Source of the DNA: Escherichia coli
GTDB taxonomy: Bacteria; Pseudomonadota; Gammaproteobacteria; Enterobacterales; Enterobacteriaceae
Strand: one strand, 5' to 3'
Length of the DNA stretch: 64,000 nucleotides
Assembly: GCF_016026235.1 (NCBI RefSeq)
Contig: NZ_CP065613.1
Shown here: positions 1-64,000 of the stretch, piece by piece
Position numbering within the stretch: position 1 is the stretch's first letter
How the letters are laid out: each line of letters opens with the position of its first letter
Made by a program: the position numbers and the translations under genes
Notes under the pieces: generated by a model
Database searches by the model: none
The model's input: the letters and a program-made list of their open reading frames with translations, nothing else
Told to the model about the DNA's origin: nothing

Positions 1-1
1 G

Positions 2-796
2 TATCACGCATGGGCATTCAAACTCGATGGCAATCTGGCCCATGCACGTAACTGCGAAAACGTCGCCAATTTCGATAGCGACAAAGCGCAACTGGTTCCG
101 GTGCGTCTGGAAAAATATGCCGGATTCGTCTTCATCAACATGGACCCCAACGCCACCAGCGTAGAAGATCAGTTACCCGGTCTGGGCGCGAAAGTGCTGG
201 AAGCCTGCCCGGAAGTCCACGATCTGAAACTGGCGGCCCGCTTTACCACCCGCACGCCTGCCAACTGGAAGAACATTGTCGATAACTATCTCGAGTGCTA
301 TCACTGTGGTCCGGCGCATCCAGGTTTCTCCGACTCCGTACAGGTTGATCGTTACTGGCACACCATGCACGGTAACTGGACGCTGCAATACGGTTTCGCC
401 AAACCGTCCGAACAGTCGTTTAAATTTGAAGAGGGTACGGATGCGGCATTCCACGGTTTCTGGCTGTGGCCGTGCACGATGCTGAACGTCACCCCGATCA
501 AAGGGATGATGACGGTCATTTATGAATTCCCGGTGGATTCTGAAACTACCCTGCAAAACTACGATATTTACTTCACCAATGAAGAGTTAACCGACGAGCA
601 AAAATCGCTGATTGAGTGGTATCGCGATGTGTTCCGTCCGGAAGATTTACGTCTGGTTGAAAGCGTACAGAAAGGGCTGAAATCGCGTGGCTATCGTGGT
701 CAGGGGCGCATCATGGCCGACAGTAGCGGTAGTGGCATTTCCGAACATGGTATCGCCCATTTCCATAATCTGCTGGCGCAGGTGTTTAAGGACTAA
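2..796 (+). CDS. yeaW: Rieske 2Fe-2S oxygenase subunit YeaW/CntA (carnitine monooxygenase), C-terminal part; 5' end lies upstream of window
   Basis: ORF 101..796 runs open to the window start in the same frame; translated sequence recognised as YeaW C-terminus. Confidence 0.8.
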   Translation, partial: YHAWAFKLDGNLAHARNCENVANFDSDKAQLVPVRLEKYAGFVFINMDPNATSVEDQLPGLGAKVLEACPEVHDLKLAARFTTRTPANWKNIVDNYLECYHCGPAHPGFSDSVQVDRYWHTMHGNWTLQYGFAKPSEQSFKFEEGTDAAFHGFWLWPCTMLNVTPIKGMMTVIYEFPVDSETTLQNYDIYFTNEELTDEQKSLIEWYRDVFRPEDLRLVESVQKGLKSRGYRGQGRIMADSSGSGISEHGIAHFHNLLAQVFKD

Positions 797-851
797 TGAC
801 ATCGGCGGCGGTATTTTCCGCCGCTGGGCTGATTTTTGATGGAGTACAGCA

Positions 852-1817
852 ATGTCAGACTATCAAATGTTTGAAGTACAGGTGAGTCAGGTGGAACCGC
901 TTACCGAACAGGTGAAACGCTTCACGCTGGTGGCAACCGATGGCAAACCGCTGCCTGCGTTCACCGGAGGAAGTCACATCATTGTGCAGATGAGCGATGG
1001 TGATAACCAGTACAGCAATGCGTATTCACTACTGAGTTCGCCGCATGACACCTCTTGTTATCAGATTGCCGTTCGGCTGGAGGAAAACTCGCGCGGCGGT
1101 TCCCGCTTTTTGCATCAGCAGGTAAAAGTGGGCGATCGGTTAACGATTTCAACGCCTAATAACCTGTTTGCGCTAATTCCCTCAGCCAGAAAGCATCTGT
1201 TTATCGCGGGCGGTATTGGTATCACCCCTTTCCTGTCGCACATGGCAGAGCTGCAACACAGCGACGTCGACTGGCAGCTACATTACTGCTCGCGAAATCC
1301 AGAAAGTTGCGCATTTCGTGATGAGCTAGTCCAGCATCCGCAGGCTGAGAAAGTCCATTTGCATCATTCATCAACCGGAACACGACTGGAATTAGCGCGA
1401 TTATTGGCGGATATCGAACCTGGCACACACGTTTATACCTGTGGCCCCGAGGCGCTAATTGAAGCGGTAAGAAGTGAAGCTGCGCGTCTGGACATCGCCG
1501 CCGATACGCTGCACTTTGAGCAATTTGCTATCGAAGACAAAACCGGCGATGCATTTACCCTGGTGCTTGCCCGTTCCGGAAAAGAGTTTGTGGTGCCGGA
1601 AGAGATGACTATTTTGCAGGTTATTGAAAATAATAAAGCCGCGAAAGTGGAATGTTTATGTCGTGAAGGGGTATGCGGAACCTGCGAAACAGCAATACTG
1701 GAAGGTGAAGCTGACCATCGGGATCAATATTTTAGCGATGAAGAGCGTGCCAGCCAGCAAAGTATGTTGATCTGTTGTTCGCGTGCGAAGGGTAAACGCC
1801 TGGTGTTGGATTTGTAG
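852..1817 (+). CDS. yeaX: carnitine monooxygenase reductase subunit YeaX/CntB (FNR-like reductase with 2Fe-2S ferredoxin domain)
   Basis: 321-aa ORF; C-terminal CxxxxCxxC ferredoxin-like cysteine motif; adjacent to yeaW. Confidence 0.85.
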   Translation: MSDYQMFEVQVSQVEPLTEQVKRFTLVATDGKPLPAFTGGSHIIVQMSDGDNQYSNAYSLLSSPHDTSCYQIAVRLEENSRGGSRFLHQQVKVGDRLTISTPNNLFALIPSARKHLFIAGGIGITPFLSHMAELQHSDVDWQLHYCSRNPESCAFRDELVQHPQAEKVHLHHSSTGTRLELARLLADIEPGTHVYTCGPEALIEAVRSEAARLDIAADTLHFEQFAIEDKTGDAFTLVLARSGKEFVVPEEMTILQVIENNKAAKVECLCREGVCGTCETAILEGEADHRDQYFSDEERASQQSMLICCSRAKGKRLVLDL

Positions 1818-1819
1818 TT

Positions 1820-1866
1820 TGCCGAAGCCGGATGTGGCGCTGAGCGCGCCCAGTCCGGCTTCGGAA
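1820..1866. terminator. GC-rich inverted repeat between convergent yeaX and rnd, probable bidirectional terminator
   Basis: ccgaagccgga...tccggcttcgg inverted repeat directly after yeaX stop. Confidence 0.4.
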
Positions 1867-1870
1867 GATT

Positions 1871-2998
1871 TTACTGCGGATATTCCTGCAATAAATTGTG
1901 TAATGCTTCCGCCATCAGCTCACCACGCCAGCCGGAAATCAGCTCCGGCAAATTGTTCTGCGGTTTCAGTTTCCAGTGCCAGTTCAGCAGTTGGTTGATT
2001 TGCCGACGCGATGCCAGCAATTCGGCGCTGATCTTATGCGTTTCGCTCACGTCAGTAATCAGCGACTTAATCGCTTTAAACGCTTTACGATAACCCGGCA
2101 TGTCCATCAGGTTAAGCATCGGCTGCGGTAAGGCATCTTCCGGCAATGTCTGCGCTTTTTCCACCAGCGCCAGCAGCGTTTTACCGTGAAAGCGGATTTC
2201 GCTACCGGATAAACCCAGGCTGTCCAGTTCGCCTAAACTTCCCGGCATATAACGCGCTACCGACCACAAATGCTCTTCACGCACGACAAAGTTCACCGCC
2301 AGATCGCGCTCTCGCGCCTTGCGCAGTCGCCAGTCGGCTAACAGTTGCAGACAGGCCAGTTGGCGTGTGCGTAATTGCCAGGCATTGGTGATATCACGCC
2401 AGGCATCTTCCGGCGCAACGACTTCCTGACGACGCATTTGCATCAGGCGGCATTCATCCAGCGCCGCAGGTAGCCAGCCGGAGGCCTCCGTTTCTACCAT
2501 AAGCTTGGCGGTGATCGGTAACAGATACCAGACATCCGCCGCTGCGTATTCACACTGACGTTCGGTCAGCGGTCTGGCCAGCCAGTCGGTGCGCGATTCA
2601 CTCTTGTCCAGCGTAACGCCGGAATACTCTTCCACCATGGAAGCGAAACCCCATGACATCGGGCGTCCGCAGAAGGCAGCAAGGATTTGCGTGTCAATCA
2701 AGGGTTGTGGTAATTCGCCAAAGACATTGAGGAACACTTCCAGATCTTCACTGCCTGCATGGAGAAATTTTGTGATGGACGGATCGCGCAGGATCGCTTT
2801 CAGCGGTGACCAGTCGGTGATCCCGAGAGGATCAATTAGCGCCAGATGCTCGCCATCGAAAAGTTGAATCAACCCCAGCTGCGGGTAATAAGTGCGCGTA
2901 CGAACAAATTCAGTATCCAGGGCTATCGCCGGAAAGGCACGGACGGCTTCACACAAAGAAGCCAGCGCATCGTCCGTGGTAATCATTTGGTAATTCAA
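1871..2998 (-). CDS. rnd: ribonuclease D
   Basis: 375-aa ORF recognised as RNase D (DTEFVRTRTYYPQLGLIQL motif region). Confidence 0.9.
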   Translation of the reverse strand: MNYQMITTDDALASLCEAVRAFPAIALDTEFVRTRTYYPQLGLIQLFDGEHLALIDPLGITDWSPLKAILRDPSITKFLHAGSEDLEVFLNVFGELPQPLIDTQILAAFCGRPMSWGFASMVEEYSGVTLDKSESRTDWLARPLTERQCEYAAADVWYLLPITAKLMVETEASGWLPAALDECRLMQMRRQEVVAPEDAWRDITNAWQLRTRQLACLQLLADWRLRKARERDLAVNFVVREEHLWSVARYMPGSLGELDSLGLSGSEIRFHGKTLLALVEKAQTLPEDALPQPMLNLMDMPGYRKAFKAIKSLITDVSETHKISAELLASRRQINQLLNWHWKLKPQNNLPELISGWRGELMAEALHNLLQEYPQ

Positions 2999-3022
2999 AT
3001 TGTTTTCTCTTTAGTGGGCGTC

Positions 3023-3050
3023 AAAAAAAACGCCGGATTAACCGGCGTCT
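3023..3050 (-). terminator. rho-independent terminator downstream of fadD
   Basis: hairpin cgccggattaaccggcg followed by a run of 8 T on the minus strand. Confidence 0.5.
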
Positions 3051-3067
3051 GACGACTGACTTAACGC

Positions 3068-4753
3068 TCAGGCTTTATTGTCCACTTTGCCGCGCGCTTC
3101 GTCACGTAATTCTCGTCGCAAAATTTTTCCGACGTTAGATTTCGGTAACTCATCACGAAACTCCACCAGCTTCGGTACTTTGTATCCCGTGAGCTGACGG
3201 CGGCAAAAAGTCACCAGTGACTCTTCGGTAAGCGATGGATCTTTTTTCACTACGAAGATTTTCACCGCTTCACCACTGGAGCCGGAAGGTACGCCAACAG
3301 CCGCGACTTCCTGTACGCCAGGATGCTGCATGACGACATCTTCAATCTCGTTGGGATAGACGTTAAAACCGGAAACCAGAATCATGTCTTTTTTACGATC
3401 GACAATGCGCAGGAATCCTTCTTCATCCATTACCGCGATGTCGCCGGTGTGTAACCAGCCATTTTTGATGATTTCATCGGTAGCATCGGGACGCTGCCAG
3501 TAACCCAGCATCACCTGCGGTCCTTTGACACAAAGCTCACCCGGTTGACCTGGTGGTACTTCATTATCATCATCATCCACCAGTTTGGCTTCCGTCGACG
3601 GCACCGGCAAACCGATGCTACCACTATGATAATCAATATCATATGGGTTAACGCTGACCAGCGGCGCACACTCGGTAAGGCCATAGCCTTCCAGCAGATA
3701 CTGTCCTGTCAGTTTCACCCAACGCTCTGCCACCACTTGCTGCACTGGCATCCCTCCGCCTGCGGAAAGATGCAGACTGGAGAAATCCAGCTGCTGGAAC
3801 TCTTTATTGTTCAGCAACGCATTGAACAAGGTGTTAACGCCCGTGATAGCGGTAAACGGATATTTCGCTAACTCTTTTACCAACCCTGGAATATCGCGCG
3901 GGTTAGTGATAAGCAGGTTCTGCCCACCCAGTTCGATAAACAGCAGGCAGTTAATGGTCAGGGCAAAAATGTGATACAGCGGCAGCGCCGTCACCACCAG
4001 CTCTTTGCCCGGATGCAACAGCGGACCATAGGTCGCGTTAACCTGTTCCAGGTTCGCCAGCATATTGCGGTGAGTCAGCATCGCGCCTTTCGCCACACCA
4101 GTGGTGCCGCCGGTGTATTGCAGAAAAGCTAAATCTTCCGGCACCAGTTCGGGTTTGACGTACTGCATCCGGTAGCCGTTATGCAGTGCGCTACGAAATG
4201 AAATGGCATCTGGCAGATGGTATTTCGGCACCAAACGCTTGATGTATTTAACAACGAAATTGACTACCGTGCCTTTTGCCGTAGATAGCTGATCGCCCAT
4301 ACGGGTCAGAATTACGTGCTGAACGGCGGTTTTATCAACCACTTTTTCCAGTGTGTGAGCAAAGTTAGACACGATAACAATCGCCGATGCGCCGCTATCG
4401 TTAAGCTGATGCTCAAGCTCACGCGGGGTATACAACGGGTTAACGTTTACGACGATCATCCCGGCACGCAAAATGCCAAACAGCGCCACCGGATATTGCA
4501 ATAAATTAGGCATCATCAACGCAACGCGATCGCCTTTCTTCAGCCCCAACCCTTGTTGCAAATAAGCGGCAAACGCGCGACTGCGTTCTTCCAGCTTGCG
4601 GAAGGTCATCACCTCCCCCATATTCACAAACGCAGGCTGATCGGCGTAGCGCGCGACCGACTGCTCAAACATATCTACCAGAGATTGATAACGGTCAGGG
4701 TTGATCTCCGTCGGAACGTCCGCGGGATAACGGTTAAGCCAAACCTTCTTCAA
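3068..4753 (-). CDS. fadD: long-chain fatty acid-CoA ligase FadD
   Basis: Protein recognised as FadD; annotated N-terminus MKKVWLNRY corresponds to a TTG start 22 codons inside the 583-aa track ORF. Confidence 0.9.
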
Positions 4754-4957
4754 TTCTTCACCTCTAAAATGCGTGTTCGTCGTCATCGCAACCCCAAATG
4801 ATATACATGCCGTTAACATAATATTAACTCATCATACCAGCTTGATAATTACCCAACGAAAAGGTTGCGAAGCGCGTCACTATTTATTTTTATCTTTACC
4901 GTAAGAATGCAGAAACAGCGGACCAGCCGCTGTTTCTTTTTCTTTAAAAACAAGCAA

Positions 4958-5539
4958 TTATTCAGTTACAACTGTTTGTACTCTCGCGGGGCCGGGATTA
5001 TACCAGCCCCATCCGCCGTAGCCATAGGGCCAGCCACGACCGCCATAAAACCATGGATCAATCGGCTGAGGCGGCATAATCACCTGCTGGGTTAAATGCC
5101 AACGTTTGTAACCCGTTACTTGCATCACCATAAATTTATAGGGCGTATTGCCGATTTTGCCGTCAACCGCACCAGTGATTGGCCCGACTACCGTAACCAG
5201 TTGTCCACGGAAATCCACCGGGTCCAGAAAACCGTTCACATCGGCATAAATGCGACCGCGAGAAGGTTCTCCCAGCGTCGGTCTGGCTCCGCTGTCCAGC
5301 GGTACGGTAGCAATTTCCAGGCGGGTTTTCCCTTGCTGGTTTTGTACCGCAACCACTTTGCCACCAAAGCGTGCCTCCTGACCAACGTACAGCTGCGGCG
5401 CACTCATCACCCGAACTAAATCTTGTTGCGGCGTGGGACTGCTGCCTTTAATGGCGTCCGGCACAGTGACACAACCGCTCAGCATTAGCGCAAACGTACC
5501 TGCCAGTATGCCTTTGATAACATTCTTTTGAACCGCCAT
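4958..5539 (-). CDS. yeaY: Slp-family outer membrane lipoprotein YeaY
   Basis: 193-aa ORF with lipoprotein signal (LSGC) and Gly/Trp/Tyr-rich C-terminus. Confidence 0.85.
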
Positions 5540-5578
5540 GATGCGACTCCTTTTTTTCTCAGGGCATACTCTTAAGAT

Positions 5579-6274
5579 TCATTCTTTGCCCGGAAGTTTC
5601 TTCCATGCGACGTTGTTACGTAAATAAACCGGTTCGGCATGTTCCACCGCCACCGTTTTACCCTCGGCAAACATCTGACAAGCAATCGGCAGCATATCTT
5701 CTGCAGCGGGGAGTAACACTTCGCCATCGCGCAAAACCAGCTCGCTCTCTTCACCGAGATCCGGCCAGGCTTGCCAGCCCGTCCCTACCGTCACCCATTC
5801 GCCGGAAAGCTGTTGCATTCGTTCATGAACGAGTTCGGGTTTGAGTACGGCTTCGGTTTCTTCACCGTGCCAGATACCGTTTTCATCACGCTGATATTCG
5901 GCCCAGTAAACTTCGCCCATTCGCGCGTCAATGGCTGACAGCACGCGTGTTGCGCCGTTTTTGCGCCACGCCCCTTGCGCCATCGTCATTAGCGTGGAGA
6001 CGCCAATCATCGGTAATTCCGCGCCAAGCGCCAGCCCTTGCGCGATGCCAATACCAATGCGCACGCCGGTAAAGCTACCGGGGCCGCGCCCGTAAGCCAG
6101 AGCGTTAATATCAGTCAGGGAAGTTCCGCTGGTGGTCAGGATATCCTGCACCATCGGTAAGATTCGTTGAGTATGTTCACGAGGGCAAAGCTCAAAATGA
6201 GCGTTGACAGTACCGTCGTTCCACAGGGCGACAGAGCAGGCCTCTGTCGCGGTATCGATAGCCAGAATTCGCAT
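5579..6274 (-). CDS. tsaB: tRNA threonylcarbamoyladenosine biosynthesis protein TsaB (YeaZ)
   Basis: 231-aa ORF recognised as TsaB. Confidence 0.9.
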
Positions 6275-6331
6275 GGGTCTTCGTGCTTAGATCAATAAAA
6301 AGGCGCGCATCATACCATACTCCGTAACAAA

Positions 6332-8242
6332 TTACCTGGAGGATGGTATCGCAAGGAAACGAACCGCACGGGCAATGTCACGGGTGCGCGGCGCGGGCGG
6401 CAGACTGGCGAGAAACGTCGCACCGTAAGGGCGCATCACCAGCCGATTATCGCAAATCACCAGCACGCCGCGATCATCGGCGTCGCGAATCAGTCGCCCT
6501 ACCCCCTGCTTGAGAGTAATCACCGCATCCGGCAGTTGTACTTCATCGAACGGGTCGCCACCGCGCAAACGGCAATCTTCCATGCGCGCTTTTAACAGTG
6601 GATCATCAGGAGAGGTAAACGGCAATTTGTCGATAATCACCAATGACAGCGTATCGCCACGCACGTCCACCCCTTCCCAGAAACTGCTGGTTGCCACAAG
6701 AAGCGCGTTACCGGCACTGACAAATTGCTGCAACAGTTGCCCTTTGCTGGTTTCCCCCTGCAATAATACGGGAAGTGTCATGGTAGCGCGGAACTGCTCG
6801 GCCAGATCGCGCATCATGGCGTGCGAGGTACAAAGCATAAAACAGCGACCGTTGTTAGCTTCGATGATCGGGCGCAGCATAGCCGCCAGTTGCCGCGCGG
6901 AACCCGGTTGATTGGTTTGCGGCAGGTTGCGCGGCACACAGAGTAACGCCTGGCGGCTGTAATCAAACGGGCTTGGCAATAGCAACGACTCCGCCTGTTC
7001 TATCCCAAGCCGCGAGGTGAAATGATGCAGATCGTCGTTCACCGACAGCGTTGCTGAGGTGAAGATCCAGCTACCGGGCTTTTGCGCCATTAACTCTTTG
7101 AATTTATCCGCCACGCTGAGCGGCGTGAGAGCCAGAGTAAAATGGCGCGAAGTGCATTCGTACCAGTAGCTGTAGCCCGGCTGATTGATCTCTTTTAGCC
7201 GCTTCAGCCGTGTGCGATACAACGTGGCGCGCTCAAATGCCGCATCCAGCAAGGCGGAACGCCCCAGTGACAGTTTCGCCACGTCATAACAAAGTTCCAG
7301 GGTGTCATCGAGCAGTAAAAATGCCCGCTGAATTTGCGGATTAGCTAACAGCTCACGCAGGTTACCGCGATAACCTGGCTCACCGAGTTGCAGACGAAAA
7401 TCCTGCGCACTCTGGGCAAGACGATCAGCGCACTTTTGTAACTGCTGGGTGTCTTTTAATTCGGTGCGGTAAGCGATGGTGATGTCTTTTGCCAGGTCGA
7501 GCAGTTGTCGACTGGAGAGTGACTGACCAAAATACTGGCTGGCAATGTCCGGTAGCTGGTGGGCTTCGTCGAAGATCATGACGTCCGCTTCCGGGATCAA
7601 CTCGCCAAATCCACTCTCTTTAACCACCATATCCGCTAGAAAGAGATGATGGTTTACCACCACCACATCGGCGTCCATCGCTTTTTTACGTGCTTTGACC
7701 ACAAAGCAATCTTTATACATCGGGCAGTCGCTGCCAAGACAGTTGTCGTTGGTGCTGGTGACCAGCGGCCACGCCTGTGAATCTTCCGCCACGCTGACGC
7801 AGGTGCTGATATCACCATCGACTGTTTGATTAGACCAGGAGCGCAGCAGGATCACATCGCTTAAGATTTGTACCGGCAGTTCGTCCCCCGCCAGCGCCTG
7901 CTGTTCGAGACGTTCAAGGCAGAGGTAGTTTGAGCGCCCTTTCAGCAGCGCCACGTTGCCCGTGTATTTCAACGCCTTTGAGACTGTTGGCAAATCGCGG
8001 CTGTAGAGCTGATCCTGCAACGCTTTTGAGCCGGTCGAGATAATGACTTTCTTTTTCGCCCGCAGCGCAGGAGCCAGGTAAGCGTAGGTTTTGCCCGTAC
8101 CGGTTCCTGCTTCCACCACCAGCGGCTGGCCTTTTTCTATCGCCTGGGTGACGGCTACCGCCATCTGTCGCTGTGGTTCTCGCGGCTTAAAGCCTGGTAT
8201 CGCTTTCGCCAGCTGACCGTCTGGTGCAAAATCGTCCGTCAC
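6332..8242 (-). CDS. yoaA: DinG-family ATP-dependent DNA helicase YoaA
   Basis: 636-aa ORF with helicase motifs (GTGKT Walker A, DEAH) and Fe-S cysteines. Confidence 0.85.
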   Translation of the reverse strand: MTDDFAPDGQLAKAIPGFKPREPQRQMAVAVTQAIEKGQPLVVEAGTGTGKTYAYLAPALRAKKKVIISTGSKALQDQLYSRDLPTVSKALKYTGNVALLKGRSNYLCLERLEQQALAGDELPVQILSDVILLRSWSNQTVDGDISTCVSVAEDSQAWPLVTSTNDNCLGSDCPMYKDCFVVKARKKAMDADVVVVNHHLFLADMVVKESGFGELIPEADVMIFDEAHQLPDIASQYFGQSLSSRQLLDLAKDITIAYRTELKDTQQLQKCADRLAQSAQDFRLQLGEPGYRGNLRELLANPQIQRAFLLLDDTLELCYDVAKLSLGRSALLDAAFERATLYRTRLKRLKEINQPGYSYWYECTSRHFTLALTPLSVADKFKELMAQKPGSWIFTSATLSVNDDLHHFTSRLGIEQAESLLLPSPFDYSRQALLCVPRNLPQTNQPGSARQLAAMLRPIIEANNGRCFMLCTSHAMMRDLAEQFRATMTLPVLLQGETSKGQLLQQFVSAGNALLVATSSFWEGVDVRGDTLSLVIIDKLPFTSPDDPLLKARMEDCRLRGGDPFDEVQLPDAVITLKQGVGRLIRDADDRGVLVICDNRLVMRPYGATFLASLPPAPRTRDIARAVRFLAIPSSR

Positions 8243-8373
8243 ACTACCCCCTGTTGATTTGAACAGGGATTATGTCAGGATGAGGGCGCTTTCGCCAGTT
8301 GAAGTGGTGACGGCGACCTCACATTGTGGCAGTCTTTGCAGCACGAAAATGGAAGTATAATGAGGACAAAATG

Positions 8374-8718
8374 ATGACTATCGTTCGTATCGATGCTGAA
8401 GCCCGCTGGTCTGATGTAGTAATCCACAACAACACGCTCTACTACACTGGTGTACCGGAAAACCTCGACGCCGATGCCTTTGAGCAAACCGCCAACACGC
8501 TGGCACAGATTGACGCCGTGCTGGAAAAACAGGGCAGCAATAAATCGAGCATTCTGGATGCCACCATTTTCCTGGCCGATAAAAACGACTTCGCGGCGAT
8601 GAATAAAGCGTGGGATGCCTGGGTTGTCGCGGGTCATGCGCCGGTGCGCTGCACGGTACAAGCGGGTTTGATGAACCCGAAGTATAAAGTTGAAATTAAG
8701 ATTGTGGCTGCGGTGTAA
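8374..8718 (+). CDS. yoaB: RidA/YjgF-family protein YoaB
   Basis: Recognised as YoaB; start taken at MTIVRIDAEARW inside the track ORF 8326..8718. Confidence 0.8.
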   Translation: MTIVRIDAEARWSDVVIHNNTLYYTGVPENLDADAFEQTANTLAQIDAVLEKQGSNKSSILDATIFLADKNDFAAMNKAWDAWVVAGHAPVRCTVQAGLMNPKYKVEIKIVAAV

Positions 8719-9113
8719 GCTTTATCGAAGCAAAATAAGTCAGACGATAATTTATCGATAATACTGGTCGGTTTTACATAAATCGACCAGAGAATAAGAT
8801 ATTACTGTTGATGCTTCTGCTAATTCATTATTTATATTTATAATTTCAATTTTATCTATAAAACTAACTATATAAATAAACATAAACATGCCGTTGTGTT
8901 CGCCCTTTGATTAGCAACTCTGGTTTTCTTTCTTAGCTGAACAATCTGGTTATAGCGTGCGGACTGACCGTTAATTTTCTCCATCTTACTGGATAACACA
9001 CCATGAACTGCTACTTTTAAAACACCTGAATGTCAACAGGTTAACTCGTGCCATATCGGGTGATGCTGCCAACTTACTGATTTAGTGTATGATGGTGTTT
9101 TTGAGGTGCTCCA

Positions 9114-9389
9114 GTGGCTTCTGTTTCTATCAGCTGTCCCTCCTGTTCAGCTACTGACGGGGTGGTGCGTAACGGCAAAAGCACCGCCGGACATCAGCGC
9201 TATCTCTGCTCTCACTGCCGTAAAACATGGCAACTGCAGTTCACTTACACCGCTTCTCAACCCGGTACGCACCAGAAAATCATTGATATGGCCATGAATG
9301 GCGTTGGATGCCGAGCAACTGCCCGCATTATGGGCGTTGGCCTCAACACGATTTTACGTCACTTAAAAAACTCAGGCCGCAGTCGGTAA
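9114..9389 (+). CDS. insA: IS1 InsA (transposition inhibitor / N-terminal part of InsAB' transposase)
   Basis: 91-aa [25 protein letters not shown]... Confidence 0.95.
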
Positions 9390-9811
9390 CCTCGCGCATA
9401 CAGCCGGGCAGTGACGTCATCGTCTGCGCGGAAATGGACGAACAGTGGGGCTATGTCGGGGCTAAATCGCGCCAGCGCTGGCTGTTTTACGCGTATGACA
9501 GTCTCCGGAAGACGGTTGTTGCGCACGTATTCGGTGAACGCACTATGGCGACGCTGGGGCGTCTTATGAGCCTGCTGTCACCCTTTGACGTGGTGATATG
9601 GATGACGGATGGCTGGCCGCTGTATGAATCCCGCCTGAAGGGAAAGCTGCACGTAATCAGCAAGCGATATACGCAGCGAATTGAGCGGCATAACCTGAAT
9701 CTGAGGCAGCACCTGGCACGGCTGGGACGGAAGTCGCTGTCGTTCTCAAAATCGGTGGAGCTGCATGACAAAGTCATCGGGCATTATCTGAACATAAAAC
9801 ACTATCAATAA
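9308..9811 (+). CDS. insB: IS1 insB reading frame (expressed as InsAB' transposase by -1 frameshift)
   Basis: 167-aa frame overlapping insA 3' end; AAAAAAC slippery motif near 9364. Confidence 0.9.
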
Positions 9812-9837
9812 GTTGGAGTCATTACCGGATTAGTGTG

Positions 9838-10017
9838 TTACTCGTCTTCATCCTCAAAACGCGCCACGATTCGCTCGCCGGAGTGGTTGGCACGCAGCTC
9901 TTCTGCCACCAGCGCGATTGCCTGGCCGCTGCTCATCCCTTGTGCCATCAGTTCCTGGATCCGCTCGACAGCTTTTTGCTGCTGTTCATGGGTGAGTGAA
10001 GGTAAACCTGCAAACAT
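9838..10017 (-). CDS. yoaH: small protein YoaH (UPF0181)
   Basis: Manual translation of minus strand gives [59 protein letters not shown]; below the track length cutoff. Confidence 0.85.
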
Positions 10018-10090
10018 TGTTAACTCCTGCTAAATTGTTGGCGCTAATTATTTCATGCTACCCGGCACATAGCCAGTAGAGTCAGGACTG

Positions 10091-11452
10091 ATGAAGACGT
10101 TATCTCCCGCTGTGATTACTTTACCCTGGCGTCAGGACGCCGCTGAATTTTATTTCTCCCGCTTAAGCCACCTGCCGTGGGCGATGCTTTTACACTCCGG
10201 CTATGCCGATCATCCGTATAGCCGCTTTGATATTGTGGTCGCCGATCCGATTTGCACTTTAACCACTTTAGGTAAAGAAACCATTGTTAGTGAAAGCGAA
10301 AAACGCACAACGACCACTGATGACCCGCTACAGGTGCTCCAGCAGGTGCTGGATCGCGCAGACATTCGCCCAACGCATAACGAAGATTTGCCATTTCAGG
10401 GCGGCGCACTGGGGTTGTTTGGCTACGATCTGGGCCGCCGTTTTGAGTCACTGCCAGAAATTGCGGAACAAGATATCGTTCTGCCGGATATGGCAGTGGG
10501 TATCTACGATTGGGCGCTCATTGTCGACCACCAGCGTCATACAGTTTCTTTGCTGAGTCATAATGATGTCAATGCCCGTCGGGCCTGGCTGGAAAGCCAG
10601 CAATTCTCGCCGCAGGAAGATTTCACGCTCACTTCCGACTGGCAATCCAATATGACCCGCGAGCAGTACGGCGAAAAATTTCGCCTGGTACAGGAATATC
10701 TGCACAGCGGTGATTGCTATCAGGTGAATCTCGCCCAGCGTTTTCATGCGACCTATTCTGGCGATGAATGGCAGGCATTCCTTCAGCTTAATCAGGCCAA
10801 CCGCGCGCCATTTAGCGCTTTTTTACGTCTTGAACAGGGTGCAATTTTAAGCCTTTCGCCAGAGCGGTTTATTCTTTGTGATAATAGTGAAATCCAGACC
10901 CGCCCGATTAAAGGCACGCTACCACGCCTGCCCGATCCTCAGGAAGATAGCAAACAAGCAGAAAAACTGGCGAACTCAGCGAAAGATCGTGCCGAAAATC
11001 TGATGATTGTCGATTTAATGCGTAATGATATCGGTCGTGTTGCCGTAGCCGGTTCGGTAAAAGTACCAGAGCTCTTCGTGGTGGAACCCTTCCCTGCCGT
11101 GCATCATCTGGTCAGCACTATAACGGCGCGACTACCAGAACAGTTACACGCCAGCGATCTGCTGCGCGCAGCTTTTCCTGGTGGCTCAATAACCGGGGCT
11201 CCGAAAGTACGGGCTATGGAAATTATCGACGAACTGGAACCGCAGCGACGTAATGCCTGGTGCGGCAGCATTGGCTATTTGAGCTTTTGCGGCAACATGG
11301 ATACCAGCATTACTATCCGCACGCTGACTGCCATTAACGGACAAATATACTGCTCTGCGGGCGGTGGAATTGTCGCCGATAGCCAGGAAGAAGCGGAATA
11401 TCAGGAAACTTTTGATAAAGTTAATAAGATATTACGCCAACTGGAGAAGTAA
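10091..11452 (+). CDS. pabB: aminodeoxychorismate synthase component I
   Basis: 453-aa ORF recognised as PabB. Confidence 0.9.
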   Translation: MKTLSPAVITLPWRQDAAEFYFSRLSHLPWAMLLHSGYADHPYSRFDIVVADPICTLTTLGKETIVSESEKRTTTTDDPLQVLQQVLDRADIRPTHNEDLPFQGGALGLFGYDLGRRFESLPEIAEQDIVLPDMAVGIYDWALIVDHQRHTVSLLSHNDVNARRAWLESQQFSPQEDFTLTSDWQSNMTREQYGEKFRLVQEYLHSGDCYQVNLAQRFHATYSGDEWQAFLQLNQANRAPFSAFLRLEQGAILSLSPERFILCDNSEIQTRPIKGTLPRLPDPQEDSKQAEKLANSAKDRAENLMIVDLMRNDIGRVAVAGSVKVPELFVVEPFPAVHHLVSTITARLPEQLHASDLLRAAFPGGSITGAPKVRAMEIIDELEPQRRNAWCGSIGYLSFCGNMDTSITIRTLTAINGQIYCSAGGGIVADSQEEAEYQETFDKVNKILRQLEK

Positions 11453-11455
11453 GAC

Positions 11456-12034
11456 GTGGAATACCGTAGCCTGACGCTTGATGATTTTTTATCGCGCTTT
11501 CAACTTTTGCGCCCGCAAATTAACCGGGAAACCCTAAATCATCGTCAGGCTGCCGTGTTAATCCCCATCGTCCGTCGACCGCAACCGGGGTTGTTGCTGA
11601 CTCAGCGTTCAATTCATCTGCGTAAACACGCTGGACAAGTGGCATTCCCTGGAGGTGCAGTCGATGACACGGACGCATCAGTTATCGCCGCCGCGCTGCG
11701 CGAAGCTGAAGAAGAGGTCGCTATACCGCCTTCCGCCGTTGAAGTTATCGGCGTGCTGCCGCCCGTCGATAGCGTAACTGGCTATCAGGTAACCCCAGTG
11801 GTCGGCATTATCCCGCCCGATCTGCCGTATCGCGCCAGTGAAGATGAAGTCTCGGCGGTGTTTGAAATGCCGCTCGCCCAGGCATTACATCTGGGTCGTT
11901 ATCACCCTTTAGATATCTACCGCCGTGGCGATTCACATCGGGTATGGCTGTCCTGGTACGAACAGTATTTTGTATGGGGAATGACCGCAGGCATAATTCG
12001 TGAGCTGGCGCTGCAAATTGGTGTGAAACCCTGA
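11456..12034 (+). CDS. nudL: CoA pyrophosphohydrolase NudL (Nudix)
   Basis: 192-aa ORF with Nudix box ([22 protein letters not shown]). Confidence 0.85.
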
Positions 12035-12217
12035 CTATACTTATCTTTACATCTACAAAACACTACTTGAGACAATCATCGCAATATTAGTTAAATCGCG
12101 GTTTTTGATTAGTTTAATTCATGTGAATAGTTAAGCCAGTCGCCGCGTTCCCTCTTACACTATGCGCTGTTATTAGTTCGTTACTGGAAGTCCAGTCACC
12201 TTGTCAGGAGTATTATC

Positions 12218-13582
12218 GTGATTAGTCTATTCGACATGTTTAAGGTGGGGATTGGTCCCTCATCTTCCCATACCGTAGGGCCTATGAAGGCGGGTAAACA
12301 GTTCGTCGATGATCTGGTCGAAAAAGGCTTACTGGATAGCGTTACTCGCGTTGCCGTGGACGTTTATGGTTCACTGTCGCTGACGGGTAAAGGCCACCAC
12401 ACCGATATCGCCATTATTATGGGTCTTGCAGGTAACGAACCTGCCACCGTGGATATCGACAGTATTCCCGGTTTTATTCGCGACGTAGAAGAGCGCGAAC
12501 GTCTGCTGCTGGCACAGGGACGGCATGAAGTGGATTTCCCGCGCGACAACGGGATGCGTTTTCATAACGGCAACCTGCCGCTGCATGAAAACGGTATGCA
12601 AATCCACGCCTATAACGGCGATGAAGTCGTCTACAGCAAAACTTATTATTCCATCGGCGGCGGTTTTATCGTCGATGAAGAACACTTTGGTCAGGATGCT
12701 GCCAACGAAGTGAGCGTGCCGTATCCGTTCAAATCTGCCACCGAACTGCTCGCGTACTGTAATGAAACCGGCTATTCGCTGTCTGGTCTCGCTATGCAGA
12801 ACGAACTGGCGCTGCACAGCAAGAAAGAGATCGACGAGTATTTCGCGCATGTCTGGCAAACCATGCAGGCATGTATCGATCGCGGGATGAACACCGAAGG
12901 TGTACTGCCAGGCCCGCTGCGCGTGCCACGTCGTGCGTCTGCCCTGCGCCGGATGCTGGTTTCCAGCGATAAACTGTCTAACGATCCGATGAATGTCATT
13001 GACTGGGTAAACATGTTTGCGCTGGCAGTTAACGAAGAAAACGCCGCCGGTGGTCGTGTGGTAACTGCGCCAACCAACGGTGCCTGCGGTATCGTTCCGG
13101 CAGTGCTGGCTTACTATGACCACTTTATTGAATCGGTCAGCCCGGACATCTATACCCGTTACTTTATGGCAGCGGGCGCGATTGGTGCATTGTATAAAAT
13201 GAACGCCTCTATTTCCGGTGCGGAAGTTGGTTGCCAGGGCGAAGTGGGTGTTGCCTGTTCAATGGCTGCTGCGGGTCTTGCAGAACTGCTGGGCGGTAGC
13301 CCGGAACAGGTTTGCGTGGCGGCGGAAATTGGCATGGAACACAACCTTGGTTTAACCTGCGACCCGGTTGCAGGGCAGGTTCAGGTGCCGTGCATTGAGC
13401 GTAATGCCATTGCCTCTGTGAAGGCGATTAACGCCGCACGGATGGCTCTGCGCCGCACCAGTGCACCGCGCGTCTCGCTGGATAAGGTCATCGAAACGAT
13501 GTACGAAACCGGTAAGGACATGAACGCCAAATACCGCGAAACCTCACGCGGTGGTCTGGCAATCAAAGTCCAGTGTGACTAA
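12218..13582 (+). CDS. sdaA: L-serine dehydratase 1
   Basis: 454-aa ORF recognised as SdaA; GTG start. Confidence 0.9.
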
Positions 13583-13593
13583 TACTTCTTACT

Positions 13594-13616
13594 CGCCCAT
13601 CTGCAACGGATGGGCG
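13594..13616 (+). terminator. hairpin downstream of sdaA
   Basis: cgcccatctgcaacggatgggcg inverted repeat after sdaA stop. Confidence 0.4.
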
Positions 13617-13712
13617 AATTTATCCCCGCTTTCTCGTCTGCTGTAATATTCCCCACTACACTTCCACTGTTGCGTCAGGCGTTTGTCGCCATACGCTTAC
13701 AGGGTGGCCCGC

Positions 13713-15311
13713 ATGCAAAAAGCACAACGGATCATTAAAACCTATCGCCGTAATCGAATGATTGTTTGTACGATTTGCGCACTCGTTACGCTCGCTTCGA
13801 CCCTGAGCGTGCGATTTATTTCACAGCGTAACTTAAATCAACAACGGGTAGTACAATTCGCCAATCACGCTGTAGAAGAATTAGATAAAGTACTGCTTCC
13901 CCTACAGGCAGGTAGCGAAGTCTTGCTTCCGCTGATTGGTCTGCCCTGCTCTGTCGCCCATTTGCCATTACGTAAACAGGCGGCAAAACTCCAAACTGTG
14001 CGATCCATTGGCCTGGTGCAAGACGGCACACTTTATTGCTCCAGCATTTTTGGTTATCGCAATGTGCCCGTCGTGGACATTCTGGCTGAACTTCCTGCAC
14101 CGCAACCACTTTTACGCCTGACGACCGACCGTGTCCTGATTAAAGGCAGTCCGGTTTTGATTCAATGGACGCCTGCAGCGAGCAGTAGCAATGCTGGGGT
14201 CATGGAGATGATTAACATCGACTTACTGACGGCAATGCTGCTTGAGCCACAACTGCCGCAAATCAGTAGCGCCAGCCTGACGGTGGACAAACGGCATTTG
14301 CTCTATGGTAATGGGCTGGTAGATTCCCTTCCACAACCTGAAGACAATGAAAACTATCAGGTTTCTTCGCAACGCTTTCCTTTTACCATTAACGTTAATG
14401 GTCCGGGGGCTACGGCGCTGGCATGGCACTATCTTCCAACACAATTACCGCTGGCGGTGCTGCTAAGTTTACTGGTGGGCTACATCGCCTGGCTGGCGAC
14501 CGCTTACCGAATGAGCTTTTCCCGCGAAATCAATCTGGGCCTGGCGCAACATGAGTTCGAATTGTTCTGTCAGCCTTTGCTTAATGCGCGCAGCCAGCAA
14601 TGTATTGGTGTAGAGATTTTGCTGCGCTGGAACAATCCGCGTCAGGGCTGGATTTCACCGGATGTGTTTATTCCTATCGCGGAAGAACATCATTTAATTG
14701 TGCCACTAACCCGCTATGTGATGGCAGAAACCATTCGTCAGCGCCATGTTTTCCCGATGAGTAGTCAGTTTCATGTTGGCATTAACGTCGCACCCAGCCA
14801 TTTTCGCCGTGGTGTGCTGATAAAAGATCTCAATCAGTACTGGTTTAGCGCTCACCCGATTCAGCAACTGATCCTCGAAATCACCGAACGCGATGCCTTA
14901 CTGGATGTTGATTATCGGATTGCCCGCGAGCTACATCGTAAAAACGTCAAACTGGCGATTGATGACTTCGGCACCGGCAACAGTTCATTTTCCTGGCTTG
15001 AAACATTACGTCCTGACGTGCTGAAAATTGATAAGTCATTTACCGCAGCTATAGGTTCTGACGCGGTTAACTCGACGGTGACCGATATCATCATCGCGCT
15101 GGGGCAAAGACTGAATATTGAACTGGTGGCGGAGGGCGTGGAAACGCAAGAACAGGCGAAGTATTTGCGCCGTCATGGCGTGCATATTTTGCAAGGGTAT
15201 TTGTACGCACAGCCGATGCCGCTACGTGATTTTCCCAAATGGCTGGCGGGCAGCCAACCGCCGCCCGCCCGGCATAATGGACATATCACGCCCATTATGC
15301 CGTTACGTTAA
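13713..15311 (+). CDS. pdeD: c-di-GMP phosphodiesterase PdeD (YoaD), CSS-motif sensor plus EAL domain
   Basis: Recognised as YoaD; start taken at MQKAQRIIKTY inside the 542-aa track ORF. Confidence 0.85.
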   Translation: MQKAQRIIKTYRRNRMIVCTICALVTLASTLSVRFISQRNLNQQRVVQFANHAVEELDKVLLPLQAGSEVLLPLIGLPCSVAHLPLRKQAAKLQTVRSIGLVQDGTLYCSSIFGYRNVPVVDILAELPAPQPLLRLTTDRVLIKGSPVLIQWTPAASSSNAGVMEMINIDLLTAMLLEPQLPQISSASLTVDKRHLLYGNGLVDSLPQPEDNENYQVSSQRFPFTINVNGPGATALAWHYLPTQLPLAVLLSLLVGYIAWLATAYRMSFSREINLGLAQHEFELFCQPLLNARSQQCIGVEILLRWNNPRQGWISPDVFIPIAEEHHLIVPLTRYVMAETIRQRHVFPMSSQFHVGINVAPSHFRRGVLIKDLNQYWFSAHPIQQLILEITERDALLDVDYRIARELHRKNVKLAIDDFGTGNSSFSWLETLRPDVLKIDKSFTAAIGSDAVNSTVTDIIIALGQRLNIELVAEGVETQEQAKYLRRHGVHILQGYLYAQPMPLRDFPKWLAGSQPPPARHNGHITPIMPLR

Positions 15312-15377
15312 CGCTGATATGACTTTCCGTGTCAAACCGGAATCTCTAATTTTGACGATTTTCTTTTTAGGTTTAAT

Positions 15378-15562
15378 TCCCTGAGGGCGACGTAGCAGTA
15401 AATCCGACGGTGAATCACGCTGATATTCGCGGGTTGGATACCGCATTACAGAGGTCCGTCATATGAGCCTGCCACTTTCTTACGTCGCGAATCAGCTTTG
15501 TTCCGCCGTCGCCAAGCGCTAACGTGGGTTACTCTTGTACTGGGCTACGTCGCCTTCAGGGA
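15378..15562. repeat. 19-bp imperfect inverted repeat pair (18/19) in the 3' non-coding end of the IS110-family element
   Basis: TCCCTGAGGGCGACGTAGC at 15378..15396 and GCTACGTCGCCTTCAGGGA at 15544..15562. Confidence 0.7.
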
Positions 15563-15618
15563 ACTGGTTATTCTCATTTTTTATTTGTGACATTGTGGTT
15601 GTTGTGCGACAGACATTG

Positions 15619-16707
15619 CTATTCGGCCCATATCCCAGATAAAACCCGCCAGCTCACGTGCAACAGCAACAATTGTAATATTGACATTCTTTCCTTTGGC
15701 CTGAAGTTTTCGATACCTCTTACAAAGCCTGAGTTGAGCATCCCATGCTCTGTCAATGACGGGGCGGGGTAAATTTTCCTGCCTTTTTGTATTGCCGGAC
15801 TGATGCGTGCCGGATGACGGTAACTCCACGCTGCCTCGACCAATAGCTTTCTGGCATAGCTGTTTCCGGCTTTGGTAATGCTGCCCTGATGTCTGCTTCC
15901 ACCCGATGAATATTCTGATGGCGTGATACCAAACCATGACATCAGTTGTCGTGGATGTTCAAAACGGGTCAGATCACCCAGTTCAGAAATTAATCCAACC
16001 GCAGTAATAAACTGAATCCCTCGCATGGCTTGCAGCGCCTCTACTACCGGATACAGCCTCCATTCGGTAACGGCCTCCTTCAGGGCGGATTCCAGCCGTT
16101 CACATTGTGCCTGCCGGTCTTCTATTGTACGACGGTGTTCGTCAAAAGCTAATTGTCGCCAGGGACTTTCGAATGAGTATTTGCTGAGCCAGCGTCGGTG
16201 TGCAGGGCCCCAATCTGCTCGCCCGACATAATGGACCCCATGAACCAGAAGAAACGATTTCAGACGTTGCCTTGCATGCCGTAAATCATCGCGGGCAGAT
16301 GCCCATGCCCGGGCCAAATCCCGGAATGCCTCATCTTCAATGCCGGGTACGTAGACAGCAGAAAGATCTCCTGCACGCAGTGAACGCACAAGTCTGATGG
16401 CATCACGGCGATCGGTTTTAACCCGCTCCCCCGGTTTTTTCGGGATAAGTGAGGGGGCGCAGACCATGCAGTCAAAACCGGATTTCACCAGCCGACGATA
16501 AAGTCCATAACCACAGGGCCCCGCTTCATAAACGATACTGACCTGCGATGACTTTGACCTGAGACGTTTACAAAGATTCTGAATATCAGTAGGTGATGTG
16601 CCAATTTTACCCATCAGTTCAACAGGTTCTGAATTGATAGCATAAGCGACAGTAATCGATTCTTTGTGAACATCTAACCCGACGTACAATGTGTTATTGT
16701 TGTTCAT
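15619..16707 (-). CDS. IS110-family transposase (DEDD RuvC-like N-terminal domain, IS116/IS110/IS902 C-terminal domain)
   Basis: N-terminus MNNNNTLYVGLDVHKESITVAYA and C-terminal ITAVGLISELGD...GITPSEYSSGGS...KAGNSYARKLL motifs; start taken at M17 of the 378-aa track ORF. Confidence 0.8.
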   Translation of the reverse strand: MNNNNTLYVGLDVHKESITVAYAINSEPVELMGKIGTSPTDIQNLCKRLRSKSSQVSIVYEAGPCGYGLYRRLVKSGFDCMVCAPSLIPKKPGERVKTDRRDAIRLVRSLRAGDLSAVYVPGIEDEAFRDLARAWASARDDLRHARQRLKSFLLVHGVHYVGRADWGPAHRRWLSKYSFESPWRQLAFDEHRRTIEDRQAQCERLESALKEAVTEWRLYPVVEALQAMRGIQFITAVGLISELGDLTRFEHPRQLMSWFGITPSEYSSGGSRHQGSITKAGNSYARKLLVEAAWSYRHPARISPAIQKGRKIYPAPSLTEHGMLNSGFVRGIENFRPKERMSILQLLLLHVSWRVLSGIWAE

Positions 16708-16833
16708 GCTGGCCTCCGTGGTGGAAATACCGGGGTGTAGCAACAGCTCACCCATGCGGCTCTGACAACGATGTTAACCCGCGTTAAATATCCCACGTTG
16801 GCCAGCATCTGTCTCACGGAAAGTCATACTGCC

Positions 16834-18390
16834 TTACTCATCTTCATCGTGCGCCGGTTGCTCTTTAACAATGCGAACCAGATCAACACGATAATCATTG
16901 GCTTCAATGATGGTGATATGCAGTGGCCCTACATCAATCACATCGCCCACACGGGGAATGTGACCATTTGCCGAGATCACGAGGCCCGCGACCGTCGCGA
17001 TATCATCGTCATCGGCAAGGTGCTCAACATCAAGCGCCTGCTGCAAGGCATGCAAATCTGTACCGCCTTTTACCAGCCAGCCGTCACCATCAGTAATGAT
17101 TTCCGGCGTTTCGTCAGCGTCCGGGAATTCACCCGCAATGGCTTCCAGCACATCCAGCGGCGTGACCAGACCTTGTACCACACCAAACTCGTTGGTCACG
17201 ATAACAAAGCTCCCGCGAGCACGACGCAGCACGCCCAACAGGTTGATCGGATCGAGGGTTTCCGGGACGATAATCGCCGGAGACGCCGAAGCAATCGCCG
17301 CCACATCAACGCCCTCTTCCAGCGCCACCAGCAGTTCTTTAGCACGTACGATTCCGATGATTTCATCCAGTTCACCGCGACATACCGGGAACAGGCTGTG
17401 CGGTGAGGAGAGCAGCTGCTCGCGGATTTCATCTACCCCGAGATTAGCGTCAACCCAGCTTATTTCACCGCGCGGCGTCATGATCCCGCGCAGAGAACGC
17501 GACGCCAGCGTCAGTACGCCGTTAATCATGTAACGTTCTTCTTCGGCAAATGCACCTTCCGGGATCGGCATCGGCATCGGGTTATCGGCATCGTGCTGAA
17601 CATTGGCCTGACGTTTCCCGCCCATCAAACGCAGGATAGCATCGGCAGTACGCGCTCGCAGCGGCAAAGTCGACTGGTGACGAATAAAGTTGCGACGCGC
17701 AATCTGGTTAAACACTTCGATGATGATCGAGAAGCCAATCGCGGCATACAGGTAACCTTTCGGAATGTGGAAACCGAAACCTTCTGCCACCAGACTCAGA
17801 CCAATCATTAACAGGAAGCTCAGACAGAGCACCACCACCGTGGGGTGCTGGTTAACGAATCGCGTCAGCGGTTTGGATGCCAGCAACATAACCGCCATCG
17901 CAATCACTACCGCCGCCATCATCACCGGCAGATGGTTAACCATCCCTACTGCAGTAATTACCGCATCCAACGAGAAGACGGCGTCAAGGATGACAATCTG
18001 TGTGACGACCACCCAGAAACTGGCGTAGCCTTTACCGTGGCCGGAATCATGATCGCGGTTTTCCAGCCGTTCATGCAGTTCGGTTGTTGCTTTGAACAGC
18101 AAGAATATCCCCCCGAACAACATAATCAGGTCGCGTCCGGAGAAGGAGAAATCCATGACGGTAAATAGCGGTTTGGTCAGCGTGACCATCCATGAAATCA
18201 GCGACAGCAGCCCCAGACGCATAATCAGCGCCAGTGATAACCCCAGCAAACGCGCTTTATCGCGTTGTTTTGGCGGCAGTTTGTCAGCAAGAATGGCGAT
18301 GAAGACCAGGTTATCGATACCCAGCACAATTTCGAGAACAACAAGCGTGAGTAGCCCCGCCCAAATTGAGGGGTCCATTAAGAATTCCAT
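16834..18390 (-). CDS. yoaE: TerC-family membrane protein with CBS and CorC/HlyC domains, YoaE
   Basis: 518-aa ORF recognised as YoaE. Confidence 0.9.
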
Positions 18391-18852
18391 GACAAGCTCC
18401 TGCTTAAGGAATAGCTATTCGACGCCAGAAATAATGCAGGCGTAACGACAAAATGCAAACGAAAGGTGCGGCATAGAGTGCCAGAAAGGCAGGCGCTAAA
18501 AGGCCTGATGCTGAAATGACGTCGGTGACGATCCATACTGCGGGCTACTGCCCTATACTCCATGGTTGTTAAACGGGAGTTAAACATATCAGAGACGCCT
18601 CTGATTTGGCAAAGATTTACCTTCCTTTGCAAACGAATGTGACAAGGATATTTTACCTTTCGAAATTTCTGATAATCGAAAGGTAAATTACGGATCTTCA
18701 TCACATAAAATAATTTTTTCGATATCTAAAATAAATCGCGAAACACAGGGGTTTTTGGTTGTAGCCCTTATCTGAATCGATTCGATTGTGGACGACGATT
18801 CAAAAATACATCTGGCACGTTGAGGTGTTAACGATAATAAAGGAGGTAGCAA

Positions 18853-19824
18853 GTGACCATTGCTATTGTTATAGGCACACATGGTTGGGCTGCAGAGCAG
18901 TTGCTTAAAACGGCAGAAATGCTGTTAGGCGAGCAGGAAAACGTCGGCTGGATCGATTTCGTTCCAGGTGAAAATGCCGAAACGCTGATTGAAAAGTACA
19001 ACGCTCAGTTGGCAAAACTCGACACCACTAAAGGCGTGCTGTTTCTCGTTGATACATGGGGAGGCAGCCCGTTCAATGCTGCCAGCCGCATTGTCGTCGA
19101 CAAAGAGCATTATGAAGTCATTGCAGGCGTTAACATTCCAATGCTCGTGGAAACGTTAATGGCCCGTGATGATGACCCAAGCTTTGATGAACTGGTTGCG
19201 CTGGCAGTAGAAACAGGCCGTGAAGGCGTGAAAGCGCTGAAAGCCAAACCGGTTGAAAAAGCCGCGCCAGCACCCGCTGCCGCAGCACCAAAAGCGGCTC
19301 CAACTCCGGCAAAACCAATGGGGCCAAACGACTACATGGTTATTGGCCTTGCGCGTATCGACGACCGTCTGATTCACGGTCAGGTCGCCACCCGCTGGAC
19401 CAAAGAAACCAATGTCTCCCGTATTATTGTTGTTAGTGATGAAGTGGCTGCGGATACCGTTCGTAAGACACTGCTCACCCAGGTTGCACCTCCGGGCGTA
19501 ACAGCACACGTAGTTGATGTTGCCAAAATGATTCGCGTCTACAACAACCCGAAATATGCTGGCGAACGTGTAATGCTGTTATTTACCAACCCAACAGATG
19601 TAGAGCGTCTCGTTGAAGGCGGCGTGAAAATCACCTCTGTTAACGTCGGTGGTATGGCATTCCGTCAGGGTAAAACCCAGGTGAATAACGCGGTTTCGGT
19701 TGATGAAAAAGATATCGAGGCGTTCAAAAAACTGAATGCACGCGGTATTGAGCTGGAAGTCCGTAAGGTTTCCACCGATCCGAAACTGAAAATGATGGAT
19801 CTGATCAGCAAAATCGATAAGTAA
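18853..19824 (+). CDS. manX: PTS mannose transporter subunit EIIAB
   Basis: 323-aa ORF with Ala/Pro-rich hinge; GTG start after AGGAGG. Confidence 0.9.
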   Translation: MTIAIVIGTHGWAAEQLLKTAEMLLGEQENVGWIDFVPGENAETLIEKYNAQLAKLDTTKGVLFLVDTWGGSPFNAASRIVVDKEHYEVIAGVNIPMLVETLMARDDDPSFDELVALAVETGREGVKALKAKPVEKAAPAPAAAAPKAAPTPAKPMGPNDYMVIGLARIDDRLIHGQVATRWTKETNVSRIIVVSDEVAADTVRKTLLTQVAPPGVTAHVVDVAKMIRVYNNPKYAGERVMLLFTNPTDVERLVEGGVKITSVNVGGMAFRQGKTQVNNAVSVDEKDIEAFKKLNARGIELEVRKVSTDPKLKMMDLISKIDK

Positions 19825-19886
19825 CGTATTGTGTTGATTATCACTCAGTTTTCACACTTTAGTCTTACGTAAACAGGAGAAGTACA

Positions 19887-20687
19887 ATGGAGATTACCAC
19901 TCTTCAAATTGTGCTGGTATTTATCGTAGCCTGTATCGCAGGTATGGGATCAATCCTCGATGAATTTCAGTTTCACCGTCCGCTAATCGCGTGTACCCTG
20001 GTGGGTATCGTTCTTGGGGATATGAAAACCGGTATTATTATCGGTGGTACGCTGGAAATGATCGCGCTGGGCTGGATGAACATCGGTGCTGCAGTTGCGC
20101 CTGACGCCGCTCTGGCTTCTATCATTTCTACCATTCTGGTTATCGCAGGTCATCAGAGCATTGGTGCAGGTATCGCACTGGCAATCCCTCTGGCCGCTGC
20201 GGGCCAGGTACTGACCATCATCGTTCGTACTATTACCGTTGCTTTCCAGCACGCTGCGGATAAGGCTGCTGATAACGGCAACCTGACAGCGATTTCCTGG
20301 ATCCACGTTTCTTCACTGTTCCTGCAAGCAATGCGTGTGGCTATTCCGGCCGTCATCGTTGCGCTGTCTGTTGGTACCAGCGAAGTACAGAACATGCTGA
20401 ATGCGATTCCGGAAGTGGTGACCAATGGTCTGAATATCGCCGGTGGCATGATCGTGGTGGTTGGTTATGCGATGGTTATCAACATGATGCGTGCTGGCTA
20501 CCTGATGCCGTTCTTCTACCTCGGCTTCGTAACCGCAGCATTCACCAACTTTAACCTGGTTGCTCTGGGTGTGATCGGTACTGTTATGGCAGTGCTCTAC
20601 ATCCAACTTAGCCCGAAATACAACCGCGTAGCCGGTGCGCCTGCTCAGGCTGCTGGTAACAACGATCTCGATAACGAACTGGACTAA
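19887..20687 (+). CDS. manY: PTS mannose transporter subunit EIIC
   Basis: 266-aa hydrophobic ORF recognised as ManY. Confidence 0.9.
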   Translation: MEITTLQIVLVFIVACIAGMGSILDEFQFHRPLIACTLVGIVLGDMKTGIIIGGTLEMIALGWMNIGAAVAPDAALASIISTILVIAGHQSIGAGIALAIPLAAAGQVLTIIVRTITVAFQHAADKAADNGNLTAISWIHVSSLFLQAMRVAIPAVIVALSVGTSEVQNMLNAIPEVVTNGLNIAGGMIVVVGYAMVINMMRAGYLMPFFYLGFVTAAFTNFNLVALGVIGTVMAVLYIQLSPKYNRVAGAPAQAAGNNDLDNELD

Positions 20688-20690
20688 CAG

Positions 20691-21551
20691 GTGAGCGAAA
20701 TGGTTGATACAACTCAAACTACCACCGAGAAAAAACTCACTCAAAGTGATATTCGTGGCGTCTTCCTGCGTTCTAACCTCTTCCAGGGTTCATGGAACTT
20801 CGAACGTATGCAGGCACTGGGTTTCTGCTTCTCTATGGTACCGGCAATTCGTCGCCTCTACCCTGAGAACAACGAAGCTCGTAAACAAGCTATTCGCCGT
20901 CACCTGGAGTTCTTTAACACCCAGCCGTTCGTGGCTGCGCCGATTCTCGGCGTAACCCTGGCGCTGGAAGAACAGCGTGCTAATGGCGCAGAGATCGATG
21001 ACGGTGCTATCAACGGTATCAAAGTCGGTTTGATGGGGCCGCTGGCTGGTGTAGGCGACCCGATCTTCTGGGGAACCGTACGTCCGGTATTTGCAGCACT
21101 GGGTGCCGGTATCGCGATGAGCGGCAGCCTGTTAGGTCCGCTGCTGTTCTTCATCCTGTTTAACCTGGTGCGTCTGGCAACCCGTTACTACGGCGTAGCG
21201 TATGGTTACTCCAAAGGTATCGATATCGTTAAAGATATGGGTGGTGGCTTCCTGCAAAAACTGACGGAAGGGGCGTCTATCCTCGGCCTGTTTGTCATGG
21301 GGGCATTGGTTAACAAGTGGACACATGTCAACATCCCGCTGGTTGTCTCTCGCATTACTGACCAGACGGGCAAAGAACACGTTACTACTGTCCAGACTAT
21401 TCTGGACCAGTTAATGCCAGGCCTGGTACCACTGCTGCTGACCTTTGCTTGTATGTGGCTACTGCGCAAAAAAGTTAACCCGCTGTGGATCATCGTTGGC
21501 TTCTTCGTCATCGGTATCGCTGGTTACGCTTGCGGCCTGCTGGGACTGTAA
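20691..21551 (+). CDS. manZ: PTS mannose transporter subunit EIID
   Basis: 286-aa ORF recognised as ManZ. Confidence 0.9.
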   Translation: MSEMVDTTQTTTEKKLTQSDIRGVFLRSNLFQGSWNFERMQALGFCFSMVPAIRRLYPENNEARKQAIRRHLEFFNTQPFVAAPILGVTLALEEQRANGAEIDDGAINGIKVGLMGPLAGVGDPIFWGTVRPVFAALGAGIAMSGSLLGPLLFFILFNLVRLATRYYGVAYGYSKGIDIVKDMGGGFLQKLTEGASILGLFVMGALVNKWTHVNIPLVVSRITDQTGKEHVTTVQTILDQLMPGLVPLLLTFACMWLLRKKVNPLWIIVGFFVIGIAGYACGLLGL

Positions 21552-21567
21552 GACTGTTGTACACTAC

Positions 21568-21592
21568 CGGGGCCTTTTGGCCCCGTTTTTTT
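21568..21592 (+). terminator. rho-independent terminator of the manXYZ operon
   Basis: ccggggccttttggccccg hairpin followed by a T-run. Confidence 0.6.
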
Positions 21593-21605
21593 ATCTGGAG
21601 GATTA

Positions 21606-22064
21606 ATGACAATCACGGACCTGGTACTGATTCTTTTCATCGCCGCACTCCTGGCCTTCGCGATCTACGATCAGTTCATCATGCCCCGCCGTAACGGCCC
21701 CACCCTGCTGGCAATTCCTTTGCTCCGGCGTGGTCGCATCGATAGCGTTATCTTCGTCGGATTGATTGTCATTCTTATCTATAACAACGTCACGAATCAT
21801 GGTGCGTTAATAACGACATGGTTATTAAGCGCACTGGCTCTGATGGGTTTTTATATATTCTGGATCCGCGTTCCGAAGATCATCTTTAAACAAAAAGGTT
21901 TTTTCTTCGCCAATGTCTGGATTGAATATAGCCGAATCAAAGCGATGAACTTGTCGGAAGATGGCGTGTTGGTGATGCAATTAGAACAGCGTCGGCTGTT
22001 AATCCGCGTTCGAAATATCGACGATCTGGAAAAAATTTATAAGCTTCTCGTATCAACTCAATAA
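21606..22064 (+). CDS. yobD: UPF0266 inner membrane protein YobD
   Basis: 152-aa ORF recognised as YobD. Confidence 0.85.
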
Positions 22065-22264
22065 TTTATGAATTTAGCCAAAGCTATGTTTAGTGTATTT
22101 TTAATAATCAGACATAGCTTAGGCTATATTATCTCTTCCCTTATTTGTTATTTATATTAACGTTTCATTGATATATAAATCTAAATGAAAATCGTTATCA
22201 ATAAAGCAATGAAATAATATATTCCAACAGTTGTTTTATATTCTCAAAATATGTTAAGGTTGCG

Positions 22265-22440
22265 CCCTCATTTGGGGAGTAGCCAATTTCCAGATTCCGG
22301 AAATGTACGTGTCAACATACTCGTTGCAAAACGTGGCACGTACGGACTGAACACTTTCAGTCAGGCGAGACCATATGCACATCAATCGCTATGCCTGCAT
22401 GAACGCGAAAACCATCGCGGCTTGTTGTTCATGTATGCAT
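22265..22440 (+). promoter_or_regulatory. yybP-ykoY manganese riboswitch in the mntP 5' leader (approximate extent)
   Basis: Conserved TTGGGGAGTAGCC element at 22272..22284 in a long leader upstream of mntP; E. coli mntP is known to carry this riboswitch. Confidence 0.6.
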
Positions 22441-22492
22441 GTTTGCTGGGGGCGATGATGTGTTTTATGGATACCCCGGTCAGGACGTTGTC

Positions 22493-23059
22493 ATGAATAT
22501 CACTGCTACTGTTCTTCTTGCGTTTGGTATGTCGATGGATGCATTTGCTGCATCAATCGGTAAAGGTGCCACCCTCCATAAACCGAAATTTTCTGAAGCA
22601 TTGCGAACCGGCCTTATTTTTGGTGCCGTCGAAACCCTGACGCCGCTGATCGGCTGGGGAATGGGCATGTTAGCCAGCCGGTTTGTCCTTGAATGGAACC
22701 ACTGGATTGCGTTTGTGCTGCTGATATTCCTCGGCGGGCGAATGATTATTGAGGGTTTTCGTGGCGCAGATGATGAAGATGAAGAGCCGCGCCGTCGGCA
22801 CGGTTTCTGGCTACTGGTAACCACCGCGATTGCCACCAGCCTGGATGCCATGGCTGTGGGTGTTGGTCTTGCTTTCCTTCAGGTCAACATTATCGCGACC
22901 GCATTGGCCATTGGTTGTGCAACCTTGATTATGTCGACATTAGGGATGATGGTTGGTCGCTTTATCGGCTCAATTATTGGGAAAAAAGCGGAAATTCTCG
23001 GCGGGCTGGTGCTGATCGGCATCGGCGTCCAGATCCTCTGGACGCACTTCCACGGTTAA
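22493..23059 (+). CDS. mntP: manganese efflux pump MntP (YebN)
   Basis: Recognised as MntP; start taken at [21 protein letters not shown] inside the 206-aa track ORF. Confidence 0.85.
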
Positions 23060-23865
23060 TAAGAACGCTGCCAGAGGTGAATATTAAAGTCCGTCTGGCA
23101 GTCGAACACTTCTTTTGCTGCCAGTGTTTGCCAGACTTCTGGCTTCGCACGCCAGGCAAACGGCGTCATCTGCAATAATGCGACGGCTTCATCACCGCGA
23201 AGACGCATCGGATAACACAACTCCGCACTCTGCTGTAATGTAAAACCTTCCAGTTGTTCTGCATGAGGTGCATGAAGATGTACTTCATTGTAAATCAGCC
23301 CCTTCAGCTCCATCAAATGTCGCGGTCCCGGCGTGGCAGTAATGACCCAGCCGCCGGGCTTCACTACTCGTGCTAATTCTTCTGCTTTACACGGCGCGTA
23401 AATACGTATTATGGCGTCCATACTGGTATCGGAAAACGGCAAACGGTGGCTGGAAGCGACACAAAAAGTGACCTGCGGATAGCGTTTCGCCGCCGCTTTT
23501 ATCGCTACCTTCGAAACATCCAGACCAAACGTGGTGATTTCGGGCAACGCATCGGCAAATGCGTGTGTGTAATACCCTTCACCACAGCCAATATCCAGCA
23601 CCGCCGTGGCCTTATCATCAAGCCGTTCCCTCAGTTGGGCGACAATTGCATCACGCAGCGGCTGATAATGTCCGGCATCTAAGAATGCGCGGCGTGCTTG
23701 CATCATTTCCGCGCTGTCGCCCGGATCACGAGACCGTTTATGCTGAACGGGCAGCAGATTGACATACCCTTCTTTCGCCATATCAAACTGATGTCGCTGG
23801 GGACAGATATAGCTGTTTTTTTCACGCGAAAGAGGCTGATGGCAAAGTGGACAGGGAAAAGACAT
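23056..23865 (-). CDS. rlmA: 23S rRNA m1G745 methyltransferase RlmA
   Basis: 269-aa ORF with N-terminal Zn-binding cysteines and SAM motif DIGCGEGYY. Confidence 0.9.
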
Positions 23866-23957
23866 GACAACTCCGGCAGGATACTAAAGGCCGCAAGTGT
23901 AACGCGAATCACGCGGCGGGCAAATATCCGAACGCCAGGAGCGAAGATAAAGCATAG

Positions 23958-23985
23958 TAAAAAGCCTCGCATTCGACGAGGCTTT
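23958..23985 (-). terminator. rho-independent terminator downstream of cspC
   Basis: gcctcgtcgaatgcgaggc hairpin followed by T-run on minus strand. Confidence 0.55.
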
Positions 23986-24030
23986 ATAGCGAGATTGAAG
24001 CGTATTCACACTTCAGATCAGTGGATTCGA

Positions 24031-24240
24031 TCAGATAGCTGTTACGTTAACAGCTGCCGGACCTTTCTGGCCGTCCTGAATTTCGAACTCAACGTTCTGA
24101 CCTTCAGCCAGAGTTTTGAAGCCATTACCCTGGATAGCGGAGAAGTGTACGAACACGTCTTTGCTGCCATCAGCCGGAGTAATGAAGCCAAAACCTTTAG
24201 ACTCGTTGAACCACTTAACCTGACCTTTAATCTTTGCCAT
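24031..24240 (-). CDS. cspC: cold-shock-like protein CspC
   Basis: 69-aa [23 protein letters not shown]... Confidence 0.95.
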
Positions 24241-24252
24241 TTGAAAAATTCC

Positions 24253-24396
24253 TTAGATTGTTTTCTTCGCCCGCAGGCATAACATAGATAAAACTGACAC
24301 ATTACTGCATGAGGCACCAATATAAGGCTCGGCAGAGAAGCGGTATTCAACGTCAACGTGTTTACTCAGGACTTCTTTACTGAAAATGCCACACAT
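24253..24396 (-). CDS. yobF: small protein YobF
   Basis: Manual translation of minus strand gives 47 aa [47 protein letters not shown]; below the track cutoff. Confidence 0.85.
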
Positions 24397-25064
24397 AAAC
24401 AGAACTGTACCTCGTTTAACCCGAAATCTGTTATCACATACAACGTTAATTATGGCAAGCCATTTTTAAACATGTCTCGATCAGACGCACAAATCTCGAT
24501 ACGTCTTCCACTTTTTTTGCACACTTATGCAACGGAATACGCGCTGATATATCATTGTGCTTAACCTTGCCAGTTCAGGCAGATACTTAAACTGGCGTAT
24601 TTTCTAACATAGTTCAATAAGTTCAGTTGTTCCAGGCCAGTGGGAGAAGTTATTACATAGTGCGTGCAATATCACATTTTTTGCTATGCAATGAATAAAA
24701 AGTTATATCACTTTTTCTCATAAAACAGTCAGTTAACGGCTATCAATTACCCTAAAGAGAAGTCAATCCCCAAAGGGATTGAAAATTTAAAATAAGAAAA
24801 ATTGATGAATGAGCAAAAAATCAAGAAAGAAACGTTTCGCTAATAAATAATACCACGCTTAATCACAAATCCGATGTAAACATCCTAATAAATTAATGAG
24901 GAAAATATCTTTTTCTGATATCCCGTTACGCAAATAAATAATATGATAATTATTTGAAGTCAGACCAGAGTTTTAATTTGAAGCAGTTGCACCATGGCAG
25001 TGCGTATAATCAGGATGAATTGAGTAACCCTTCAACGACGGGGTTACTCAAGATTGAGGAAGGA

Positions 25065-25352
25065 TTATCGTTCGGCGACCAGACGAATAATATCTTCGTC
25101 TTCAACCGATTTTTGACTCTCAACGGTCTTTTTATCTGCTTTCTCAGGTTCGTTTGCTTCGCACAAACGACGTAACAGTGCATTTTGACGTTTTTGCTGA
25201 TCCAGCAACGCCTCAAGCAGTTCAATCTGTTCGTTAGTCCGTGAACTGGCACGATTGATAAAAAACCACAAGATGAGCCCGATAAGAAGAACCACCACCG
25301 ATACAACCAAAGACGCAATGTTCATCACGCCTGAATTTACAACTTCGTTCAT
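25065..25352 (-). CDS. yebO: small membrane protein YebO
   Basis: 95-aa ORF recognised as YebO. Confidence 0.85.
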   Translation of the reverse strand: MNEVVNSGVMNIASLVVSVVVLLIGLILWFFINRASSRTNEQIELLEALLDQQKRQNALLRRLCEANEPEKADKKTVESQKSVEDEDIIRLVAER

Positions 25353-25426
25353 TTCACCACCTCTGAGTAGAGGCGCTATTCTACCACTGCTGGAGAGGAA
25401 GAAAATCTAGTGCTGAAAAAATGATA

Positions 25427-25570
25427 TCACCACGGGATAAACTGGTTAATGGCACAAATTCCGCTGAAAAATTGTACATCCTGATCGCACATCATGTTGA
25501 ATACCTGCGCCCAAAGCAGCAAGCAAGCCAACACCACGACAACCAGAACGACCCATCGAAACTTTTTCAC
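25427..25570 (-). CDS. mgrB: PhoQ-inhibiting small membrane protein MgrB
   Basis: Manual translation of minus strand gives 47 aa [47 protein letters not shown]; start codon here is GTG. Confidence 0.85.
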
Positions 25571-25728
25571 TCCAATCTCCGCTTCACCTACCTTATGTCA
25601 TTAAACTAGCATGCGTTAGTTAAACAGCGCCTAACTATGTCGATATTCGTGCTTTTTCGGAATGAGTAGCTTGCTTCAGCGCATATTGCCGCTACGATTA
25701 AGCGAACATAAAAAGAGAAGAGGTTGTA

Positions 25729-25968
25729 ATGCGATTCATCATTCGCACAGTTATGCTGATAGCACTGGTATGGATAGGATTATTACTCAGCGGATATGGC
25801 GTTTTGATTGGAAGCAAAGAGAATGCCGCAGGATTAGGTTTGCAATGTACCTATCTGACTGCCAGAGGCACCAGCACGGTACAATACTTGCACACTAAAA
25901 GTGGTTTCTTGGGGATAACAGATTGCCCACTGTTACGTAAAAGCAATATCGTGGTCGATAATGGTTAA
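25729..25968 (+). CDS. yobH: small membrane protein YobH
   Basis: 79-aa ORF recognised as YobH. Confidence 0.8.
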   Translation: MRFIIRTVMLIALVWIGLLLSGYGVLIGSKENAAGLGLQCTYLTARGTSTVQYLHTKSGFLGITDCPLLRKSNIVVDNG

Positions 25969-26068
25969 GGGTAATAAACAACCAGATTCTCACTCATGAG
26001 TAAAATATTCTTATAGCAAGCGCGTTTAATATAACGCACCTTCAACTTTATTTTTCTCATGCTAAATA

Positions 26069-26103
26069 AAGAACCTGTCTGTTTGATATTCCGACAGGTT
26101 CTT
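26069..26103. terminator. bidirectional terminator hairpin between yobH and kdgR
   Basis: aagaacctgtc...gacaggttctt inverted repeat. Confidence 0.5.
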
Positions 26104-26110
26104 ACTCTCA

Positions 26111-26902
26111 TCAGAACGGATAGTCGTGATAACCCATTTGGGCAGAAATTTTGCGCGCTGCGGTATGCAACATTGCGACATATTCCTGTAAACGCTCTTC
26201 AGAGAAACGCAACGTCGGGAAGGAGATGCTCAAACCGGCAATGACCACGCCAAAGCGATCAAATACCGGAACCGCAATGCATCGCAGCCCTTCTTCCTGC
26301 TCTTCGTTATCTTCGCCATACCCCTGCTCGCGCACCTGGTCCAGAACGGGTAATAACGCTTCTGTACTGGTGATGGTCCGCTCGGTACTGCGTTTATACT
26401 CCACGCCCTCAAGAATTTGCTTCACTTCATCGAGATCGCGCCATGCCAGCAGTACCTTACCAATCGCGGTGCTGTACAGCGGATTACGACGCCCAATCCG
26501 TGAATACATGCGCAAATTGTACATAGAGTCAATTTTGTGAATGTAAACAATACTGTCTTCGTCCAGTGCGCCGAGGTGGATAGTTTCTTTGGTCAGGCGG
26601 GAGATCTCACGCATCTGGATATCTGCGCTACGAATTAAATCGACGTTTTGTAACGCGCGAGCGCCCAGTTCAAACAATTTCAGGGTCAGGGAATATTTCT
26701 CCGACTCCCCTTCCTGCGCCACATAACCTAAGGTTTTCATGGTCTGTAAAAAGCGATAAACGGTGCTTTTTGACATCATGACGCGCTGCGACAGCTCGGT
26801 TATCCCTATTTCGCGCTCTTCACCCAGCGCCTGCAAAATGCCAAAAACTTTTAGCACGGAAGATACAGAATCAGGCTGTTTATCCAGATCTGCGTTAGCC
26901 AT
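26111..26902 (-). CDS. kdgR: IclR-family transcriptional repressor KdgR
   Basis: 263-aa ORF recognised as KdgR. Confidence 0.9.
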   Translation of the reverse strand: MANADLDKQPDSVSSVLKVFGILQALGEEREIGITELSQRVMMSKSTVYRFLQTMKTLGYVAQEGESEKYSLTLKLFELGARALQNVDLIRSADIQMREISRLTKETIHLGALDEDSIVYIHKIDSMYNLRMYSRIGRRNPLYSTAIGKVLLAWRDLDEVKQILEGVEYKRSTERTITSTEALLPVLDQVREQGYGEDNEEQEEGLRCIAVPVFDRFGVVIAGLSISFPTLRFSEERLQEYVAMLHTAARKISAQMGYHDYPF

Positions 26903-27078
26903 TTATCACCTCATTGCGAGTGTTTTATAAAAATCAGAACTGTTTTTTATTATAATTTCGCACCAGGGTGGTCGCAATCCATCTTTTGCCGGTTAGTTAC
27001 AATTCTGCGACATCCACCGTGAATATCAGTGCTAGAATCATACCCCTGTTGATTATTCACCAAAGATATAAAATTCCT

Positions 27079-28452
27079 ATGCCAAAAGTTCAGGCCGACG
27101 GCCTGCCGTTGCCCCAGCGATACGGTGCGATATTAACCATTGTGATTGGTATTTCGATGGCTGTCCTTGACGGCGCAATCGCCAACGTAGCCCTGCCAAC
27201 AATCGCCACGGACCTTCATGCCACGCCAGCCAGTTCCATCTGGGTAGTGAACGCCTATCAAATCGCCATTGTCATCTCCCTGCTCTCGTTTTCGTTTCTG
27301 GGTGATATGTTTGGCTATCGACGTATTTATAAATGCGGTCTGGTCGTTTTTCTGTTGTCTTCACTGTTCTGCGCCCTTTCTGATTCGCTGCAAATACTCA
27401 CCCTTGCGCGTGTCATACAAGGTTTCGGCGGTGCAGCGTTGATGAGCGTTAATACCGCCCTTATCCGCCTGATCTATCCACAACGTTTTCTGGGTAGAGG
27501 GATGGGCATAAACTCGTTTATTGTTGCCGTCTCTTCTGCTGCCGGGCCGACAATTGCTGCAGCAATCCTCTCCATCGCATCCTGGAAATGGTTATTTTTA
27601 ATCAATGTACCGTTGGGTATTATCGCCCTGCTTCTGGCGATGCGTTTTCTGCCACCCAATGGTTCTCGCGCCAGTAAACCCCGTTTCGACCTGCCCAGCG
27701 CCGTGATGAACGCGTTAACCTTCGGCCTGCTTATCACTGCGTTGAGTGGTTTCGCTCAGGGGCAATCGCTGACGTTAATTGCTGCGGAACTGGTTGTAAT
27801 GGTTGTCGTTGGTATTTTCTTTATTCGCCGCCAGCTTTCTCTTCCAGTACCGCTGCTACCGGTGGATTTACTGCGTATCCCGCTGTTTTCACTTTCTATT
27901 TGCACATCTGTTTGCTCTTTCTGCGCACAAATGCTGGCAATGGTTTCCCTGCCCTTTTACCTGCAAACCGTGCTCGGGCGTAGTGAAGTCGAAACAGGTT
28001 TACTTCTGACACCGTGGCCGTTAGCAACGATGGTGATGGCTCCGTTGGCAGGCTATTTGATTGAACGCGTACATGCAGGATTGCTGGGTGCTTTAGGATT
28101 ATTCATCATGGCTGCGGGGCTTTTTTCCCTGGTTCTGCTGCCCGCGTCACCTGCGGATATCAATATTATCTGGCCGATGATCTTATGTGGCGCTGGATTT
28201 GGCTTGTTCCAGTCACCCAATAACCACACCATTATTACCTCCGCTCCTCGCGAACGTAGCGGTGGAGCCAGTGGCATGTTAGGAACGGCTCGTCTACTGG
28301 GTCAGAGTAGCGGCGCGGCGCTGGTGGCGCTGATGCTAAATCAGTTTGGAGATAATGGTACACACGTCTCGCTGATGGCTGCGGCTATTCTGGCAGTGAT
28401 TGCTGCCTGTGTCAGTGGTTTACGTATCACTCAGCCACGATCCAGGGCATAA
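27079..28452 (+). CDS. yebQ: MFS transporter YebQ
   Basis: Recognised as YebQ; start taken at MPKVQADGLPLPQRYG inside the 494-aa track ORF. Confidence 0.8.
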   Translation: MPKVQADGLPLPQRYGAILTIVIGISMAVLDGAIANVALPTIATDLHATPASSIWVVNAYQIAIVISLLSFSFLGDMFGYRRIYKCGLVVFLLSSLFCALSDSLQILTLARVIQGFGGAALMSVNTALIRLIYPQRFLGRGMGINSFIVAVSSAAGPTIAAAILSIASWKWLFLINVPLGIIALLLAMRFLPPNGSRASKPRFDLPSAVMNALTFGLLITALSGFAQGQSLTLIAAELVVMVVVGIFFIRRQLSLPVPLLPVDLLRIPLFSLSICTSVCSFCAQMLAMVSLPFYLQTVLGRSEVETGLLLTPWPLATMVMAPLAGYLIERVHAGLLGALGLFIMAAGLFSLVLLPASPADINIIWPMILCGAGFGLFQSPNNHTIITSAPRERSGGASGMLGTARLLGQSSGAALVALMLNQFGDNGTHVSLMAAAILAVIAACVSGLRITQPRSRA

Positions 28453-28482
28453 AAAAAGCGCGTCGATCAGGACGCGCTTTTT
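28453..28482. terminator. bidirectional terminator between yebQ and htpX
   Basis: aaaaaaagcgcgtcgatcaggacgcgcttttt hairpin flanked by A and T runs. Confidence 0.55.
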
Positions 28483-28497
28483 AGTATTTACTTCATA

Positions 28498-29379
28498 TTA
28501 CTTCAGGTATTCACCCGTACGCAGAGCTTCAATTCGTTTATCCAGCGGCGGGTGAGTCATGAACAACTCACTGAGCGATTTCGACTTACCGTTAATGCAG
28601 AAAGCCATCATGCTGGTTGCTTCTTGCGGTTCATAGCTGGTTTTCAGGCGCTGCAGCGCGGCAATCATTTTCTCGCGACCAACCAGTTTTGCCGAACCGG
28701 CATCTGCATGGAATTCACGATGACGCGAGAACCACATGGTGATAATGCTCGCCAGAATACCAAACACCAGTTCCAGAACCGTTGCAACCGCAAAGTAGAT
28801 CAGCGGGTTGCCGTTGCTCTCTTCACCTTCATCACGATTTCCGCCCATAAAACCCGCGGTAAGCTGCGCCAGGATACGGGAAATAAAGATAACGAAGGTG
28901 TTCACCACGCCCTGAATCAGCGTCATGGTGACCATATCACCATTGGCGATGTGGCTGATTTCGTGAGCAATTACCGCCTCGGCTTCATCCGGGCTCATGT
29001 TCTGCAGCAAACCGGTGCTGACAGCAACCAGAGAGGCATCACGGCGCGCACCGGTTGCAAAAGCGTTGATGTCCGGCGCATGGTAGATAGCCACTTGCGG
29101 CATAGCGATCCCCGCCTGACGAGCCTGGGTTGCTACAGTATTGACCAGCCAACGTTCCCTTTCGTTACGCGGTTGCTCGATCACTTCCCCGCCAACAGAT
29201 CGTAATGCCATCCATTTGGACATCAGAAGCGAAACGAAGGAACCACCAAAACCGAACAGCAAGGCCATGATCATCAGCCCCTGAACGCTGCTCGACTGTA
29301 TCCCTGTCAGGCTCAGTACCAGCCCGAAAACGACCATTACGGCCAGGTTCGTTAGCAGGAAGAGCGCGATTCGCATCAT
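28498..29379 (-). CDS. htpX: heat-shock membrane zinc metalloprotease HtpX
   Basis: 293-aa ORF with HEISH zinc motif. Confidence 0.9.
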
Positions 29380-29570
29380 AATTTTCTTTTTACCTCAGTT
29401 TAACAAAACGCAATATGCGATACCCACATCGTATGGGTTACGCGACTATTTTCAAGTCTGGATAGTGCGTAAGTCACCAGAAAGACACAACTTTACATTT
29501 TGTAGCATCTGATTTACGGCATCTTGCCGCTGTTAAAAAATCAGGCACAATTTCTTGTGCCTGATTGATA

Positions 29571-31619
29571 TTACTTGACGGGTGCGGGTTGTTCCGCGGG
29601 TCTGGCTTTTTCAAGCTTCGCCAGATCGAGTGCGATATTCACCGTCTCATCCAGATAAGGATCCGGCTCCTGGTAATCTTTCGGTAGATCATCCAGTTTC
29701 TTCAACTCCGGTTTACCTTCGCGTTTAAAGCGTTCGTTCAAACGCGCCAGACGCGTCGCATCATCTTCATTATTCTCTTTCTCACGCACAGCGTAATTCA
29801 GAGAAACGATATTGCGCTTGTCCTTCATAGCGTTGAAGCGCGCGATATCCTTCATGATGTTCTGGAACTCAGGATCTTTCGCGATACGCGCATTATGTTC
29901 CTTCAGTAGCTCCGGTTCAAAGGCCGTTAAATCTCCTGATTTCACATAAGTCGCGGCATCAATGCTATCCCACGGCAGCGCGTTATCTTCGAATTTCTCA
30001 CCCGTTTCCGTTTCTTCATTACCCGTCGGCATGATGATGTCTGGCGTTACGCCTTTACGTTGCGTACTGCCGCCGTTAACGCGATAGAATTTCTGGATCG
30101 TGTACTGCACAGAACCCAGCGCTGGCCATTCAGGACGTAACATCTGATCGTAAATACGGTTCAATGAACGGTATTGCTGAACGGTGCCTTTACCAAACGT
30201 CGGTTCACCCACAACCAGCGCACGACCGTAATCCTGCATTGCCGCGGCAAAGATTTCTGAAGCCGAAGCACTGAAGCGGTCAACCAGTACCACCAGCGGG
30301 CCTTTATAGAAAACCTGTCCGTCGGTATCGCTGCCTTCACGAACTTTACCGTTGTTATCACGGACCTGAACAATAGGACCCGCAGGAATAAACAGACCTG
30401 AGAGCGATACCGCTTCGGTCAACGCCCCACCGCCATTGCTACGCAGGTCGATGATCACACTGCTGACATTCTGTTTTTCCAGTTTCTGCAGTTGTACTTT
30501 GACATCGTCTGTCAAACCCACATAGAAGCCAGGAATATCCAGCACGCCGACTTTCTCTTTACCGACGGTCTTCACCGACATTTTAACCGCGCGGTCTTCG
30601 AGACGAATACGTTCACGGGTCAATGTTACAGTGCGGGTCTTGGTCCCTTTACCAGCAGGTAAAATTTCCAGACGAACTTTACTGCCCTTCGGCCCTTTAA
30701 TTAAGGCAACCACATCATCAAGACGCCAGCCAATCACGTCAACCATCGGCTTGCCTGTTTGACCAACACCGACAATTTTGTCACCAACGCTGATAGCTTT
30801 ACTCTTCGCTGCCGGACCACCTGCCACCATCGAATTGATAACGGTGTAGTCATCATCCATTTGCAGCACTGCGCCAATACCTTCCAGCGACAAACTCATT
30901 TCAGTGTTGAACTGTTCGGTATTACGCGGGGAAAGATAGTTGGTATGCGGGTCGATTTCACGCGCAAACGCCGTCATTGCCAGCGAGAAAACATCTTCGC
31001 TGTTGGTTTGCGCCAGACGACGAATGGCAAATTTGTAGCGGCGTGTCAGGGTTTCACGAATTTCTTTATCCGTTTTTCCTGCCAGCTTCAGGCTTAACTC
31101 GTCGAATTTAACTTTACTGTCCCACAGCGCGTTCAACTCAGCCTCGTTTTTCGGCCAGGGCGCTTTGCTGCGGTCAAGGTTATAAGTGTCGTTGCCGGTG
31201 AAATCCATCGGCTTTTCCAGTACCGACAAAGCGTACTGGTAACGCTCAAAACGGCGCTTTTGCGCCAGATTGTAGAGATCGTAGAAAACGTCGAGTTTGC
31301 CTGAACGCAGTTCATCGCCTAACTCGGTTTTCTTTTTCGCGAACTGTTCAACATCGCTTGCCAGCAGCACGTTGTGGCTGTAATCGAGCAGATTCAGGTA
31401 ACGGTCAAAGATTTTGGCCGAAAATGCCTGATCGAGGTCGAACTGGCGATAATGAGAACGGGTGAAGCGCGACGTTACGCGCTCACTTACCGTCGCATGC
31501 TGCGTCTCTTCCTTTAATACCGGAATTTGATCAGCACGCGTGATATCTTCTACAGCGAAGGTCTGGCCTGCTATTGCAAACAGGCCAGCTAACGCGGTAA
31601 GCCTAAAAAACATGTTCAT
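29571..31619 (-). CDS. prc: tail-specific (C-terminal processing) protease Prc
   Basis: Recognised as Prc; start taken at MNMFFRLTALAG inside the 698-aa track ORF. Confidence 0.9.
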   Translation of the reverse strand: MNMFFRLTALAGLFAIAGQTFAVEDITRADQIPVLKEETQHATVSERVTSRFTRSHYRQFDLDQAFSAKIFDRYLNLLDYSHNVLLASDVEQFAKKKTELGDELRSGKLDVFYDLYNLAQKRRFERYQYALSVLEKPMDFTGNDTYNLDRSKAPWPKNEAELNALWDSKVKFDELSLKLAGKTDKEIRETLTRRYKFAIRRLAQTNSEDVFSLAMTAFAREIDPHTNYLSPRNTEQFNTEMSLSLEGIGAVLQMDDDYTVINSMVAGGPAAKSKAISVGDKIVGVGQTGKPMVDVIGWRLDDVVALIKGPKGSKVRLEILPAGKGTKTRTVTLTRERIRLEDRAVKMSVKTVGKEKVGVLDIPGFYVGLTDDVKVQLQKLEKQNVSSVIIDLRSNGGGALTEAVSLSGLFIPAGPIVQVRDNNGKVREGSDTDGQVFYKGPLVVLVDRFSASASEIFAAAMQDYGRALVVGEPTFGKGTVQQYRSLNRIYDQMLRPEWPALGSVQYTIQKFYRVNGGSTQRKGVTPDIIMPTGNEETETGEKFEDNALPWDSIDAATYVKSGDLTAFEPELLKEHNARIAKDPEFQNIMKDIARFNAMKDKRNIVSLNYAVREKENNEDDATRLARLNERFKREGKPELKKLDDLPKDYQEPDPYLDETVNIALDLAKLEKARPAEQPAPVK

Positions 31620-31638
31620 GCCTGGCCCGGCCTCCGTT

Positions 31639-42844: not shown

Positions 42845-42945
42845 AACTTATACAGAGTTACACTTTCTTACATAACGCCTGCTAAATTATGAGTATTTTC
42901 TAAACCGCACCCATAATTTGCAGTCATTTTGAAAAGGAAGTCATT

Positions 42946-43602
42946 ATGTCGTTCTGGAAAGTTGCAGCAGCGCAATATGAGCCTCGTAAAACCTCACTCA
43001 CCGAACAGGTAGCTCATCATCTGGAGTTTGTGAGGGCCGCCGCCAGGCAACAATGTCAGCTGTTAGTTTTTCCATCGCTTTCTTTACTGGGGTGTGATTA
43101 TTCGCGACGTGCCCTTCCTGCCCCACCCGATCTCTCACTGTTAGACCCGCTTTGTTATGCCGCAACGACCTGGCGAATGGCCATCATAGCCGGCCTTCCC
43201 GTTGAATATAACGATCGCTTTATTCGTGGAATTGCGGTGTTCGCACCGTGGCGAAAAACGCCGGGGATCTACCATCAGAGTCATGGTGCATGTCTGGGCC
43301 GTCGTTCCAGAACCATCACGGTGGTCGATGAACAACCGCAAGGTATGGATATGGACCCGACCTGTTCACTGTTTACGACAGGGCAATGTCTGGGGGAACC
43401 CGACCTGCTGGCATCTACCCGCCGCTTACAATTTTTTTCACATCAGTACTCCATTGCCGTGCTGATGGCAAATGCCCGTGGTAACAGTGCACTATGGGAT
43501 GAACATGGTCGTCTCATCGTTCGCGCCGATCGTGGTTCATTATTGTTAGTCGGTCAGCGTTCATCACAGGGTTGGCAAGGCGATATCATTCCATTACGCT
43601 AG
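42946..43602 (+). CDS. yobB: carbon-nitrogen hydrolase family protein YobB
   Basis: 218-aa ORF recognised as YobB. Confidence 0.8.
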   Translation: MSFWKVAAAQYEPRKTSLTEQVAHHLEFVRAAARQQCQLLVFPSLSLLGCDYSRRALPAPPDLSLLDPLCYAATTWRMAIIAGLPVEYNDRFIRGIAVFAPWRKTPGIYHQSHGACLGRRSRTITVVDEQPQGMDMDPTCSLFTTGQCLGEPDLLASTRRLQFFSHQYSIAVLMANARGNSALWDEHGRLIVRADRGSLLLVGQRSSQGWQGDIIPLR

Positions 43603-43625
43603 GCTTTTTCGGCCTGGAGCATGCC

Positions 43626-46372
<2,747 letters not shown>

Positions 46373-46553
46373 TTATAAGGGTGGCAAAACTCACCGGGGA
46401 TGCAAGCGAAACAGGGCAGTCATTGCTTAGATGATGACAGGTAATGGCGCGAATATCGAATGTTATGCAGACCGAGAAAATCAGCCTGTTCAAATGGCTG
46501 TGCGGTTCTGGATAGCCCGAAATAGTCAACTTCAGGCTATCCAGAGAGCGGAA

Positions 46554-47213
46554 TTATTCCGCCAAAGTGCGTTTTTGCTGTTCGAGATCGCGTTCAATGC
46601 CTTCACGAACATCCTGGGGGATTTTCAGCGCGTCACCCAGTGCATTCAGGTAACTGCGTTCCATAAAATGGTCAATATCAATAGCCGCGCAGCTCAGGAA
46701 ATAGATTTCCAGCGCCTCTTCTTCATTGCGGACCCCGGTAGCCAGGCGTTGTGGATCCAGCGGTTGTTCGATTGCCTGCTCAATGAGTACCCGCCCCTGC
46801 TCTTCCACGCCGGCTTCACGCAATTGCTGGTCGATTGCCGCACGTTCTTTGGCATCAATATGACCATCACTTTTAGCGGCAAAGACCAGCGCAAGGATCA
46901 AACGTTCCGTACGCTCATCCAGCGGCGTACTCTGCACGCCAAACTGCGGTTCGTCCTGATGCGCCGCGCGAATTTTATCTTTGTATTTATTCCACAGCAC
47001 CGTACCCGCTACCGCTCCGCCGCCAACCAGCAACGCGTTGGTGCCATATTTCGTAAGAAGTTTACGTGCTGATTTATTTGCGACCAGCAGCCCAGCCAGT
47101 CCGCCTAATGCGCCCGGCACTAAAAGTTTGCCCAATCCCTGATCCGCAGACGAGGAGGTAGAAGAACTGCTTTGCCCAAGCAAGGATTGCAGTTGATTTA
47201 ACCAGTTAGCCAT
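46554..47213 (-). CDS. yebE: DUF533 inner membrane protein YebE
   Basis: 219-aa ORF recognised as YebE. Confidence 0.8.
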
Positions 47214-47537
47214 ATTTGCTCCTCAATAACCATTTTTAGTGCCTGTAGCATAGCGGATGAGGATGTCAGAAAATGTATATCGAGACAAAAGATGCGCAAA
47301 TAAGCGGGGCGGTTGGCCGTTATTCAAAGAAATTCGCGCCAGGTAAGGTGTTTACTGTATATCAGGAGATAAGGGTAGTTTAGGTGAAAGTAGTTTGACG
47401 TTTTGAGTGGCACTGTATGATGCTGATTGTCCGATGCTACGCTGTTGCGTCTTCTCAGGCCTACGATTGTGGTGTGTTGTGGCGGACAAGGCACTCGCGC
47501 CGCATCCGCCAACGGTCAATCGAATTATCAGAAGCCA

Positions 47538-47942
<405 letters not shown>

Positions 47943-47960
47943 TCAGGAGCGCAAGTTGCT

Positions 47961-48251
47961 TCAGGCCGCGTGTGAGGCATCTTCCTCTTCGGATTCAGCA
48001 CCGACGACCTGTGGGGACGGTAATTTGCCGGTTTTCAGAATGGTGCTCAGCACATCTTTTTGTTCTGCCAGCCATAGCGAAAGGGCTTCACGTTGCTCGT
48101 CTTCCATTTGCACTGGAGAATTTGTCAGCCAGGTGTCAAGCAGATCCGCCGTATCAAGCATTTTGTCATAAGCATCGGCTTCCTTTTTGCTGGTAAACGA
48201 CATTTTCTCTTCGCCCTCACGAATGACTACGTATTTAACTTCAACCGCCAT
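47961..48251 (-). CDS. yebG: SOS-inducible protein YebG
   Basis: 96-aa ORF recognised as YebG. Confidence 0.85.
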   Translation of the reverse strand: MAVEVKYVVIREGEEKMSFTSKKEADAYDKMLDTADLLDTWLTNSPVQMEDEQREALSLWLAEQKDVLSTILKTGKLPSPQVVGAESEEEDASHAA

Positions 48252-48268
48252 TTGCAGCCTCTCATAAT

Positions 48269-48288
48269 AACTGAGATTTTATACAGTA
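48269..48288. promoter_or_regulatory. LexA box upstream of yebG
   Basis: aaCTGagattttataCAGta fits CTG-N10-CAG consensus 18 bp upstream of the yebG start. Confidence 0.6.
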
Positions 48289-48384
48289 TATTTCTTTTCG
48301 GTTGAGAAATCAACACCAGCAATAAAGACACACGCAAACGTTTTCGTTTATACTGCGCGCGGAATTAATCAGGGGATATTCGTT

Positions 48385-49563
48385 ATGACGTTATTAGGCA
48401 CTGCGCTGCGTCCGGCAGCAACTCGCGTGATGTTATTAGGCTCCGGTGAACTGGGTAAAGAAGTGGCAATCGAGTGTCAGCGTCTCGGCGTAGAGGTGAT
48501 TGCCGTCGATCGCTATGCCGACGCACCAGCCATGCATGTCGCGCATCGCTCCCATGTCATTAATATGCTTGATGGTGATGCATTACGCCGTGTGGTTGAA
48601 CTGGAAAAACCACATTATATCGTGCCGGAGATCGAAGCTATTGCCACCGATATGCTGATCCAACTTGAAGAGGAAGGACTGAATGTTGTCCCCTGCGCTC
48701 GCGCAACGAAATTAACGATGAATCGCGAGGGTATCCGTCGCCTGGCGGCAGAAGAGCTGCAGCTGCCCACTTCCACTTATCGTTTTGCCGATAGCGAAAG
48801 CCTTTTCCGCGAGGCGGTTGCCGCCATTGGCTATCCCTGCATTGTAAAACCGGTGATGAGCTCTTCCGGCAAGGGGCAGACGTTTATTCGCTCTGCAGAG
48901 CAACTTGCTCAGGCATGGGAATACGCTCAGCAAGGCGGTCGCGCCGGAGCGGGCCGCGTAATTGTTGAAGGCGTCGTTAAGTTTGACTTCGAAATTACCC
49001 TGCTAACCGTCAGCGCGGTGGATGGCGTCCATTTCTGTGCACCAGTAGGTCATCGCCAGGAAGATGGCGACTACCGTGAATCCTGGCAACCACAGCAAAT
49101 GAGCCCGCTTGCCCTTGAACGTGCGCAGGAGATTGCCCGTAAAGTGGTGCTGGCACTGGGCGGTTATGGTCTGTTTGGTGTCGAGCTGTTTGTCTGTGGT
49201 GATGAGGTGATTTTCAGTGAGGTCTCCCCTCGTCCACATGATACCGGGATGGTGACGTTAATTTCTCAAGATCTCTCAGAGTTTGCCCTGCATGTACGTG
49301 CCTTCCTTGGACTTCCGGTTGGCGGGATCCGTCAGTATGGTCCTGCAGCTTCTGCCGTTATTCTGCCACAACTGACCAGTCAGAATGTCACGTTTGATAA
49401 TGTGCAGAATGCCGTAGGCGCAGATTTGCAGATTCGTTTATTTGGTAAGCCGGAAATTGATGGCAGCCGTCGTCTGGGGGTGGCACTGGCTACTGCAGAG
49501 AGTGTTGTTGACGCCATTGAACGCGCGAAGCACGCCGCCGGACAGGTAAAAGTACAGGGTTAA
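48385..49563 (+). CDS. purT: formate-dependent phosphoribosylglycinamide formyltransferase 2
   Basis: 392-aa ATP-grasp ORF recognised as PurT. Confidence 0.9.
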
Positions 49564-49588
49564 ACCCGGCAAAAAAACGCTACAAAAA

Positions 49589-49614
49589 TGCCCGATCCTC
49601 GATCGGGCATTTTG
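49589..49614. terminator. bidirectional terminator between purT and eda
   Basis: aaatgcccgatcctcgatcgggcatttt hairpin. Confidence 0.55.
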
Positions 49615-49618
49615 ACTT

Positions 49619-50260
49619 TTACAGCTTAGCGCCTTCTACAGCTTCACGCGCCAGCTTAGTAATGCGGTCGTAATCGCCCGCTTCCAGCGCATCTGCCGGA
49701 ACCAGCCAGGAACCACCGATGCACAGCACGCTTTTCAGCGCCAGGTAGTCACGGTAGTTAGCCGGAGAAATACCACCCGTCGGGCAGAAACGGACCTGGG
49801 AGAACGGACCCGCGATCGCCTGCAGGGCTTTCACGCCGCCGTTAGCTTCAGCCGGGAAGAATTTGAACTCTTTCAAACCGTAGTCCATACCCAGCATCAG
49901 TTCGGAAACAGTGCTGATCCCCGGAATCAGAGGAATAGTCCCTTCGGTAGCAGCTTTCAGCAGCGGCTCGGTCAGACCCGGGCTAATTGCGAACTGTGCA
50001 CCCGCTTCAGTGACTTCTGCCAGCTGCTGTGGATTCAGCACCGTACCGGCACCCACAATCGCTTCAGGCACTTCTTTGGCGATAGCACGGATAGCGTCAA
50101 CTGCACACTCGGTACGCAGAGTCACTTCCAGAACGCGCACCCCACCAGCAACCAACGCTTTTGCCATCGGCACCGCGTGTTCCAGTTTTTTTACCACGAT
50201 AACCGGTACAACCGGGCCGGTGGTCAGGATTGATTCTGCACTTGTTTTCCAGTTTTTCAT
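49619..50260 (-). CDS. eda: KHG/KDPG aldolase
   Basis: 213-aa ORF recognised as Eda. Confidence 0.9.
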
Positions 50261-50296
50261 CAGAGTTTTCTCTCGCCTGATTACAAATTTGTCGTC

Positions 50297-52108
50297 TTAA
50301 AAAGTGATACAGGTTGCGCCCTGTTCGGCACCGGACAGTTTTTCACGCAAGGCGCTGAATAATTCACGTCCTGTTCCCACGCGTGACGCGCTCAGGTCAG
50401 GAATGTGCGGTTCGCGAGCAGCCAGTTCCGCTTCGTCTACCAGCAGCGTCAGTTCGCCTGTCTGTCCATTCACACGAATGATGTCCCCGTCGCGCACTTT
50501 TGCCAGCAGCCCGCCATCGTAGGCTTCTGGTGTTACGTGGATAGCTGACGGCACTTTACCTGAAGCGCCGGAGAGTCGTCCATCGGTAACTAACGCAATT
50601 TTGAAACACCGGTCCAATAATACACCAAGTGGCGGCATGAGTTTATGTAATTCTGGCATTCCGTTCGCTTTTGGCCCCTGATGACGGACAACAACGACAC
50701 AATCGCGGTCCAGCAAACCCGCTTCAAAGGCCGGCATAACGTCATGCTGGCTTTCAAAAACAACCGCTGGCGCTTCAATCACCTGGTTCTCAACCGGCAC
50801 GGCAGAGGTTTTCATAACCGCACGGCCCAGGTTACCGCTTAACACTTTTGTCCCACCATGATGAGAGAAAGGTTGTTCGAAGGAAGCGATCACATTGCTG
50901 TCGAGTGATTTTTCCGCCCCTTCCCGCCAGTCCAGTTCACCATTATTCAGCCATGGTTCAAGGGTATAACGAGACAGACCAAAGCCTGCCACCGTATTGA
51001 CATCTTCATGCAGCAGGCCTGCTTTGAGCAGTTCACGCACCAGAATCGGTACGCCACCTGCCGCCTGGAAGTGGTTAATATCGGCCGGACCGTTCGGGTA
51101 GAGACGTGCCATCAGCGGTACAACATCAGAAAGGTCAGAGAAGTCATCCCAGTTAATCTGAATACCGGCCGCGCGCGCCATCGCCACCAGGTGCATGGTG
51201 TGGTTAGTGGAACCACCGGTCGCCAGCAGTGCAACGATACCGTTCACCACCACTTTCTCATCGATCATCTTACCGATCGGCATCCATTCATTACCATTAC
51301 CGGTCATGCGTGTAACCTGACGCGCAGCGGCAGCGGTCAAAGCATCGCGCAGCGGAGAATCCGGATGAACAAAAGAAGAGCCTGGCAACTGCATCCCCAT
51401 AAACTCCACCACCATCTGGTTGGTGTTGGCAGTACCGTAGAAAGTACATGTTCCCGGCGCATGATAAGACGCGGCTTCTGACTCCAGTAAGGCCATGCGG
51501 TCCACTTTACCTTCGGCATAAAGCTGGCGAATACGCACTTTTTCTTTATTTGGCAAACCGCTTGCCATCGGTCCAGACGGCACAAACACCGCAGGCAAAT
51601 GACCAAACGACAGGGCTGCCATCGTCAGACCCGGGACAATCTTGTCGCACACCCCGAGGAACAGAGCACCATCAAACATGTTATGGGACAGCCCGACCGC
51701 CGCAGACATCGCTATCACTTCGCGGCTTAGCAGCGACAATTCCATTCCATCCTGCCCCTGGGTGACACCATCACACATCGCCGGAACACCGCCCGCAACC
51801 TGACCAACCGCATTCGCTTCATGCAGGGCTTTACGAATGATTTCTGGATAGTGTTCATAAGGCTGGTGAGCGGAGAGCATGTCGTTATAGGAGGTGATGA
51901 TGGCGATATTGTTACGCAACATGCTTTTCAAAGAGGCTTTGTCTTCTGGCTGGCAGGCAGCGAAACCGTGTGCCAGGTTACCGCATGCCAACTGCGAACG
52001 ATGAACGGTCGACGTTTTCGCTTGTTCTATCCGGGCGAGATAAGCAGAGCGAGTCTCGCGCGAACGTTCAATGATTCGATTTGTTACGCGTAACAATTGT
52101 GGATTCAT
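50297..52108 (-). CDS. edd: phosphogluconate dehydratase
   Basis: 603-aa ORF recognised as Edd. Confidence 0.9.
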
Positions 52109-52230
52109 AAAGGCTCCTGAAATTGAGTTGTCAGAGCAGGATGATTCACAACGCGTTTCATTCAGAGGATTTATGAGTGAAACGCCTGTAACCGGAGCTC
52201 ATAGGGCAAAAACGTTTCAGTCAGTGTAAT

Positions 52231-52264
52231 AAAAAAAGCCTCGTGGGTGAATCCGCACGAGGCC
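52231..52264 (-). terminator. rho-independent terminator downstream of zwf
   Basis: gcctcgtgcggattcacccacgaggc hairpin followed by T-run on minus strand. Confidence 0.5.
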
Positions 52265-52342
52265 TGAAAGTGTAAAAATTGTTCTACAATCTGTGCAAGA
52301 TCATGTTACCGGTAAAATAACCATAAAGGATAAGCGCAGATA

Positions 52343-53818
52343 TTACTCAAACTCATTCCAGGAACGACCATCACGGGTAATCATCGCCACCGAGGCAACG
52401 GGTCCCCAGGTTCCGGCCTGATACGGTTTCGGCGCATCATTGTCCATCGCCCACGCCTCAGTAATGGAGTCTACCCATTTCCAGGCTTCTTCCACTTCGT
52501 CGCGACGTACAAACAGTGCCTGAATACCACGCATGGTTTCCAGCAGCAAACGTTCATAGGCATCCGCCAGATGCGTCTGATTAAAGGTTTCTGAATAGCT
52601 CAGATCCAGCTTGGTGATTTGCAGGTTATGTTTGTGGTCAAGGCCAGGAACTTTATTCAGTACCTGGATATCCACGCCTTCATCAGGTTGCAGACGGATA
52701 GTCAGTTTATTCTGCGGCAGATCCTGCCACGACTCTTTAAACAGATTCAGTTCAGGTGTTTTGAAATAGACCACGACTTCAGAACATTTGGTCGGCAGAC
52801 GTTTACCAGTACGCAGGTAGAATGGCACACCGGCCCAGCGCCAGTTATCAATGTCGACGCGGATCGCCACGAAGGTTTCTGTATTGCTGCTCTTGTTCGC
52901 GCCCTCTTCTTCCAGATATCCCGGCACTTTTTTGCCCTGGACGAAGCCCGCAGTATATTGCCCGCGTACGGTTTTTTCGCGTACGTTGGAGCGGTCGATG
53001 CGGCGCAGAGACTTCAGTACTTTCACTTTTTCATCGCGGATGCTGTCTGCGCTCAGGTCAGACGGCGGAGACATCGCAATCATGCAAAGAATTTGCAGCA
53101 GGTGGTTCTGGATCATGTCGCGCATCTGACCGGCTTTATCAAAATAGCCCCAGCGCCCTTCGATCCCCACTTCTTCTGCCACGGTAATCTCAACATGATC
53201 AATGGTGCGATTGTCCCAGTTATTCACAAACAGGGAGTTAGCAAAACGCAGCGCCAACAGGTTCAGCACCGTTTCTTTACCAAGATAGTGGTCGATACGG
53301 TAAACCTGGCACTCCTCGAAGTATTCGCCAACCTGATCATTGATTTCCTGCGAGGTCGCCAGCGACGTCCCCAGCGGTTTCTCCATGACTACGCGTGCCG
53401 GTTTAGCATTCAGTTTTGCCTCGCCAAGCCCTTTGCAAATTGCGCCAAAAGTGCTGGGCGGCATGGCAAAGTAGTTAATGGTGATACGATTTTTTTGATC
53501 CAGCATCGCGCCGAGACGGTTGAATGCAGCAGTGTCATTGACATCGAGATTACAAAAATCCAGACGTGCACTCAGGGTGTCCCATAAACCTTCATCAATG
53601 GTTTCTTTCATGAAAGTTTCGAGCGCCTCGCGGACAACTTTGGTATATGCCGCTTTATCCCAGTCAGCACGCCCTACGCCAATAATCCGGGTGTCCGGGT
53701 TGAGCTGACCGGCTTTTTCCAGTTGATACAGGGAAGGCAGCAATTTACGACGCGCAAGGTCGCCTTTCGCGCCGAAAATGACCAGGTCACAGGCCTGGGC
53801 TGTTTGCGTTACCGCCAT
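52343..53818 (-). CDS. zwf: glucose-6-phosphate 1-dehydrogenase
   Basis: 491-aa ORF recognised as Zwf. Confidence 0.9.
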
Positions 53819-54155
53819 GTCATTCTCCTTAAGTTAACTAACCCGGTACTTAAGCCAGGGTATACTTGTAATTTTCTTACGGTGCACTGTACTGCTTTTA
53901 CGAGCTTGCGAAAACTGTAAACGCTTATCCACCCGTGCGATTACGGTAAAAGCGCGCAAAGTGCGGCAAAACTGATAAAAAAATCATCGTTTTCCATTGG
54001 GTAAAAATCTGACACTGATCATGTTATGAAAAAAAATAACAACTTTTTTATCTGCTTTTGTCATTAACACAGCACACAGGCGTAATATCTGACAAAACTG
54101 CATTTCGATTTCTTTCAGTGCGGAAATCGTCATTACCCGTGAGTCTCTTTACATC

Positions 54156-55025
54156 ATGAATATGCTGGAAAAAATCCAGTCTCAGCTGGAACATTTGAGC
54201 AAATCGGAGCGCAAAGTTGCCGAGGTCATTCTGGCTTCGCCCGATAACGCGATCCATTCGAGTATTGCTGCTCTGGCGCTGGAAGCCAATGTTAGCGAAC
54301 CGACGGTGAATCGTTTCTGTCGCAGCATGGACACGCGCGGTTTTCCTGATTTTAAACTTCATCTGGCACAAAGTCTGGCGAATGGCACTCCCTATGTTAA
54401 TCGCAACGTCAATGAAGATGACAGCGTTGAATCATACACGGGGAAAATATTTGAGTCCGCAATGGCAACGCTCGATCATGTCCGTCATTCACTGGATAAA
54501 TCTGCCATCAACCGCGCCGTCGACTTGCTCACTCAGGCAAAAAAAATCGCCTTTTTCGGATTAGGCTCTTCAGCCGCCGTTGCCCACGATGCGATGAATA
54601 AGTTCTTTCGTTTTAATGTTCCGGTGGTGTACTCCGATGATATCGTGCTGCAACGCATGAGTTGTATGAATTGTAGCGACGGAGACGTGGTGGTGCTGAT
54701 TTCTCACACTGGAAGAACAAAAAATCTGGTCGAGCTGGCGCAGCTGGCACGCGAAAACGACGCCATGGTGATTGCCCTCACCTCTGCGGGTACCCCGCTC
54801 GCCCGGGAAGCAACGCTGGCAATTACCCTCGACGTACCGGAAGATACTGACATTTATATGCCCATGGTTTCTCGACTTGCACAGCTGACCGTGATAGATG
54901 TGCTGGCGACAGGATTTACTTTGCGACGCGGTGCAAAATTCAGAGATAACTTGAAGCGGGTCAAAGAAGCGCTGAAGGAATCGCGTTTTGATAAGCAGTT
55001 ACTTAATTTAAGTGACGATCGCTAA
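54156..55025 (+). CDS. hexR: RpiR-family transcriptional regulator HexR (YebK)
   Basis: 289-aa ORF with HTH and SIS domain recognised as HexR. Confidence 0.85.
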
Positions 55026-55152
55026 AAGCGACTGTCACTGTTCTAATCTTATACGACATCCGAATGAGATTAATTTATCGCCATCGCGGCGTTATTTCAT
55101 TCGGATTTCATGTTCAAGCAACACCTGGTTGTTTCAGTCAACGGAGTATTAC

Positions 55153-56595
55153 ATGTCCAGAAGGCTTCGCAGAACAAAAATCGTTACCACGTTAGGCCCA
55201 GCAACAGATCGCGATAATAATCTTGAAAAAGTTATCGCGGCGGGTGCCAACGTTGTACGTATGAACTTTTCTCACGGCTCGCCTGAAGATCACAAAATGC
55301 GCGCGGATAAAGTTCGTGAGATTGCCGCAAAACTGGGGCGTCATGTGGCTATTCTGGGTGACCTCCAGGGGCCCAAAATCCGTGTATCCACCTTTAAAGA
55401 AGGCAAAGTTTTCCTCAATATTGGGGATAAATTCCTGCTCGACGCCAACCTGGGTAAAGGTGAAGGCGACAAAGAAAAAGTCGGTATCGACTACAAAGGC
55501 CTGCCTGCTGACGTCGTGCCTGGTGACATCCTGCTGCTGGACGATGGTCGCGTCCAGTTAAAAGTACTGGAAGTTCAGGGCATGAAAGTGTTCACCGAAG
55601 TCACCGTCGGTGGTCCCCTCTCCAACAATAAAGGTATCAACAAACTTGGCGGCGGTTTGTCGGCTGAAGCGCTGACCGAAAAAGACAAAGCAGACATTAA
55701 GACTGCGGCGTTGATTGGCGTAGATTACCTGGCTGTCTCCTTCCCACGCTGTGGCGAAGATCTGAACTATGCCCGTCGCCTGGCACGCGATGCAGGATGT
55801 GATGCGAAAATTGTTGCCAAGGTTGAACGTGCGGAAGCCGTTTGCAGCCAGGATGCAATGGATGACATCATCCTCGCCTCTGACGTGGTAATGGTTGCAC
55901 GTGGCGACCTCGGTGTGGAAATTGGCGACCCGGAACTGGTCGGCATTCAGAAAGCGTTGATCCGTCGTGCGCGTCAGCTTAACCGCGCGGTAATCACGGC
56001 GACCCAGATGATGGAGTCAATGATTACTAACCCGATGCCGACGCGTGCAGAAGTCATGGACGTAGCAAACGCCGTTCTGGATGGTACTGACGCTGTGATG
56101 CTGTCTGCAGAAACTGCCGCTGGGCAGTATCCGTCAGAAACTGTTGCAGCCATGGCGCGCGTTTGCCTGGGTGCGGAAAAAATCCCGAGCATCAACGTTT
56201 CTAAACACCGTCTGGACGTTCAGTTCGACAATGTGGAAGAAGCTATTGCCATGTCAGCAATGTACGCAGCTAACCACCTGAAAGGCGTTACGGCGATCAT
56301 TACCATGACCGAATCGGGTCGTACCGCGCTGATGACCTCCCGTATCAGCTCTGGTCTACCAATTTTCGCCATGTCGCGCCATGAACGTACGCTGAACCTG
56401 ACTGCTCTCTATCGTGGCGTTACGCCGGTGCACTTTGATAGCGCTAATGACGGCGTAGCAGCTGCCAGCGAAGCAGTTAATCTGCTGCGCGATAAAGGTT
56501 ACTTGATGTCTGGTGACCTGGTGATTGTCACCCAGGGCGACGTGATGAGTACCGTGGGTTCTACTAATACCACGCGTATTTTAACGGTAGAGTAA
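55153..56595 (+). CDS. pykA: pyruvate kinase II
   Basis: Recognised as PykA; start taken at [19 protein letters not shown] inside the 527-aa track ORF. Confidence 0.9.
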
Positions 56596-56602
56596 GTACG
56601 TT

Positions 56603-56634
56603 GCCGGATGCGGCGAAAACGCCACATCCGGCCT
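56603..56634. repeat. REP-type palindromic element downstream of pykA
   Basis: gccggatgcggcgaaaacgccacatccggc. Confidence 0.6.
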
Positions 56635-56701
56635 ACAGTTCAATGATAGTTCAACAGATTTCGAATATTCTGAAGCAAACTTGAACTTATCATCAGGCGA
56701 A

Positions 56702-56727
56702 GGCCTCTCCTCGCGAGAGGCTTTTTT
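56702..56727 (+). terminator. terminator hairpin between pykA and lpxM
   Basis: ggcctctcctcgcgagaggc followed by T6. Confidence 0.55.
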
Positions 56728-57697
56728 ATTTGATGGGATAAAGATCTTTGCGCTTATACGGCTGGATTTCGCCCGGTTTGCGAGTTTTCAGCAATTTTAG
56801 TATCCAGGTGTATTGTTCTGGTCGCGGACCAACAAAAATCTCGACTTCTTCATTCATCCGCCGCGCAATCGTATGATCATCCGCCTCTAACAGATCATCC
56901 ATCGGTGGGCGCACCTGAATCGTCAGACGATGCGTCTTGCCATCATAAATCGGAAACAGCGGTACAACGCGCGCACGGCACACTTTCATCAAACGACCAA
57001 TCGCGGGCAACGTCGCTTTATAGGTGGCAAAGAAATCCACAAATTCGCTGTGCTCTGGGCCATGATCCTGATCGGGTAAATAATATCCCCAGTACCCCTG
57101 ACGTACCGACTGGATGAATGGTTTAATACCGTCATTTCTCGCATGCAGACGACCGCCAAAGCGACGACGCACCGTGTTCCAGACATAATCAAAAACCGGG
57201 TTGCCCTGATTATGGAACATCGCTGCCATTTTCTGCCCCTGCGAGGCCATCAGCATGGCAGGAATATCGACGGCCCAACCGTGCGGCACCAGAAAGATAA
57301 CTTTCTCGTTATTACGCCGCATCTCTTCGATGATCTCCAGCCCTTGCCAGTCAACGCGCGGCTGAATTTTCTCCGGCCCGCGTATTGCCAACTCAGCCAT
57401 CATTGCCATCGCTTGCGGCGCGGTGGCAAACATCTCATCAACAATCGCTTCGCGTTCAGCTTCACTACGTTCTGGAAAGCAGAGCGACAGATTGATTAAC
57501 GCACGACGGCGTGAGCTTTTTCCCAGTCGTCCGGCAAAACGTCCCAGCCGTGCCAGAATGGGATCACGGAACTTTGGCGGCGTTAAAGCGATACCCGCCA
57601 TCGCTGCTACGCCCAGCCATGCTCCCCAGTAGCGCGGGTGGCGAAAGGATTTATCAAACTCAGGAATGTATTCGCTATTATTTTTTTTCGTTTCCAT
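56726..57697 (-). CDS. lpxM: lipid A myristoyltransferase LpxM (MsbB)
   Basis: 323-aa ORF recognised as LpxM. Confidence 0.9.
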
Positions 57698-57816
57698 GCT
57701 TTTCCAGTTTCGGATAAGGCAAAAATCAATCTGGTGATAGTGTAGCGGCGCAACTTGCCCCGCACCAAATAAAAAAAGCCGGTACTGACTGCGTACCGGC
57801 TGCGAATGGATGTTAA

Positions 57817-59139
57817 TTAATCAAACCGTAGCTGCGGCACAATCTCTTTGGCCTGCGCCAGGAATTCGCGACGATCGGAGCCGGTCAGCCCTTCGGTACG
57901 CGGCAGTTTTGCCGTCAGCGGGTTTACGGCCTGCTGGTTTATCCATACTTCATAGTGCAGATGCGGCCCGGTTGAACGTCCGGTATTACCGGAAAGCGCG
58001 ATACGGTCGCCACGTTTCACCTTCTGTCCCGGTTTCACCAGAATCTTGCGCAAGTGCATATAACGCGTGGTGTAGCTGCGACCATGACGAATAGCCACAT
58101 AATAACCTGCTGCGCCACTGCGTTTGGCAACCACCACTTCACCGTCACCCACTGAAAGCACTGGCGTACCCTGCGGCATGGCGAAATCAACACCTCTGTG
58201 TGGTGCAACGCGACCGGTCACCGGATTAGTACGACGCGGGTTAAAGTTAGACGAGATACGGAACTGTTTCGCCGTCGGGAATCGCAAGAATCCTTTCGCC
58301 AGACCAGTACCGTTACGATCGTAGAATTTGCCATCTTCAGCGCGGATAGCGTAATAATCTTTACCTTCTGAACGCAAACGTACGCCCAGCAGCTGGCTTT
58401 GCTCACGTTTACCATCAAGCATTTCTCGAGACATTAATACCGCAAATTCATCGCCTTTTTTCAGTTTGCGGAAATCCATTTGCCACTGCATGGCTTTAAT
58501 CACTGCGCTCACTTCGGCGCTGGTCAAACCGGCGTTTCTGGCGCTGGCAACAAAGCTCCCCCCGACGGTACCTTTCAGCAGATTGTTAACCCACTCTCCT
58601 TGCTGCATTTCGCTGGTCATTTTAAAACCGTTAGCGGCAGTACGGTCATAGGTTCGGGTTTCACGACGAGACACTTCCCAGGTGAGGCGCTGCAGTTCGC
58701 CGTCCGCGGTTAATGTCCAGGAGAGTTGTTGACCGATTTTCAGGTTACGCAATTCTTTGTCGGCCGCAGCCAGTTGGGTGATATCACCCATATCAATACC
58801 ATACTGATTGAGAATGCTGCTTAGCGTATCGCCAGTGGAAACAACATATTCATGCACGCCCGCTTCACCGGCGATTTTGTCATCCAGTTCGTCCTGGGGA
58901 ATGGCTTCATCTTCTTGTGCAGCTTGATCAATCGGCTCACTGGCTTCAGGTAAGAGCGAACGAATTTCGTTCTGTTCCAGCTCAATGGTTTTGACAATTG
59001 GCGTGGCATCGCGGTGATAAACATAGGGCCGCCAGACAGCGACGGCCAGAGTAAGAACGGTGAGCGACCCCAACATAACGCGGTGTGGTCGCGGTAAATT
59101 ATTAAACGCCAGGGCGACAGAGCGGGCTATCTGTTGCAC
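57817..59139 (-). CDS. mepM: murein DD-endopeptidase MepM (YebA), LysM plus M23 peptidase
   Basis: 440-aa ORF recognised as YebA. Confidence 0.9.
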
Positions 59140-59154
59140 GTAATCACTTCCTCA

Positions 59155-60087
59155 TTAATCTCCTTTCAGGCAGCTCGCATACTGGTTGGCTAATTGACTC
59201 AGGAATTCTGAATAGCTTGTTTTACCCAGTTTGATATTCGTCCCCAGGGGATCCAACGTTCCCATACGAACGGATGTCCCTCGTGCGACGCTCTCAACGA
59301 CCGCTGGCCTGAACTGTGGCTCAGCAAAAACGCAGGTTGCTTTTTGCTCAACCAACTGTGTTCTTATTTCATGTAAACGCTGCGCGCCAGGTTGAATCTC
59401 AGGGTTAACGGTAAAATGACCAAGCGGTGTCAGTCCGAACTGTTTTTCGAAATAGCCGTAAGCATCGTGAAAAACGTAATAACCTTTCCCCTTGAGCGGC
59501 GCGAGCTCGTTACCAACCTGCGTTTCGGTTGAGGCTAATTGTGCCTCAAAATCCTTCAGGTTGGCGTCAAGTTTGGCTCGACTTTGCGGCATAAGTTCCA
59601 CTAATTTTCCATGGATTGCAACCGCTGTAGCCCGCGCTATCTCTGGGGAAAGCCAAAGATGCATGTTGAAATCGCCGTGATGGTGATCTTCGTCACTTTT
59701 TTCCGCGTGGTCGTGATCATCATCATCGCTGTGAATACTTTTCATAAGTAGCGGTTTCACATCTTCAAGCTGCGCAATCGTTACCTGCTTCGCTTCTGGT
59801 AATTTGCTTACCGGTTTTTGCATAAACGCTTCCATCTCCGGGCCAACCCAAACGACTAAGTCCGCGTTCTGTAAGCGTTTTACATCCGATGGACGCAGTG
59901 AATAATCATGTTCTGAAGCGCCGTCAGGAAGTAAAACCTCCGTTTCTGTTACCCCATCAGCAATGGCAGAAGCGATGAACCCAACGGGTTTAAGCGAAGC
60001 GACAACGGCGGCATCTGCGGCCTGTGTTGCACCTCCCCAGAGAGCGGCGGATAATGCTGCGAAAAGAAGCGTTTTTTTATGTAACAT
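59155..60087 (-). CDS. znuA: zinc ABC transporter periplasmic binding protein
   Basis: Recognised as ZnuA with His/Asp-rich loop; start taken at [19 protein letters not shown] inside the 352-aa track ORF. Confidence 0.9.
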
Positions 60088-60116
60088 AATGCGACCAATC
60101 ATCGTAATGAATATGA

Positions 60117-60139
60117 GAAGTGTGATATTATAACATTTC
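60117..60139. promoter_or_regulatory. Zur operator in the divergent znuA / znuCB promoter region
   Basis: Palindrome GAAGTGTGATATTATAACATTTC between divergent znuA and znuC. Confidence 0.7.
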
Positions 60140-60165
60140 ATGACTACTGCAAGACTAAAATTAAC

Positions 60166-60921
60166 ATGACAAGTCTGGTTTCCCTGGAAAATGTCTCGGT
60201 TTCTTTTGGCCAACGCCGCGTCCTCTCTGATGTGTCGCTGGAACTTAAACCTGGAAAAATTTTGACTTTACTTGGGCCAAATGGCGCAGGTAAGTCGACA
60301 CTGGTACGGGTAGTGCTCGGGCTGGTAACACCCGATGAAGGGGTTATCAAGCGCAACGGAAAACTGCGCATCGGCTATGTACCGCAGAAGCTGTATCTCG
60401 ACACCACGTTGCCACTGACCGTAAACCGTTTTTTACGCTTACGCCCTGGTACACATAAAGAAGATATTTTGCCTGCACTGAAACGTGTCCAGGCCGGGCA
60501 CCTGATTAACGCACCGATGCAAAAGCTCTCGGGTGGCGAAACGCAGCGTGTACTGTTAGCGCGAGCATTGTTAAATCGCCCGCAATTATTAGTGCTGGAT
60601 GAACCCACTCAAGGCGTGGATGTAAATGGCCAGGTGGCGTTATATGACCTTATTGACCAACTGCGTCGTGAACTGGATTGTGGCGTTTTAATGGTTTCTC
60701 ACGATCTGCATCTGGTGATGGCAAAAACCGATGAAGTGCTGTGCCTGAATCACCACATTTGTTGTTCCGGCACACCGGAAGTTGTTTCCCTGCATCCGGA
60801 GTTTATTTCAATGTTTGGTCCTCGTGGTGCTGAACAACTGGGTATCTATCGCCATCATCATAATCATCGTCACGATTTACAGGGACGAATTGTTTTGCGT
60901 CGGGGAAATGATCGCTCATGA
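60166..60921 (+). CDS. znuC: zinc ABC transporter ATP-binding protein
   Basis: 251-aa ORF with Walker [10 protein letters not shown] and His-rich C-terminus. Confidence 0.9.
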
Positions 60922-61703
60922 TTGAATTATTATTTCCCGGTTGGTTAGCCGGGATCATGCTCGCCTGTGCCGCGGGTCCGCTGGGTTCGTTTGTAGTCTG
61001 GCGTCGTATGTCTTATTTCGGTGATACGCTGGCTCATGCCTCATTACTTGGTGTCGCGTTTGGTTTGTTGCTGGACGTGAATCCATTCTATGCGGTAATT
61101 GCCGTTACGCTGCTGCTGGCGGGCGGTCTGGTATGGCTGGAGAAGCGTCCACAGCTGGCGCTCGACACATTATTAGGGATTATGGCGCACAGTGCCCTGT
61201 CGCTGGGCCTGGTGGTCGTTAGTCTGATGTCTAACATTCGTGTTGATTTGATGGCTTACCTGTTCGGTGATTTACTGGCAGTGACGCCAGAAGATCTCAT
61301 CTCTATTGCGATTGGCGTGGTCATCGTGGTGGCTATTTTGTTCTGGCAATGGCGCAATTTGCTGTCGATGACGATTAGCCCGGATCTGGCGTTTGTTGAT
61401 GGTGTGAAATTACAGCGAGTGAAATTGTTGTTGATGCTGGTGACGGCATTGACGATTGGTGTAGCGATGAAATTTGTCGGTGCGTTGATTATTACTTCGT
61501 TGCTGATTATTCCTGCAGCTACTGCGCGTCGCTTTGCCCGTACGCCGGAACAGATGGCTGGTGTCGCTGTTTTGGTGGGGATGGTGGCAGTAACTGGCGG
61601 TTTAACCTTTTCCGCGTTTTACGATACGCCGGCGGGTCCGTCGGTGGTGCTATGTGCGGCACTGTTATTTATTATCAGTATGATGAAAAAGCAGGCCAGC
61701 TAA
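60918..61703 (+). CDS. znuB: zinc ABC transporter permease
   Basis: 261-aa hydrophobic ORF overlapping znuC stop. Confidence 0.9.
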
Positions 61704-61722
61704 TCTGTCGCTGAACACATTT

Positions 61723-62865
<1,143 letters not shown>

Positions 62866-62870
62866 TTACC

Positions 62871-63482
62871 TCATAACGCGGCGCGTAGGGCTTCGCGAAT
62901 TAATGTTTCACTGCTGGCGTCAGGGCGAGCGATTTTGCTCACCATGCGGCTTGCTTCTTGTGGTTTATAGCCCAGCGCCACCAGCGCGGCAACCGCTTCT
63001 TGTTCAGCATCGTCGGTCGCCGGGCTGGCAGGAGACGTGAGTACCAGGTCGGCGGCTGGCGTAAAGAGATCGCCATGCAAACCTTTAAATCGGTCTTTCA
63101 TTTCCACAATCAAGCGTTCGGCGGTTTTTTTGCCAATACCCGGCAGTTTCACCAGTGCCCCCACTTCTTCACGCTCAACGGCATTAACGAACTGCTGCGC
63201 TGACATTCCGGAGAGGATCGCCAGCGCCAACTTCGGGCCGACGCCGTTGGTTTTGATCAACTCTTTGAACAATGTGCGCTCTTGTTTATTGTTAAAACCG
63301 TACAGCAGTTGCGCGTCTTCACGCACCACAAAGTGGGTGAAAACGATCGCTTCCTGACCCGCTTCAGGGAGTTCATAAAAACAGGTCATCGGCATATGCA
63401 CTTCATAGCCTACGCCGCCCACTTCAATTAACACCAGCGGGGGTTGTTTTTCAATGATGATGCCTCTGAGTCTGCCTATCAC
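62871..63482 (-). CDS. ruvA: Holliday junction DNA helicase subunit RuvA
   Basis: 203-aa ORF recognised as RuvA. Confidence 0.95.
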
Positions 63483-63531
63483 ATGACGCTCCTGCGTAAT
63501 GAATCAAAGATAATGCTGTATGATAAAAAAA

Positions 63532-63551
63532 TGCTGGATAGATATCCAGCG
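63532..63551. promoter_or_regulatory. LexA box upstream of ruvAB
   Basis: tgCTGgatagatatcCAGcg fits CTG-N10-CAG about 50 bp upstream of ruvA. Confidence 0.65.
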
Positions 63552-63756
63552 AAGGATGAAGAAAACTTGCGAGGTGTCTCGATGAACTGAAAAATGGCAC
63601 AGTATAATTTATTCTACAGGTTATATTGGAAGCAAATATTTTAATATTACATATTCAGTGAAGAAATGCGTAATAAAAATATACATTGCGCCTCCTGAAA
63701 AAATAAATTTTTTATGCTATTACGTATATTCGTATCTATTTCAATGGAATGACAAC

Positions 63757-64000
63757 GTGAATATTAATTACCCTGCTGAATATGAAATTGGAGATATCGT
63801 CTTTACATGTATAGGTGCTGCCTTATTTGGTCAAATATCAGCTGCATCAAATTGCTGGAGTAATCACGTCGGGATCATTATCGGTCATAACGGTGAAGAC
63901 TTCCTGGTTGCAGAAAGCCGGGTTCCCCTTTCAACCATCACCACGCTATCTCGTTTTATTAAACGTTCGTCTAATCAACGCTATGCTATAAAGCGATTAG
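63757..64000 (+). CDS. yebB: DUF830 protein YebB, N-terminal part; 3' end lies beyond window
   Basis: Open frame from GTG at 63757 to window end, translating [49 protein letters not shown]...; not in the track because no stop is reached. Confidence 0.6.

Follow-up and report, generated by a model that had tools for sequence, protein, structure and literature searches.

In the window, by which is meant the whole stretch of 64,000 nucleotides of Escherichia coli DNA analysed here, the genes mgrB (25427-25570), yebO (25065-25352), yobF (24253-24396) and cspC (24031-24240) all lie on the minus strand, and a gap of 668 bp (24397-25064) separates yebO from yobF. According to the list of open reading frames (ORFs), none longer than 28 aa lies wholly inside the gap, and no annotated feature was found there in the RefSeq entry of K-12 or among the 20 matches listed. 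In G+C content the gap (35.0%) lies well below the window (50.5%), and it reaches a minimum of 28% at 24650-24949; a value as low as 35.0% was obtained for 0.19% of all 668-bp segments of the window, each of which overlapped 24397-25064. Eight A/T homopolymer runs of at least 5 nt and nine A/T-only runs of at least 8 nt were counted in the gap, where 2.3 and 1.6, respectively, were expected from the window. The tract is thus the 668-bp stretch lowest in G+C, and its preliminary description as A/T-rich and poor in ORFs was accurate. A second A/T-rich trough (30% G+C) was observed about 2 kb away, at 21950-22250 in the yobD-mntP gap.

The gap sequence was present at a coverage of at least 80% in 5410 of 5426 complete E. 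coli genomes, usually in one copy each. In total, 5435 places were found in 5423 genomes (median, 1 per genome; one place plasmid-borne), the coverage was below 80% in 13 of the 5423 matching genomes, and 3 genomes gave no match. A mobile or repeated element was ruled out as the identity of the tract by its single copy per genome. K-12 coordinates were obtained by adding 1,883,195 to window positions below 24814 and 1,883,196 to those above; the gap copy differs from that of K-12 by 7 substitutions and 1 single-base indel, none of them in the core promoter described below.

For comparison within the Enterobacteriaceae, a scan for YebO gave 80 loci, and the 76 usable yebO-yobF gaps, that of the window included, were compared. 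The gap was about 590-745 bp long (441 bp in one locus) in Escherichia, Salmonella, Citrobacter, Klebsiella, Raoultella and some Enterobacter (short class), and about 1455-1580 bp long in Lelliottia, Kosakonia, Leclercia, Buttiauxella, Cedecea, Phytobacter and other Enterobacter (long class). The long-class gaps (30 of the 76 loci) contain a gene for a metallo-beta-lactamase (MBL)-fold protein of 331-335 aa (Lactamase_B_2, Pfam E 8e-42), which begins about 17-20 nt after yebO (for example, 4308-5303 in locus L008 and 4310-5317 in locus L028, with 28 other loci) and is absent from the yebO-yobF gap of Escherichia, Salmonella, Citrobacter and Klebsiella. The tract is read here, with a probability of about 0.85, as the intergenic control region between the co-directional operons mgrB-yebO and yobF-cspC.

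The mgrB-yebO 3' end and the adjoining spacer

In the literature, mgrB-yebO is treated as one polycistronic RNA. A perfect 11-bp stem (25051-25041 paired with 25030-25020) with a 10-nt loop starts 13 nt past the TAA of yebO, forming a terminator-type stem-loop for the mgrB-yebO transcript at 25020-25051 on the minus strand. The hairpin pointed out earlier behind the yebO stop is therefore real, and the 9-bp arms given for it (25022-25030 and 25041-25049) are the core of the 11-bp stem. The 66-nt context of the hairpin had a folding energy of -16.9 kcal/mol (z = -3.1), which was matched by one shuffle out of 200; mononucleotide shuffles served as the folding controls here and below. In the available part of a published Term-seq data set, the 'primary' 3' end of yebO is given as K-12 1908212 and 1908213, one for each growth condition, and coordinate mapping places it at 25016/25017 of the window, 3-4 nt beyond the stem; the next entry in that part lies inside yobF (K-12 1907479). 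Among the 46 short-class loci, the 60 nt next to the yebO stop folded far better than its shuffles in 78% (mean z -3.3), with hairpin sequences unrelated between genera, and the mean z was -1.2 where a gene directly follows yebO. Because of the mapped 3' end and the recurrent hairpins behind yebO in relatives, the hairpin is the end of the mgrB-yebO transcript.

As in intrinsic terminators, a G+C-containing stem-loop lies right after the stop codon and the RNA ends 3-4 nt past the stem; unlike them, the hairpin has no U-tract, its 3' flank being AUUCAUCC (AUUCAUCCUG), and it was not reported by the terminator pattern scan. Since the U-tract is missing, the stem-loop may not be a classical intrinsic terminator but a structure that protects the 3' end; the end itself may have been produced by exonucleases that trimmed the RNA as far as the hairpin, possibly after termination by Rho. 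Inside yebO, the Term-seq entries available for this locus also record a bicyclomycin-sensitive (Rho-dependent) 3' end region (K-12 1908371, window about 25175, minus strand), so that part of mgrB-yebO transcription would stop ahead of the hairpin.

The hairpin is followed by an unconserved A/T-rich spacer at 24842-25019, the position occupied by the MBL-fold gene in other genera. The mean identity of this spacer was 0.11-0.47 per 20-nt bin relative to the 45 other short-class loci, and the yebO-proximal 220 bp or so were unconserved over the 76 loci. It is possible but unlikely that the tract derives from the MBL-fold gene as a pseudogene or deletion scar, its A/T-richness being a product of unconstrained decay. 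The gene does lengthen the gap between yebO and yobF in 30 of 76 loci, the unconserved segment of E. coli sits exactly at its position, and short-class loci of the Enterobacter cloacae complex still carry 60-130 nt from its 3' end (blastn E down to 4e-19), from which it follows that the gene was deleted at least once. However, an MBL pseudogene in the E. coli gap was rejected, as neither tblastn with two MBL proteins nor a profile HMM of the 30 gave a match in the gaps of E. coli, Salmonella and Citrobacter. Moreover, in the approximately 450 bp closest to yobF the homology is with the sequence that follows the MBL gene, not with the gene itself, so that at most about 220 bp could be scar.

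Core promoter, leader and reported occupancy of yobF-cspC

At the yobF-proximal end of the tract, about 94 bp were 87-98% identical in all genera and almost invariant among the 76 Enterobacteriaceae loci. The near-invariant sequence of the published promoter (87-95% identity across 46 loci) lies at 24424-24493 on the minus strand and carries the invariant TTTGTGCG..GATCGAGACA. A promoter of the form TTGCCA-17-GATAAC with a TGn extended -10 was read from the sequence at 24458-24430 and is listed as the yobF-cspC promoter in PMC3946193, and a pattern scan gave a second, overlapping one, GAGACA-18-CATAAT, at 24478-24449. Just upstream of the -35 element, the A/T-rich, UP-like TTTAAAAAT (24462-24470) consists of columns that are invariant in an alignment of 40 genera. 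The promoter and the upstream UP-like element that the preliminary description had supposed to lie in the tract were thus both located, the former within its last 90 bp or so. For E. coli K-12 the promoters yobFp1 and yobFp2 are catalogued, and the catalogued yobF-cspC region is the same locus with the same elements, differing in nothing.

The transcription start of yobF was placed at 1905641 in older K-12 numbering (1907617 in current numbering) in a sigma-S ChIP-seq study and at K-12 1907615-1907618 in a tagRNA-seq study. Both correspond to 24420-24423 of the window, 7-10 nt past GATAAC and 24-27 nt from the ATG, and they define a 5' UTR of 24-27 nt (24397-24423, minus strand) with the Shine-Dalgarno sequence GAGG at 24410-24413. 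A yobF::sfgfp fusion in Salmonella begins at the equivalent of 24444, 48 nt before the ATG (PMC10965054); its 5' end fits the GAGACA-18-CATAAT promoter, and 24424-24444 would then be the first 21 nt of an alternative 48-nt leader starting at 24444. Against the reading of the tract as a control region, a single-copy reporter with a region upstream of yobF has been described as silent in both low- and high-Mg medium, and therefore the promoter fragment or the conditions matter.

The preliminary description had also proposed a long structured leader or regulatory RNA, and this part did not hold: the leader of 24-27 nt folded worse than its shuffles (z +1.2) and is unstructured, and neither excess fold energy nor covariation was detected in the tract. 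It is highly improbable that most of the tract is a long structured leader of the cold-shock type, a thermosensor like that of cspA, ahead of yobF-cspC. The full-length match of RF01766 (cspA thermoregulator) at 23956-24416, with 135.7 bits against a gathering score of 78, enters the tract by only 20 nt and is gone (E <= 10) when 24241-25070 is searched alone; the score is reached because the model includes coding sequence and a terminator, here those of cspC, and RF01766-type matches on csp paralogues should not count as thermosensors. A long leader would agree with a conserved promoter-like element about 204 nt upstream of yobF, with Salmonella coordinates that are compatible with a 5' UTR of at least 181 nt (PMC10965054), and with the heat induction of YobF, which has been reported as post-transcriptional, but the starts in E. 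coli lie 24-27 nt from the yobF ATG and conservation is at its lowest immediately past the putative distal start. The mean fold z over the 76 loci was -0.69 and -0.70 for the two segments of a leader of about 204 nt, against -0.78 for an upstream control, and +0.56 for the core; in RNAalifold on 40 sequences, representing genera, the covariation term was -0.02 and there was no compensatory pair.

Like cspA, yobF-cspC has an A/T-rich, UP-like block above the -35 element and a TGn extended -10 ahead of a cold-shock-domain gene, and the whole cspC mRNA scores over the gathering score of RF01766. Unlike cspA, with its thermosensing leader of 159 nt, it has only 24-27 nt before the first ORF, the stretch from the start to cspC is occupied by the yobF ORF, and no match to the cspA leader alone was obtained: the alignment of that leader with the yobF region was no better than with shuffles (local z -0.2, global z 1.8). 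A cspA-like thermosensor was rejected on the grounds of this alignment and of the coding-sequence-driven Rfam match. Expression of cspC takes place at 37 °C rather than being induced by cold. Within yobF, 44 nt upstream of the cspC ATG, the available Term-seq entries include an abundant RNA 3' end (K-12 1907479, window 24284, minus strand), classed there as not Rho-dependent, which may mark a point of attenuation or processing between the two genes.

Several proteins have been reported at the tract. An in vivo sigma-S ChIP-seq peak spans 24328-24565, genomic SELEX peaks were assigned to the sigma-S holoenzyme near 24549 and to the sigma-N holoenzyme near 24433, the latter with reported binding and repression, and several sigma-70 holoenzyme peaks were placed in 'the 670 bp spacer' (PMC3946193). 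No convincing GG-N10-GC (sigma-54) element was found around the sigma-N peak, and the sigma-N claim is that of the paper alone. The yebO-yobF spacer also carries an 'HNS' flag in a genomic-SELEX table (PMC3946193), and its composition is of the H-NS type (35% against 50.5% G+C, minimum 28%, A-tracts). The small RNAs OxyS and CyaR are reported to pair with or repress yobF mRNA at the short leader. The preliminary description had set against its own proposal transcript maps with only a short leader together with an absence of regulatory occupancy; the leader is indeed short, whereas occupancy by sigma-70, sigma-S, sigma-N and H-NS has been reported. In a sigma-S in vitro transcription study, the sigma-S-preferring signal in the gap belongs to probes bearing the label '-f' (forward), and a signal of this kind was also obtained for a CFT073 ORF antisense to cspC. 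If the probes are strand-specific, an antisense transcript would run across cspC-yobF (window 24031-25064, plus strand); the forward-probe signal could be a cDNA artefact of abundant sense mRNA.

Conserved islands upstream of the core promoter

Between the spacer and the core, four small islands of conservation were found in the comparison of the 76 Enterobacteriaceae loci, their distances from yobF being similar and, for islands III and IV, fixed. Island I consists of the palindrome AGCGAAACGTTTC at 24829-24841, with the core CGAAACGTTT at 24830-24839. The exact core was present in 69 of the 76 loci amid variable flanks; in 68 of these its upstream distance to the yobF ATG was 382-477 nt, and in the remaining one (L021) 584 nt; in the E. 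coli window it lies 443 nt upstream and occurs a single time in the 64 kb. The palindrome is centred on CG with AAAC/GTTT half-site cores (AGCGAAAC/GTTTC), and the versions in Enterobacter (ATCGAAACGTTTTGCT) are more symmetric. Island I was compared with the rbsD-proximal palindrome of K-12, TCAGCGAAACGTTTCGCTGA, which we take to be the RbsR operator, and 13 contiguous nt were identical, with 16 of 20 positions matching overall. The identity covers AGCGAAACGTTTC, with the central CG and the full left half-site in it, whereas the right half-site diverges (GTTTCTTTC against GTTTCGCTGA) with only GTTTC matching, and Island I, unlike the rbsD operator, does not lie over a promoter or start site. 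The AAACGTTT core is common to the sites of other LacI-family proteins, namely PurR, Cra and GalR. To judge from its sequence, Island I looks like a LacI-family operator and is a candidate for the RbsR type. No data on the binding of RbsR or another protein to this site were found in the literature examined. Upstream of rbsD in K-12 (locus L082, 745-760), a second AAAACGTTTCG motif was noticed about 75 bp further upstream of the 20-bp palindrome, which shows that the core recurs readily in regions controlled by the LacI family.

Island II (TTATTCATTGCATAGCAAAAAATGTGATATT, 24667-24699) is moderately conserved (identity 0.53-0.57) and contains one half, TGTGA, of a CRP-like site. Island III (24600-24636, minus strand) has the promoter-like form CTGGA-N17-(C)TATGTT-AGAAAA, with the -10-like TATGTT at 24606-24611 and a predicted start near 24599; in the cross-family comparison the form is CTGGA-N17-(C)TATGGT-AAAAAA. 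In both size classes, most of the 76 loci have a match to CTATG[GT]T whose first base lies 214-221 nt upstream of the yobF ATG; in a few long-class loci the distance is 207-211 nt, and about 19 loci gave no exact match. Directly behind the conserved element, conservation falls to its lowest level in the region, as would be expected of a promoter. It has C at -13 and an A-rich discriminator, which are features associated with sigma-S promoters, and it lies about 60 bp from the reported sigma-S holoenzyme SELEX peak; for E. coli it is a putative promoter. For Salmonella, PMC10965054 cites 1893683 as the start; measured from there, transposon insertions described as lying in the 5' UTR are 172 and 181 nt downstream, and an insertion in cspC is 546 nt downstream. 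At face value, the leader would have to be 181-390 nt long, which matches Island III, and a long leader would then be made under some conditions at least. One transposed digit would reconcile all these numbers with the short leader, and the start is ambiguous, being 204 or 48 nt upstream of yobF depending on whether one coordinate is misprinted. Island IV (GCATAAGTGTGCA, or GCATAAnTGTGCA in the cross-family comparison) is at 24518-24530, and all matches to it lay 132-134 nt ahead of the yobF ATG. On the pattern of conservation, the islands are most likely protein-binding sites together with an auxiliary upstream promoter.

It is extremely improbable that an unannotated small RNA or small protein gene is hidden in the tract, for although there are two strong hairpins (24763-24782, z -2.9, and 24569-24596, z -4.2), several ORFs of 20-28 codons and a sigma-S-dependent in vitro transcript signal from an intergenic probe set, both hairpins are specific to E. 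coli and not kept even in E. albertii, the only ATG-initiated ORF (24555-24481) lacks its start codon in other Escherichia, no Rfam family matches the tract, the available Term-seq entries for two conditions contain no 3' end between K-12 1907479 and 1908212, the current RefSeq entry of K-12 has no annotation there, and the conserved islands (10-35 nt) are too short for a gene. A small RNA gene was rejected on the Rfam result, the unconserved hairpins and the lack of an internal 3' end in those Term-seq entries, and a small protein gene on the length of the longest contained ORF (28 aa) and on starts and frames that are not kept in other Escherichia. The first of the two hairpins, an 8-bp stem on the minus strand that appeared terminator-like in the pattern scan, was not kept even in other Escherichia, and the Rfam match to CRISPR-DR25 at the same position is a chance one (E 0.1-0.3). 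A 68-codon ORF with a GTG start (24358-24564, plus strand) runs antisense to the start of yobF and the core promoter; its first 25 or so residues are kept in distant genera (for example, in L008 and L028), after which the frame breaks, and the similarity is therefore that of conserved promoter DNA and not of a gene.

Proposed control of yobF-cspC

On the reading of the tract as an intergenic control region, the mgrB-yebO transcript ends at the stem-loop 13 nt past the yebO stop, where its 3' end has been mapped. The next 180-220 bp, fast-evolving, very A/T-rich and a reported target of H-NS, may serve as a spacer or as silencing-prone DNA. The four islands would then provide binding sites for proteins and an auxiliary promoter, as their conservation suggests, and the core of about 94 bp, with its UP-like element and two overlapping sigma-70/sigma-S promoters, directs transcription in E. 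coli from a start 24-27 nt before the ATG. The short, unstructured leader carries the ribosome-binding site, at which OxyS and CyaR are reported to act. Because this leader is short and unstructured, control would operate through DNA (promoter choice and occupancy) and through the short leader rather than through a long folded RNA. The promoter, the starts, the binding of holoenzymes and H-NS, the targeting by small RNAs and the yebO 3' end are already published. The upstream islands appear not to have been described in the literature examined and constitute a modest lead, not a discovery; an upstream architecture of about 470 bp, kept throughout the family at similar distances from yobF and containing a sequence close to the core of the rbsD operator, offers a concrete and cheap hypothesis for the regulation of cspC.

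A more speculative and distinctly unlikely proposal is that the RbsR-type operator about 440-460 bp upstream and the sigma-S-style promoter about 204 nt upstream form a second tier of control in the Enterobacteriaceae. If this were the case, the distal promoter would give an mRNA with a long leader in stationary phase, and the sensing of ribose or nucleotides would be linked directly to the RNA chaperone CspC. In Salmonella, rbsR and cspC mutants were obtained from one screen for growth on succinate, and RbsR raises RpoS by an unknown post-transcriptional route (PMC10965054); a second tier, if real, could bear on the joint recovery of these mutants.

CspC is a global RNA chaperone, and loss of cspC has been selected repeatedly, in ageing E. 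coli colonies and in Salmonella on succinate, which gives the control region physiological weight. In E. coli strain 361 (locus L093, NZ_CM132949.1, 2788-3569), an IS1A element abuts the last 69 bp or so of the tract, and the DNA that should follow, yobF and cspC included, is missing as far as a truncated CSS-motif gene; cspC has here been lost naturally, through IS1, which agrees with the reports of such loss as adaptive.

Follow-up and report, generated by a model that had tools for sequence, protein, structure and literature searches.

An intact Escherichia coli mgrB gene beginning with GTG, and the occurrence of this start codon among Enterobacteriaceae

Introduction

Escherichia coli MgrB inhibits the PhoQ sensor kinase in negative feedback (PMC8404706; PMC11429745), and its overexpression mimics deletion of phoQ (PMC11429745). 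The lysines K2 and K3 and the tryptophan W20 are functionally important, and these residues, together with periplasmic residues of the protein, inhibit PhoQ and so give rise to the feedback loop (PMC8404706). In Klebsiella pneumoniae, the numbering of mgrB starts at the GTG start codon (PMC6054975). In E. coli, the gene has been cloned with a primer beginning GTGAAAAAGTTTCGATGGGT, and resistance-associated insertions fall between the PhoP box and the start codon (PMC10746255). That mgrB begins with GTG is already known, since this start stands in the reference annotation and is in routine use in the Klebsiella resistance literature. On a conserved GUG start of mgrB, our literature search found only mentions in resistance genetics and in connection with primers.

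GUG is the start codon of 14% of E. coli genes, and in reporter assays GUG and UUG initiate translation at 10-100% of the level of AUG, depending on context (bioRxiv 10.1101/063800). [quoted passage not shown] Here we describe mgrB in a 64,000-nt stretch of E. coli DNA, called the window, and compare its start codon with those of E. coli K-12, K. pneumoniae and other species.

Results

The window carries an intact mgrB gene

The mgrB region of the window contains the following genes:

25427..25570, minus strand: mgrB coding sequence, 47 codons and a TGA stop at 25429..25427, encoding the PhoQ-inhibiting small membrane protein MgrB
25568..25570, minus strand: GTG initiation codon of mgrB (sequence, RefSeq start position, orthologues, published Ribo-RET and genetics)
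25065..25352, minus strand: yebO, same-strand downstream neighbour, separated from mgrB by a 74-nt gap (Pfam YebO PF13974 and RefSeq)
25729..25968, plus strand: yobH, divergent upstream neighbour of mgrB (Pfam YobH PF13996 and RefSeq)
26111..26902, minus strand: kdgR, neighbour in the mgrB region

The product of 25427..25570 matched the Pfam family MgrB (PF13998) with 66.3 bits against a cut-off of 27 (E=2e-18) and the NCBIfam equivalog NF007635 with 89.9 bits against a cut-off of 40, the latter aligned over residues 1-47 of 47. Its translation has an N-terminal Lys-Lys, a transmembrane segment from W6 to F24 that includes W20, the periplasmic cysteines C28 and C39 and a terminal W47, and these hallmark residues were invariant or nearly so in the orthologue alignments. 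The gene lies between the divergent yobH and the downstream yebO, with kdgR next, which is the standard E. coli arrangement.

The window was then set against mgrB of K-12 MG1655 (b1826, formerly yobG; NP_416340.1; 1908623..1908766, minus strand), which shares the GTG start, the GGAG spacing and the neighbours yebO, yobH and kdgR. In a gap-free alignment of window positions 25700..25400, the 301 nt contained two single-base differences, both upstream: position -12 is G in the window and A in K-12, and position -98 is T in the window and G in K-12. They spare the Shine-Dalgarno core, the predicted -10 element and the predicted PhoP box. The 144-nt coding sequence was wholly identical to that of K-12, in agreement with an earlier note on this DNA, which had recorded the frame as intact. 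The first codon of b1826 in RefSeq aligned exactly with the GTG of the window, so that a reference with another initiation codon, which the note had named as grounds for refutation, was not found. The PGAP annotations of E. coli strains E2865 and E5 use the same GTG. Between the predicted PhoP box and the GTG, the window contained no IS element or other interruption.

A 501-nt piece spanning mgrB was present in 5423 of 5426 complete E. coli genomes, several at 100% identity, and 11 of the 5423 genomes with the locus covered less than 80% of the query. Taken together, we put the probability at about 0.97 that the window carries a wild-type, intact E. coli mgrB whose real initiation codon is the GTG at 25570..25568 on the minus strand. 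With the start, the ribosome-binding site and the predicted promoter intact, we expect no altered PhoQ/PhoP signalling (polymyxin or trimethoprim tolerance) on account of mgrB.

E. coli strain 744, a blood isolate (NZ_CM132967.1; L087), is without mgrB and yobH. Its match comprises the first 172 of the 501 query bases and breaks off inside the coding sequence of mgrB, where a kdgR pseudogene, annotated as lacking its C-terminus, follows directly; this locus is a natural deletion that takes out most of mgrB. Of the approximately 5400 E. coli mgrB matches, one comes from a record that is classified as plasmid and not as chromosome.

We also made observations on the product and on the downstream gene. 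The NCBI family name for NF007635 is now 'PhoP/PhoQ regulatory lipoprotein MgrB'. Codons 13-16 (25523..25534) encode V-L-A-C, a lipobox-like stretch ending at C16, where Superficieibacter and related sequences have Gly instead; a literature search for support of MgrB lipidation, as the name 'lipoprotein' implies, found nothing relevant. No terminator-like site was seen between the mgrB stop and the yebO start (25353..25426). The sole promoter-like match nearby (25421..25449; TTAACC-17-TATCAT with TG) lies inside the last mgrB codons. yebO may be partly co-transcribed with mgrB, and the two genes are still neighbours in L083 and L084, the most divergent loci (described below).

The GTG codon is preceded by a Shine-Dalgarno motif and an in-frame stop

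The minus-strand sequence at the mgrB start is gaagcGGAGattggaGTGaaaaagtttcgatgg, and the minus strand from 25610 to 25540 reads gctagtttaatgacataaggtaggtgaagcGGAGattggaGTGaaaaagtttcgatgggtc. Three elements stand close to the start codon:

25577..25580, minus strand: Shine-Dalgarno core GGAG, whose last G is separated from the GTG by 6 nt (sequence and orthologue conservation)
25570..25573, minus strand: second GGAG (GGA+G), whose last G is the first base of the start codon
25598..25600, minus strand: in-frame TGA, 10 codons upstream of the GTG, which bars an N-terminal extension here

The earlier note had placed a 47-amino-acid MgrB frame from GTG at the complement of 25568..25570, and this proved exact to the base in both the sequence and the list of open reading frames. 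Upstream of the GTG, the in-frame codons are GGA, ATT, GAG, GCG, GAA, GGT, GTA, AAG and CAT, followed by TGA. Since no ATG, GTG or TTG stands between the TGA at 25600..25598 and the GTG at 25570, the latter is the sole canonical start that gives the conserved N-terminus. This N-terminus, M-K/R-K-x-R/K-W, was conserved in almost every MgrB orthologue. The GTG has the features of a genuine GUG-initiated coding sequence: no other possible start separates it from the preceding in-frame stop, a Shine-Dalgarno motif lies within the range of 5-9 nt upstream, and the residues that follow are conserved as protein.

The GGAG that the same note had described as suitably spaced lies at 25580..25577, 6 nt before the GTG, and was retained in the orthologues to a degree that chance does not explain. 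Among 76 distinct 47-codon orthologues, its columns (-10..-7) were conserved at 92-99%, the base at -1 was A in 97%, and 75 of the 76 began with GTG. The third base of codon 2 was always A in these sequences, and ordinary twofold synonymous sites (K3, Q22, Q33 and the last base of the stop) were divided about 50:50.

Published data agree with this start, among them ribosome profiling, which the note had suggested as a check. Ribosome profiling of E. coli under Mg2+ limitation by Ribo-RET (retapamulin) placed the top mgrB peak of ribosome density 8 nt away from the start codon, counted from its first base, and the mgrB figure of that report marks the annotated start (PMC11429745). No N-terminal proteomics of native MgrB was found in the literature. 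The K. pneumoniae gene (L034) encodes a 47-amino-acid orthologue with about 70% identity to the E. coli protein and, as in the window, has a GTG start with GGAG 6 nt upstream. The mutation mgrB G3A (GTG>GTA) is listed as giving a non-functional MgrB in colistin-resistant clinical isolates (PMC9334626). This change would be a silent valine substitution if the codon were internal, so its listing as inactivating supports, on genetic grounds, initiation at this codon. The clinical relevance of MgrB for colistin resistance in Klebsiella, to which the same note had drawn attention, holds.

Predicted promoter and proposed expression of mgrB

Two promoter elements were predicted upstream of the start codon:

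25621..25637, minus strand: predicted PhoP box, a direct repeat (TAGTTA-GGCGC-TGTTTA) with a period of 11 nt in a block conserved across genera
25603..25611, minus strand: predicted extended -10 element TGcTAGTTT, 12 nt downstream of the predicted PhoP box

In an alignment of 110 nt upstream of mgrB from 21 lineages, we found a conserved block (A)GTTAG-N-(G/T)GTTTAA and a conserved TGnTAnnnT, the latter as TGcTAGTTT, TGaTAACCT, TGcTATCCT or TGaTAATTT. We assign 25621..25637 as a putative PhoP box on the basis of the published consensus (T/G)GTTTA-N5-(T/G)GTTTA. A simple sigma-70 consensus scan did not report the predicted mgrB promoter, because it has no -35 hexamer; the lack of this hexamer is expected for a PhoP-activated promoter. 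From the PhoP-box-like motif and the extended -10 element without a -35, transcription is predicted to start near 25596, giving a leader of about 26 nt.

On these motifs, we propose the following course of expression. Phosphorylated PhoP would bind the box at 25637..25621 and activate the extended -10 promoter, and the resulting mRNA would have a short, probably unstructured leader of that length. The 30S subunit pairs with GGAG at -10..-7, and initiator fMet-tRNA reads GUG, so that residue 1 is Met and not Val; in bacteria, the reading of an initiating GUG as Met by this tRNA is established biochemistry. The A-rich codons 2 and 3 (AAA AAG, Lys-Lys) that follow are conserved in nucleotide as well as in protein sequence, and the product is a membrane protein of 47 amino acids that lies with its N-terminus in and its C-terminus out (PMC8404706).

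The mgrB start codon is GTG in nearly all lineages examined

We scanned one genome per species with an MgrB alignment and retained the best 80 of the 108 loci that were confirmed. Because the search relied on the peptide patterns DVQFFSGI and MKK[FL]RW.., it is not biased to GTG. The retained loci span Escherichia, Salmonella, Citrobacter, Klebsiella, Raoultella, Enterobacter, Lelliottia, Kluyvera, Cedecea, Buttiauxella, Kosakonia, Phytobacter, Pluralibacter, Trabulsiella, Superficieibacter, Silvania and others. Among these best 80 of the 108 Enterobacteriaceae loci, 79 begin with GTG and one (Kluyvera cryocrescens, L015) with TTG; none begins with ATG.

An exhaustive profile search for more distant orthologues returned 56 matches, all close or fragmentary, and the best 120 of 256 matches of an indexed profile search were all close relatives. 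The two most divergent homologues of the exhaustive search (P0074 and P0063) were traced to contigs L083 and L084. Both contigs read GTG AAA AAA at the mgrB start position and have the same yobH/mgrB/yebO arrangement as the window. Their gene calls are extended upstream to 67 and 93 amino acids, with the GTG read as Val. The other lineages in total therefore had GTG in 81 of 82, TTG in one and ATG in none, for a species set that consists of Enterobacteriaceae and these two homologues. More distant mgrB orthologues exist in Yersinia, Proteus, Providencia, Photorhabdus and Serratia (PMC8404706).

To count changes at the start codon, we applied Fitch parsimony to a neighbour-joining tree of 78 taxa that was itself derived from the short mgrB sequence (141 nt). 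The first base of the start codon showed one change (G>T) and no G>A, and the third positions of invariant codons, Trp excepted, showed 4-13 changes on the same tree. Within E. coli, the native 63-mer around the start was found exactly in 4038 of 5421 genomes, and the best match to an ATG version of it was at most 98.4% in 4997 genomes. Strain E5, which has two mismatches to the native 63-mer, still starts with GTG.

Possible reasons for the retention of GTG

A change in the start codon of an ATG-start gene is a loss, whereas G>A in a GTG-start gene gains the optimal codon. GTG was kept in about 80 lineages although G>A would make that codon, which points to a constraint against ATG. The retention suggests, without proving it, that a start of less than maximal strength is selected because it tunes the feedback on PhoQ, and the simplest and most likely reading is one of MgrB dosage. 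Since MgrB forms the negative-feedback arm of PhoQ/PhoP and mimics a phoQ deletion when overexpressed, over-efficient translation would over-damp the system. We tentatively consider, as a possible but rather doubtful explanation, that selection keeps the GUG of mgrB in every sampled lineage because AUG would make excess MgrB and over-damp PhoQ/PhoP. No expression measurement of an mgrB ATG allele was found in the literature.

Alternatively, the GTG start may be retained with no meaning for dosage, through ordinary purifying selection, the GGAG/A(-1)G(+1) context or an RNA-level interaction, and we judge the chance of this to be only slightly short of even. The neighbours of mgrB likewise retain their start codons, as their ATG was kept wherever the first codon could be located (yebO 81/81, yobH 79/79), and the entire block from -10 to +8 is conserved, not the G alone. 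In the 76 distinct sequences, GG stands at -3/-2 in 82-86% and A at -1 in 97%, so that G(+1) completes the second GGAG. However, GTG is still kept in species without this second motif (tgtaGTG, atgaGTG, agtaGTG), and its presence in about 80 species, where G>A would yield the optimal codon, goes against the trend towards maximised initiation (PMC5622118). Nor did we find a stable RNA structure involving the start codon: the segment 25596..25530 (leader and 13 codons) folded at -8.8 kcal/mol against a shuffle mean of -8.6 kcal/mol (z = -0.11), which makes an RNA hairpin unlikely as the constraint on this codon.

Two overlapping reading frames were considered and rejected. The out-of-frame ATG at 25556 (36 amino acids) does not open a conserved overlapping frame, since this ATG depends on the third position of codon 5, where all four bases occur without constraint (A33/G24/C18/T1), and is therefore not conserved. 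The antisense 62-amino-acid frame at 25421..25609 (plus strand) is probably a mechanical open reading frame only.

Alternative starts and extended MgrB entries

A longer protein from an upstream ATG, in which the GTG would be an internal valine, is hardly credible. Such entries exist as 58-amino-acid 'MgrB' proteins of Klebsiella aerogenes and Lelliottia and as metagenomic calls of 61-93 amino acids, and they have V exactly at the GTG (...ESGVKKLRW, ...ECGVKKIRW, ...ENAVKKYRW, ...RRVKKLWW). The K. aerogenes entry reads MATSDYGAESG-V-KKLRW, and the extended proteins include P0023, P0026, P0059, P0061, P0063 and P0074. Against this reading, the in-frame TGA at 25600..25598 blocks any extension in the window, the extensions vary between genera in sequence and length, nearly every species has the conserved GGAG at a distance of 6 nt from the GTG, and the region upstream of the GTG is the predicted promoter. 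The unconserved extensions, the conserved GGAG and the predicted upstream promoter together indicate that the extensions are gene-caller artefacts arising from a preference for ATG.

A true start further downstream, at the internal in-frame GTG GTG TTG of residues 12-14 or the ATG ATG of Met26/Met27, with the GTG at 25570 as a mechanical beginning of the frame only, is almost certainly wrong, because these candidates exist but have no suitably spaced Shine-Dalgarno motif, the codons that precede them show conservation at the protein level (MKKFRW), NF007635 aligns from residue 1, the Ribo-RET figure plots the annotated start (PMC11429745), the GTG>GTA mutation of Klebsiella reportedly inactivates the gene (PMC9334626), and the N-terminal lysines K2/K3, the transmembrane region and W20 are needed for function (PMC8404706), which rules out downstream starts. 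We therefore retain the GTG at 25570..25568 as the start of mgrB.

A shortened protein may also have entered the literature. 'E. ludwigii MgrB' lacks K2/K3 and was mislocalised and inactive (PMC8404706), and each Enterobacter locus that we examined reads GTG AAA AAA ATA CG. (MKKIRW). The tested E. ludwigii MgrB may thus be a truncated annotation that misses the GTG start.

Other features of the window

Several further features were recorded in the window outside the mgrB region. An IS1 element at about 39988..40767 (transposase frame 40249..40752, Pfam DDE_Tnp_IS1) seemingly lies inside the SraC/RyeA - SdsR/RyeB locus, where Rfam matches at 39903..40049 (both strands) and 40732..40831 (plus strand) show the RyeA match split in two by IS1. 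The insertion probably removes the 5' end and promoter of SdsR. The 2.4-kb stretch around this IS1 was matched over at least 80% of its length in 2 of 5426 E. coli genomes. At 40952..42097 (minus strand), a single 381-amino-acid frame contains CopD and DUF2511 (YebY) domains; in other E. coli, copD (290 amino acids) and yebY (113 amino acids) are separate genes 12 nt apart. It seems that about 75 nt missing at the 3' end of copD, a size calculated from the match spans, led to an in-frame copD-yebY fusion.

Between pdeD and yoaE, the window has a segment of about 1.5 kb (15315..16833) that is absent from strain E2865 and includes a gene for an IS110-family transposase of 378 amino acids (15619..16755, minus strand). 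A cspA-type thermoregulator leader (23956..24416, minus strand; Rfam, 135.7 bits) lies upstream of the yobF-csp pair, the downstream csp gene of which is cspE in PGAP annotations, and the small RNA sroD (Rfam, 115 bits) lies at 3024..3109 (minus strand). Both the leader and sroD are expected in this region.

Discussion

For mgrB resistance screens, positions 1-3 are the GTG start, and a GTG>GTA change that seems synonymous is a null allele. Gene callers often skip GTG, and the resulting MgrB entries of 58-93 amino acids contaminate databases.

The retention of GTG, and never ATG, in the Enterobacteriaceae sampled is a small, testable hint that translation strength may be part of feedback tuning. 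If the dosage explanation is true, the start codon would act as a conserved element that sets the gain of the feedback loop, and one could predict that GTG>ATG gives a hypo-responsive (PhoQ-off) allele.

The mgrB start can be compared with other non-AUG starts of E. coli. The AUU starts of infC and pcnB and the GUG-start genes resemble that of mgrB in that a non-AUG codon is read by the initiator tRNA, with lower or context-dependent initiation (bioRxiv 10.1101/063800). Conceptually, non-AUG starts such as those of infC, pcnB and mgrB are a means of setting protein dosage. The rare start codon of infC is part of a demonstrated autoregulation through IF3. The GUG of mgrB differs from it in being a canonical start and not a rare one, and the demonstrated regulatory role belongs to infC.

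Follow-up and report, generated by a model that had tools for sequence, protein, structure and literature searches.

A natural base change at a LexA contact residue of the yebG SOS box in a small Escherichia coli clade

The SOS box of yebG is textbook knowledge, and confirming it in a further E. coli genome adds nothing new. The question raised by the copy analyzed here, within a stretch of 64,000 nucleotides (the window), is whether a site that fits the LexA consensus is also the operator known from the reference strain. The earlier note, made from the sequence, had called an SOS box at 48269-48288 from a CTG-N10-CAG match directly upstream of minus-strand yebG. Both observations held. CTG lies at 48271-48273 and CAG at 48284-48286, in inverted orientation around a 10-nt spacer, as in the gammaproteobacterial LexA box consensus TACTG(TA)5CAGTA, and 17 nt separate the end of the box from the ATG (48251) on the minus strand. 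The identity of the site as the yebG SOS box also stood, by its published K-12 location and by the 19 of 20 bases that it shares with the published operator, but the site is not the canonical operator: at 48274 on the plus strand the window has A in place of the T of K-12. The comparison with the published operator that had been proposed thus exposed a deviation, at LexA contact residue 15, which had gone unnoticed. Consensus calls of the CTG-N10-CAG type can mask functionally relevant departures from a reference operator, and this locus is a case for caution. The novelty lies in a natural allele that alters a LexA contact residue and has become fixed in a small E. coli clade.

The plus strand of the box reads AACTGAGATTTTATACAGTA and the minus strand, on which yebG lies, reads TACTGTATAAAATCTCAGTT. 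The features of the locus are as follows.

48269-48288, minus strand: LexA operator (SOS box) of yebG; 19 of 20 bases shared with the published box, 14.7 bits, orthologous boxes in 66 of 66 species
47961-48251, minus strand: yebG coding sequence, the operator-controlled gene, 96 amino acids plus stop; from the open reading frame list, PF07130 and the RefSeq annotation of the K-12 orthologue
48285-48290, minus strand: predicted -10 hexamer of yebG, TATACT; promoter scan
48308-48313, minus strand: predicted -35 hexamer of yebG, TTGATT, with a 17-nt spacer to the -10; promoter scan
48258-48263, minus strand: Shine-Dalgarno sequence of yebG, GAGAGG; from the sequence, with GAGGCTGC kept in orthologues
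48274, no strand assigned: clade SNP, A for K-12 T on the plus strand; alignment with DH5alpha

Identity of the box and layout of the yebG promoter

The reading frame downstream of the box matches Pfam PF07130 along the whole profile (E=4e-34, profile positions 1-74 of 74). Its coding DNA shows no differences from K-12, its homologues bear the name 'DNA damage-inducible protein YebG', and the gene order yebE-yebF-yebG-purT-eda is that of K-12. Table 4 of PMC3009722 gives the K-12 LexA motif of yebG as TATACTGTATAAAATCACAGTTATT (core TACTGTATAAAATCACAGTT, printed as TA-TACTGTATAAAATCACAGTT-ATT), and PMC2585105 gives the LexA site as CTGTATAAAATCACAG. In locus, strand, distance to the ATG and overlap with the -10 hexamer the window box agrees with the K-12 operator TACTGTATAAAATCACAGTT, and the 250 bp to either side show no differences. 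LexA binding and induction by damage have been reported for the K-12 yebG allele and for Salmonella yebG (PMC8072944 for Salmonella); the Salmonella box also lies 17 bp from the ATG, and the gene is induced 41-fold by nalidixic acid (PMC8072944).

The first four bases of the box are the last four of the predicted -10 hexamer, and the predicted transcription start (48280-48277) falls within the box. Overlapping the -10 and covering the start, the box is placed where it would occlude the promoter; the predicted promoter has the layout classically seen where a repressor acts by occlusion. The promoter-proximal half-site is the perfect consensus TACTGTAT, with the canonical T at residue 6. Under the standard LexA/RecA mechanism, which governs the SOS box and is reviewed in PMC6590174, a LexA dimer would occupy the 20-bp imperfect palindrome, one monomer on each CTG/CAG half-site, and would block RNA polymerase because the box overlaps the -10 and the predicted start. 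DNA damage would then act through RecA* and LexA self-cleavage to empty the operator and allow yebG to be transcribed.

We examined conservation in one genome per species with a YebG alignment, 66 loci in all, from genera that include Escherichia, Citrobacter, Salmonella, Klebsiella, Raoultella, Kosakonia, Phytobacter, Enterobacter, Franconibacter and Superficieibacter and from one Pseudidiomarina. A LexA box of at least 16.9 bits lies upstream of yebG in every one of them, 13-19 nt from the ATG at 65 loci and 57 nt from it in Pseudidiomarina. All the boxes share CTGTA at positions 3-7 and CAG at positions 16-18. The TA that precedes the box and completes the -10 hexamer shows conservation of 90% or more, and a TTGA-type -35 hexamer is found at the same distance in the Escherichia, Citrobacter, Salmonella and Klebsiella orthologues and in most genera.

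For scoring we used a symmetrized LexA matrix built from 16 E. coli boxes of Table 4 in PMC3009722, with yebG and ruvA left out. The bare CTG-N10-CAG pattern is weak evidence by itself, occurring 27 times in the window against 12.9 expected. At 14.7 bits the yebG box ranks second among all 20-mers in the 64 kb, and about 8.5% of simulated 64-kb sequences (first-order Markov) reach this score somewhere; taken alone and window-wide, its score is of marginal significance. The case for the box therefore rests on position and orthology, that is, on the 19 of 20 bases shared with K-12 and on the boxes at the same place in all 66 species. The matrix scan suggested by the earlier note did not return a poor score: depending on the scoring, the box has 13.9-14.7 bits and a Berg-von Hippel heterology index of 8.2-11.2, inside the range of verified boxes. 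Leave-one-out indices of 18 published boxes extend to 12.8 (unsymmetrized) and 17.0 (symmetrized), and the verified E. coli boxes of ftsK, dinB, polB and dinG score equal to or lower than the window box. Together, position, orthology and layout identify the site as the LexA operator of the yebG promoter, orthologous to the K-12 operator and already known as a feature.

The top match to the matrix in the window is the ruvAB LexA box at 63532-63551 (19.3 bits, ruvA being left out of the matrix), with ruvA on the minus strand; it reads CGCTGGATATCTATCCAGCA, the published ruvA box. The next-best matches after yebG, at 35247-35266 and 47188-47207, score about 11.6 bits, the level of random sequence, and the latter lies inside the yebE coding sequence; both are probably chance. 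A search of the window for the consensus 20-mer with up to three mismatches gave no match, a test that is too strict here, as the yebG box itself has five mismatches to the perfect palindrome. Scanning the yebG-purT intergenic region with the matrix revealed no second, compensating LexA box.

A rare allele at operator residue 15

Across 47900-48420 the window agrees with E. coli DH5alpha at 520 of 521 positions. The sole difference, at 48274, lies inside the box. It is also the only difference from K-12 between 47721 and 48891. On the yebG strand it changes operator residue 15 from A to T, immediately 5' of CAG, so that ACAG becomes TCAG in the promoter-distal half-site. Over its 64 kb the window has 604 differences from DH5alpha (about 99% identity) and three extra insertions. 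One SNP in the yebG region is therefore ordinary; its location and its rarity are notable.

All 34 half-sites of 17 reference boxes have A or C at residue 15 or, on the mirror strand, T or G at its mirror, residue 6. This is the only LexA-box feature we tested that the window box lacks, through its T at residue 15. Of the 66 orthologous boxes, 64 have A at this residue and 2 have C; as none has T, the window allele is absent from all the species representatives, and the window box (13.9 bits) scores below every orthologue (minimum 16.9). By the matrix, the K-12 allele has 20.5-21.3 bits against 13.9-14.7 for the window allele, a cost of about 6.6 bits for the SNP, and the heterology index rises by 3.0-3.9, from 5.2 to 8.2 (unsymmetrized) or from 7.3 to 11.2 (symmetrized).

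Predicted yebG operator strength varies elsewhere within E. coli. In one other contig (L004, 2885-2904) residue 1 of the yebG box is changed from T to C, with a score of 18.2 bits, and the box of the GTDB E. coli representative, TACTGTATAAAAATACAGTT, scores 26.4 bits against 20.5 for K-12.

To follow the allele through E. coli we used several queries. A 91-nt query around the box, which is blind to genomes that combine the A allele with a second nearby SNP, had a perfect match in 0 of 5,425 complete E. coli genomes, all of which fell below the 99% identity band. With a pattern that leaves 48274 open, 11 of 11 metagenome contigs carried T and none carried A. The marker proteins PurT, YebE and PtrB were too common for lineage tracing (about 51,000, 2,200 and 14,000 index blocks, respectively). 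They retrieved one contig with the A allele (GCA_014155105.1), 100% identical to the window across 6.2 kb, together with 23 other contigs, all with the K-12 allele. Contigs retrieved with RsmF end before the yebG box, probably at an IS1 copy. The A allele was found again in GCA_001907535.1 (with 20 further similar places) and in GCA_012807895.1, both retrieved through a clade-specific open reading frame that fuses CopD to YebY and adjoins the IS1 copy; the fusion, confined to about 35 index blocks, is a marker of the clade with the operator SNP. The A allele is thus real and is carried by three independent assemblies of a small, IS1-marked E. coli clade.

IS1-sized insertions and the roughly 99% identity to K-12 had raised the suspicion that this clade is Shigella, an origin that we rejected. 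The exact RsmF, RlmA and YebT sequences are all labeled Escherichia coli, and with its lineage-specific proteins so labeled we therefore regard the clade as an uncommon one of E. coli.

That the site is a chance CTG-N10-CAG match, or the SNP an error of sequencing or assembly, deserves practically no credence. The 27 pattern matches in the window and the proportion of random sequences that reach the score would favor chance, but the published operator to which the site is orthologous has experimental support, and the site is found in the same place throughout the 66 species. An error would have to recur in GCA_014155105.1, GCA_001907535.1 and GCA_012807895.1, which are independent NCBI assemblies. 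Orthology, conservation and the three assemblies refute both explanations.

For the SNP itself, drift of a neutral or slightly deleterious change is the simplest explanation. Five differences private to the clade fall within the surrounding 3.2 kb, about 1.6 per kb; for a genome of about 4.7 Mb with about 40 SOS boxes (count from PMC5999292), this comes to about one private SNP in some box. As drift alone yields about one such hit, no selection need be invoked.

Predicted effects on LexA binding and on the yebG leader

The consequences of changes at residue 15 have been studied systematically. Culyba et al. (2018) varied residues 14 and 15 of a consensus operator through all 16 combinations and obtained LexA dissociation half-lives of 1.9 to 492 s (PMC5999292). 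Dissociation was slow and binding stronger with A or C at residue 15, and dissociation was fast with G or T (PMC5999292). Peak promoter activity in vivo followed the half-life in vitro (r = -0.99) and separated A/C from T/G operators (PMC5999292). The T/G operators formed a distinct high-activity group, and residue 15 was more discriminating than residue 14 (PMC5999292). In the crystal structure of LexA on DNA, Asn41 reads A15 by way of a water bridge (contact information from PMC5999292, PMC4139847). The change in the window is of the kind made in that series (PMC5999292), in which T or G at residue 15 led to fast dissociation and higher peak activity. The operators of the series, however, were engineered consensus sites in recA promoter reporters, whereas the window operator is natural, belongs to yebG, and has C at residue 14 and a non-consensus spacer.

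By this reasoning, the change from A to T most likely removes the water-bridged Asn41 contact, which would speed LexA dissociation and weaken repression without abolishing it. In the clade we would expect basal yebG expression to be higher, peak promoter activity after damage to be higher, and SOS control to be retained. We consider it probable that the window operator still responds to LexA and is weaker than the K-12 allele, with LexA occupancy and the size of the effect predicted from the operator sequence. Retained function is plausible because the proximal half-site TACTGTAT is perfect, because the score is within the verified range, and because LexA sites in the literature join a canonical CTGT/ACAG half to a half-site of the CTGA type (TCAG when read on the opposite strand), as the window box does. 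These sites are yjiW/symE (CTGATGATATATACAG), ybfE (CTGATTAAAAACCCAG) and dinJ (CTGAATAAATATACAG), which differ from the window box in their genes, spacers and promoter positions. As they also break the rule, A or C at residue 15 is a preference and not an absolute requirement, and adding the three sites to the matrix would shrink the computed penalty of the SNP. The allele could serve as a natural test, at the native locus, of the published rule that operator residue 15 sets the LexA off-rate and SOS timing.

A natural one-base difference in the yebG box is also known from Salmonella Typhimurium, where the heterology index is 7.03 in ATCC 14028 and 4.98 in ST4/74 (PMC8072944). That SNP is a G-to-C change in another species with its effect measured by allele swap (PMC8072944), whereas the effect of the window allele is predicted. 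The Salmonella SNP shifted the uninduced ON subpopulation the other way from what the heterology index predicts (PMC8072944), and by analogy the sign of any effect of the window SNP on basal expression is not guaranteed.

In the main rival reading, the residue-15 mutation would cut LexA affinity so far that the operator is dead in the clade and yebG is expressed constitutively, much as in an operator-constitutive mutant. The absence of T at this residue from all 34 reference half-sites and all 66 orthologous boxes, a score lower than that of every orthologue, and the separate high-activity group formed by T/G operators in the work of Culyba et al. (PMC5999292) would all fit such a loss. We nevertheless think it unlikely, for the proximal half-site is consensus and both CTG/CAG motifs and their 10-nt spacing are intact. 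The verified ftsK, dinB, polB and dinG boxes score no higher, the same CTGA-type half-site occurs at yjiW, ybfE and dinJ, and all 16 residue-14/15 variants still formed measurable LexA complexes, down to the half-life of 1.9 s (PMC5999292). A weakened, LexA-responsive operator remains our preferred reading.

The SNP also lies at predicted position +3 to +7 or so of the yebG mRNA. On the mRNA strand it creates UCUCA (48276-48272), complementary to UGAGA (48264-48260), which overlaps the Shine-Dalgarno sequence (48263-48258). When both alleles were folded, the K-12 leader had a predicted minimum free energy of -5.8 kcal/mol and the window leader one of -10.1 kcal/mol, and the mean unpaired probability of the Shine-Dalgarno sequence fell from 0.55-0.57 to 0.03-0.10. 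The prediction was unchanged for every assumed start from 48280 to 48276, the start itself being inferred from the position of the -10. If real, the hairpin would, speculatively, lower yebG translation and partly offset the weaker repression. It might even be that the SNP was selected for, or is buffered, through such occlusion of the Shine-Dalgarno sequence and reduced translation and not through LexA, a reading that we hold to be very improbable. The modeled shifts in folding energy and accessibility, robust across assumed starts, would support it, but they are purely computational, the stem has 5 bp with two G-C pairs, and the start is inferred. Drift is enough to account for the SNP, given five clade-private SNPs in 3.2 kb, and no recurrence was seen, the allele being confined to one clade with 0 of 11 metagenome contigs and 0 of 5,425 complete genomes with a perfect match. 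Somewhat less improbable, though still quite unlikely, is a dual effect in which weaker LexA binding (transcription higher or earlier) and a hairpin that masks the Shine-Dalgarno sequence (translation lower) would together retune SOS control of yebG. If true, this would be a natural operator and leader mutation, fixed in the wild, that retunes control rather than merely damaging it.

Neighboring features of the window

We rejected regulation of the divergent purT gene by the yebG box: it is located 37 bp upstream of the near edge of the predicted purT -35, and a separate PurR-type operator belongs to purT. That sequence, ACGCAAACGTTTTCGT (48332-48347, plus strand), resembles a PurR operator. 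It shares the yebG-purT intergenic region with the yebG box and is flanked by the predicted purT -35 AAGACA (48325-48330) and -10 TATACT (48349-48354). At position 48332 the E. coli contigs compared differ, 25 having A and 3 having G.

Three insertions distinguish the window from the reference. One, of 764 bp relative to K-12 (40004-40767), is about the size of IS1, and at the equivalent position GCA_001907535.1 has a gene with PF03400 (IS1 transposase). It is adjoined by a 381-aa open reading frame (40955-42097, minus strand), the fusion of CopD (PF05425) to YebY (PF10709). Another, of 767 bp relative to K-12 (9059-9825), has the same terminal sequence as the 40004-40767 insertion and is presumably another IS1 copy. 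The third, of 1,517 bp relative to DH5alpha (15316-16832), was found between the pdeD and yoaE stop codons; its ends form inverted repeats (ATGACTTTCCGTG and CACGGAAAGTCAT), and it includes a 378-aa open reading frame that matches the IS110-family transposase domains PF01548 and PF02371.

Follow-up and report, generated by a model that had tools for sequence, protein, structure and literature searches.

The znuA/znuC region and its surroundings

The window (the whole stretch of E. coli DNA analyzed here, 64,000 nucleotides long) carries znuA and znuCB as two divergent units, and its annotated neighborhood reads yebY-copD(yebZ)-yobA / holE ... lpxM-mepM-znuA / znuC-znuB ... ruvB-ruvA. The features that flank the divergent gap are as follows:

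57777-57801, minus strand: terminator-like hairpin with a T-run directly after mepM (9-pair stem, 6 of the pairs G-C, then TTTTTTATTT)
57817-59139, minus strand: mepM (yebA), zinc-dependent murein endopeptidase, 15 bp downstream of znuA
59155-60087, minus strand: znuA, periplasmic zinc-binding protein (933 nt, ATG at 60087), repressed from the operator described below
60088-60165: divergent znuA/znuC gap, 78 bp
60166-60921, plus strand: znuC, ATPase subunit and first gene of znuCB (ATG at 60166)
60918-61703, plus strand: znuB, permease subunit, with a 4-base overlap with znuC

The mepM gene is probably co-transcribed with znuA from the Zur-controlled promoter. It has been reported to be induced by zinc starvation and co-transcribed with znuA (literature including PMC7705223), and no terminator-like structure was found in the 15-bp znuA-mepM gap; the hairpin at 57777-57801 is likely the end of the znuA-mepM transcript. 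Besides znuACB, yebA (mepM) is the gene of this window that the literature ties to Zur and zinc.

The wider window contains two IS1-like copies (9053-9830 and 40000-40768) that are ~91% identical to an IS1 of NZ_CP065615, and the second of these ends ~180 bp from yebY. The window matches NZ_CP065615 only over 40768-63799, and 28000-42000 is ordinary core E. coli sequence with prc, yebQ, yebS, yebT and rsmF. The IS1-like copies and the partial match to NZ_CP065615 suggest an IS-rich strain of E. coli/Shigella type. Of 5426 complete E. coli genomes, 5425 have a 901-bp stretch around the znuA/znuC gap, and their annotation names the flanking genes znuA and znuC.

An earlier note on this DNA had placed a palindrome in the 78-bp divergent promoter region and had called it a Zur operator between znuA and znuCB. 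Reading the window directly, we find the 23-mer GAAGTGTGATATTATAACATTTC at 60117-60139 inside the gap, so its sequence and coordinates and the length of the gap are all as that note gave them. The palindrome is imperfect: nine of the eleven half-site pairs are complementary (the exceptions are 60120/60136 and 60124/60132), and because of this a repeat finder returned the inner 9-nt palindrome alone (60125-60136). No other 23-mer in the znuA/znuC intergenic region has at least 9 of 11 complementary pairs, but about 22 in the 64-kb window do, and we rejected palindromy as evidence for an operator on this ground. The symmetry of 60117-60139 taken alone is within what chance gives in 64 kb; it is the match to the Zur motif that exceeds chance.

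Zur motif matches and conservation

Three overlapping features, none of which has a strand assigned to it, describe the site:

60117-60139: Zur box in the classical gamma-proteobacterial format GAAGTGTGATA-T-TATAACATTTC, dyad at 60128, with 20 of 22 specified positions matching
60121-60140: structure-derived E. coli two-dimer Zur pattern TGWNAYRWTATAWYRTNWCA (pattern from PMC4219657), 0 mismatches
60121-60136: evolutionarily conserved core TGTKATAWTATAACAT, from box-anchored column statistics and an unanchored MAFFT alignment of 78 intergenic regions

The 23-mer has two mismatches to the 23-bp Zur consensus GAAATGTTATANTATAACATTTC and is the only match in the window at three or fewer mismatches; the same scan of 100 shuffles gave 0 matches at this threshold. 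Written as the pseudo-palindromic consensus GAAATGTTATA-N-TATAACATTTC, the motif is again matched at 20 of its 22 specified positions. The two-dimer pattern, with its RNNNY dyads, fits 60121-60140 (a stretch that includes the 18-mer RNNNYRNNRYNNYRNNNY at 60122-60139), and ~0.16 chance matches to it at two or fewer mismatches are expected per window. We also built a symmetrized leave-one-out matrix from the MG1655 zinT, ykgM and pliG operators, from which the znu site was left out to avoid circularity. In the matrix scan of the window that the earlier note had proposed as a check, 60117-60139 ranks first of ~64,000 positions with 24.5 bits, while the runner-up has 13.1 bits and the best scores in 200 shuffles have a mean of 13.3 and a maximum of 21.1 bits. 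The site is thus recognized by a matrix made from independently validated Zur operators.

Three other Zur-like sites in the window were rejected as chance. One at 63633-63655 has 13.1 bits and is at least 151 bp upstream of where ruvA starts, another at 54018-54040 has 12.7 bits, and a left half-site in AT-rich intergenic DNA at 22210-22233 (GAAATAATATA...) has 12.9 bits and two mismatches to the 20-mer, with its right half unmatched. All three score at the level of shuffled sequence (mean best 13.3 bits).

Is the box conserved where the noncoding DNA around it is not? A ZnuC search gave 80 loci from different Enterobacterales species and Gilliamella (Enterobacterales/Orbales), 452 kb in total. 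All 80 have znuA and znuC divergent, with a spacer of mostly 74-80 bp, and nearly all have a Zur box at the same place. In the unanchored alignment of 78 spacers, 60121-60136 is the conservation maximum of the spacer, its columns carrying 1.3-2.0 bits each apart from G/T position 60124 (0.8); elsewhere the spacer is mostly at ~0-1 bit per column, and the core also stands above the adjacent coding flanks. An exact copy of the core GTKATAWTATAACA occurs in 65 of the 80 loci; in 57 of these it starts 41-45 bp before the znuC ATG, and it is essentially absent elsewhere in the 452 kb. The element is therefore conserved at its orthologous position while the flanking noncoding DNA diverges. Its outer arms, at 60117-60120 and 60137-60139, show little conservation from genus to genus (60139, for example, is most often G and is C here), which puts the functional unit closer to 15-18 bp than to 23; judged from these alignments, the constrained unit is the 7-1-7 core plus one base rather than the full 23-mer. 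Both deviations of the E. coli box from the consensus sit in the left arm. The left-arm deviations or the outer-arm divergence may relate to the comparatively weak affinity of the znu operator for Zur.

The 23-bp box is identical to that of K-12 MG1655, as found in a comparison of 138 bp (the intergenic region plus 30-bp flanks). The sole difference in the 138 bp is at 60100, between the Zur box and the znuA start codon, which is C in the window and A in MG1655. Since the box is identical, the published work on the K-12 sequence applies to it directly. That work includes zinc-dependent Zur binding and Zur-dependent repression, by footprint, EMSA, crystal structure and RT-PCR in a zur deletion (PMC4219657, PMC6103462). 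Footprinting of the K-12 operator showed 31 protected nucleotides, and the crystal structure (PDB 4MTD) has two Zur dimers bound cooperatively on opposite faces of znuABC promoter DNA (PMC4219657, PMC6103462). Each dimer reads RNNNY-xxx-RNNNY through Arg65 and Tyr45, and the crystallized operator includes an extended -10 site for RNA polymerase (PMC4219657). The apparent Kd is 8.2e-18 M^2, and in vivo repression of znuC is 6.6-fold (PMC4219657, PMC6103462). Directly observed here are the sequence and position of the site, the fact that it is unique in the window, its identity with K-12 and its conservation.

Proposed promoter elements within the box and other explanations

The RNNNY rule and inspection of the region give the following predicted elements:

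60122-60134, no strand: predicted element of Zur dimer 1, GTGAT-ATT-ATAAC (RNNNY-xxx-RNNNY), placed by the rule of PMC4219657
60127-60139, no strand: predicted element of Zur dimer 2, ATTAT-AAC-ATTTC, placed by the same rule (PMC4219657) and offset by 5 bp from that of dimer 1
60123-60131, plus strand: candidate extended -10 of the znuCB promoter, TGaTATTAT, inside the Zur box, read by eye
60127-60135, minus strand: candidate extended -10 of the znuA promoter, TGtTATAAT, inside the box and overlapping the plus-strand -10, read by eye
60147-60152, minus strand: conserved block TTGCAG, candidate -35 for znuA, with spacings of 14 bp to TATAAT and 16 bp to TAATAT

The structure-based pattern puts the dyad at 60130/60131, and the classical 23-mer and the conserved core are centered near 60128; the internal periodicity of the sequence lets it fit either register. 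A promoter scan of 59950-60300 found no canonical -35/-10 pair, which appears to fit promoters of the extended -10 type, and sigma-70 elements have been reported to overlap the Zur box in E. coli and Erwinia (PMC7705223). We infer the exact -10 and -35 assignments at znuA/znuCB from motifs read by eye and from published statements.

The spacer has a second conserved noncoding block at 60145-60152, TACTGCAA (TTGCAGTA on the minus strand), in which 60148-60152 are 85-100% identical across 78-81 Enterobacterales spacers at a fixed spacing from the Zur box. This block probably serves as the -35 (TTGCAG) for znuA, and its match to a marbox is weak. We think it unlikely that it is, beyond a simple -35, a place where another regulator binds and tunes the transcription that Zur controls; if it were, the candidates could be an uncharacterized c-di-GMP-dependent input reported in Erwinia or the SoxS or ZntR inputs reported in E. 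coli.

The earlier note had in addition counted yobA-yebZ-yebY among the reported Zur targets, which would make these genes a second Zur-controlled unit in the same window. We consider this very improbable and found no support for the statement. A Zur scan of the region upstream of yobA (42476-42613) was negative: the best site there has mismatches at 11 of the 22 consensus positions and six to the 20-mer, and with 2.8 bits it ranks 147th in the window. There is no Zur box in this region, and the genes are outside the published E. coli Zur regulon, which consists of znuABC, zinT, ykgMO and pliG (PMC4219657, PMC6103462, PMC11618457). In the incomplete literature that was covered we found no report of Zur or zinc control of yobA-yebZ-yebY, which is a lack of evidence for such control and not evidence against it. 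In the one paper where yobA, yebZ and Zur occurred together, Zur appeared solely in the reference list; yobA was not found paired with "zinc limitation" in the literature searched, and the 15 results ranked highest for broader zinc terms had neither yobA nor yebZ. The earlier note's own statement is all that speaks for the idea; yobA and yebZ are metal homeostasis genes, the metal being copper (PMC11923076). The note probably mixed up yobA and yebA (mepM), the gene next to znuA on its downstream side, and this illustrates that such gene lists need checking. The DNA upstream of yobA has a short inverted repeat of its own at 42483-42510, TGTAA-N8-TTACA within TTTTGTAATAACTTTTTTACAGAG, which is not Zur-like.

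Could the palindrome be a mere by-product of two overlapping, opposed -10 elements, which are TATAAT-like and self-complementary, with no repressor site present? Extended -10-like motifs do lie on both strands inside the element, and equally symmetrical 23-mers occur elsewhere in the window (above). The conservation, however, is not confined to the -10 hexamers and takes in GT (60122-60123) and ACAT (60133-60136); the motif is found again at zinT, ykgM and pliG, none of which is a divergent promoter; and Zur binding to exactly this sequence has been published (PMC4219657, PMC6103462). The two roles are moreover compatible, in that the operator would work because the -10 elements lie in it. We therefore give almost no credence to a promoter by-product that lacks a repressor site.

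That the site belongs to another Fur-family or stress regulator instead of Zur, as a Fur box or a MarA/SoxS/Rob marbox, is just as hard to credit. Fur-family boxes are all AT-rich inverted repeats, SoxS control of znuACB has been reported (PMC12818246, referring to Warner & Levy 2012), and partial ZntR-like sequences that overlap Zur boxes have been described (PMC11618457), but SoxS and ZntR are presented in these two papers as layers beside Zur that do not replace it. The best intergenic match to the Fur box GATAATGATAATCATTATC has 7 mismatches in 19 and lies outside the palindrome, and the window holds at least 140 matches that equal or surpass it; on this count of at least 7 mismatched positions out of 19, we excluded the reading as a Fur box. 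The best marbox match, at 60134-60153 on the minus strand, has 4 mismatches, as do 609 matches in the window.

Zinc control from the operator and its relation to known systems

The element at 60117-60139 is almost certainly the Zur operator of the bidirectional znuA/znuCB promoter. The consensus, the structure-derived pattern, the matrix, the identity with K-12 and the conservation across 80 loci agree in this with the first proposal made for the site, and we found no evidence that contradicts its identity as a Zur operator. It is an already known, textbook element that has been characterized to atomic resolution, and its identification here adds no new biology.

Its action can be pictured as follows: when free zinc in the cytoplasm is sufficient, zinc-loaded Zur (a Fur-family repressor) would bind as two cooperative dimers on opposite faces of the DNA, each reading a purine-N3-pyrimidine dyad (60122-60134 and 60127-60139). 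The operator would hold the overlapping -10 elements of both promoters, so that one complex would exclude RNA polymerase from both, and with the two -10 elements in one box a single site would thus control both divergent units. The outcome would be joint repression of znuA (with the downstream mepM) and znuCB. As zinc falls, Zur would lose its regulatory zinc and leave the site, and the high-affinity ZnuABC importer would be made. The Zur binding, stoichiometry, cooperativity and ~7-fold in vivo repression that this model presumes are carried over from the literature on K-12. The amount of ZnuABC is set by this site, and enteric pathogens depend on that importer for growth when the host sequesters zinc; the znu operator also serves as the reference for structural and kinetic work on Fur-family repressors. 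It is also useful as a positive control, as a known 23-bp operator that was located to the base from sequence alone.

The closest known system is the E. coli K-12 znuA/znuCB operator itself (Patzer & Hantke 1998, 2000; Gilston et al. 2014; PDB 4MTD), which has the same box, the same 78-bp spacing and the same flanking genes. There is no functionally relevant difference between the two; the window is another E. coli-type strain with IS1-like insertions elsewhere. The site resembles the Fur box GATAATGATAATCATTATC in being an AT-rich inverted repeat that lies over a promoter and is bound by a Fur-family dimer or dimer pair, and it is unlike the Fur box in that the Zur readout uses Tyr45 in addition to Arg65 (PMC4219657).

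Outside E. coli, the Yersinia pestis znuA/znuCB site is at the orthologous position, with its core GTAATATTATAACAT 45-27 bp before znuC (PMC2706843). That Zur site has been footprinted with DNase I and overlaps the -10 of both promoters (PMC2706843), and the Yersinia loci of our comparison (L062, L065 and L067) have the same box. The outer arms in Y. pestis are unlike those of E. coli, and a second, box-less footprint has been reported there (PMC2706843). The Erwinia amylovora znuA/znuC spacer is also 78 bp, and sigma-70 elements overlap its box (PMC7705223).

Within E. coli, the zinT, ykgM (L31p) and pliG operators have the core TGTTAYAWTATAACA and the RNNNY dyads in common with the znu site, and the published accounts have all of them overlapping promoters of zinc-uptake or zinc-sparing genes. 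The znu site differs from these three in its two left-arm deviations, G at 60120 and G at 60124. It binds Zur ~150-300 times more weakly than zinT or L31p do, and repression is ~7-fold at znu versus 560-980-fold at zinT/L31p (PMC4219657). The znu operator is the only one of the four E. coli Zur operators that serves two divergent promoters.

Follow-up and report, generated by a model that had tools for sequence, protein, structure and literature searches.

The ruvAB LexA operator in an Escherichia coli genome and the terminator-like form of its palindrome

The palindrome at positions 63532 to 63551 of the window (the whole stretch of 64,000 nucleotides of Escherichia coli DNA that was analysed) is almost certainly the long-known LexA operator of ruvAB, carried here by another E. 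coli strain. A preliminary description of this DNA had placed an SOS box upstream of ruvA at these coordinates. Both the coordinates and the letters, TGCTGGATAGATATCCAGCG on the plus strand, proved exact, and the box does lie before ruvA, which is encoded on the minus strand, 49 nt ahead of its GTG start codon. The identity of the operator is already known and the finding, correct as it is, is ordinary: ruvAB is a textbook SOS operon, the site is its published operator, and as a LexA box it offers nothing new. The modest new point lies in the comparison across genera, which suggests how one palindrome can hold a promoter, a terminator and the site of a repressor together. The operator, the promoter and the genes around them are laid out as follows.

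63532..63551, minus strand: LexA operator (SOS box) of ruvAB, CGCTGGATATCTATCCAGCA on the ruvA strand, equal to the published box; leave-one-out heterology index 8.52
63543..63548, minus strand: -35 hexamer TGGATA of the ruvAB promoter, inside the LexA box (promoter scan; SELEX; same hexamer in Salmonella)
63520..63525, minus strand: -10 hexamer TATCAT of the ruvAB promoter, after a 17-nt spacer (promoter scan; SELEX; same hexamer in Salmonella)
63525..63531, minus strand: T7 run 3' of the palindrome, filling most of the promoter spacer (read from the sequence)
63489..63493, minus strand: Shine-Dalgarno AGGAG of ruvA, 6 nt before the GTG (sequence; conserved alignment block)
62871..63482, minus strand: ruvA coding sequence, 203 aa, GTG start at 63482 (TIGR00084, E=4e-66; RefSeq annotation)
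61852..62862, minus strand: ruvB coding sequence, 336 aa, second gene of the operon (NF000868, E=2e-162; RefSeq annotation)
63621..63686, minus strand: yobI, gene of a 21-aa small protein, between yebB and the box (RefSeq annotation mapped to the window)
63757, plus strand: start of yebB

The CTG-N10-CAG core of the box occupies 63534..63549 (CTGGATATCTATCCAG, with the centre ATATCTAT). The box is self-complementary at 8 of 10 positions, which makes it the imperfect 20-bp palindrome with an A+T-rich centre that is looked for in a LexA operator. A comparison with the published ruvAB operator had been proposed in the preliminary description, and it gave complete agreement: the reverse complement of the box together with five flanking bases, TTCGCTGGATATCTATCCAGCATTT, is what Table 4 of PMC3009722, on LexA motifs, gives for ruvA, letter for letter over the 25-mer. 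The 20-mer, the flanks and the position before ruvA are all those of the K-12 ruvAB SOS box (PMC3009722), with no difference between the two. Since the whole ruvA-yebB intergenic region equals that of K-12 MG1655 save for one base outside the box (63731), data obtained in K-12 apply to the box described here (the MG1655 coordinate is the window coordinate + 1,882,494). That the window is E. coli chromosome is borne out by a 701-nt query around the site, which found matches in 5,425 of the 5,426 complete genomes of the species. A stretch of 71 nt surrounding the box is unchanged in 4,837 of the 5,174 E. coli genomes that match it. The ruvAB SOS box is said to have been described with the ruv operon itself, by Shinagawa et al. 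and by Benson et al. in 1988, and LexA binding to it has presumably been reported. The nearest likeness among other boxes is that of cho (ydjQ), CACTGGATAGATAACCAGCA, which matches the plus-strand reading of the ruvA box (TGCTGGATAGATATCCAGCG) at 16 of 20 positions, the unusual CTGG start of the half-site included. The cho box differs in being less symmetric (6 complementary pairs vs 8) and in forming a weaker hairpin. As the ruvA box had been matched to the base by a reader working without tools, it can serve as a positive control for the scan.

The box carries six mismatches to the consensus TACTG(TA)5CAGTA, among them a G in place of T as the fourth base in both half-sites, and a search of the window for the 20-mer consensus with up to three mismatches gave no match. 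Because of these six mismatches a matrix was needed. We used a heterology index (HI) matrix in the Berg-von Hippel/Lewis form, built from 17 E. coli LexA sites of PMC3009722 Table 4, with ruvA left out. On the ruvA strand, the leave-one-out HI of the box is 8.52, ranking second among the ~128,000 positions of the window. This lies within the spread of accepted sites under the same matrix (polB 8.3, dinB 8.5, ftsK 8.8, dinG 9.6), and the published HI of the box is 7.6 (values of Courcelle 2001 quoted in PMC11228462). Functional LexA sites have an HI below about 12-15, a threshold of ~15 being quoted in the literature, and the ruvA box falls on the functional side of these limits. The preliminary description had suggested a LexA matrix scan as a check and had named a poor score as evidence against the box; the scan returned the 8.52 given above, which is no poor score.

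One could still argue that a CTG-N10-CAG arose by luck in an A+T-rich intergenic region. Bare cores are indeed not discriminating, as 27 of them are found in the window against 12.9 expected, and a second one stands 52 bp upstream of the box. The score of the full 20-mer argues otherwise: the exact probability of an HI of 8.53 or lower is 5.6e-7 per position, so that one expects 0.07 sites at such a score in a whole window; for the 274-bp intergenic region the figure is 3e-4 to 2e-3. Shuffles of the whole window reached the score in 14 of 300 cases when dinucleotides were preserved and in 21 of 500 when mononucleotides were, and shuffles of the intergenic region did so in 14 of 20,000. One of the 300 dinucleotide shuffles gave a site of HI 1.98, expected ~1.5e-5 times per shuffle; this result is unexplained, and the conclusion stands, given that the remaining shuffles match the exact calculation. 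The second core also speaks against luck as the source of the ruvA box, in that it scores HI 15-16.5 and is unconserved, whereas the ruvA box is invariant in its half-sites across 78 loci (see below). A chance match has in our view next to no probability, and it is already refuted by conservation and score.

The second core was itself considered as an operator and rejected. It lies at 63587..63602 and reads TACTGTGCCATTTTTCAGTT on the ruvA strand, with good outer arms and a G+C-containing centre. With the score given above and no conservation in other genera, it is probably not an operator.

To place the box in its family, one genome per species was scanned, which yielded 80 ruvA loci from ~20 genera of Enterobacteriaceae at a RuvA identity of at least 90%, 78 of them with usable upstream sequence. 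In every one of these 78, the top match to the LexA matrix over the 400 nt upstream was the orthologous CTGGAT-N4-ATCCAG, the conservation at an orthologous position that is looked for in a LexA operator. The distance from box to ruvA start is 47-52 nt in 76 loci and 175 nt in the two others, Pseudenterobacter timonensis (L041) and Enterobacter sp. RIT418 (L078), where an insertion of ~125 nt between promoter and ruvA is implied. When 79 upstream regions were aligned, conservation in the 300 nt before ruvA was confined to the half-sites, the T-run with the -10, and the ribosome-binding site, and the central four bases of the box were found to vary (ATCT, AAAT, AAAC, ATTT, ATGT, GTTT, ATTC). 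The T7 run is kept in nearly all 78 loci, those with a stem of only 6 bp included, and the -10 pattern TATNAT in nearly all loci. No conservation of the yobI open reading frame or of the second CTG-N10-CAG was seen in the upstream-region alignment.

The position of the box relative to the promoter fits repression. A genomic SELEX peak of the sigma-70 holoenzyme lies in the ruvA-yobI spacer, and TGGATA-17-TATCAT was assigned to it by the authors (PMC3946193). The geometry of this promoter would put the start of ruvAB transcription near 63513 and the box at about -38 to -19 of that start. The promoter overlap sought in a LexA operator is present in that the box contains the -35 TGGATA, with the start position taken from promoter geometry. 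A LexA dimer would sit on the CTGGAT and ATCCAG half-sites, covering the -35 hexamer and keeping sigma-70 RNA polymerase off, most likely by steric occlusion. After DNA damage, RecA on single-stranded DNA would lead LexA to cleave itself and the site to empty, and transcription of ruvAB would then rise about two- to threefold.

Published expression data agree with such a scheme. In RNA-seq experiments with AZT, ruvA was up 2.0x and ruvB 2.8x, with a lexA-cleavage dependence of 1.9x and 2.6x, and the induction of ruvAB was lost in lexA3. With ciprofloxacin the log2 fold change of ruvA/ruvB was about 1.0-1.6, and a review lists ruvAB among the LexA-regulated genes. The SOS regulation of ruvAB, with which the preliminary description had found the box consistent, is supported by the published lexA-dependent induction, by the promoter overlap and by the conservation of the half-sites at 78 loci. 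In Salmonella treated with nalidixic acid, ruvA was not among the upregulated genes, and operator strength may vary between genera. Also counted against an operator were the weak (~twofold) induction, the six consensus mismatches, and a palindromic symmetry that a hairpin would show just as well. Such modest induction is in keeping with a box of medium strength on a promoter with appreciable basal activity. With very high confidence, then, we read the site as a LexA operator from its identity to the known operator, its matrix score, the promoter overlap and the cross-genus conservation; the LexA-dependent induction is taken from the literature.

Three aspects of the site were absent from the preliminary description, namely the minus strand of ruvA, the presence of yobI just upstream on the same strand, and the terminator form of the palindrome with its T-run. 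On the ruvA strand a terminator scan called GCTGGATATCTATCCAGC with ATTTTTTTAT as an intrinsic terminator:

63533..63550, minus strand: hairpin GCUGGAU-AUCU-AUCCAGC, 7-bp stem with 4 G:C pairs, followed by A and U7 (terminator scan; -9.1 kcal/mol)

This hairpin forms in the minimum-free-energy fold computed for the RNA 3' of yobI; in E. coli it follows the yobI stop codon by 70 nt, on the same strand. Of the features of an intrinsic terminator, a G+C-containing stem-loop leading straight into a U-run and a same-strand gene upstream are present. Of 18 published E. coli LexA boxes, that of ruvA forms the most stable hairpin, by a slight difference (-10.6 vs -9.4 kcal/mol for polB). The likeness to intrinsic (Rho-independent) terminators extends to the G+C-containing stem, the 4-nt loop and the U-run just after a same-strand gene; unlike ordinary ones, the stem of the ruvA box carries a -35 and a repressor operator, and its U-run is a promoter spacer.

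These features, together with the six mismatches to the LexA consensus and the weak induction, might be taken to mean that the palindrome is only a terminator or a structural repeat, its resemblance to a LexA box being fortuitous and the induction of ruvAB indirect. We consider this very improbable. The expression of ruvAB depends on lexA cleavage in published data, the box sits on the promoter -35, and its matrix score is far beyond chance for the location. Moreover, genomes with decayed stem flanks and a divergent gene upstream (L036) still keep the half-sites and the exact CTG-N10-CAG spacing unchanged.

A second possibility is that the palindrome has a dual use, acting as DNA in the LexA operator and the -35, and acting as RNA, together with the T-run, in a terminator for upstream transcripts of the same strand. 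The transcripts ended there would be those of yebC-ruvC in most Enterobacteriaceae and that of yobI in E. coli, which would leave ruvAB to LexA control alone, and the box of E. coli would be what is left of such an element after partial relaxation, its flanks having shifted in the direction of the LexA consensus. We regard this proposal as plausible while leaning somewhat against it. In E. coli it is favored by the call of the terminator scan, by the presence of the hairpin in the minimum-free-energy fold, by its rank among the LexA boxes, and by yobI, a gene with its own promoter whose end lies 70 nt upstream on the same strand. Against it, the stem in E. coli has only 7 bp and -9.1 kcal/mol, and the E. 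coli Term-seq supplements (Adams 2021) hold no ruvA or yobI 3' end among the entries listed, yobI being maybe poorly expressed. A literature search on ruvC, ruvA, terminator and LexA found no description of a terminator/operator overlap.

The comparison of loci bears on the same question. In 53 of the 78 usable loci the gene immediately upstream of ruvA, on the same strand, is ruvC, and 49 pass a strict adjacency criterion (adjacency was decided by tblastn; a classifier based on the orientation of open reading frames was discounted, as it was misled by antisense ones). In other loci genes are inserted between ruvC and ruvA: Escherichia has yebB and yobI there, and elsewhere it is yebB or different genes. 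At the 49 adjacent loci the stem is 9-14 bp long, GGCTGGAT..ATCCAGCC, in most cases lengthened by A:U or G:U pairing and followed by the T-run, with energies mostly of -14 to -15 and down to -18.6 kcal/mol. The single exception, with GG..CA flanks and a 7-bp stem, is L023. In 41 of the 49 the ruvC stop codon is followed by the stem after 8-9 nt (range 1-11 nt). At loci with inserted genes the outer pairs have decayed to CG..CA, AT..CC, AT..CT or AT..CA, and the stems have 6-8 bp and -5.7 to -12.4 kcal/mol. GG..CC flanks are found at 48 of the 49 ruvC-adjacent loci vs 14 of the 29 others, an association that is uncorrected for shared ancestry and is weakened by this as evidence for termination. 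The GG..CC flanks depart from the TA..TA of the LexA consensus in the direction that strengthens the stem: they raise the HI to about 10-11, and the CG..CA of Escherichia lowers it to 8.5, which agrees with the lack of ruvA among the nalidixic acid-induced genes of Salmonella. In Salmonella, the ruvC-ruvA spacer of ~80 nt consists of the stop codon, ~10 nt, the hairpin, T7, the -10 and the leader, and it holds no other candidate terminator.

Two further observations count against termination as the force that shaped the palindrome. At L016 a same-strand gene lies close upstream and yet the stem is weak, and the T7 run persists in loci left with a stem of 6 bp (-5.7 kcal/mol). Because T7 is kept with 6-bp stems, the T-run is constrained by something besides termination, such as a role as promoter spacer or LexA flank. 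In our reading, promoter and operator function preserves the inner half-sites, the T-run and the -10 at every locus, and the outer stem is under constraint only where a same-strand gene needs terminating. Since an extended G+C-rich stem with a T-run begins 8-9 nt past the ruvC stop in most of these loci, we infer that the palindrome probably doubles as the ruvC terminator in genera where ruvC abuts ruvA.

The layout of these genera has a parallel in the ruvCAB locus of Vibrionaceae (Sanchez-Alberola et al. 2012, PMC3323433), in which a LexA site and a presumed secondary promoter lie between ruvC and ruvA and ruvAB is SOS-regulated independently of ruvC. Most of the Enterobacteriaceae loci compared here share the order ruvC, box, ruvA; E. 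coli differs by having yebB and yobI before the box. The likeness rests on the published description, and no terminator role is described in that paper.

These observations can be joined in a model that we put forward tentatively, at a little short of an even chance. A module of ~30 bp between ruvC and ruvA would have three roles, as terminator of yebC-ruvC in the RNA, as the -35 with the spacer in the ruvAB promoter, and as LexA operator, and the E. coli box would be a derived, LexA-optimised copy. It would have been cut off from ruvC by the insertion of yebB/yobI and would have lost its outer stem pairs, while its flanks came closer to the LexA consensus, with the HI going from about 11 to 8.5. 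The three roles taken together are likelier for the ruvC-adjacent genera than this overall estimate, and termination of yobI in E. coli is less likely than it. If the model holds, it could account for the clear SOS induction of ruvAB in E. coli as against Salmonella, in which no induction was detected. It also suggests that stem stability and LexA affinity are competing constraints, whose balance shifts once a gene insertion ends the need for termination. The locus would then be a testable example of the evolution of a regulatory site; it does not answer a long-standing question.

Some observations concern the neighborhood of the box. For yobI, a promoter of its own has been assigned by SELEX, and the one intergenic base that differs from MG1655, 63731, falls in the -10 of the yobI promoter of Shimada et al., which reads TACAAA in K-12 and TACGAA in the window. 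This change might lower the transcription of yobI in the strain from which the window comes. The yobI gene was detected only in Escherichia loci (L003 and L011, at 81% and 62% identity) and was absent from the other genera compared, in which the ruvA box is abutted by ruvC or other genes, and yebB was found in 13 of the 80 loci compared. A search of 63300..64000 against Rfam gave no match. At the other end of the operon, between the convergent znuB and ruvB (~61720..61860), lie three REP-like imperfect palindromes, e.g. GTCGGATGCGGCGCGAGCGCCTTATCCGACCTAC, and it is because of them that a spurious open reading frame of 179 aa appears at 61728..62267.

The best LexA-matrix hit in the window is a box of the yebG type, TACTGTATAAAATCTCAGTT, at 48269..48288 on the minus strand, 17 nt upstream of yebG, a gene whose site belongs to the training set of the matrix. 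It differs from the K-12 yebG box, TACTGTATAAAATCACAGTT, by an A->T change at position 15, and its HI is 6.7 vs 3.6 for the K-12 version (own matrix). Only 4 of the 5,419 complete E. coli genomes that match here carry the same 71 nt around this box, and in the next-best genome the difference falls precisely on the position-15 base. In Salmonella, a polymorphism of the yebG box has been reported to alter the ON subpopulation.
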